This document shows, in pieces, positions 1 to 33,680 of a stretch of 33,680 nt of DNA. Source of the DNA: a virus. Lineage: Duplodnaviria > Caudoviricetes. The stretch covers positions 1 to 33,680 of the IMG/VR virus record IMGVR_UViG_3300012933_000217; one strand, written 5' to 3'. Both the position numbers and the translations under genes were made by a program. Within the stretch, counting starts at the first letter, position 1; the number at the start of each line of letters is the position of its first letter. A model generated the notes under the pieces. The model was not told where the DNA came from, ran no database searches, and saw only the letters and a program-made list of their open reading frames with translations.

Positions 1-26
1 GCCTAGAAGGAACCGTGATGGGGGGG

Positions 27-533
27 TCATTGGGGTTTTCCCTTAAATGAATATTCATTATTCATCCTTGTCTTCTTGGTGTGACAGTTAGCACAGAGCA
101 ATTGAAACTTACCAATTGAATTCTCATCTTTCAGTATTTCTTGGTATGTATCACCTTTGCATTTTTTATGTGAGTTTGTCTTTCTAAGCAATGGTTCGAT
201 GTGGTCAAACTCCAATACATCATGGTCGTCAATACCGCACACGATACATTCACCACCGAGAGCTTGGATAGCTAACTCTCTCTTCTTGGCTCGATACCTT
301 CTATGCTTATCGTTTCTATTAATTCTCATTCGATCTGAGAATTCTTTTAGATATTCCGATTGCTCTGCTGCAACCTTCTCTCGTATGGCCTGCCTTCTCA
401 GCTTTGCTTCTTGTTGTTTCTTTAAATACGCTTGGCCTGCCTCACCAGCAAGCCAACGTTGTCGATAAAGCCTAGCCTTATCTTGGTTCTCAACTCTCCA
501 CTTGATTACGTCTTCAGGGTTCTTGTATGGCAT
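27..533 (-). CDS. HNH endonuclease with basic helical N-terminus
   Basis: Motif GGECIVCG...LEFDHIEP...QLLCANCHTKKT (CxxC, DH, CxxCH). Visibly AT-richer than neighbouring genes. Confidence 0.85.
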   Translation of the reverse strand: MPYKNPEDVIKWRVENQDKARLYRQRWLAGEAGQAYLKKQQEAKLRRQAIREKVAAEQSEYLKEFSDRMRINRNDKHRRYRAKKRELAIQALGGECIVCGIDDHDVLEFDHIEPLLRKTNSHKKCKGDTYQEILKDENSIGKFQLLCANCHTKKTRMNNEYSFKGKPQ

Positions 534-542
534 AGTGTCTAC

Positions 543-548
543 ATTATA
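543..548 (-). promoter_or_regulatory. -10 box (TATAAT) 9 nt upstream of the HNH ATG; near-leaderless transcript
   Basis: Minus strand reads CGG-TATAAT-GTAGACACT-ATG, with no SD and no clear -35. Confidence 0.5.
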
Positions 549-575
549 CCGCGACCAAGTGGATAACTCATCTCA

Positions 576-1199
576 TCACCTCTTCATCGTGTTCAAAGCT
601 CGGATCAAAGCCTCGACCATTCGTCTGTTGAAGTTTGCTTGCACCGACTTGGATGCGGTAGCGTAAATGTTGAAGCGTGGTTTGTACTCGGTCTGCAACT
701 CATAGGACGCCAACATCTCAACGGCAGAGCGACGTGATCGTTTGTAAACACCTGGCTGCTTGTTCTCGCGTTCGCCAGCGTGGAAGAGCGTGCCCGTTGG
801 CTGTGCGTACCTGCGGCGGGTTGATCGTGTGATGTTTCCGTATTTGTCTTTGGGTGCTTTGAGTGTCGGCACGAGGATTGCTTGCTTCTTTGGCTTACGG
901 ATACCACCTTCGACTTGGAACAGCAGATACTCGGCCTGCACTGGGTCGGCAATGATTGACACCTTCAGGTCGTGCTTGCTTGAGCGCTTGCCCTTGAACT
1001 TGCCGGACTTGGTCAGGAAAGCCATCTTTGTGAACGGTGTTGGCTTGTCCAGCTCTGTGTCCATGGATGCGGTGACGTCAGCGGCCACGTCGTTGGCTAC
1101 CGTGTTGAGCGCCAGTGAGGTTGCAAATGGAAGCTGCTCGCGTTGATACCAGCGCAGTTGCTTGGAAATCTCGTCCGTGTTTACTCTGATTTCGACCAT
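576..1199 (-). CDS. Putative gpZ-like tail completion/minor tail protein (207 aa)
   Basis: Start re-called to ATG 1199 (TGATG overlap with upstream stop). Basic protein with QLPFATSLALN...DKPTPFT and YKPRFNIY segments typical of this phage family. Confidence 0.55.
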   Translation of the reverse strand: MVEIRVNTDEISKQLRWYQREQLPFATSLALNTVANDVAADVTASMDTELDKPTPFTKMAFLTKSGKFKGKRSSKHDLKVSIIADPVQAEYLLFQVEGGIRKPKKQAILVPTLKAPKDKYGNITRSTRRRYAQPTGTLFHAGERENKQPGVYKRSRRSAVEMLASYELQTEYKPRFNIYATASKSVQANFNRRMVEALIRALNTMKR

Positions 1200-1447
1200 C
1201 ACAGCTCCATGTTTGGCATCGGCATCAAGACGAGCCTTTGGTTTTTTGACCGTCCTTTTTTCAGGCCTTTCTTTGTTGCCCATACGCCAATCTGCGTGCA
1301 ACTTCCAACGGTCATTGGAACGCCAATGATCTCAGCAATCTTTGAAACGGGCAACCAAACAATCTGTTCTTTTGCCATATCGAATTTCTTGTTGACCATT
1401 GTCTCAACATCAAAAAAACGCATGATGCCGCTGTCGAATTTTTCCAT
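1199..1447 (-). CDS. 82-aa protein resembling the primase-helicase C-terminal (winged-helix-like) domain
   Basis: SD AAGGAG and its own promoter. Aligns by eye with the last ~70 aa of the 1742..4048 product. Confidence 0.65.
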   Translation of the reverse strand: MEKFDSGIMRFFDVETMVNKKFDMAKEQIVWLPVSKIAEIIGVPMTVGSCTQIGVWATKKGLKKGRSKNQRLVLMPMPNMEL

Positions 1448-1473
1448 GAGAACTCCTTTTTAAACGTGGCAAT

Positions 1474-1501
1474 ATGTTAGCACAGGTGGACAAAGTGTCA
1501 A
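1474..1501 (-). promoter_or_regulatory. Sigma70-type promoter TTGACA-N16-TAACAT with TGn extended -10
   Basis: Minus strand reads TTGACA CTTTGTCCACCTGTGC TAACAT, followed by SD AAGGAG and ATG 1447. Confidence 0.65.
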
Positions 1502-1760
1502 AGCTGTCATGATTTCAAAAAAGTATTACTTTTCATTTTTTATTCATCCCGTCAAAAATCCAATGACGCGTCATGACACGTGACACCAACTTTCCAAATA
1601 GGCTACGCGTTACGCATACGCCCCTCGCGTGCGCTCCTCGCGCCCCTTGTTCTCTATATTTTCCTATTTGTTGTATATATATAGTCATAGGTGTCATAGT
1701 GGTATATATATAGGAAAATCAAAGGGTTACGGAATGACACGTTAAGTGACACGTGACACC
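1495..1760. repeat. Putative replication origin: TGACAC/GTGTCA iterons around an AT-rich core
   Basis: TGACAC at 1574, 1581, 1735, 1747, 1754; GTGTCA at 1495, 1691. 14-bp direct repeat TGACACGTGACACC at 1574 and 1747. GTATATATATAG at 1673 and 1702. Inverted repeat ATTTTCCTAT/ATAGGAAAAT at 1658/1710. Confidence 0.65.
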
Positions 1761-4048
1761 TTGATGGGTGGAATACTCAACAAACGGGCAGTTCCCTTGC
1801 GATTATGTAAGTTCCCGTTCAGCTTTCTAATAATCATGCCTGCCTTAGTCACATCGGCCTTTGTTGGGTTTTGCTTGCCAACTGCCATAAGTGCCTCAGT
1901 AGGTGTCATCCAACGCCACTCAGATGCGGACGTCTTCCAATCAAGAGAATTGGTAATTAAGTCCTCAATCGGGTCAATAACTGTAAATTCCTCATTGTGC
2001 GTGTTCAGGGCGTCCAATTCCTCAGAAGTCAAGAACCAAGACTCGCCTGGCAGGTACAGTTGCTCGTAGATTTGAGCCCAGCACTGTTGCATATCAACGC
2101 CATGGTCGTGGTCTAGCGACTCGCATTCGATCGTCCAATACCGGCGGTTTCCTGTCTCGTCGTGCAGGTAATTCTTGGGGTTCACGCTGGCGAAAAATAC
2201 TGTCCGGCGGGCGTATGCGGACTCCTTGCGGGCGTAAGCTCTGCGCAATACATCTCGGTCGCTTGTCAGGAATGATTTAAGCGCGGCCACGTCTGATTTG
2301 CGGAACGTGGCATCGATCTCGCCGAGCTCCACCAGCCAGTTTGAGACGCACTTCATGACGCTGTCGCGGTCGTCTGGCCGCAGGAGCATCCCGTCCTTGA
2401 GCACGCCAAGGGTGTCCGGCACGAGCGTTTTGAACCACTTTGTCTTGCCAATGTACTGCGCGCCCTGAAATACCAAAACGCCATGGGCTGAAACGCCGTT
2501 TGGCCGAAATGCCGCCGCGACTGCGGAGATCAGCCAACGAGTCATAAAAGCGGTCTTCATGGCCGACACGCGCGGGTCTTTGGCCTCGTTCTTGGCTTTG
2601 ACGGTTGCTATGAGCTGTGAAAGGTGGTCTTGTCCATCCCATGGGCTGCTTGTAATCCATTGCGCCACAGGGTTGTACTGATTTTGGTCGGCAAGGTAGG
2701 TCACGAAGTCCGGCACGCGGTCGACGGGCATCTTAAACTTGGCGCACTCCGATATCAGCCATGAGAGGCTTGCGTTTTGCCTGTTGTCCATGCTGAAGCC
2801 AACGGTCGGGATGAGAATTTCCTCCTCCTTGCTGATGACGTTGTAGCGCACGATCACGTTCAGCCTGCGTAAGACTTCGTTCAGGTTCTCAATGGTTGCC
2901 AGCGGCTTGCCTTTGTCGTTGGTGTTTGGAAGCCAGCCGTAATAGTCCACCATCTGAGAGGCAGGCGCTGGGAGCGATTCAGTGGGTGCAGCGGCTACCG
3001 CTTGAGAGAACACGGCACCGCTGCTTGCGGGGTTGTTTGCTTTCTCAACCGCTGCTGGGCCGGTCGGAGGCAGGTCACTCGCCGCATTGACCTTTGGCTG
3101 ATTATCAGGTGCTGCAACGAATATTGCGCTGTTAATACGGGTTTTTACTGATTCGAGCGATTCGCTTGTGTGCAGGTCGTTGAAGTCCGTTCCTTTGCCG
3201 CGCTCGTCTTCCCAGCGTGGCGTGGCTATCTTTGCACGTATTTCTGTGGCCGCTTCAACCGCCGCCAAGATGCCAGGATTCCATGCCTCGCCTGCCTGCG
3301 GGTGGCTTGCGGGTCGCACCGTGAATGCGTCGTCGTCCGCCGCAATAATGATCTCGGCCTCGGGTAGCGCGGCGCGTATTTTCTTGGCGACCGTCTTGAT
3401 GTTGCCCGCGTTGAAGGCCACCACCACGCAATAGCCCGTTGCGGCTCGGATGGACATGCCTGTGGCCCAGCCCTCGCAGATTACGACCGGCCCGAGCTTG
3501 GATGGCTTGCCGAGCACCGTGTATGCGCCGGTGATGGGCGTGCCTTTCAGGAATTTCTTTTCCCCGTCTTCGGCGATGCGCTGGAGGCCAACAATAGCGC
3601 CAGGGCCATGGCGCAGTGGAATCAGCAGCTCGCCGTTTAATACTCGGGTGCATTCGGTGCCGACCTGCTTGCGCACGCCGTAGGGGTGGCTCATCTCTTG
3701 AGCCTGCTCCCACATTTGGGCCGATCTTGTTGCGCACTCAGCGCGCTCGCGTACTGCCTCGGCCTCGCGCTGGGCCTTGGCATCGTCCATTTTCTTGCGC
3801 CACGCTTGTTTTTCTTCGGGCGTGAACTCGCGTTTGTTCTTGGATGACCATGTGGCGTCGATCTGCGACCGGTTGCATCCGAAGCGGCCAGCGGGTCGCT
3901 CGTCATCGTGGAAAACATACCAACCGGCCTTGTCGCGCGGGTTGCCGTTTGAGCTGAACCGCTGGATTTTCCCATCGCCAATAATCTCGTCAGGGGGCGT
4001 CAAACCCGCTGCGGCAATGGCGTCTCTAAATTCTTGTTGTGCATTCAT
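1742..4048 (-). CDS. Primase-helicase: Toprim domain + VirE/VapE-like P-loop ATPase
   Basis: Toprim motifs ICEGWATG, AFNAGN, IIAADDD, TDFNDL. Walker A GAQYIGKT, then LVELGEID, RRAYAR, DETGNRRYW. Confidence 0.9.
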   Translation of the reverse strand: MNAQQEFRDAIAAAGLTPPDEIIGDGKIQRFSSNGNPRDKAGWYVFHDDERPAGRFGCNRSQIDATWSSKNKREFTPEEKQAWRKKMDDAKAQREAEAVRERAECATRSAQMWEQAQEMSHPYGVRKQVGTECTRVLNGELLIPLRHGPGAIVGLQRIAEDGEKKFLKGTPITGAYTVLGKPSKLGPVVICEGWATGMSIRAATGYCVVVAFNAGNIKTVAKKIRAALPEAEIIIAADDDAFTVRPASHPQAGEAWNPGILAAVEAATEIRAKIATPRWEDERGKGTDFNDLHTSESLESVKTRINSAIFVAAPDNQPKVNAASDLPPTGPAAVEKANNPASSGAVFSQAVAAAPTESLPAPASQMVDYYGWLPNTNDKGKPLATIENLNEVLRRLNVIVRYNVISKEEEILIPTVGFSMDNRQNASLSWLISECAKFKMPVDRVPDFVTYLADQNQYNPVAQWITSSPWDGQDHLSQLIATVKAKNEAKDPRVSAMKTAFMTRWLISAVAAAFRPNGVSAHGVLVFQGAQYIGKTKWFKTLVPDTLGVLKDGMLLRPDDRDSVMKCVSNWLVELGEIDATFRKSDVAALKSFLTSDRDVLRRAYARKESAYARRTVFFASVNPKNYLHDETGNRRYWTIECESLDHDHGVDMQQCWAQIYEQLYLPGESWFLTSEELDALNTHNEEFTVIDPIEDLITNSLDWKTSASEWRWMTPTEALMAVGKQNPTKADVTKAGMIIRKLNGNLHNRKGTARLLSIPPIKVSRVT

Positions 4049-4134
4049 ACCTGGCTCTCAAAACTGGCGAAAAAGTGGGGCAGCACTCGCCAGGGTCATG
4101 CCTTGTCGCCTGATAGCTAGTCAGGCCAAGCCCC
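4049..4134 (-). ncRNA. Candidate structured leader RNA (copy B) upstream of primase
   Basis: P1 GGGGC/GCCCC; P2 GCCTGA-CTAGCTA-TCAGGC; linker GACAAG; P3 GCAT/GTGC with loop GACCCTGGCGA, complementary to downstream TCGCCAG and GCCAGG. Confidence 0.6.
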
Positions 4135-4140
4135 GATCAA

Positions 4141-4149
4141 AATATACCA
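4141..4149 (-). promoter_or_regulatory. Extended -10 promoter (TGG-TATATT) ahead of the primase leader RNA
   Basis: TGnTATATT ends 6 nt before stem P1 of the leader. Confidence 0.5.
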
Positions 4150-4153
4150 TGGT

Positions 4154-4483
4154 TTATTGCGGTTTACGCAACACCCACAAAGCAGAATCTACCGATCGGA
4201 CGACGTCAGCAAGAGCGCCACGGTTGCGCATTGAGTTTAGAAACGCGTGCTGCGCTGCAGAGATTCGTCCCGTTTCCGTCTTGACTTCTAGGAAAAATGG
4301 CCGACGATCGTTGGTGAAGCCGAACAAATCACTGAAGCCAACCGGCAATCCAGACTTCACGGGCCGACCGTCTTTCGTGAAAAACAGTCCCACGTTCCCT
4401 CGAAACACCATGTGCCCATTGGCTGACAGCGCCAGCATGATTGATCGCATTAAATCTGCCTCGGATAGTTTTTTCTCAGTCAT
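4154..4483 (-). CDS. VRR-NUC domain nuclease
   Basis: SEADLM...FRGNVG...GFSDLFG...FLEVKTETGRISAAQ (PD-(D/E)xK pattern). Start re-called to ATG 4483 (ATGA overlap). Confidence 0.85.
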   Translation of the reverse strand: MTEKKLSEADLMRSIMLALSANGHMVFRGNVGLFFTKDGRPVKSGLPVGFSDLFGFTNDRRPFFLEVKTETGRISAAQHAFLNSMRNRGALADVVRSVDSALWVLRKPQ

Positions 4484-4719
4484 CGCACCGTCCACAAATT
4501 CTTAACCACCTCGGCCAACCGCAACCCAGCCGCCTCGCCACGTTTTTTCGTGATGCCATCAATGTACTCGCGCCGGTCGTACTTGCTTGGCAACGAGATC
4601 ACATGGCGAGCCTCGCACTCCTCTCGGTAATCCTCGCAGAAGTTGCAGACGTTGCGCCCGTCCGAGAGCGTCACCATCGGCCCTGTCTCGCATCGCTGGC
4701 ATCCAAGGCACTCAGACAC
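4480..4719 (-). CDS. Small Cys-rich hypothetical protein (possible Zn finger)
   Basis: CLGCQRC...CNFC...ECEAR. GTG start overlaps the helicase end and the stop overlaps the next start. Confidence 0.65.
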   Translation of the reverse strand: MSECLGCQRCETGPMVTLSDGRNVCNFCEDYREECEARHVISLPSKYDRREYIDGITKKRGEAAGLRLAEVVKNLWTVR

Positions 4720-6100
4720 GGCGAGCCTCTTTTGCGTGGCGTGCACGAAGCACATGGCGGGCCCACAGCTCTGGTCGCTTCATCCCGCGAGCGCGTCCAA
4801 TGGCCACCAAGTCCTGCTCCGTTTGCGCCCGCCCCTGCTCCATGCGTTTTGCCTTGGCTGCGGCTTGCAGGTCGATCTCTTGGAGTTCGCCATCGACGTG
4901 GTTTACCTCGCGCTTGACGACTGGGAACTCATAGCCGCAGGAGCAATGCGTCGCCATGGCCGCAACGGTTGCAAAGCATGAGCCGCAGGTCTTGACCGGC
5001 ACTTCTGACTTCTTGGCCGCTTTCTTCTTGGATGAGCCATCCAATGACCATAAGTGCTCCTCGTCTGGCAGGCCGTGACGCTTAACGTTTCCAGCGTGGT
5101 CAAGAATAATGGCCTCGGTCTTGCCATCAAAGATGCGCAGTGCCCGCCCGACCTGCTGCAAATACAGCCCAAGCGACTGGGTTGGCCGAAGCAAGATTGC
5201 GGCCTCAATGGAAGGCACGTCGAAACCCTCGGAGATCAAATCGCATGACGTGATGATCTGGATGCGACCCTCTGCAAATTCCTTTAAAAGCGACTGGCGC
5301 AACCCGCGCTCCATCGAACCGTCGATAGCTTGCGCCGTGATGCCAGCGGCCCTGAATTGCTCGGCCACATGGTTGGCGTGCGCAACGGAGACGCAAAACG
5401 CCACCGCGCGACGTCCAGGAGCGAGGCGTTGGTAGTGGGAAACAGCATCTCCGGTCACGGATGGCTTGTCGATCGCCGCCTCAAGCTCCGATTTCACGAA
5501 GTCGCCCATGCGGGTGTGCACACCTGATAGATCGACACCAGCCGGAGCGAACAGGCGGTATGGGCTTAACGCACCAAGCTCAATCAGCTCGCGCATTGTT
5601 GGCCCTTGCACCATGCACTCAAACAAATCGCCCAATCCTTCGCCTGAGAGCCGTATTGGTGTGGCCGTGACGCCCAGCAGCTTGGCCTTCGGGAATTCCT
5701 TAATGACCTTACCCCATGTGCTGTCGCTGATCGCGTGATGGGCCTCGTCCACGATGATTAAATCCGGCGGGTCGTAACGCTCCATGCGCCTCACCATCGT
5801 GAACACAGACGCGACCTGCACCTTCTGGCGTCTGTCAGACATATAGCCAGGTGCGACCATTCCGTGAGCCACATTAAAAACGCTCAAGGTGCGCGAGATT
5901 TGCTCTAGCAGCTCAACGCGGTGGGCAAGAATCCAGACGGTGAGGTTTTTCTCGACCGCCTTTGCTGTCATATAAGAAAATAAAACAGTTTTTCCACCAC
6001 CAGTGCTTAGTACGAGAAGCTGGGCGCGTTTGCCCGTTATGAAGTTTGCCCGCGTGCGCTCAATAAGCGTGTTTTGGTAGGGGCGGAGGGTGATGGTCAT
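4712..6100 (-). CDS. Superfamily 2 DEAH helicase with C-terminal Zn finger
   Basis: LRPYQ, Walker A STGGGKT, DEAHH, TATP, SEGFDVP, QQVGRALR, CGSC...CSCG. Start re-called to ATG 6100. Confidence 0.92.
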   Translation of the reverse strand: MTITLRPYQNTLIERTRANFITGKRAQLLVLSTGGGKTVLFSYMTAKAVEKNLTVWILAHRVELLEQISRTLSVFNVAHGMVAPGYMSDRRQKVQVASVFTMVRRMERYDPPDLIIVDEAHHAISDSTWGKVIKEFPKAKLLGVTATPIRLSGEGLGDLFECMVQGPTMRELIELGALSPYRLFAPAGVDLSGVHTRMGDFVKSELEAAIDKPSVTGDAVSHYQRLAPGRRAVAFCVSVAHANHVAEQFRAAGITAQAIDGSMERGLRQSLLKEFAEGRIQIITSCDLISEGFDVPSIEAAILLRPTQSLGLYLQQVGRALRIFDGKTEAIILDHAGNVKRHGLPDEEHLWSLDGSSKKKAAKKSEVPVKTCGSCFATVAAMATHCSCGYEFPVVKREVNHVDGELQEIDLQAAAKAKRMEQGRAQTEQDLVAIGRARGMKRPELWARHVLRARHAKEARRV

Positions 6101-7353
6101 TTTGGTGCCCCAGAGATTTCCAAGGCCAAGTTGATTCGTTCTCCAATCCATCGCACCACAGGCACAGCCCATGAGTTGCCAAGCGCCTTGTATCGAGGCC
6201 CATCAGGTGCTTCGGTGGCCTTACGCCATGGAATGTTTGTGTAGTTGTCAGGAAAGCCCTGCAAGCGCTCGCATTCGACTGGTGTTAGCCTGCGCACTGC
6301 CATTGACGCATAAACAGCATGGCTGTGCCCCTTAGTTAAAGTAAAAGAAGGGTCGCCAGCTTCACCAATGCCAAAACCTGTGCGTTCACCAAGCTGATTG
6401 TGACGAGTTGCAATCATTGTGTTGATCGGCATCGCCTGCATTAATGCGTTTTCGTCTCCATTATTTCGCCCAAGCGTAAACGCAAGGCCATCGCTTTCAC
6501 ATGGGTCTTGAGTTCCGTGAACAACAAAATCCTCAGTCTCGAAGTCATAGCGCATATTGCCGCCAGCCGTAAGACATTTGGCTGTTTGAACGGTCACGCA
6601 GAAGTCGAGTTCGTTGGCGTTTCCTGCGGGCCGATTGAGTCCGCCACCATTCGCAGTGAGCGTTCCAGCGCACTCGGTAACGTCTTTTTTCGTTTCTCGG
6701 CTCGGCGCAAAATCCCTGCGCAGGCCATCGAACTCAAAAAGAACCGAGGCGGGATCGAATCCGTTTCGAGAACTTGCGACAACAAACACACGGCGGCGGC
6801 GTTGGGCCACTCCGAAATATTGGGCGTCAAGAATGCGCCACGCGACTGCTCTTTTGGGGCCAAACACAGCACCAGCGTTCGACCATTTTTCCCCTGACGG
6901 GACAAGTGGCTCATCTTCTCCGGCAAGTCCTGCAAGAAAGCAGCCGAAGGCGTTATCTTTGGTGCTGAGAACCCCTGGGACGTTTTCCCAAAAAATGATG
7001 GCTGGCTCAAGTCCAATTCCATCTCTGGCAGTGTCAATTGCATTTGCTATCTCGCAAAAAGTTAGTGAAAGATTGCCGCGCTCATCGTCAAGCGACTTGC
7101 GTGTTCCGGCAACGCTGAATGCTTGGCATGGTGTGCCGCCGCAAAATAAATCTGGCGCTTCGACCTCTCCGCTTGAGATGCGGTTGGGCAAAGTTGTCAT
7201 GTCGCCAAGGTTAGGGACGTCAGGATAGTGGTGCGCAAGCACCGCACTTGGAAAGGGCTCAATCTCAGACAGCCAAGCGGCATTCCATCCAAGCGGATGC
7301 CAAGCCACGGATGCCGCCTCAATGCCTGAGCATACGGAGCCGAATTTAATCAT
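6097..7353 (-). CDS. DNA (cytosine-5) methyltransferase
   Basis: Motif I SVCSGIE, IV GTPCQAFS, VI WENVPG, VIII QRRRRVF, IX RRLTPVECERLQGFP, X RYKALGNS. Start re-called to ATG 7353. Confidence 0.93.
   Translation of the reverse strand: MIKFGSVCSGIEAASVAWHPLGWNAAWLSEIEPFPSAVLAHHYPDVPNLGDMTTLPNRISSGEVEAPDLFCGGTPCQAFSVAGTRKSLDDERGNLSLTFCEIANAIDTARDGIGLEPAIIFWENVPGVLSTKDNAFGCFLAGLAGEDEPLVPSGEKWSNAGAVFGPKRAVAWRILDAQYFGVAQRRRRVFVVASSRNGFDPASVLFEFDGLRRDFAPSRETKKDVTECAGTLTANGGGLNRPAGNANELDFCVTVQTAKCLTAGGNMRYDFETEDFVVHGTQDPCESDGLAFTLGRNNGDENALMQAMPINTMIATRHNQLGERTGFGIGEAGDPSFTLTKGHSHAVYASMAVRRLTPVECERLQGFPDNYTNIPWRKATEAPDGPRYKALGNSWAVPVVRWIGERINLALEISGAPK
6594..7043 (-). CDS. Nested alternative-frame ORF, M.EcoHK31I beta-polypeptide-like
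   Basis: 149-codon ATG-started ORF in the +1 frame inside the methyltransferase. Segment NISEWPNAAAVCLLSQVLET...RFFLS...ILRRAEKRKKTLPSALERSL matches my recollection of the beta polypeptide. Confidence 0.65.
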   Translation of the reverse strand: MQLTLPEMELDLSQPSFFGKTSQGFSAPKITPSAAFLQDLPEKMSHLSRQGKNGRTLVLCLAPKEQSRGAFLTPNISEWPNAAAVCLLSQVLETDSIPPRFFLSSMACAGILRRAEKRKKTLPSALERSLRMVADSIGPQETPTNSTSA

Positions 7354-7595
7354 TCGACCACGCAAATCAAATCCTCCGCACTCAGGCTCACGTTATGAGC
7401 CTTGGCGAGTGTTAAAACCCGATTTTGCAGGGCCGATGGGACGCAGCCGCCGGTGCCGCCTTCCTTTTTGGACTTGCGCCAACGGCTGATTGATGATGCG
7501 TTGCGGCCTAGCAATTTAGCAAGGGTGCGCACGCCGCCGAAGGCTTGGATGCACTTATCGGCAGGTGTTGTGGGTGTTGCGTTTTCTGTATTCAT
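7350..7595 (-). CDS. Cro/YdaS-like HTH regulator (81 aa)
   Basis: IQAFGGVRTLAKLLGRNASSISRWR...G.VP pattern. First gene of the leftward operon, with ATGA coupling to the methyltransferase. Confidence 0.8.
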   Translation of the reverse strand: MNTENATPTTPADKCIQAFGGVRTLAKLLGRNASSISRWRKSKKEGGTGGCVPSALQNRVLTLAKAHNVSLSAEDLICVVE

Positions 7596-7601
7596 GCGCA
7601 A

Positions 7602-7610
7602 AGTATAGCA
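7602..7610 (-). promoter_or_regulatory. Extended -10 promoter (TGC-TATACT) giving a probable leaderless mRNA
   Basis: TATACT lies 6 nt before ATG 7595 and there is no SD. Confidence 0.6.
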
Positions 7611-7660
7611 AAAAACGCAACGGGTTATCTGTGGAAAATAAGCAACGCAAATACATTTAT

Positions 7661-7691
7661 TTGCACTTAGTCGCATTTCTTGATGTATAGT
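7661..7691 (+). promoter_or_regulatory. Rightward early promoter TTGCAC-N19-TATAGT
   Basis: Lies in the divergent intergenic region ahead of SD GGAGAG and ATG 7735. The spacer is longer than optimal. Confidence 0.45.
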
Positions 7692-7700
7692 TGCGTTCAT

Positions 7701-7717
7701 TGCAACACGGTGTTGCA
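7701..7717. promoter_or_regulatory. 17-bp palindromic operator candidate TGCAACAC-G-GTGTTGCA
   Basis: Perfect 8-1-8 inverted repeat just downstream of the rightward -10. Related GTTGC/GCAAC sites at 7576, 7617, 7642 and 7690. Confidence 0.6.
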
Positions 7718-7734
7718 TTTAACCGGAGAGAGAG

Positions 7735-7863
7735 ATGAACACATTTCGAGAGAACTACAAGCCCGAGCCGCTGCCTTATCGCCACACTGCGAAGGATTAT
7801 TTTGTCGCGGTATTGATTGGCGCGATGCTTGCCTTGGCTTTGACTGCTTGGTGGTCGGCATGA
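7735..7863 (+). CDS. 42-aa single-TM peptide (not in ORF track)
   Basis: MNTFRENYKPEPLPYRHTAKDYFVAVLIGAMLALALTAWWSA. SD GGAGAG; ATGA overlap with the next gene. Confidence 0.7.
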   Translation: MNTFRENYKPEPLPYRHTAKDYFVAVLIGAMLALALTAWWSA

Positions 7864-8153
7864 GCGCGAAGCACACACTTGGGCCGTGGACTCACACGGG
7901 TCGTGAATTTAATGATGTGATCGACACCGAAGGTGACCTTGTTGCAGTTGCCTTGCATTTGCGTGTCGGAAAAACTGAGCGATCAATTCGTGAGGCAGAA
8001 GCCAACGCCCGCCTGATCGCCGCTGCGCCTGATTTGCTGGATGCTCTGAATGCCATGCTGACGCACATGGGAATGGATGAAGACGATTGGAACAAACCAA
8101 CCTTTGACAAGGCCCGCGCCGCCATCGCCAAAGCAACAGGAGAAAAGCAATGA
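7860..8153 (+). CDS. Phage hypothetical protein (HTxGPW...ANARLIAAAPDLL family)
   Basis: Recurrent phage early-gene motif. Start re-called to ATG 7860. Confidence 0.8.
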   Translation: MSAKHTLGPWTHTGREFNDVIDTEGDLVAVALHLRVGKTERSIREAEANARLIAAAPDLLDALNAMLTHMGMDEDDWNKPTFDKARAAIAKATGEKQ

Positions 8154-8356
8154 GCAGCTGGATAGATGAACTCAAAGCTGGAGACAGAGTTGTGTTTGAT
8201 GGTGACAAAGCAACAATTTTCAGCATCATTCGTCAGCGCCACATGAAAGCGCCGGACTATTTCAAATTGGATTTTGATGACGGTTCATACATAGACGTCA
8301 ACGACAACGAATTGATCGCCAATGGATACAAATTAGAAGGAGAGAAGCATGAATAA
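8150..8356 (+). CDS. Hypothetical protein
   Basis: SD GGAG and overlaps at both ends. Confidence 0.7.
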   Translation: MSSWIDELKAGDRVVFDGDKATIFSIIRQRHMKAPDYFKLDFDDGSYIDVNDNELIANGYKLEGEKHE

Positions 8357-8570
8357 AGAAACGGGCGGAACAGCGTTCCCAGCGGAGACAGCATTTGAGT
8401 ATACGGAGGGCATGACCCTGCGCGATTACTTCGCGGCCAAGGCGATGCAGGCAGTCATCACGGACTGGCTTAACACTGGCGATATTTTTCAAGACGCGGA
8501 GATTCCTGAAGTTATCGCAAGAGATTGCTACCTTGTTGCAGACGCCATGATTAAGGAGAGAAACCAATGA
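8349..8570 (+). CDS. Phage hypothetical protein (GGxAFP...GMTLRDYFAAKAMQ family)
   Basis: Recurrent phage motif; SD AGGAG. Confidence 0.8.
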   Translation: MNKETGGTAFPAETAFEYTEGMTLRDYFAAKAMQAVITDWLNTGDIFQDAEIPEVIARDCYLVADAMIKERNQ

Positions 8571-8842
8571 CCGAAATCAACAAAATCCTAGAAGAGCGCG
8601 GCGCTCGATACGGGAAGTTTAAAGACCACGCCAATATCGCTCAACGACTGAAATATGTTGTCCACGATGCAATGAGCGCCAATAAAAAGGAATTCCAAGA
8701 CGACCAGACCGAGGCCTTGGACATGATCTGCCACAAAATCGCCCGCATCCTAAACGGCGACCCAGACTATTCCGACAGTTGGCGAGATATTGCCGGATAC
8801 GCGACTTTGGTTGCTGATCGGTTGGATGGGGTGGAGAAATGA
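8567..8842 (+). CDS. DUF6378-like phage protein
   Basis: ERGARYGKF...KIARILNGDPDYSDSWRDIAGYATL pattern. Confidence 0.7.
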   Translation: MTEINKILEERGARYGKFKDHANIAQRLKYVVHDAMSANKKEFQDDQTEALDMICHKIARILNGDPDYSDSWRDIAGYATLVADRLDGVEK

Positions 8843-9099
8843 CACAAGACGAAATCATTGGGATGCTTCAGGAAAGCACGATTGAAAAAAGTACCGCATT
8901 TGATGGGCAGTTTTGGACATTATCAACAAAAGAAATTGAAGCCTTTGCCAAACTGGTAGCAGCTAAAGAGCGTGAGGAGTGTATTGCAATTGCTGAAAGT
9001 AAACGTCATGCACCCAACTTTCAGTTGACTTCAATGCCTCCACAAAATGGAACGGCGGTTGATATTGCAAATGCAATCCGAGCAAGAGGTGAAGCATGA
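8839..9099 (+). CDS. Hypothetical protein (EREEC...AIRARG family)
   Basis: ATGA coupling; paralog of the next gene. Confidence 0.75.
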   Translation: MTQDEIIGMLQESTIEKSTAFDGQFWTLSTKEIEAFAKLVAAKEREECIAIAESKRHAPNFQLTSMPPQNGTAVDIANAIRARGEA

Positions 9100-9329
9100 G
9101 CCACAGCCGCATGATGGCCGAGCATTTCGGCATATCCATCCTTGAGAGCGACGCAAAGTTGTTGCAAGAGCGCATTCAGTTGTTGATTACTGAGGCTTAT
9201 AACCGAGGTGTGCAACACGAGCGAGATGCTTGCGCGAAGTTATGCGAAGAGCATCCGGAGGGGCTGAATATGCTTGGTGGAGCCTTCGTTATGTGCGCCA
9301 GTGCAATCAGAGCGCGCAGCCAACAATGA
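9096..9329 (+). CDS. Hypothetical protein (ERDACAKLC...AIRARS family)
   Basis: ATGA coupling; paralog of the previous gene. Confidence 0.75.
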   Translation: MSHSRMMAEHFGISILESDAKLLQERIQLLITEAYNRGVQHERDACAKLCEEHPEGLNMLGGAFVMCASAIRARSQQ

Positions 9330-9385
9330 CCCTAACCATCCTCCTAATCGCCATGGCGATTGACCACATCTTTTTAGACCTATGA
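9326..9385 (+). CDS. 19-aa hydrophobic mini-ORF bridging to the exonuclease
   Basis: MTLTILLIAMAIDHIFLDL, with ATGA overlaps at both ends. Confidence 0.55.
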   Translation: MTLTILLIAMAIDHIFLDL

Positions 9386-10356
9386 AACCACAAGAAATCC
9401 GCACCGTACAAATCATCCAGCCAGACAACGAGGCGCACTGGCTTGAGATGCGCACGAAGGACGTCACCAGCACCGAATCCGCTGCGCTGTTTGGCATGAG
9501 CCCGTACGTGACGCACTTCGACCTCTGGCACCGTAAACGCTCTGGCGATGTGCCTGAGTTCAAAGCCAACGAAAGAATGAAGTGGGGCAACCGCCTCGAA
9601 TCCGCCATCGCCCATGGCATCGCCGAGGAAAACGGCTGGGAGATCAAGCCGATGAAGGAGTATTACCGCGACCCAGACGCGCGGCTTGGCAGCTCGTTCG
9701 ATTTCGTCATCACCAACCATCCAGACGGGCCCGCGCACTTGGAAATCAAGAACGTGGATTACTTGGCATTCCGTGACGGTTGGATTGAGCACGACGATGG
9801 CAGCATCGAAGCCCCTGAGCACATCGAAATGCAAGTCCAGCACCAGATGGCTGTCAGCGGCTTTGCCCGCTCATTCATCGGCGCGTTCATCGCAGGCAAC
9901 CGAGGCGTGGTGATCGAGCGCGAGCGCGATGAGGCCGTGATCGCCGCAATCCGCGCGAAGGTGGCCGAGTTTTGGGCCTCCATAGAAGCGGGCCAAGAAC
10001 CCACGCCTGTCATGCCCGCAGACGCCGAGGTGCTCATCCGGTTGAACCAATACGCGCAACCAGGCAAGGTGTTGGACGCCAGCAACAATGAGGAAATCGC
10101 CCGCTTGGTGGCCGACTATAAGCACGCCGCAGATCAGGCGAAAAACTGGGAAGAAGACAAAGAGGTCTGCAAGGCTAAATTGCTGGAGGCCATTGGCGAC
10201 TCCGAGAAAGTCATCCTCGAAGGCTGGAGCATCAGCGCAGGAATTCAGACCGAAACACCCCCGACTTTAATTACAAAAGAAATGGTCGGATTGACCTACG
10301 GTGGCAGAAAAGGGTATAGAATGTTGAGAATTTCGCAACGCAAGCCAAAGAAATAA
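9382..10356 (+). CDS. YqaJ-like viral recombinase exonuclease
   Basis: WLEMR...TSTESAALFG.SPY, WGNRLE, SSFDF...LEIKN, QVQHQMAVSG. Adjacent to recT. Confidence 0.9.
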   Translation: MKPQEIRTVQIIQPDNEAHWLEMRTKDVTSTESAALFGMSPYVTHFDLWHRKRSGDVPEFKANERMKWGNRLESAIAHGIAEENGWEIKPMKEYYRDPDARLGSSFDFVITNHPDGPAHLEIKNVDYLAFRDGWIEHDDGSIEAPEHIEMQVQHQMAVSGFARSFIGAFIAGNRGVVIERERDEAVIAAIRAKVAEFWASIEAGQEPTPVMPADAEVLIRLNQYAQPGKVLDASNNEEIARLVADYKHAADQAKNWEEDKEVCKAKLLEAIGDSEKVILEGWSISAGIQTETPPTLITKEMVGLTYGGRKGYRMLRISQRKPKK

Positions 10357-10361
10357 CCGCC

Positions 10362-10385
10362 ACAGGTCGGCCACCTGTATTTTTT
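10362..10385 (+). terminator. Weak intrinsic terminator-like hairpin between exonuclease and recT
   Basis: ACAGGT-CGGCC-ACCTGT followed by ATTTTTT. Confidence 0.4.
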
Positions 10386-10395
10386 AGGAGAAACC

Positions 10396-11235
10396 ATGAG
10401 TAGCAATCAAATCGTCGTGCAAGAAGTGCGACACGCCATCGAGAAGATGGCCCCCCAGTTCAAAGCGGCCTTGCCTGCGCATGTCAGCACCGAGAAGTTT
10501 GTGCGCGTCACGCTCACCGCCGTTCAGATGAACCCAGCCCTGCTTGACGCCGACCGCCGCACGCTGTTTGCAGCGGCCACACGTGCAGCTCAGATGGGTT
10601 TGCTTCCAGACGGGCGCGAGGGCGCAATTGTCACGTTTGGCAACAACGCCCAATGGATGCCGATGGTCGCTGGAATTATGAAGCTGGTGCGCAACAGCGG
10701 CGAGATCAGCACCTGGTCAGTCCAAGCGGTCTATAAAAACGACAACTTCGATTTCAGCCTTGGCGATGAGGAGCACATTAGCCACAAGCCCGCCCTGTCC
10801 AACCGTGGCGAGCTGATCGCGGTTTACTCCATCGTCACCATGAAGGACGGCGAAAAATCCCGTGAGGTCATGTCGGTCGAGGATGTAAACGCAATCCGCG
10901 CACGTAGCCGAAGTGGTAAATCCGGCCCATGGGTCAGCGACTTCGCAGAAATGGCGAAAAAGACCGTCATCCGCCGACACAGCAAGCGCTTGCCACTGAG
11001 CACCGATATTGAAGGCGTCTTGAAGGACGACGACGATTTATTCATGCCGCCAGCAGAGGCGCAAACGGCCCCAGAAGCGCAAGAAAAACAAGCGACACCC
11101 AAACGGGCTAGCCGCCTGCAAAAAGTCGCTGAACAGGCCCTTAGCGTGGACGACGATGGCGTGATTGACGTGGAGCATCGCGCACCATCGCATACGGACG
11201 CAGCTCCCGAATCTCACGAAGACTCGCCAATCTAA
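10396..11235 (+). CDS. recT: RecT single-strand annealing protein
   Basis: ALPAHV...AAQMGLLPD, KLVRNSG, PWVSDFAEMAKKTVIRR..K.LPLS. SD AGGAG. Confidence 0.92.
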   Translation: MSSNQIVVQEVRHAIEKMAPQFKAALPAHVSTEKFVRVTLTAVQMNPALLDADRRTLFAAATRAAQMGLLPDGREGAIVTFGNNAQWMPMVAGIMKLVRNSGEISTWSVQAVYKNDNFDFSLGDEEHISHKPALSNRGELIAVYSIVTMKDGEKSREVMSVEDVNAIRARSRSGKSGPWVSDFAEMAKKTVIRRHSKRLPLSTDIEGVLKDDDDLFMPPAEAQTAPEAQEKQATPKRASRLQKVAEQALSVDDDGVIDVEHRAPSHTDAAPESHEDSPI

Positions 11236-11264
11236 ACCAAGGGGCTTCGGCCCCAAAAAATACC

Positions 11265-11462
11265 ATGAATCAAAACGAACTTTTAACGCCCGATGAGGTG
11301 TCCGAAATTCTCAAAGTGACCATTGGCACGCTTGAGAACTGGCGCTTCAAAGGGTACGGCCCAAAATACATTAAGCTCGGCAACACGCGCAGAAGCCCTG
11401 TGCGCTACCGCCGCAAGGATGTTGACGGTTGGGTCGCATCGGTAAGCGGTGAGGCCGTATGA
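11265..11462 (+). CDS. Excisionase/AlpA-like HTH DNA-binding protein
   Basis: LLTPDEVSEIL.V...TLENWR..G.GPKYIKLG...VRY...DV..W. Confidence 0.85.
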   Translation: MNQNELLTPDEVSEILKVTIGTLENWRFKGYGPKYIKLGNTRRSPVRYRRKDVDGWVASVSGEAV

Positions 11463-11935
11463 AACGCCAGAAATATCCAATCCGCTACACGGTGATGGAT
11501 GTGATGATGGCCTCTCCAACGGAGCCAATGAAGCCAGAGCGTCGCCGCCACCAGCTCACAAGGATGTGGAACGGCCTTGCGTCCATTGAGACAGCGCCAG
11601 CGCCAACGACAGACGACTGGCGCGTGTGTAGCGATGCGGTGAACCTCATGGAAACCATGGTGGCGATGAGCATCGTTGAAGACAGCCAAGGCTTGATCGA
11701 GGACGCAGTGGCAGCGCTTGCGCACGCAGGTAAGCGATATCACAAAAACGGCGTGATACGCCTTGATGCGCAGGGCATGATGGCCGTTCGCGCGGTGCTG
11801 GAGGATTATGCAAACGTCCTAGAGCAGCTTCCAGAGCGAACCATCATCCAAGTGCACCGCAACACAGAGAAGCGAATCCGAGAGATTTTGCTTGGCAAGA
11901 AAAAACCACATGACGTTGAGGTGATGGACTTATGA
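11459..11935 (+). CDS. Hypothetical all-helical phage protein
   Basis: 158-aa ORF, SD GAGG, ATGA overlaps at both ends. Confidence 0.75.
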   Translation: MKRQKYPIRYTVMDVMMASPTEPMKPERRRHQLTRMWNGLASIETAPAPTTDDWRVCSDAVNLMETMVAMSIVEDSQGLIEDAVAALAHAGKRYHKNGVIRLDAQGMMAVRAVLEDYANVLEQLPERTIIQVHRNTEKRIREILLGKKKPHDVEVMDL

Positions 11936-12021
11936 AAGAAACAATTTTGATTTGGATTGCGGCGGCTGCTGTCGCCATAGCAATCAGCGCATCGCATTTG
12001 CTGGATGGAGGCGTGTTATGA
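11932..12021 (+). CDS. 29-aa hydrophobic peptide (not in ORF track)
   Basis: MKETILIWIAAAAVAIAISASHLLDGGVL, with ATGA overlaps at both ends. Confidence 0.6.
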   Translation: MKETILIWIAAAAVAIAISASHLLDGGVL

Positions 12022-12296
12022 GCGACGAAATCGAAATCAAAGACACAACTGCATCGCCAGCTTCTGAGGTGCTGATTCAAGAAGCACGCCCAACGGGTTG
12101 GTTTGGTTGGTATCGCTATTCGAACTCTGACTACTTCAATCAAGTGTTCGATACACATGGAAACGAGCATCGAGATTATCACCGCTGCCCGTATCCGCTA
12201 TTCCAGACGCGTGAAGATGTTGTCGAAGCAGCGCGCAAGTGTCTTCAAGGTCGTGGTGGTGAACTTCGGATTGTGAAGGTGGTGTTATGAGCGACG
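12013..12296 (+). repeat. 15-bp direct repeat GTGTTATGAGCGACG flanking one gene
   Basis: Identical copies at 12013-12027 and 12282-12296. Confidence 0.8.
12018..12290 (+). CDS. Hypothetical protein (90 aa)
   Basis: SD GGAGG; start re-called to ATG 12018. Confidence 0.7.
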   Translation: MSDEIEIKDTTASPASEVLIQEARPTGWFGWYRYSNSDYFNQVFDTHGNEHRDYHRCPYPLFQTREDVVEAARKCLQGRGGELRIVKVVL

Positions 12297-12571
12297 GTGG
12301 AAAAGGTAGCGCGCCAAGGCCATTCAGCGTGCCGCATAGCGATTTCGCTGCAAACTTCGACAAGATATTCGGAGCATCTAAAAATGCTTATGCCAGCGAC
12401 ACATCAATCGAACGTGTTTACATGGACACCGAAAACGAACACGACGAAGACGACGAAGACGAAATTTGCTCGTGGTGCGGAGGATGCGGTGAAGGGATGT
12501 ATGACGGTGCAGCTTGCCGCAAGTGTCACGGAACTGGCGTTGAGCCAGTAGAGCGGGAGGATGAACCGTGA
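12287..12571 (+). CDS. Small protein: GKGSxPRP motif, acidic linker, DnaJ-like Zn finger
   Basis: MSDGGKGSAPRPFSV...FDKIFG and CSWCGGCG...CRKCHGTG. Confidence 0.75.
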   Translation: MSDGGKGSAPRPFSVPHSDFAANFDKIFGASKNAYASDTSIERVYMDTENEHDEDDEDEICSWCGGCGEGMYDGAACRKCHGTGVEPVEREDEP

Positions 12572-12747
12572 AGACCACACTCATACCGACTGCAGCATGG
12601 CCGAAGGAGCCACCAAAGGTTAAGCGTGTGCGCGTGCGCATTCCACGACCCAAGGTGTACGCCAAGAAGCAACCAATCACCGAGGTCGATTACTTGCGCG
12701 AAGCGCGTGAACAAATCACTGAAATGCAAAGAAAGAGGATGAAATGA
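12568..12747 (+). CDS. 59-aa basic hypothetical protein (not in ORF track)
   Basis: GTG start with SD GGAGG; GTGA and ATGA overlaps. (M)KTTLIPTAAWPKEPPKVKRVRVRIPRPK... Confidence 0.65.
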   Translation: MKTTLIPTAAWPKEPPKVKRVRVRIPRPKVYAKKQPITEVDYLREAREQITEMQRKRMK

Positions 12748-12851
12748 ATTGGCCTTTCCCACCAGCAACAGGCGCTGTGCCTTGGACTGCCAAACAAATC
12801 AAAGCGTACAACCAAGCGCAACGCGCACAACTGCAAGAAAGCCCAATGTAA
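12744..12851 (+). CDS. 35-aa hypothetical peptide (not in ORF track)
   Basis: MNWPFPPATGAVPWTAKQIKAYNQAQRAQLQESPM. SD GAGGA; ATGA and TAATG overlaps. Confidence 0.65.
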   Translation: MNWPFPPATGAVPWTAKQIKAYNQAQRAQLQESPM

Positions 12852-13096
12852 TGACAAAACTAAAACTTGTAACTGTCACCTGCAAATTTGACTATGTAAT
12901 TGTTGTGCCAGAAGATGAAATTGATGACCCTTATTCTGTTGCATACGATGAGGCGCGTGATGCGTTTAATGACTTATCAGTACACGATATGCAAATTCAT
13001 TGCGTTCCTTTTGAGCGTTGCCCAGCCCAAGGTTGGGATGGTGATTGCATACCTTACGGCGGTGACGGAAACACAAGAACTAAGGAATATTTATGA
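12851..13096 (+). CDS. Acidic hypothetical protein (81 aa)
   Basis: Start re-called to ATG 12851 (TAATG overlap). Confidence 0.65.
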   Translation: MTKLKLVTVTCKFDYVIVVPEDEIDDPYSVAYDEARDAFNDLSVHDMQIHCVPFERCPAQGWDGDCIPYGGDGNTRTKEYL

Positions 13097-13536
13097 GTAA
13101 AGAAGCAATGAAGCTGGCGCTTGAGGCGTTGAACAATACATACGCACTGCGAGATGATGTTATTGAAGCCATCAAAGCCCTAGAAGAAGCACTAGCCAAG
13201 CAAGAGCAGTGTGAGCCGCTATTCAAATCAATCATTGAAAAGCACGAAGGATTGGCAGAAGAGCTGGCTGCTATGGATAAAGAGCGGGGTGAGCCAGCGT
13301 TTTATGCCCATGATGGCTACTTAATGACACCAGAGCGCGCAAAGTTCCTTGGTTTTCCATTGGACGGCATCCTTGCGCTTTACACCACACCACAACAACG
13401 CAAGCAGCTGACGTATGAGGAAATTCGGAAATGGTGGGCGCGTGATAACGACCTTGAAGATTGCGATATGTGCAAGATTGATGACTTTGTAAAAGTTGTC
13501 CGCGCAATCGAAGCCGCCCACGGCATTAAGGAGTAA
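13093..13536 (+). CDS. Modular phage hypothetical protein (EAMKLALEAL...RAIEAAHGI)
   Basis: SD TAAGGA; recurrent early-gene modules. Confidence 0.75.
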   Translation: MSKEAMKLALEALNNTYALRDDVIEAIKALEEALAKQEQCEPLFKSIIEKHEGLAEELAAMDKERGEPAFYAHDGYLMTPERAKFLGFPLDGILALYTTPQQRKQLTYEEIRKWWARDNDLEDCDMCKIDDFVKVVRAIEAAHGIKE

Positions 13537-13539
13537 GAC

Positions 13540-13770
13540 ATGAACATCGTAGCAACAGGTTTGCCAGCAACCATTGAAGATTACCAAGTGGCTTTAAACG
13601 CTGCTTTTGCTGGAGGTGAAGCGTTTGGTAAAGCACAACAACGCACATGGGTTGGGCTGACGGATAGAGACATCGAGGCAATATGGGGAGAGGATGTAAG
13701 CCTCATGTACTCAGGTCACTATGACGCCATTAGAGTCATTGAAGCCAAACTCAAGGAGAAGAACACATGA
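13540..13770 (+). CDS. Modular phage hypothetical protein (RTWVGLTD...IEAKLKEKNT)
   Basis: SD AAGGAG; shares a module with the previous gene. Confidence 0.75.
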   Translation: MNIVATGLPATIEDYQVALNAAFAGGEAFGKAQQRTWVGLTDRDIEAIWGEDVSLMYSGHYDAIRVIEAKLKEKNT

Positions 13771-13904
13771 AAATGGTTTTACTTGTCGGATGGTTCCATA
13801 TCATCATGTGGACGTTTGGAAGTCTAGGTGCGTTGGACTATCACCTGTGTATCAAGGCTCCTGCTGGCGCTTGCAAGAATTTCGGCATCAAGGAAAACAA
13901 ATGA
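13767..13904 (+). CDS. 45-aa hydrophobic peptide (not in ORF track)
   Basis: MKMVLLVGWFHIIMWTFGSLGALDYHLCIKAPAGACKNFGIKENK. SD AAGGAG; ATGA overlaps at both ends. Confidence 0.65.
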   Translation: MKMVLLVGWFHIIMWTFGSLGALDYHLCIKAPAGACKNFGIKENK

Positions 13905-14044
13905 CCAAAGAAGAGCTAATCCAAATGCTTCGTGGCGTAGGCTGCGATGAAAACACAATTACAGCTATGTCAAACGCTTACGATTTAGGCTTTGAACACG
14001 CAAAAGAAACACTGGAGAAAAAATGCGAAAACCAATCGGCCTAA
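13901..14044 (+). CDS. 47-aa hypothetical protein
   Basis: Start re-called to ATG 13901; SD AAGGA. Confidence 0.65.
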   Translation: MTKEELIQMLRGVGCDENTITAMSNAYDLGFEHAKETLEKKCENQSA

Positions 14045-14208
14045 CAGTGCCGCACAGAGAAGTTGGCTACAAAGAACCAAAGGGATGGCGCGGAATTGCT
14101 GACAGCGAGATCATTGAGATTTTGCGTGACTACAACATGGAGCCATCACCGAACAGAATGAGCTACACCAAAGAAATCATCCGAACATTGATGGAGCGCA
14201 ACACATGA
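14023..14208 (+). CDS. Hypothetical protein (61 aa)
   Basis: SD GGAG. WRGIADSEI...MERNT resembles the 13540 module. Confidence 0.65.
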   Translation: MRKPIGLTVPHREVGYKEPKGWRGIADSEIIEILRDYNMEPSPNRMSYTKEIIRTLMERNT

Positions 14209-14318
14209 GCGAGGAACTAAAAAGCCTGCTGACTTTGATCGGGTTGATCTTTGCGTCAGCAGGCTTGACTGGTGTTGTTCTATGCTGGTTTGTCAGTAGG
14301 AACCTTTGTAAAGATTGA
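14205..14318 (+). CDS. 37-aa single-TM peptide (not in ORF track)
   Basis: MSEELKSLLTLIGLIFASAGLTGVVLCWFVSRNLCKD. SD GGAG; ATGA overlap. Confidence 0.6.
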   Translation: MSEELKSLLTLIGLIFASAGLTGVVLCWFVSRNLCKD

Positions 14319-14322
14319 GCCG

Positions 14323-14328
14323 TATAAT
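14323..14328 (+). promoter_or_regulatory. -10 box TATAAT ahead of the HNH leader RNA
   Basis: Perfect hexamer directly before the structured leader; no canonical -35. Confidence 0.5.
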
Positions 14329-14330
14329 TT

Positions 14331-14416
14331 GTTGTGGCTACCTTTAGCGGGGGAAAAGTAGATTCATTCACTACCTGCCACAACTTCTTTGAATGATTAA
14401 CCAAGAATGAGGTTAT
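14331..14416 (+). ncRNA. Candidate structured leader RNA (copy A) upstream of HNH
   Basis: P1 GTTGTGGC/GCCACAAC; P2 CCTT-TAGC-GGGG; linker GAAAA(G); P3 GTAG/CTAC with loop ATTCATTCA, complementary to downstream TGAATGA and GAATGA(GGT). Confidence 0.6.
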
Positions 14417-14911
14417 ATGTGGAAATCAATTCCTAATTTTGAAAACTACCTTTGTAGCATTAACGGCGAATTTTCTAGAAATGGAAAGTTGCTAAAACAA
14501 GCAAATCATGAAAAGGGCTACTTACACATAAGGCTCTATAAGTACGGAAAGCAATTTACATTTAGATCTCATCGTGTTGTGTATGAGACTTTTATTGGCC
14601 CAATAGAAAAAGGTCTAGAAATAAATCACAAGAATGGCATAAAGGACGATAACCGCTTATGCAACCTTGAGGCTTGCACTCATTCTGAAAACTTGATACA
14701 CGCACTAAAAGAAGGATTGCAAGTTCCAAAAAGAGGTGCTATGAATAAAAATAGCATACCAATTTACGGAGTATCAATTTCGACCAAAGAGAAGATACAT
14801 TTCTCATCGCAAGCAGAAGCAACAAGAAATGGATTCAATCAAGGAAACATACAAGCCGTGTTGTCTGGAAAAAGAAAACAACACGGCGGGTATAGGTGGT
14901 TTTACACGTAA
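14417..14911 (+). CDS. HNH homing endonuclease (NUMOD4-like N-terminus, NUMOD1-like C-terminus)
   Basis: WKSIPNFENY.CS..G, HRVVYETF...INHKNGIKDDNRLCNLE..THSEN, F.SQAEA...HGGYRW. AT-rich. Confidence 0.9.
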   Translation: MWKSIPNFENYLCSINGEFSRNGKLLKQANHEKGYLHIRLYKYGKQFTFRSHRVVYETFIGPIEKGLEINHKNGIKDDNRLCNLEACTHSENLIHALKEGLQVPKRGAMNKNSIPIYGVSISTKEKIHFSSQAEATRNGFNQGNIQAVLSGKRKQHGGYRWFYT

Positions 14912-15390
14912 GCGCGCGTACCGCTTCGGTCAATGATTAGTTTGGATTTCATGGGCACATCACCTTCGTTTGTAGTGATAGCCACATGAGTCCAGCCTCC
15001 ACCATTAACAGGATCTGAAAACTCGCGGATTACCTGCTGATATGGCAGGTTGCTGGCGATGATTGCCTTCACAACTTGCTCAGGAATCATGCCAGGCACG
15101 CGAATGTCAGCAGCACAGCCGCGACGATGATCGCTTTTGTTGCTACTGCCAACAGCGTTATTCACAGCCTCTGAGCGAAACGCGCTGTTTACCATGATTG
15201 GCTTTCCACCCAAAACGGCTTTTAGCTGCTCCAAAAAGTCAGCCAGTCGCGGCAAGTTTGCAACAGCGTTGACCGTTACTTCTTTTCCGTTGATGATGCA
15301 CTTTTCGGTGGTCGTTGGCGTGTTATCCAGCTCGCGGTGGTCGGTGTGGGTCAGCTCTTCGAGCGTGAAGTGTGGGGTTAAATTTGTCAT
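14902..15390 (-). CDS. Endolysin, peptidase M15A family
   Basis: LTPHFTLEEL, SAFRS..VN..VG....SDH..G.AADI, WTHV (Zn ligands H, D, H). Confidence 0.88.
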   Translation of the reverse strand: MTNLTPHFTLEELTHTDHRELDNTPTTTEKCIINGKEVTVNAVANLPRLADFLEQLKAVLGGKPIMVNSAFRSEAVNNAVGSSNKSDHRRGCAADIRVPGMIPEQVVKAIIASNLPYQQVIREFSDPVNGGGWTHVAITTNEGDVPMKSKLIIDRSGTRAYV

Positions 15391-15836
15391 TTGCGACTCT
15401 CCATTACTTTCTCAACAGTGCGACCACCGAAGTAGGCGGTCATTACGATCATGCCCCACTGACCCAGCAGGTTCACGTAGGACTCAGCGATGCGGAATCC
15501 AAAACCATCTGCCACCGCCATCAAGATGAAGGCAGACAGAATGTAAATCAGCGTCATTGGCCGGATGTTTTTAGACAGCCACGAATCGCTGGCCATGTCA
15601 GCCTGCCAGCGTTCGCTGACGGCTTTGGTTTCAGCTTCAAACGCACGCGTGTCAATCTCTTTGAGTTTGAGCGCCAGCTCTGGATTTGACTCCAGAGCCT
15701 TAGTCACCTCACCGATTGACGCAGGTACGCCGAGCTTGTCAGCAATGGCCTTCACAGCCATGCCACCCATAGGGCCAGCCACCGCAGTGGCCAGCGCTGG
15801 GGCTGCGCTCTTCAACAGATTAAGAAGGCTGTCCAT
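15387..15836 (-). CDS. Holin, 3TM (GTA-holin-like)
   Basis: APALATAVAGPMGG, DMASDSWLSKNIRP, AYFGGRTVEK. Start re-called to ATG 15836. Confidence 0.75.
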   Translation of the reverse strand: MDSLLNLLKSAAPALATAVAGPMGGMAVKAIADKLGVPASIGEVTKALESNPELALKLKEIDTRAFEAETKAVSERWQADMASDSWLSKNIRPMTLIYILSAFILMAVADGFGFRIAESYVNLLGQWGMIVMTAYFGGRTVEKVMESRK

Positions 15837-16143
15837 CGTCCGGCTTTCCAACGATGGCCTGCGCGATCGCGGTAGTGGCCTTGCGACCAGAGATGCCACC
15901 CAATGTGCCAACACCCATGAAGGCAATGGCTTTCAGGATTTCCAAGAAGATGGCGTCGATTGGAGCCAGGTCTTCTGATTGCACCTCAAACGCGATGGCG
16001 TACAGGACGCCAAACGCAATGACCATCACCATGATCGTGATCGAACGAACCACAAAAGCCCACACTTGCACCTCGACCTCTTCGACGGTTGGCTTGGGCC
16101 GATTGATACGCGCCTCGATGATTTTCAGTAATAGCTCTTTCAC
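15820..16143 (-). CDS. Two-TM membrane protein of the lysis cassette
   Basis: Two hydrophobic helices; GTG start coupled to the upstream stop; SD AAGGA. Confidence 0.7.
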   Translation of the reverse strand: MKELLLKIIEARINRPKPTVEEVEVQVWAFVVRSITIMVMVIAFGVLYAIAFEVQSEDLAPIDAIFLEILKAIAFMGVGTLGGISGRKATTAIAQAIVGKPDDGQPS

Positions 16144-16364
16144 TCCTTGCCTTTCTCGGTGTTTTCCACCGTCTTCAATAAACGCTCGAGCTTCTCTCTC
16201 TCTTCGCGCAAAACCAATGCAGCCTTGTGCAACTCACGACGATCGCGTGTGCGCTCGGCATCTTGAACTGCAAACTTAAACAGACCCCAGAAAATGACTG
16301 TGCCAAAGCACATGACCAGCAAGCCAAGAAACACAATCACACCAAGGTTGTCAGGTTTAGACAT
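16140..16364 (-). CDS. N-terminal TM + coiled-coil protein (possible i-spanin-like)
   Basis: LGVIVFLGLLVMCFGTVIFWGLF followed by a charged helix. Start re-called to ATG 16364. Confidence 0.6.
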   Translation of the reverse strand: MSKPDNLGVIVFLGLLVMCFGTVIFWGLFKFAVQDAERTRDRRELHKAALVLREEREKLERLLKTVENTEKGKE

Positions 16365-17106
16365 TCGCAATGATACCAATCAACAACCAAAAGTAGGCCA
16401 CCATGAGCAGCAAGAAAAACACCGTCACGTTGCGGTCGATGCGGTCGTTGCGCTCTCGGTACTGTCTCGCCACCAGCGCAGCACGCTCACGTTTCTGCTT
16501 CATCTGGCGAGCCGCTTGCCCAACCTTAACCTTGTCCTGCATCTCTTTAAACTGCGACCAGATCGGCCCAAGCTGCCATGGCGCGTTGCTGGTCATTAAG
16601 GTCATCAACGCTGGGTAGGCGGCATCCACTTCGACCTGCAACTGCGTGAGCTCCAGAACCTCCTTCTGGTCGATCACGTCCTTGCCAAAAACTTCTGCGT
16701 AGCGTTTCTCGGTGTACGACTTCAGGAAAGCGTACTTGTCGAACCACTCGCCAACGTGGCCGATGAACTGCTGCACGACTTCGTCTTGTGTGGGGATGTG
16801 GTCGATGTATTCGTCTTTTGCGCTGGATTTTTTCGCGGGTGATTTGACTGGCTCGGCGGAGGCTTCATGCTGCTTGGCGATAGCGCTTCCATTAGGTTTT
16901 GCAGGCGCACCAAGTAAAGATTTGATCCACCCCCAGATGCCTGTGACTTCTGCATAAATCTTCTTAGCGTCAGCAACCCCGCCTTCCACGGTTTTCTTAA
17001 CGCGCTGAATTTCGACAGAGCCTTCACGCAGGCAATCGCAGCAATACTGAATGCCGCTATACGCAGCACGCATTGCTTGCAAAGCCAGCATGATTTCTGG
17101 CCCCAC
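16357..17106 (-). CDS. Helical protein with C-terminal TM anchor, lysis region
   Basis: 249-aa ORF ending VTVFFLLLMVAYFWLLIGIIANV. Confidence 0.75.
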   Translation of the reverse strand: MGPEIMLALQAMRAAYSGIQYCCDCLREGSVEIQRVKKTVEGGVADAKKIYAEVTGIWGWIKSLLGAPAKPNGSAIAKQHEASAEPVKSPAKKSSAKDEYIDHIPTQDEVVQQFIGHVGEWFDKYAFLKSYTEKRYAEVFGKDVIDQKEVLELTQLQVEVDAAYPALMTLMTSNAPWQLGPIWSQFKEMQDKVKVGQAARQMKQKRERAALVARQYRERNDRIDRNVTVFFLLLMVAYFWLLIGIIANV

Positions 17107-17107
17107 A

Positions 17108-17314
17108 TCAGAGGCCGATCAGCTTCTTGAAAAACTCAGCAGCAGCGCCAGGGCCAAGCAAGACAGCGGCCAGCACAGCCCAGATGTAGTACTCGATTTT
17201 GGTCATGCGAGCAGAACCATTCTCAAGCTGGCGATTGATCGTCTCATAGCGCTGTGCGCACACAGCCTCGTGAGTCATCAGCTTGGCCTCGGTCATTGAT
17301 ACGCTGTCTGACAT
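17108..17314 (-). CDS. XhlA/holin-like small membrane protein
   Basis: HEAVCAQRY coiled coil followed by TM YIWAVLAAVLLG. SD GGAG. Confidence 0.65.
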   Translation of the reverse strand: MSDSVSMTEAKLMTHEAVCAQRYETINRQLENGSARMTKIEYYIWAVLAAVLLGPGAAAEFFKKLIGL

Positions 17315-17317
17315 TTG

Positions 17318-17491
17318 TTACTCCGCTGTTGGCTCATCTGGCGGCAAAACTTCGTTGCCTTCGTCCAGCCATTTCAAATATGCTTGGTAGTCTGTGTTGG
17401 CCGGGTCGAATGGTATGCAAGCGCCATCAGTTGTACGAATAACGCAAGATGGTTCTGTTTTGCCAAACATGAGTTGTGCTGTTTTATACAT
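17318..17491 (-). CDS. 57-aa tail-fibre-associated protein (not in ORF track)
   Basis: MYKTAQLMFGKTEPSCVIRTTDGACIPFDPANTDYQAYLKWLDEGNEVLPPDEPTAE. The IPFDPANxDYQ motif commonly follows fibre genes; SD GGAG. Confidence 0.75.
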   Translation of the reverse strand: MYKTAQLMFGKTEPSCVIRTTDGACIPFDPANTDYQAYLKWLDEGNEVLPPDEPTAE

Positions 17492-18883
17492 TTATAACTC
17501 CGCAGAAAAGTCGACATATCCGTTTGATGACCCAACCACATATCCTAAGACAGCTCTGTTCTGAGCGCCAGCCGCAGATATAGTCAACGATAAAAATCCA
17601 GAATCAAAACCGCCAGCAAATGATCCTAAAGTTGCTGTATTTGCGAACGATACATGGTCACTCAGCTGCACATTACTAATTGAAGCTGTTGGAGCGGATC
17701 GCATGGTTGTTGGGTATTTTGTGTAAATAACCCCTGCCGTGGTAGAAGTCTGTAACCCACTACCCACGTCAAAGTCTGTTGAACCATTACCTTTTACTTT
17801 TGCATAATACCGCTGACACAAAGCCAACTCAGTACCATACGGGCGGTAGTCAAAGCTCGTTGCGGTTGAACCTTTTTCTAGTTGAACGCCTGTGATGTTA
17901 AATGTTGCGCCCGTTGTCTGAGTCAGTTTTGTAGTGCCTGTTACACCAACACCAGCAGATGTACCCCACGCATTTGTTGCTGCAATACTGTTTGTAATGC
18001 CAACACCCATGTCCCAACGAACAGTAATGCCACGACCGTTGGTATAAAGCCACGTTCCAGAGTTGTCGCCGACAATCGTCTTGGTGATGTATGTCCAAGT
18101 GTTTGCAACAGGAATAGAGTAGGTCGTAACGTATTGTCGGTTTGAAGCACCATTCTCAAGAATCAAGCCAAATGTTCCTGTAAGACTTGATTTTGCCCAG
18201 AAAGACAACGTAATTGTTTGTGCGTTTGCCGTGCCAAATTGCAAGTCAGCTACGTTATAGCCCTCAACAAACTGGACAATCTCAGAGTTATCGCCAGCAA
18301 CTGTACTGCCTGTTCCTACGGTGTACAAAAGGCTGGTAGAAAATCCCGATAGGCTAGGATTAACCTGCTGCACAGTGATGCTTTGTGTAGAAGCGGAATC
18401 GCAACGAAAACGGTCTGGCCCATATCCCGTTGTAGAAGAAATCGTAACACTAGCCCCCGCATTACGCTGGTCAATCACCATCGCACCATTGATGATGCGG
18501 TTCTTGAAGCCAAACGTGTTTGGTGCAGAAATTTCACTGCCAAAAGTAGTCTTTGCGTTCACAGTAGCCGTGTCGCTGCTCGAATCTCCAAGCGTCACGT
18601 TGCCAGTAGCAGACAAAGCCCCAAACGAACCAGTAGCAGCAGAGATTGCAGAAACCAAATCGCCTGATTGGTCAAGCGTAAAGAGCGAAATCCACGCATC
18701 GTTGTCTTCGTTGCGCATCTTCACGATGTTATTTGTCGTGTCATACCAAAGCATGTTGGCAAATGTCGTGGCTGGCGCACTTGTTCCGCTTTGCATGGAG
18801 CCGAGCGCCTGGAGCGCGTCATTCAAGTCTGAGCGAAACGCAGGGAAGCCCTGATTCGCAATGGTGAGATCATGTTGAGACAA
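17492..18883 (-). CDS. Tail fibre / receptor-binding protein
   Basis: N-terminal anchor QHDLTIANQGFPAFRSDLN, G/S/T-rich body, FKNRIINGAM.IDQR and GVQLEKGSTATSFDYRPYGTELALCQRYY motifs. Confidence 0.85.
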   Translation of the reverse strand: MSQHDLTIANQGFPAFRSDLNDALQALGSMQSGTSAPATTFANMLWYDTTNNIVKMRNEDNDAWISLFTLDQSGDLVSAISAATGSFGALSATGNVTLGDSSSDTATVNAKTTFGSEISAPNTFGFKNRIINGAMVIDQRNAGASVTISSTTGYGPDRFRCDSASTQSITVQQVNPSLSGFSTSLLYTVGTGSTVAGDNSEIVQFVEGYNVADLQFGTANAQTITLSFWAKSSLTGTFGLILENGASNRQYVTTYSIPVANTWTYITKTIVGDNSGTWLYTNGRGITVRWDMGVGITNSIAATNAWGTSAGVGVTGTTKLTQTTGATFNITGVQLEKGSTATSFDYRPYGTELALCQRYYAKVKGNGSTDFDVGSGLQTSTTAGVIYTKYPTTMRSAPTASISNVQLSDHVSFANTATLGSFAGGFDSGFLSLTISAAGAQNRAVLGYVVGSSNGYVDFSAEL

Positions 18884-18893
18884 TTTTTACTCC

Positions 18894-21767
18894 TTAAATG
18901 GCAAGCTCGCCATATCCTTTTGCCACATAGTCAAAGGTTCGGCTGACTGCTGTTCCGCCCGAATTTCTGAATGTGATTGTAAAGCCAGACGCTAATTTCG
19001 AGGTTATTGAATAGTAATCGCCTTGAGCCAAATTTTGCGCAGCAATACCAATGGCAGGTGCTACCTTAAACGCTGGGCTGAACGTCACGGCGTAAGCTCC
19101 AGAGCCAGAAACAAGGTCGTTACCTGCTGCCACACGGTCTGGCATATCAATCGACACCGACAATGCAGAGACGGTCGGGCTTGAATCGCCATTTTGAGCC
19201 GTCAAAACGATCTTGAACTTAAACGCGCGGGCCTTGTAGTCGCCAACAAAGAATCGGCGGTAATCCGTCCAAACAGGCGTTCCTGCTGGGTCGTCTTCTG
19301 TAGTTGCGATGTAGAACTCGACGTTAGTGTCGCCGTAGGTGTTTGGGTCGCCATCAAACAGACCTGTGCGCTCGTCAAACAGCTCGGTTGGGTCATCGAA
19401 CAGGTTTACATAATCAACGCGGCCAACGGTGATATTCGAGGTCACGCGCGATGTGTAAACAGAGCCGAGATCAACTGTCTGGGCGAAATAGTAGGTGCCC
19501 TCTGTCGATGTTGTGCCTCCACCACCGTCGAAATCTCCATCAACATCGTCAAACAGGCCTGTGGCGCTGTCAAAGTCGATTGCCGTATCAAGAACAAGAA
19601 AACCCTCATCGTTGACGTGGCATTCTGTTTTAGAACCAGCGAACGATGGTGATTCCGTGACAGTTTCAATGGCGTTGAGGCCTTTTATGTCCTCAATGAT
19701 CGCCACGATCTCTGCCACGCCCATGGATTCGTTGCCTAGCTTGTCAATCGCCTTGATAAAGTAAGTGCCGGTCATGGCTGGAGCCACAGCAAAAACCCCA
19801 GGGCGAGGCACCTTCTCGACCAAGTCAATAGCGTCCGAATAAACCGCACCAGTTGTCAAACGCGAGTGACGGATTCGGTAATGGCTCAGATCAAGGTCGC
19901 CAACTGGGTTCCATGTCAGATAGGCTTGCGTGCCAACGATGTTGATTGAGAAGCCGGTCACATCCTCTGGTGGGGCTGTCTTGCCAACAACTCCATGAGA
20001 ATCCAAGGCCCATTCAGATCGAACGCCAAGCGTATTTATTGCCCTTGCGCGAACGTTATAAGTCGCACCGTCGATCACGTTGTAAAGCTCAAAAATGAAG
20101 CCCGTTGCTTGCCCTAAATTAATCCATTCTGTCGCGGTGCTGATCTTGGCCTGCACCTCATATCGGTTTTGAAATGATGCCGAGCCGGATAACGTGACCA
20201 CCAGCTTGGTGATGACCGTCTCTGCTGCTATCTCTAAAACGTCTGTGGTTGCCACTCCTGGCTCTGTCACGGTGAACGGGTCAGGCAGGTTGGTATTTGG
20301 GGCAATGTCAACAACCGTCTCGTCGCCAGAATTCCAATCGTAGACGCCGGATGCTGTCTCGCGCAATGTCAGGTTCACGATAGGCGTGGAGCCTGTTTCG
20401 GAGTTTGTGAACGAGAACGACCAGTCGATCACCTCGAAAACCTTTGAGCTCCAACCGTATCTGCTGAAATTTAAATTGACGTTGTCGCCTGGTTGCAGTT
20501 GAAACGCTTTCAGGTTGCAAGACAAGTTCACGCTAATCTGTTGGCGAGATTTCTCAAGGTCGATTTTTGCAAGGCGCTGGCAAGATGCCACCGAGGTCGT
20601 GAACGGGAATTGAATGTCCTTCCAGATTTTCTCGTTGTCCTGCGAGGTATAGAGCGCATTGGTGACCGGAGGGAAGCTGCTTAGTTGGTAAAGCGCGTCC
20701 GGCTCCGAATAAGTGCCCTTGACAGCGTTGAAAATATCTCGGCGTGATTGCGAGCCTTGAACGGATACGGCACCAACCAGATCATCGTCATCAAGCGTGA
20801 CCGTCGGCGAGCGATATTCTGCCACCTTCAAAGTCCACTTGCCGCCAATATATGCAAGGCTTCCACCGCAAGCAGTGAGCATCTTCGACAGGATTTCTTT
20901 TGGCTTCTCGCCGGAGCTGAAAGCGCCGTTGATCGTGTAGCGTTTCTCTGTGCCGCCTTCTGCAAGCGTCACGTCCTCGTCGCAAATTTCAGCCGCCGCA
21001 ATGAATGAATCGTTGTCAATCTCGTCATCTGTCGCGGCAAAACCGTAATCAACGTCCGTCAGGTAATCGCGAATGCAAAGCGCCGCATTTGTTGAATATG
21101 CAGTTGTGGTATCGCGCGGGTCGTAGACCTTCTTGCCTTGGATTTCTGCCGTGACGTTTGGAAGACCTTGCGGGAATTTGTCAGCGTCGAAAACAAGCTT
21201 TACGCCAAGTGTGGCGATACCTTTGAACTGAAATGCTGACGCCGCAGTGCCAGAAAACAACTCCATGGCAGATTGCGTTGCTGTGCCTGTGGCGTAATCG
21301 AAATTGATCGCGCTTGTGCTGCCTTTATAGTTGATCGTGTAGATGCCACCGCTTGGGGTGAGCGCAAATTTCTCGTCGGCAACATAGACGTTTTGGACGC
21401 TGTCGATCTCATGTCCAGCCATGGCGATTGCCATATACATGGTTTCGTTTTTTGAGCCAGCAGTCTCCATGTGCACGATCGTCCCGCCAACGCGCGATTT
21501 GCCATAGACGATCATTGCATCGCCTGCCGCCTGCCGAGACGATACGAGCTGGCCTCTCAATTGTGAGCCAAGGTCAAAATCCTTGGGCGTTTCTGCTAAA
21601 ACCTGAGAGACAGCAGACGCAGCGCCCGCCATGATTGCTGCAGTACTCGCAAACGCCGTAAATGTTTGGCCCGCTGAGATTGACGCTGGGCCGAGATAGT
21701 AAACAGCCGCCGCAACAACGACGGCCGTAACGACCGACTTGAAAACATTACTTAGACTGAATCCCAT
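18894..21767 (-). CDS. Central tail tip / host-specificity protein (gpJ-like, FN3 domains)
   Basis: IVYGKSRVGG, GKKVYDPR, NAALCIRDYL, YNVRARAIN.LG..S.W, YFIKAIDKLGNES. Position after hub genes. Confidence 0.85.
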   Translation of the reverse strand: MGFSLSNVFKSVVTAVVVAAAVYYLGPASISAGQTFTAFASTAAIMAGAASAVSQVLAETPKDFDLGSQLRGQLVSSRQAAGDAMIVYGKSRVGGTIVHMETAGSKNETMYMAIAMAGHEIDSVQNVYVADEKFALTPSGGIYTINYKGSTSAINFDYATGTATQSAMELFSGTAASAFQFKGIATLGVKLVFDADKFPQGLPNVTAEIQGKKVYDPRDTTTAYSTNAALCIRDYLTDVDYGFAATDDEIDNDSFIAAAEICDEDVTLAEGGTEKRYTINGAFSSGEKPKEILSKMLTACGGSLAYIGGKWTLKVAEYRSPTVTLDDDDLVGAVSVQGSQSRRDIFNAVKGTYSEPDALYQLSSFPPVTNALYTSQDNEKIWKDIQFPFTTSVASCQRLAKIDLEKSRQQISVNLSCNLKAFQLQPGDNVNLNFSRYGWSSKVFEVIDWSFSFTNSETGSTPIVNLTLRETASGVYDWNSGDETVVDIAPNTNLPDPFTVTEPGVATTDVLEIAAETVITKLVVTLSGSASFQNRYEVQAKISTATEWINLGQATGFIFELYNVIDGATYNVRARAINTLGVRSEWALDSHGVVGKTAPPEDVTGFSINIVGTQAYLTWNPVGDLDLSHYRIRHSRLTTGAVYSDAIDLVEKVPRPGVFAVAPAMTGTYFIKAIDKLGNESMGVAEIVAIIEDIKGLNAIETVTESPSFAGSKTECHVNDEGFLVLDTAIDFDSATGLFDDVDGDFDGGGGTTSTEGTYYFAQTVDLGSVYTSRVTSNITVGRVDYVNLFDDPTELFDERTGLFDGDPNTYGDTNVEFYIATTEDDPAGTPVWTDYRRFFVGDYKARAFKFKIVLTAQNGDSSPTVSALSVSIDMPDRVAAGNDLVSGSGAYAVTFSPAFKVAPAIGIAAQNLAQGDYYSITSKLASGFTITFRNSGGTAVSRTFDYVAKGYGELAI

Positions 21768-22324
21768 TATCTACCCCAAGCGATCTGACGATCTTGCAAT
21801 TGTGCAACACCGGAGAGGGATTCATCGCCAGGGAAGCGTTCTAATTGTTCCTCGTTTGTCAGTTTTCTTGTGCGCGGACGGTCGAGGTCAATCATCACGT
21901 TTTCCACGGCAATCGCAACGGTGGCTGTTGAACCATCCTCTTGGAGCGTCATCACATCCATGCGGCCTGCGAATATCTGGTACATATCCGAGACAGGTTG
22001 GTTGGTTGCGTCCAAAGCCCCCAAATAAATCTTGGCCGACCTGCCGCGATAGTTCTCGCCCAGCATGATCGAAATAATCTGCGCATCAAGACCAGTCAGC
22101 GTGATCGTAATGCCGTTTGCCGATAGGTCGGTTGCCTCCGAAACCTCGGAGAACCCCATAACGCTACCCGCACCAGACCAAGTCTCTCCGTTTGCCGTGA
22201 TGTTGCCGTAACCCGTCCAAAAGCGAAGGTCGCCAGAATCAAAAAGTAGCTCGACAGCGTAAAACGGTTTGAGCTCGGTTGCGTCAAATTGAGTGGCAAG
22301 TGCCGATGGCAGGGAGCGAGACAT
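21767..22324 (-). CDS. Minor tail / baseplate hub protein (gpL/DUF2163-like)
   Basis: LRFWTGYG, FAGRMD, FPGD...I.WGR. Position after the distal tail gene. Confidence 0.7.
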   Translation of the reverse strand: MSRSLPSALATQFDATELKPFYAVELLFDSGDLRFWTGYGNITANGETWSGAGSVMGFSEVSEATDLSANGITITLTGLDAQIISIMLGENYRGRSAKIYLGALDATNQPVSDMYQIFAGRMDVMTLQEDGSTATVAIAVENVMIDLDRPRTRKLTNEEQLERFPGDESLSGVAQLQDRQIAWGR

Positions 22325-22944
22325 TACAACGCCTCTCTAGCACCGAACGTGATGCCGTAGAACGTTGCCTCGTTAATATCCCATGATTGTTGGCCCGCTG
22401 TCAGCCTAAAAACTCCCTTCGGAGCCGATACCACGATTGGCGCATTATCGGACGGAGCCGAGCGCAGGTCTGGCCACAAAGTAAGGGTTGCATTGCCGGA
22501 GCTGTCTGAATTCACATCGTCCAAAACCTTGTGGAGCAAAGATGAAGCTGCTCCGCCAAGCTGAATGTAATCGCCAGCTTTCAAAATGCCAGTCGTGTTC
22601 GGTGTCCATCCATCGGTAATCAAGTCGGTGCCAGTTTGGTTTGCGCCTTTGACAAGGGGTGTGCCGGTTGCAACTCCGCGTGCTGTTGCGCCGTTTGGGT
22701 CGCCAAGCAGAAATGTTCCGTATGAGCCGTTGAGCTTCAACAAAAAGGAAATCCAATACTCGGCGTCTGCGCGTTTCATCGGTGGCAGAGAAATATCGGC
22801 CTCCCAAAACTGGCCAGTGTATTTGTAGACCTGCTGGCGGGCTGTGAACGGAGATTGCGACACGCCGACCACGTTGTTGGCGGTAAGCCGTACCTTTGCC
22901 AGCCCTTTGTTGGTCGGTATTGCGAGAGGGTATGTGACTGCCAT
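22324..22944 (-). CDS. Distal tail protein-like
   Basis: Follows the tape measure gene; SPFT..QQ...G..W, FLLKLNG..GTF. Confidence 0.7.
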   Translation of the reverse strand: MAVTYPLAIPTNKGLAKVRLTANNVVGVSQSPFTARQQVYKYTGQFWEADISLPPMKRADAEYWISFLLKLNGSYGTFLLGDPNGATARGVATGTPLVKGANQTGTDLITDGWTPNTTGILKAGDYIQLGGAASSLLHKVLDDVNSDSSGNATLTLWPDLRSAPSDNAPIVVSAPKGVFRLTAGQQSWDINEATFYGITFGAREAL

Positions 22945-22945
22945 C

Positions 22946-24694
22946 TTATGCCATCATCTTTCCAAATGAGCCGCCTCGACGCTTGCTGTCGGCCACCGCC
23001 GCCTTGGTTGCTTCCATGATTCTTGGCATCATACCAATGACCTCCGCGCGGACGGTCTGAGAAACGCCAGCCGACAGGTTGATTGTTTGATGGACGGTCA
23101 CGCCGCCGCCGCCGCTTGGGTCGTTGTCAATTGAACCTGAAGAGCGTGGAACGAATATCTCAGGGCCGTTTTCGCCAACCAAATACGACTGACCGCCCGT
23201 CACAGGGCCACCCATGGCTCGCGCACCGTCTACCTTGCCTGGATTAATATAGCTGTCCAAAAAGCTAGTTCCTGCCTTCACCAAAGGGTCGGTGATCGAC
23301 TTTTGAATCTGGATGCGGATTAGATCGCGGATGATCGAGTTAGCCATGTCCTTAAACGATAGCTTTCCACCCATGGCAGCATCGGCCATCATATTGGTGA
23401 AATCCCTGCCCCATCCTTCTACAGCATATTTGAGTTCGGCAATTTGATCTTTTACTGGGTCAGTATTTTTAACAAAATCCTCGAATGCTTTTGCACTCGC
23501 GCGGTCGTATGTTTCCCAGCCGATTGAGCCTTCATTCACAAGAATATTCAAATCCGCAATGGTTTGGTTGTAGACCTCCATCGGAGTGCGCATCTCCTCT
23601 GTGATCTTTTTACCTTTGCTTAAACGATCAACTCTGTCTTGAAATGCTTTTTTTGCAAGTTCATCCGCTTCTCGGCCAGCAGCCTCAAGCTCGCGATCTT
23701 GCGATGACAACAATTCTTTTTGACGCAGCAAATCTTCATACTGCTTTATTTGTGGCTTTGTAACGCCTGTCATTCGAGAAAACTGAGCAACCGCAAGCTC
23801 GTTTTCTCCCTTTGTCATTTTTAGGATTTCGTCGTTTATGTCCTGCAGCTTCTTTGCGACTTCCTCAGCATTTTTGGCAACCGATGGGTCAAGAGGTTTG
23901 AGCGTAACTGAATCCGGCTTGACGAGCTCTGGGTTTACAAATCCACGACCACCACCGACACGGGACATTTTTTCAATGTCCATTACCTTTTCCATTTCTT
24001 TGTTGTAGAACTGGAGCAAAGGCAAAGCCTTCTCGCCTATCTTCTTTTGGATTTGCTGACTAAGCCATGAAAGTCTGTCGTTAAATGTGGCTGACTGATC
24101 TGCAAATTCAGTGCTCATTGATGCACCAAACTCTTTGATGCCAGCCGAGCCCTTGCTCAAAAACTCGTTCAGGTTTGCGCCAGACTTGCCAAACAAGGCC
24201 ATCTGGTATTGCGTCTTAACCGCGCCATCGTCAACGCGCGAAAAAGCGTCTGCAATGTCAGCCAAAACATCGGTGGTTGATCGAATCTTGCCCTCGGCAT
24301 CCTGCACAGAAACGCCAAGGCCAGAAAACGCAAGCGCCTGCTCCTTGCTGCCTGAAGCGGCCTCGGCGATGCTCTTGTTTAAACGAATGAGGGCGCTTCC
24401 AAGCTCCTCTTGGCTTGAACCTGCCAAGGCCGCTGTGTTTGACAGCGACGAAAGCGTTTCAACAGCGATGCCAGTGCGCTTGGACAGCTCATCCATGCTG
24501 TCGGCGATGTTGATGACGTTGCGCACATAGGTCAGAGCGCCAAGCGCAGCAATCGCGCCGCCAAGTCCAACCATCGCATTACGGACGCTGGACGTGGCTG
24601 CGTTGACCTGGCTAAGACCGCTTTGAACAGAGCGAAATGCGGCACCGGTTTTATCGGTCGCAAGAATGTCAATTTTTAGGTCTTGCGCTGCCAT
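22946..24694 (-). CDS. Tape measure protein
   Basis: Ala/Ser-rich helical 582 aa with C-terminal RAMGGPV...YLVGENGPEIFVP. Follows the chaperone genes. Confidence 0.9.
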   Translation of the reverse strand: MAAQDLKIDILATDKTGAAFRSVQSGLSQVNAATSSVRNAMVGLGGAIAALGALTYVRNVINIADSMDELSKRTGIAVETLSSLSNTAALAGSSQEELGSALIRLNKSIAEAASGSKEQALAFSGLGVSVQDAEGKIRSTTDVLADIADAFSRVDDGAVKTQYQMALFGKSGANLNEFLSKGSAGIKEFGASMSTEFADQSATFNDRLSWLSQQIQKKIGEKALPLLQFYNKEMEKVMDIEKMSRVGGGRGFVNPELVKPDSVTLKPLDPSVAKNAEEVAKKLQDINDEILKMTKGENELAVAQFSRMTGVTKPQIKQYEDLLRQKELLSSQDRELEAAGREADELAKKAFQDRVDRLSKGKKITEEMRTPMEVYNQTIADLNILVNEGSIGWETYDRASAKAFEDFVKNTDPVKDQIAELKYAVEGWGRDFTNMMADAAMGGKLSFKDMANSIIRDLIRIQIQKSITDPLVKAGTSFLDSYINPGKVDGARAMGGPVTGGQSYLVGENGPEIFVPRSSGSIDNDPSGGGGVTVHQTINLSAGVSQTVRAEVIGMMPRIMEATKAAVADSKRRGGSFGKMMA

Positions 24695-24836
24695 CTTTGC
24701 TCCGTTCTCGCTGAATCTTCAGCCATATCTGCCATTCGGTGAACTCCTCAACGCTCATTTCCTCAATCTCTGCGACTGTTTTATGTAATTTCTCAGCAAG
24801 AAAAAACATGAATTGGCGTTCAGGAGTCTCCGTTAG
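24669..24836 (-). CDS. Tail assembly chaperone gpT-like extension (-1 frameshift product)
   Basis: The -1 frame after A AAA AAC is open for 55 aa: LTETPERQFMFFLAEKLHKTVAEIEEMSVEEFTEW... Confidence 0.8.
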   Translation of the reverse strand, partial: LTETPERQFMFFLAEKLHKTVAEIEEMSVEEFTEWQIWLKIQRERSKDGSARPKN

Positions 24837-25171
24837 TTTTTTTCAAGACTCCCAAAGTCTACGCGCATGATCTCTGTCGAAATGCGCTCTAGGATGCGCG
24901 AATCAACAGCATTGCGAAGCGCGTGCTTGTCGTCAATGGTAAAGAGCTTTTCGCCGTTTTTGTCCAGCGACTTCATCACGACCAATTCAACAAGGGCGTC
25001 GATCTCACTGCCTGAAACCTTCGTTACGGCTTGGAGCTTTGCCTTGTCTTTGAGCGTGAAAGGCTCCACGTAAATCAGCAATGGCCCATTCTCATCACCC
25101 CATTCTGCAACCTCAATGGTCTTAGTTTGGAGCGTTTTAAAATGAGCCTTTGCAAGCTCAATCGCCTTCAT
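24833..25171 (-). CDS. Tail assembly chaperone (gpG-like)
   Basis: Between tail tube and tape measure; ends GAA AAA AAC TAA. Confidence 0.85.
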   Translation of the reverse strand: MKAIELAKAHFKTLQTKTIEVAEWGDENGPLLIYVEPFTLKDKAKLQAVTKVSGSEIDALVELVVMKSLDKNGEKLFTIDDKHALRNAVDSRILERISTEIMRVDFGSLEKN

Positions 25172-25560
25172 TAGCTTGCGGTGCTAAGTGACAGGGCGCC
25201 AGTGCCTTGCAATGTCAACGAAGCCTCGACCATGCCATCGAAGGAGCCGTTGACGGTCAAGCCGGTGACGATTGCAGAGCCTGTGAAGTATTTGTCGCCA
25301 GTTGTAGCGCCTTCTGGGTAGACGTTCAGCGTAACGCTTGAGCCAACGGTCAAAGCGCCTTGGCCTGTATCGCCTTCGTCCCAGAAAACGTCCACAGAAG
25401 CTGTGAAGCTCTTAAGGCCGGTCTTGTATGTGCGGCTTGCGTCGCCCATAGAAGTGTCCTCGATGGTGTCAGCGGTTTCGCTGATAGAGTAGCTGCGAAT
25501 TTCACCAACGGTGTCGCTGCCAACTTTGATTGTGCCTTCTGAGCCGGTGTGAGTTGCCAT
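25171..25560 (-). CDS. Tail tube (major tail) protein
   Basis: G.EG.IKVG, EDTSMGD..RTY..GLK, F.G.AIVT, LQGTGAL. Confidence 0.85.
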   Translation of the reverse strand: MATHTGSEGTIKVGSDTVGEIRSYSISETADTIEDTSMGDASRTYKTGLKSFTASVDVFWDEGDTGQGALTVGSSVTLNVYPEGATTGDKYFTGSAIVTGLTVNGSFDGMVEASLTLQGTGALSLSTAS

Positions 25561-25595
25561 TTTTAGCCCCTTTCAAGTTTTACTATTTTGCCACA

Positions 25596-26039
25596 TCAAG
25601 CGGCGGTTTCGATATCGTTTTCTCGCGCCGAGTAAATTATCTGCACGTTGAAATTTCCAACCCCGACGACCTTTTCGCCATCGCCAGAGTAATCGGCCTC
25701 AAAGCCGGTGATGTTGATCTGCTTGACCAAGGCGTTCAAGGCCGCGTTTGAATAAATCGCTTCCTCTATTTCGACCGCGATTGTGTCCAGCGTGTCGTCG
25801 AAATTTGTGTTCGCCATCAAATACGCTTCGACCGAAGCCTCAAGCTGGCGCATTTGCGTGCGTGGGCGGGTCATGGTGGAGTTAATGACCTCCTCGGATT
25901 TCGTGTAAACGCAAAGCCCTGGCAACTTGCCAGATTCCAGCGGATAGACGCGGCTGCGGTAAACGCGCGAACCAGTCGTTGTGAGGCCCGTCACAGCGGT
26001 CACAAGCGCATCGCGGATTTGCTTGCGGATGTGGCTCAT
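25596..26039 (-). CDS. Tail terminator protein
   Basis: MSHIRKQIRDA...RVY.SRVYPL...LP; position before the tail tube gene. Confidence 0.75.
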   Translation of the reverse strand: MSHIRKQIRDALVTAVTGLTTTGSRVYRSRVYPLESGKLPGLCVYTKSEEVINSTMTRPRTQMRQLEASVEAYLMANTNFDDTLDTIAVEIEEAIYSNAALNALVKQINITGFEADYSGDGEKVVGVGNFNVQIIYSARENDIETAA

Positions 26040-26341
26040 TGTTTCTCCAAAACGATCTCGGTCATGCCGGTGCCATCATCTTGCACGATGCGCGAAAGGT
26101 AAGTTGTGCCAGAGATCACGAAAGTGTCGCCTTCTGTGCAATTGACAACGTCTTGCGTGCGGCAAGTCAGCCGAGGTTGCTGAATGGCAAACCCAACGGT
26201 GCCACCAGAATCAACCTCAACGAATTGATTGTCGAAGATGGCCGTAATGGTCGCAGGTGAGCCGCCTTGAACTGTGTAGGTCACGGATTGGCCGAAGTCG
26301 GCCAAGAAAACCAATCGATCAGCGGCGGTCTCGACTGCCAT
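26036..26341 (-). CDS. Head-tail joining protein (gpFII-like)
   Basis: FLADFG..V.Y, AIFD, DDGTGMT...L. Confidence 0.75.
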   Translation of the reverse strand: MAVETAADRLVFLADFGQSVTYTVQGGSPATITAIFDNQFVEVDSGGTVGFAIQQPRLTCRTQDVVNCTEGDTFVISGTTYLSRIVQDDGTGMTEIVLEKQ

Positions 26342-26622
26342 TATTTAGCCTTCTTTGGACGCCCACGGCGAATCACTGGCTCTGCATCCGAAGATTCCAG
26401 ACCAATGCTTGTGTTTTGCAATTCATCGGTGTCGAAGCTGGTATTCTCCAGCTCGTCAATGGCGATGCTTTGTGCTTGAGCTTTTGGCGCTGCGTTTGTT
26501 TCAGAGCAGCGGCCATAGTTGATCAGGCTCTTTGCCTCGTAATCAGGCAAGTCAAGAACATCGCCAACACGGGCTTTGCCTTGACTTGTGATCGTGTTTC
26601 GATTAAACACTACGTGGGTCAT
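26341..26622 (-). CDS. Hypothetical head-region protein
   Basis: VGDVLDL...A..LI..G with basic tail RRGRPKKAK; coupled at both ends. Confidence 0.7.
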   Translation of the reverse strand: MTHVVFNRNTITSQGKARVGDVLDLPDYEAKSLINYGRCSETNAAPKAQAQSIAIDELENTSFDTDELQNTSIGLESSDAEPVIRRGRPKKAK

Positions 26623-26990
26623 GGCAGGTATTTCTTAACCGCGACCAAAGACACAGCGATCTCATAAGACGCGGTGCCTGCAACAGTACAAACAGCCTTC
26701 ACAAACTGCTTCATTTCGTTTGTGTTGATGCTGATTTTTTGATGGCTTGCAGCGTTGCCGACTTGCGTGAATGTCGCGCCAGTCACGTCTGTGTATGAAC
26801 CGCCAGATGTGTCGCTGTGAGTCAGTTTGACGTCACAAGTCGCGCCTGCACCGCCTGCACCGCAGTTCAAAATTACGGCAGCTTCCCCATCGTAATCAAC
26901 CAAATCAACGGCAGAGCCAGTCGTGGTTGTTGTGATCGTGTCAACGGGAATCAATGCAACGGCTGTTGCGTTATCGCCAAAATTAACCAT
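26619..26990 (-). CDS. Putative capsid decoration/cement protein
   Basis: Beta-rich 123 aa directly after the capsid gene; SD GGAG. Confidence 0.6.
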   Translation of the reverse strand: MVNFGDNATAVALIPVDTITTTTTGSAVDLVDYDGEAAVILNCGAGGAGATCDVKLTHSDTSGGSYTDVTGATFTQVGNAASHQKISINTNEMKQFVKAVCTVAGTASYEIAVSLVAVKKYLP

Positions 26991-27010
26991 TTCAATCTCC
27001 AGTAAAGATG

Positions 27011-27031
27011 AGGGGGGCTGTTAACCCCCCT
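27011..27031 (-). terminator. GC-rich hairpin after the capsid gene (terminator or mRNA stabiliser)
   Basis: Minus strand AGGGGGG-TTAACAG-CCCCCCT followed by CATCTTT (weak U tract). Confidence 0.5.
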
Positions 27032-27037
27032 TGTTCA

Positions 27038-29281
27038 TTAAGCGATATCAGCGTCGCCGTAGCAGAACGACACGGCGTTGCGCAAGGCAATGTCCACGTC
27101 CTGCAATGCAACCACGCGAACGGTGCCGCTGGTGCTGTTGCTGTAAGGGTCAACGGTCAGGTCGAGGCCAGACCAGAAGCCGATCAACAAGTCAGCAAAG
27201 TTGCCAAAGAACACGTCACCGGCGGTGACTTGGTTTGAAACTTCTGTGCGGTAGCCGTTCACAGTGTTGCCTGGTTCCCACACGAATTGACCAGCGGATG
27301 TGCTGGACTTCTCTGTGGTTTTCAACGAGCCGCGTTGTGCTGGGTTGAACAGATAGCTCATTGTGCCGATATCTGCGTTGTCAGCGGCAACTTCAGACTC
27401 CATTGCGACCAATTCAGCGAATGTGGGCGTAGTGGCTGCGAAGTCCTTGGTGTTCACGCCAGAGGTGGCCTTCACGCCTGTGGGCTGGTTGTTTGAGCCT
27501 GTACCGTACAAGGCAGCGGCGTCGATTGCCAAGGCGATGACTTGAGCCAAGTCACGGCGCACAAAGCTCTCAATGTCGATGCTCGACTGCAACATCAGCT
27601 TGCGGCTGAAATCGGTGTAAGCGCCCACGGTCTTTGGAGACATGGTCACTTGGGCCAGAGTTTGTTGGCTCTCTGTTGGAGCGCCAGACTCAGCCACCCA
27701 GTAAGCAGTCGCGCCAGCGGATTGCTTGGGGATTGCCACGTTGCCGACCAAGCCGTTCATTACGGTTGCGCCAGCGCGTTGCACCACAGAGCGATTGCGC
27801 AACATTTCGATGAACGAATCGGCCATCAAGTCAGTTGCAACGGTGTAGCCACCAGCGTTGGATGTGCCAACAGTCAGGTCACGCTTGCCGAAGATCACGT
27901 CGTTTGGCACGAAGATGCCTTGTGCTGCGCGGCCATAAGTCTTCACGGCTGCTTCAGATACTTCACGCTCGAAAGCGGCTGCATCTTGTGCGCGTTTGTC
28001 TTGTGGGTTAGCCATGGCGTTGATGGCCTTCAAGAAGCTGAATTGACGAACTTCTTTTTTGGTCAAACCGATTTCGGCTTGGATGGGAGCGTCAAAAGCG
28101 CGGCTTTCAACGGCAACGGTTGCGGAGTTTTCCATTTTCGTGTCCTTTCTTTCTGTCTCTGTGACTTGAGTATGTTGTGCCACTTCGACAGGGGTTTCGG
28201 TAATTTGTGGTTTTTCTACCACAGCTTCAGAGGTTGTATTCACGCTCTCGCTTCGACCAACGCCAACGGACGTGTCGGCAGGGATAGAAACGATCGACGC
28301 TTCAACAGGTCGCCAAGCAGTCGCGCGGTATGTTTTGCCATCAGCCTCTTTGACCATCTTGGAGATGGAGTAGCCGATAGAAACATTGCCACGGATTTGA
28401 TCGGCAACGTCTCCGTACACCTCCGAAGCCAATGCGCTCTTACCGAAACGCACTGTCGCCCGCAACTTGCGAGCCGAGCCATCGAGGGATACAGATTCGA
28501 TCACGCCAATTTGCTGTGACGGGTCATGGTCAAGCAATAAAGGCGCACGACCTGAGTTCATAAACTCGAGGTCAATTGAGTCGGAATTGTGGTCTAGGAT
28601 TTCGTCGCCATAGTAACGAGAAACAGGCGATTCGCTTGAAATAGACATTGACACGCGGCGGTCTGTCTCGGAATCAATGCGAGCTTCCATGGCGTCTGCG
28701 CGTGTCAGGCGTTCAGTTGATTTGCGCATGTCGTCCATCTCGACTTCGACCTCTTCGACAACATCCGCTTCGGTGGCAGTCTCTGCTTCAGCGGCCATCA
28801 CGGTCGCTTCTGCTTCGGCTTGTGCCTCAATGATTTCGGACAAGTCTTCTGTGTCAACGTGAACAGAAAGGCTCACCACTGCGCGTTCTTCGTTTGTCAT
28901 AACCGTTCCTTCAGGTTTTGCAGATTCTAACAACTCATTCGATGCTTGAGTATTTTTTTCAGCCGATCTGTCGCCTTGGATTTTTTCATACTCTCGCTCT
29001 GCCCAAGCGCGACCAGGGTCGCCGCCCCACAAAGCCCACGCGATGCGACCGTTTGACGGGTAGCCTTCCTCGCCAGGACGAAAGCCCTCAGCCTCTTTGT
29101 CAACCTCGTGACGCGCGAAATAGCTGACCATGCGGCCAACCGTCTCGTCCGAAAGATCGCGGCCATTCACAATATCTCGCGCCCGAGCGATGCCGACCTC
29201 AGTACCGCCACGGCCAAACTCATCGCGCCAATCAAGGCCGCGCTGAGCCTCTTCCTTCATCGCTTCATTCGGTACTGGCAT
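27038..29281 (-). CDS. Fusion: ~105-aa unknown domain + HK97-type prohead protease + major capsid protein
   Basis: Protease motifs EILDH, APLLLDHD..QQIG, NVSIGY, W.P.E.S.VSIPAD..VGVGR. Capsid motifs GGYTV, AYWVAE, FFGNF, DPYS...G.VRV...QDVD. Confidence 0.9.
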   Translation of the reverse strand: MPVPNEAMKEEAQRGLDWRDEFGRGGTEVGIARARDIVNGRDLSDETVGRMVSYFARHEVDKEAEGFRPGEEGYPSNGRIAWALWGGDPGRAWAEREYEKIQGDRSAEKNTQASNELLESAKPEGTVMTNEERAVVSLSVHVDTEDLSEIIEAQAEAEATVMAAEAETATEADVVEEVEVEMDDMRKSTERLTRADAMEARIDSETDRRVSMSISSESPVSRYYGDEILDHNSDSIDLEFMNSGRAPLLLDHDPSQQIGVIESVSLDGSARKLRATVRFGKSALASEVYGDVADQIRGNVSIGYSISKMVKEADGKTYRATAWRPVEASIVSIPADTSVGVGRSESVNTTSEAVVEKPQITETPVEVAQHTQVTETERKDTKMENSATVAVESRAFDAPIQAEIGLTKKEVRQFSFLKAINAMANPQDKRAQDAAAFEREVSEAAVKTYGRAAQGIFVPNDVIFGKRDLTVGTSNAGGYTVATDLMADSFIEMLRNRSVVQRAGATVMNGLVGNVAIPKQSAGATAYWVAESGAPTESQQTLAQVTMSPKTVGAYTDFSRKLMLQSSIDIESFVRRDLAQVIALAIDAAALYGTGSNNQPTGVKATSGVNTKDFAATTPTFAELVAMESEVAADNADIGTMSYLFNPAQRGSLKTTEKSSTSAGQFVWEPGNTVNGYRTEVSNQVTAGDVFFGNFADLLIGFWSGLDLTVDPYSNSTSGTVRVVALQDVDIALRNAVSFCYGDADIA

Positions 29282-30725
29282 CGCTTACCTCCGATGGTGC
29301 TGGCAGTTTGGGGCCAAACGGCTGGAAGGCCAGAGAGATTCCGAAGTCTTCAGCCAGCTCTTTTTCTGCCTTGATCTGGTCAAAAGTTTCCTCCACGTCG
29401 CGGCCATACTGGTTGGCAACGTCTTGCATCGAGAGGATGCCGTTGTTCAAGCCAACGACAGCCGCGTTCATTTCCTTGAGCGGGTCAACCCATTGGAAGC
29501 CGCGCGCGCGGAATACGGTTGCATCGGCGAATTTGTCAAAACGGCTTGATGGGATGGAGATGTAACGATTCTCCATGATTGATGCCAAGAAGTCGCGGTA
29601 AACCGGCTCAACGAAGTGTTGCACCAGCATATCCTGCATCACCTTCCACTGGTCGCGGTCTTCAATCGTGCCCTGGCGGATGGACGAGTAAGACACGCCT
29701 TCGAGATCGTTTGCAAGGCTGGTATATGAAACGCCAAGGCCAGATGCGATTCCGCGCAGAATCGCTTTCTCGAAGTCGGCAAACGCTGTTGTTGGATGCG
29801 TAGGGTCAAACGCTTGAAAACTAACGCCTTGCGGCAATTGGTGAAACGTACCTGGGTCAGCTTCCATCACTGGGATTTTTTCGTCCATGTCGTCGGCTGT
29901 GAAGCCATCGCCAGATGGTGATGTGAAGAAACCCATCTTCGACGCGCCGGTGCGTGCGGCCACAAGCTCTGCCTCGCGGTAGCCGTGAAGCATCTTCAAG
30001 CTGGCAATCGCAGGGGCCATCCATGGCACGCCACGCGTTTGCTGCGCACGCTCCATCAGGTAGTGGTGCAGGATTTTGTCGGCAGGTACGCGAATACGAG
30101 GGCCAGTCAAAGCCATCGTCATGTTGACATCGCCAGGGTGTTTTGTAAGCAGCCAATAAGCCACAGGACGACGGAATGGGTCAAGCTCCACGCTCATGCG
30201 AATGATGTTGCCGTTGGCCAAGTCGTCGTTGTAGTTCTCGTCCAGAAGGTCGGGCTCCAAAAATTCAAGCGCAAAGCCGAACTGGTTTGGATATGTCACC
30301 TTGCGAACCAAAACCTCGCCATCGCGAGCAAGCGATTCAACCCAGAAACGCTGGGCGTCAACCCACGAGAATCGGCCATCAACGGTGCAGGTGCCTTTCT
30401 TGCCCCACTTGTCCCACGCTGTCTCAATTGTCTTGTTGCCAAACGAATCAATCGCGCCGTTGTCGTTGCGAGCCTTAACCTGCAAGGTAACGCCGCGCTC
30501 GCCGACCACATTTGATTTGGCCAAGGCCAAAAATCGCTTGGCGTATTCGTTGTTGCGCGCGAGATCGCGGCATCGGTTGCGAAGAATCAAAAGCGCCGTT
30601 TTGATCTCTTGGTCTGCGGACTTGGATGACGCGATGAAGTCGCTGAACAAGCGCCCCGTGTTTGCGCCTGCATAAGACCGCTTTGCGACCTTTTTCTTGC
30701 GAGAAAAAATATCAAAAAGCGCCAT
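29265..30725 (-). CDS. Portal protein, lambda family
   Basis: LRNRCRDLARNN, RDGEV, QQTRGVPW, YSSIRQG, WVDPLKE. Confidence 0.93.
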   Translation of the reverse strand: MALFDIFSRKKKVAKRSYAGANTGRLFSDFIASSKSADQEIKTALLILRNRCRDLARNNEYAKRFLALAKSNVVGERGVTLQVKARNDNGAIDSFGNKTIETAWDKWGKKGTCTVDGRFSWVDAQRFWVESLARDGEVLVRKVTYPNQFGFALEFLEPDLLDENYNDDLANGNIIRMSVELDPFRRPVAYWLLTKHPGDVNMTMALTGPRIRVPADKILHHYLMERAQQTRGVPWMAPAIASLKMLHGYREAELVAARTGASKMGFFTSPSGDGFTADDMDEKIPVMEADPGTFHQLPQGVSFQAFDPTHPTTAFADFEKAILRGIASGLGVSYTSLANDLEGVSYSSIRQGTIEDRDQWKVMQDMLVQHFVEPVYRDFLASIMENRYISIPSSRFDKFADATVFRARGFQWVDPLKEMNAAVVGLNNGILSMQDVANQYGRDVEETFDQIKAEKELAEDFGISLAFQPFGPKLPAPSEVSDASTE

Positions 30726-31318
30726 CAATTACCCCCAAATCGTACTTGTACTGTCGCGCCCGTTGCTTGGCCGCGACGAATTCGCTCGCTGATTTGCTCT
30801 TTGCGAACCTCTGAGCGATAGTAATCACGCGCCTCAATCAGCTCTCGGAATGACATTTTCGTTAGACTGCGACCGGCCACCGAGTAGCTTGCAACATCCG
30901 AGTCGGCCTTGCCGGACAAGATGCTCTCAATCTTTGCCACCATGATCTCAGCGTGCGTGCGCGGGTCTGCGCCGTTGACGTCAAGATCGGCGATTGCCGT
31001 GAAATATCCGCGATCAACAACGATGCGGTTGTTGTCTGAGTTGCGCTTGATCTCAAGCTGCCAGTGATAAAGGCCTTGCACAAAGTCTGCTGAAGTTGTG
31101 CTTGAAACCGTGAAAAGATAGTCGCTTCCGCTGGCTGTGCCTACCACCTGAACTTCGGTGTTGCCGCCGCCTGTGATGCGTGCGACATAGGTGGCCGTGT
31201 AAGCGGTGTTCGGATAATCAGCGCCAAGGTCTATTCGTTTCCATTGAATGAAGTCGCCAGCGACAACCGTTTCCGGTTCAATCGTAGGAGCATTGGAAAC
31301 GTCAAAAAGGTTAGACAT
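30725..31318 (-). CDS. gpW-like head completion protein with N-terminal extension
   Basis: C-terminal SYSVAGRSLTKMS..EL...RDYY; located between terL and portal. Confidence 0.7.
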   Translation of the reverse strand: MSNLFDVSNAPTIEPETVVAGDFIQWKRIDLGADYPNTAYTATYVARITGGGNTEVQVVGTASGSDYLFTVSSTTSADFVQGLYHWQLEIKRNSDNNRIVVDRGYFTAIADLDVNGADPRTHAEIMVAKIESILSGKADSDVASYSVAGRSLTKMSFRELIEARDYYRSEVRKEQISERIRRGQATGATVQVRFGGN

Positions 31319-31352
31319 AGGCCACCCGTAGTTTGTGAGATTCTAGGATATT

Positions 31353-33203
31353 TTATCGCCAGCCGTTCACAAATCCAGCACTTGGCCGTTTCTTCAGCGG
31401 TTTGACGTCTTTTTTTACCTCGGCATCAGCCTGGCGCGTAAGCTCCACACGTTTTGCCATATTCGCCAAGTTTACATTCAACAAGGCCAGCGCGGCCATG
31501 CCGTACACCCTAACGTCCAACGCCTCGTTCCTTGCCCGCGATTTCACGAACTCACGCCGCGCAAACCCCTTGTGGTACCGCGTGGCGATCTTCTCGGCTG
31601 TCAGTTGCTTGTAATACTCATCCTCGCGGCCAACAGGGAAGTGGCAGTAACCAGGCCCTGGCTCGGCAATCCTAAAGCGCGAAAACAGCAGGTGCTTGGC
31701 CGTGTCAACGCCAACAGGGAACAGTTTGATCTTGCCGATGTTGTTCTTTGACGGCTTGCCCAACAGCGGCCTGCCTTCTCCGCCAACGCCCTTGATCGCA
31801 AATATCCGCTTGCCCTCACGCGGTGCCACGTATTTGTAAACCGCCTGTGTGTGGTGGCCGCCCGAGTCGATGCAGCTTGCCCGCACGATCATGTCGTTGC
31901 CAAACTCGTGCTCAAACGACTGGCCCAAGAACTCGTCCAGATCGCGCCAAACAACAGGCGATGACGGGTCGCCGTAGATCGTTTTGTACGCCACCGACCA
32001 CGATTCCTCGTCCTTGCCCCATCCGATGATCTCCGCCTCCAGCCGGTCATCCTGTACGTCCACGCCAGCGGTCAAAATCAGCACATCGGCAGGCAGCGCG
32101 TCGCCCCAATCCTCCGCGCGGTTGGACAGCTCGTAGTCGTCGACCTGCTCGCCTTGCTCCTCCCATGTCTCGCCGAGATAGGTGTTCACCCACACCTTGA
32201 GCGTTGCCGGTTGCTTCTTGGCCTCCAGAAAATCGCGCACGCCATCGGCCAGCGGCGTCCATGGCGAGTACATCGCCGACAGGTGAAAACCGGCCACGCC
32301 ATTGAACGGCGCAGTCGCAATCCACTCGCCGCCACGGATAGCCCGTATGCGCTCGGGCTCGTCCCAAAGCGAGCCGCAACTGGTGCAGGCATACCGCGCC
32401 GTTTCCGGCTTGTCCTGCTCCCACTTCACGTTTGACCACGCCATGACCTGCTGGTGGTCGCAGTGCGGGCAGTTCACATGGAATTTTCGTTTATCTGATT
32501 CATCGAATGACATTTCAATCCTGCTCGCCCCCTTGTTTGTCGGTGTCGACACTTGCACGATCTTGCGGTTCCAAAATGTTGTCGCCCGCTTCTTGGCTAG
32601 GCTTATCGGGTCGCCCTCCGAGCCAGCCGAGACAGGGTATCGGTCAACCTCGTCACACAAAACAACACGGATAGGCCGAGAAGCAAGAGAGGAAGGGCTA
32701 TTAGCGCCACAAGCAGTGATATGGCCACCAGGGAATACCTTGTGCAAAGTCGTATTGCCTGAATCGCGAGCTCGAGGGTCTTTAACAAGCCCGCTAAGAA
32801 CAGGACTATCACGCAACATAGGAGCAAGCCGGTCTTTTGACCAAGTCTGCGCCATATCGAGGGTTGGTTGCACCACGAGGATTGGGCTTGGGTCTTGCGA
32901 TACATGGAAGCCTACGATGTTGTTGATGATCTCAGTTTTTCCAACTTGCGCCGAGGTCATGACAATCACTTCTCTGACGTTGTGATTCGATACGGCGTCC
33001 ATAATCCCGCGCTGGTATTCCGCGCGCGCTGTATTCCATGAACCAGGCTCTGCCGACGACTCAGGGCTGAGTTTGCGGAACTCATCCGCCCACTCGCTGA
33101 CACTCAGCTTTGGCGGTGGTTTAAGTCTGTTCTGGAATTGCTCCTGAATCCTCTTCCTCAGATTCTCCAGTTGCATCAGTAAAACCGATTCCTCGAACTT
33201 CAT
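31353..33203 (-). CDS. terL: Terminase large subunit, lambda gpA family
   Basis: SEWAD, YQ..IMDA, Walker A SAQVGKTE, CDEVDRY, VSTPT, GVDVQDDRLE, DSGG, RNEALD. Confidence 0.95.
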   Translation of the reverse strand: MKFEESVLLMQLENLRKRIQEQFQNRLKPPPKLSVSEWADEFRKLSPESSAEPGSWNTARAEYQRGIMDAVSNHNVREVIVMTSAQVGKTEIINNIVGFHVSQDPSPILVVQPTLDMAQTWSKDRLAPMLRDSPVLSGLVKDPRARDSGNTTLHKVFPGGHITACGANSPSSLASRPIRVVLCDEVDRYPVSAGSEGDPISLAKKRATTFWNRKIVQVSTPTNKGASRIEMSFDESDKRKFHVNCPHCDHQQVMAWSNVKWEQDKPETARYACTSCGSLWDEPERIRAIRGGEWIATAPFNGVAGFHLSAMYSPWTPLADGVRDFLEAKKQPATLKVWVNTYLGETWEEQGEQVDDYELSNRAEDWGDALPADVLILTAGVDVQDDRLEAEIIGWGKDEESWSVAYKTIYGDPSSPVVWRDLDEFLGQSFEHEFGNDMIVRASCIDSGGHHTQAVYKYVAPREGKRIFAIKGVGGEGRPLLGKPSKNNIGKIKLFPVGVDTAKHLLFSRFRIAEPGPGYCHFPVGREDEYYKQLTAEKIATRYHKGFARREFVKSRARNEALDVRVYGMAALALLNVNLANMAKRVELTRQADAEVKKDVKPLKKRPSAGFVNGWR

Positions 33204-33645
33204 TTAGCGCCTCGTTTATTGATTCTTCCAAAATGGAACGAACTTCTTTTATGTCTTTTGCCGTAAAAATTTGAGCACTCAGCCTTGATGGCAATGACAG
33301 CATTTTTGCTTTGAAGTGACTTAACTGCTCCCCAATTTCATCCGCCACTTTGTCAATTTCAATGACTGCGCCTTGCTCTTTCAAAAGCTCAAGCTCTGCC
33401 AGCCCAGCCTCCGCCGCCATCTTTCTGCGCTTGCCTTCATCAAGGTCAATTAATGTTTGATTTCCCGCAACATTGGCAACTTGCCTTTTTTCCATCCACT
33501 CAATGACCTTCGCCGTGTCATAAAGCTGTCCTGCGCGGCCTCTTCCCCTCTGGTGAATCGGGAAATCATGCTGTTTCTGCATATCGGTCAGCCAGTTTTC
33601 TGACCTTCCAATAATTCCAGAAAGCTGTGTTTTGTTGACGATCAT
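33121..33645 (-). CDS. terS: Terminase small subunit, gpNu1-like
   Basis: VNKTQLSGIIG.S N-terminal HTH, YDTAKVIEW, coiled coil AEAGLAELEL. Overlaps the terL start. Confidence 0.88.
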   Translation of the reverse strand: MIVNKTQLSGIIGRSENWLTDMQKQHDFPIHQRGRGRAGQLYDTAKVIEWMEKRQVANVAGNQTLIDLDEGKRRKMAAEAGLAELELLKEQGAVIEIDKVADEIGEQLSHFKAKMLSLPSRLSAQIFTAKDIKEVRSILEESINEALNEVRGIGFTDATGESEEEDSGAIPEQT

Positions 33646-33680
33646 ATAACCTGAACTTATGAATAGGCGTGAATTAATAC

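Follow-up and report, generated by a model that had tools for sequence, protein, structure and literature searches.

A phage primase leader with a conserved three-way junction and one loop complementary to two downstream sites

The P1 C4 RNA derives from a phage leader, has two complementary targets and takes part in the control of replication or antirepressor genes. The int-alpA motif reportedly originates from a survey of 224 motifs. It is widespread among phages and typed as 'Gene; sRNA' in Rfam (RF02996), and in print we found it only as a table row and a gene-order label, with no function. P4 CI is described as a processed RNA that acts in trans, has one upstream and one downstream target and causes termination (PMC4825925). 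The repZ pseudoknot is described as activating, as needing a leader peptide and as competing with an antisense RNA (PMC4705826). For the MS2 maturation gene, translation is described as timed by folding (PMC6582335), a precedent for the reading that we favor below.

We analyzed a window of 33,680 nucleotides, which is an entire IMG/VR virus record (IMGVR_UViG_3300012933_000217, 87% complete) with lambda-type head and tail genes. On its minus strand, the gene at 1742–4048 encodes a 768-residue primase-helicase with Toprim_3 and VapE-like domains (PHROG 2249, DNA primase). The leader at 4049–4149, here called copy B, precedes its ATG at 4048 and putatively regulates it. An earlier note on this DNA had described the leader as a two-state pseudoknot switch, and all the elements that it named, with both complementarities, are present on the minus strand where it had placed them. 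The three-way junction core (4077–4134) is closed by P1 (GGGGC 4134–4130 with GCCCC 4081–4077), followed by J1/2 (UUG, 4129–4127), P2 (GCCTGA 4126–4121 with TCAGGC 4113–4108, loop CUAGCUA), J2/3 (GACAA, 4107–4103) and a P3 of 5 bp (4102–4098 with 4086–4082). The linker before P3 had been given as GACAAG. GACAA is indeed unpaired, but the last G is in the first base pair of P3 (G-U in six, A-U in two, G-C in two and C-G in one of 11 homologues), and P3 therefore abuts P1 without a linker. The P2 loop (4114–4120) contains the palindrome UAGCUA. Other leaders have GAUC there, and UCGCU variants, which break the palindrome, led us to reject such palindromes as dimer signals.

The P3 loop, GACCCUGGCGA (4087–4097), is the pairing loop. 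Its 3′ part matches site 1 (UCGCCAG, 4064–4070) over 7 bp, and it also matches site 2 (GCCAGG, 4050–4055) over 6 bp, at −7 to −2 of the AUG. We take site 1 as the putative parking (ON) site and site 2 as the putative blocking (OFF) site. As the note had held, the two pairings exclude each other, because the loop bases CUGGC are common to both. The predicted duplex energies, which ignore pseudoknot geometry, are −12.3 kcal/mol for site 1 and −12.5 kcal/mol for site 2. When the 40 nt after P1 were shuffled 20,000 times with dinucleotides preserved, the 7-bp match alone arose in 103 shuffles, and none gave both the 7-bp and the 6-bp match. The patch GAGAG (4055–4059), which had been taken for the Shine-Dalgarno (SD) sequence, is weak (−2.7 kcal/mol; 34 of 52 gene starts are stronger). 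It is not kept in homologues, and we rejected it as a conserved SD.

Upstream DNA was compared for 21 of 31 primase loci. Directly upstream of the primase, 11 of these carry this leader, four a different-looking junction and six neither; three of the last six have a canonical int-alpA copy further upstream, ahead of an inserted gene. In the 11-row alignment of homologues, 99.6% of cells pair. P1 is invariant, and both sides have changed in seven of 23 pairs, all in P2 (four of six pairs) and P3 (three of five). The covariation score of this alignment was reached in 0 of 500 shuffles, a count that cannot be taken as a probability because the rows are related. Site 1 is paired in 77 of 77 cells, with one pair varying from A-U to G-U, and site 2 is paired in 96.9% of cells in close homologues. 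Within the group to which the window belongs the loop does not vary, and its sites therefore change only by wobbles and shifts of register. In this primase group, site 2 lies one base from the AUG and the SD is weak, unlike in the rest of the class described below. By single-sequence folding, the three-way junction of the core is 2.2 kcal/mol above the minimum free energy, the z-scores (−1.0 to +0.8) are unremarkable, and nested folds in which P1 and P3 are opened and the loop pairs with site 1 score better than the junction. The structural case therefore rests on covariation and comparison.

No second copy of the leader was found by sequence in repeat finding, blastn or nhmmer. Against cultured phages, blastn of the leader gave only 24-nt matches (E 5), and the leader was not matched in the two cultured-phage primase neighborhoods scanned, of four. 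Among the 120 GTDB matches listed, of about 390 pattern matches, one (L324) passed the stem filter, without matching sites.

Pattern scans for this junction (B type) gave 114 unique matches, from which 46 were dropped for a poor P2 and six for having no P1 or P3. The set kept comprises 62 unique leaders with 37 distinct loops, still counting L411, which is probably a chance match. Except in one scan, the patterns fixed letters in P1, the junction and the P2 loop and left the P3 loop and the sites free. Conservation in the fixed parts is thus partly built in, and the test of loop and site covariation is fair. A first site of at least 6 bp was found for 31 of 37 loops, against 2.6% of 2,892 swapped pairs, and a second site of at least 5 bp likewise for 31 of 37, against 0.8% of 2,892 swapped pairs; for two of the 37 the second site is missing. 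The note had named loop and target covariation in homologues as a check; covariation is found in P2 and P3 among the 11 homologues and between loop and sites across the class, which leaves the proposal unrefuted. What stands of the proposed switch is the junction, the loop covarying with two sites, the place of the second site in the ribosome footprint and a −10 box at a fixed distance; the part played by GAGAG as SD does not.

The two pairings are balanced and offset across the class. For 35 loops, the energy difference between the two sites has a median of +0.2 kcal/mol; site 1 is preferred in 16 and site 2 in 19, and the two are within 2 kcal/mol in 23. In 30 of 35, site 1 extends closer than site 2 to the 3′ end of the loop (five equal, none less), and in 25 of 35 it is site 2 that extends closer to the 5′ end, so that each is left with a short toehold. 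In 27 of 35 the end of site 2 falls 6–9 nt before the start codon, where an SD usually stands; 14/14 B-type and 66/85 canonical int-alpA leaders have site 2 between −13 and +3. At the level of sequence, a conserved three-way junction, both complementarities, their mutual exclusion, near-equal predicted strength and offset registers are established; the leader is real and conserved, and it is probably regulatory.

The element had been regarded as a primase leader, yet the same element also precedes HNH nucleases and DNA methylases. Among 31 proteins behind B-type leaders, 13 match HNH endonucleases, eight primases or primase-polymerases, two only an unnamed family that those also match, four DNA methyltransferases and four nothing. 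This distribution bears on the idea of a DNA-level element, in which the primase would recognize a single-strand initiation signal or an origin hairpin. The leader directly adjoins the primase gene, as this idea would have it, but the same cassette stands before HNH and methylase genes, the spacing to the −10 box and to the start codons is fixed, and P2, P3 and site 1 retain G-U wobbles among the 11 homologues. We regard a DNA-level role as scarcely credible. In L214 and L440, about 22 extra nt separate P1 from site 1 and both sites are kept further down, which makes a natural test of linker length. In L381 (701–730, minus strand), a B-type junction is joined to a loop and an SD-overlapping site typical of canonical leaders, and this suggests, from its sequence, module exchange or common descent.

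The window also contains copy A, a leader of the same design without alignable sequence. Copy A (14331–14412, plus strand) is a canonical int-alpA RNA, matching RF02996 at 14331–14395 with 47.8 bits (cut-off 35.8). Its loop AUUCAUUCA (14362–14370), site 1 (14390–14396) and site 2 (14405–14410) are followed by an HNH endonuclease gene with HNH_3 and NUMOD-like domains (14417–14911), all on the plus strand; site 2 overlaps the SD GAGG (14409–14412), and TATAAT lies before the leader (14323–14328, plus strand). A cmscan of the whole window against Rfam missed this 47.8-bit match, which a direct int-alpA search found. Negatives of large Rfam scans are therefore unreliable, and we rescanned copy B on 301 nt. 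Large scans of this kind under-report the int-alpA family.

In the 301-nt scan, which covers the cmscan that the note had proposed, copy B had no match in Rfam at E ≤ 10, nor was it matched in the genome-wide int-alpA search; it thus lies below the int-alpA gathering cut-off of 35.8 bits. By the defining model test, copy B is not an int-alpA member. RF02996 also gave no B-type match in 10 further records, with one 8.2-bit fragment elsewhere. We built two models, one (R1) from 24 B-type and the other (R2) from 58 canonical-type leaders. With filters off, R2 does not find copy B, and it finds none of the B-type leaders among 31 loci; R1 finds no canonical leader in 54 loci and scores copy A at 8.3 bits (E 2.8). 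The junction letters are UUG, GACRA and none in B type, whereas they are UA, GAAAA and CU in canonical int-alpA, J3/1 being absent in the former and CU in the latter. P2 has 6 bp in B type and 3–4 in the canonical type. No junction intermediate between the two classes was found among the leaders compared.

The two classes nevertheless have much in common. Copy B and int-alpA share a three-stem junction (P1, P2 and P3), a purine-rich 5-nt J2/3 and a variable P3 loop, and the B class shares with int-alpA a pyrimidine-rich linker, a phage setting and the logic of one loop and two sites. Both have the P2-loop pentamers UAGCU and UCGCU, and canonical leaders stand before primases 61–74% identical to that of the window, in the same position as the B-type leaders. 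The shared pentamers and the equivalent positions before homologous primases suggest that the class of copy B is likely a sister class of int-alpA. The earlier note had been reminded of P4 CI and P1 c4; the known family that is relevant here is int-alpA, of which copy A is a member and copy B likely a sister. The Rfam structure line for int-alpA, as given by cmscan, has no pseudoknot and ends at site 1. This format cannot show pseudoknots, and one may have been recorded by the Rfam curators.

Three of the four different-looking primase leaders mentioned above score 34.0–35.7 bits with int-alpA, just below the cut-off of 35.8. A canonical core pattern read from those loci listed at least 120 loci, with about 1,100 stretches estimated in IMG/VR, and 17 of 20 loci tested pass the int-alpA cut-off. 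Ninety unique canonical leaders were parsed, and 19 loci did not parse. The loop has a match of at least 6 bp in 70 of the 90 (4.7% in swaps) and a second match of at least 5 bp in 63 (1.7% in swaps). The proteins behind canonical leaders (n = 48) match HNH or GIY-YIG nucleases (12), DUF1376 (7), HTH_36 (2) and other families (4), and 23 match nothing. A second junction class with this two-site design is an argument that selection maintains the logic of one loop and two sites.

Several canonical loci have features of their own. Those at L047, L059, L065 and L134 start directly after a tRNA-like 3′ end (tRNA matches were confirmed at L047 and L065), so that their 5′ end could arise by tRNA processing. 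In a subgroup (L053, L062, L064, L090 and kin), site 2 apparently runs past a bulged U into the SD. A methylase-like gene is inserted between leader and primase in L012, L015 and L018, where the leader now heads a two-gene unit. At the single locus L076 there are two int-alpA copies, separated by about 590 nt (607–679 and 1193–1262).

An extended −10 element, TG-n-TATATT (4149–4141, minus strand), lies 6 nt before P1, as had been noted, and is the predicted promoter of the leader. Among B-type loop classes, TAnnnT stands 9–13 nt before the junction in 30/36, against a background of 3%, and the TGn extension of the −10 is present in 10/36. A consensus promoter scan requiring a −35 did not list the −10 box of this leader. 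The likely −35 is TTGCGT at 4171–4166 (minus strand), within the inverted repeat TTGCG-N5-CGCAA (4157–4171), a possible operator. This repeat is the sole perfect match in the window, where it is not enriched (six matches with at most one mismatch, 3.2 expected). Of 16 B-type promoters, seven have a TTGC(G)/(C)GCAA repeat at this position (the window, L001, L004, L006, L025, L026 and L184). TTGCG/CGCAA-like words also cluster at 7600–7720, in the divergent intergenic region before a Cro-like gene (7350–7718), and may be operators. The VRR-NUC endonuclease gene upstream of the leader (4154–4495, minus strand) has its stop codon inside the promoter region. We infer that the leader has a promoter of its own and that its RNA begins at about P1. 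Ten sequencing runs were listed, all with contigs containing less than 0.1 of the words, and eight were compared. In four runs of one study, a relative's contigs extend across the leader and further upstream; they cannot tell where a transcript starts or ends or on which strand it lies, and they may be DNA. In one run, a contig piece over 3933–4151 differs in 3/219 letters, against 53/416 deeper in the gene.

We favor, at a probability of roughly 55%, the reading that the leader acts in cis as a translational throttle, with site 1 as the ON and site 2 as the OFF state. Site 1 would be transcribed first and would pair with the loop first, stacked on P3, leaving the primase start free. Site 2 would then invade through the free 5′ bases of the loop, and strand exchange would place the loop on site 2, covering the bases just before the start codon. 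Even with no outside signal, each transcript would thereby be open to translation only briefly or for a limited share of the time. The MS2 maturation leader may share the principle that folding order gives a translation window; as described, it differs in being from an RNA phage, in its unrelated structure and in its trap, which is a local hairpin and not a decoy site for a loop. A cassette of promoter, junction and two sites recurs before primases, homing endonucleases and methylases, for which the phage would need dose limits.

Different loops would keep copies within one genome from cross-talk, and cross-pairing is indeed predicted to be weak (loop A with the primase start −1.2 kcal/mol, loop B with the HNH start −4.4 kcal/mol). 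Loop B, however, pairs with the start region of the tail gene at 18894–21767 at −13.4 kcal/mol, slightly better than with its own start region, and a 6–7-bp match therefore means little without proximity and covariation.

With near-equal energies, pure equilibrium gives only a few-fold effect, so some input may exist. A sensor would supply it, in that a metabolite, an ion or a protein, perhaps a host factor or the product of the primase or nuclease gene itself, would bind the junction and the P2 loop and shift the loop between the sites, as a translational riboswitch or an autoregulatory leader. The balanced energies and the toehold-like offsets suit a triggered switch, a fit nearly as good as that of the throttle. 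UUG co-occurs with GACRA in 36/36 structured B-type leaders, although the pattern permitted GAARA, and the P2-loop pentamer is restricted to UGAUC, UAGCU and UCGCU, partly by search design. This conservation could be purely structural, however, the same logic is run by two junction classes, and the regulated proteins have unrelated folds, which leaves no common autoregulator. We consider a sensor doubtful, although it is the main rival. Somewhat more doubtful still is the specific proposal that copy B is an uncatalogued, programmable, riboswitch-like phage sensor whose junction would read a signal and drive exchange of the loop between two near-equal pseudoknots. Were it true, the two junction classes would read different inputs, and variable loops would let one phage run separate primase and homing endonuclease switches.

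The cis throttle also has to be compared with the known replication leaders. The leader is not c4, CI or repZ, and neither the C4 RNA model (RF01695) nor the PK-repZ model (RF01087) matched it. As in ColIb-P9 repZ, a leader loop pairs beside the initiation region of a replication gene through a GGCG/CGCC seed (PMC4705826). In repZ, an SD-masking hairpin is opened by the pseudoknot and the antisense RNA is countertranscribed, whereas here there are two sites in cis. A repZ-type activating pseudoknot, whose loop pairing would open an inhibitory hairpin so that ON and OFF are reversed or both pairings activate, would be in keeping with control of a replication initiator through the same 4-mers adjoining a weak initiation signal (PMC4705826). 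In prediction, binding of site 1 lifts the openness of the start region little, from 0.48 to 0.55, and the gain exceeds 0.1 in only 4/14 B-type and 12/85 canonical leaders, which argues against such activation. Site 2 at −7 to −2, the missing PK-repZ match and the absence of GGCG from many of the 37 loops point the same way. A conserved antisense promoter was rejected, as an antisense −10 occurs in at most 3/36 B-type loop classes at any distance. We hold activation of this type to be very unlikely.

With P4 CI and Gifsy-1 IsrK, the leader shares its nature as a phage leader-derived RNA with two complementary targets and its association with replication or antirepressor genes (PMC4825925). The present leader differs from CI in having one loop with two mutually exclusive targets, both downstream. 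Feedback in trans would require a short junction RNA, made by termination or processing, whose free loop binds site 2 of other transcripts and so counts copies, the cis loop meanwhile being parked at site 1; by analogy, CI, C4 and IsrK would be its counterparts. P1 is closed at the likely 5′ end, the variable loops could serve as specificity codes, the two copies of this genome differ in their loops, and trans-acting precedents have been described (PMC4825925). On the other hand, there is no C4 match, and an RNA beginning at P1 leaves no fitting target upstream; on the minus strand, the closest TCGCCAG in that direction is at 8482. A single 6–7-bp contact would be short for a stable duplex in trans. 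A terminator-like U tract follows P1 in only 13/36 B-type and 22/56 canonical loop classes, by which we rejected a universal terminator there, and together with the missing antisense promoter this weakens trans models of the CI and IsrK type. Trans feedback appears unlikely.

We found no printed description of the two-site design in literature searches, judged from titles and the starts of abstracts. The name int-alpA does not occur in the main text of PMC5737381, and its supplement may hold the pseudoknot or the B class. The B class may also be among the 8,495 candidates of PMC10690425. What appears to be new, from comparison of the leaders, is a second junction class with the same two-site design that the int-alpA model does not capture. 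The analysis also adds the occurrence of this class before primases, nucleases and methylases that are unrelated to one another, the statistics on balance and register, and a genome with one leader of each class. The orphan 'sRNA' int-alpA thus becomes open to testing as a regulator in cis of primases, homing endonucleases and methylases. The element is about 90 nt long, exact compensatory mutants exist in nature, and the phage carries both classes with different loops. If the throttle is true, it would show how phages ration replication and selfish-nuclease proteins, and it would be a small, re-codable translation switch.

Other regions of the window contain minor features. The sn3060 snoRNA match over the start of the small terminase gene (33586–33651, minus strand; 33.8 bits, below the cut-off of 45) is probably due to chance. 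The AT-rich gap 3′ of the primase gene (1540–1730) has several TGTCA/TGACA repeats and purine-pyrimidine runs and is a candidate replication origin. The minus-strand gene at 27038–29281 encodes a 747-residue fusion of a prohead protease and a major capsid domain, with an unnamed N-terminal domain in front.
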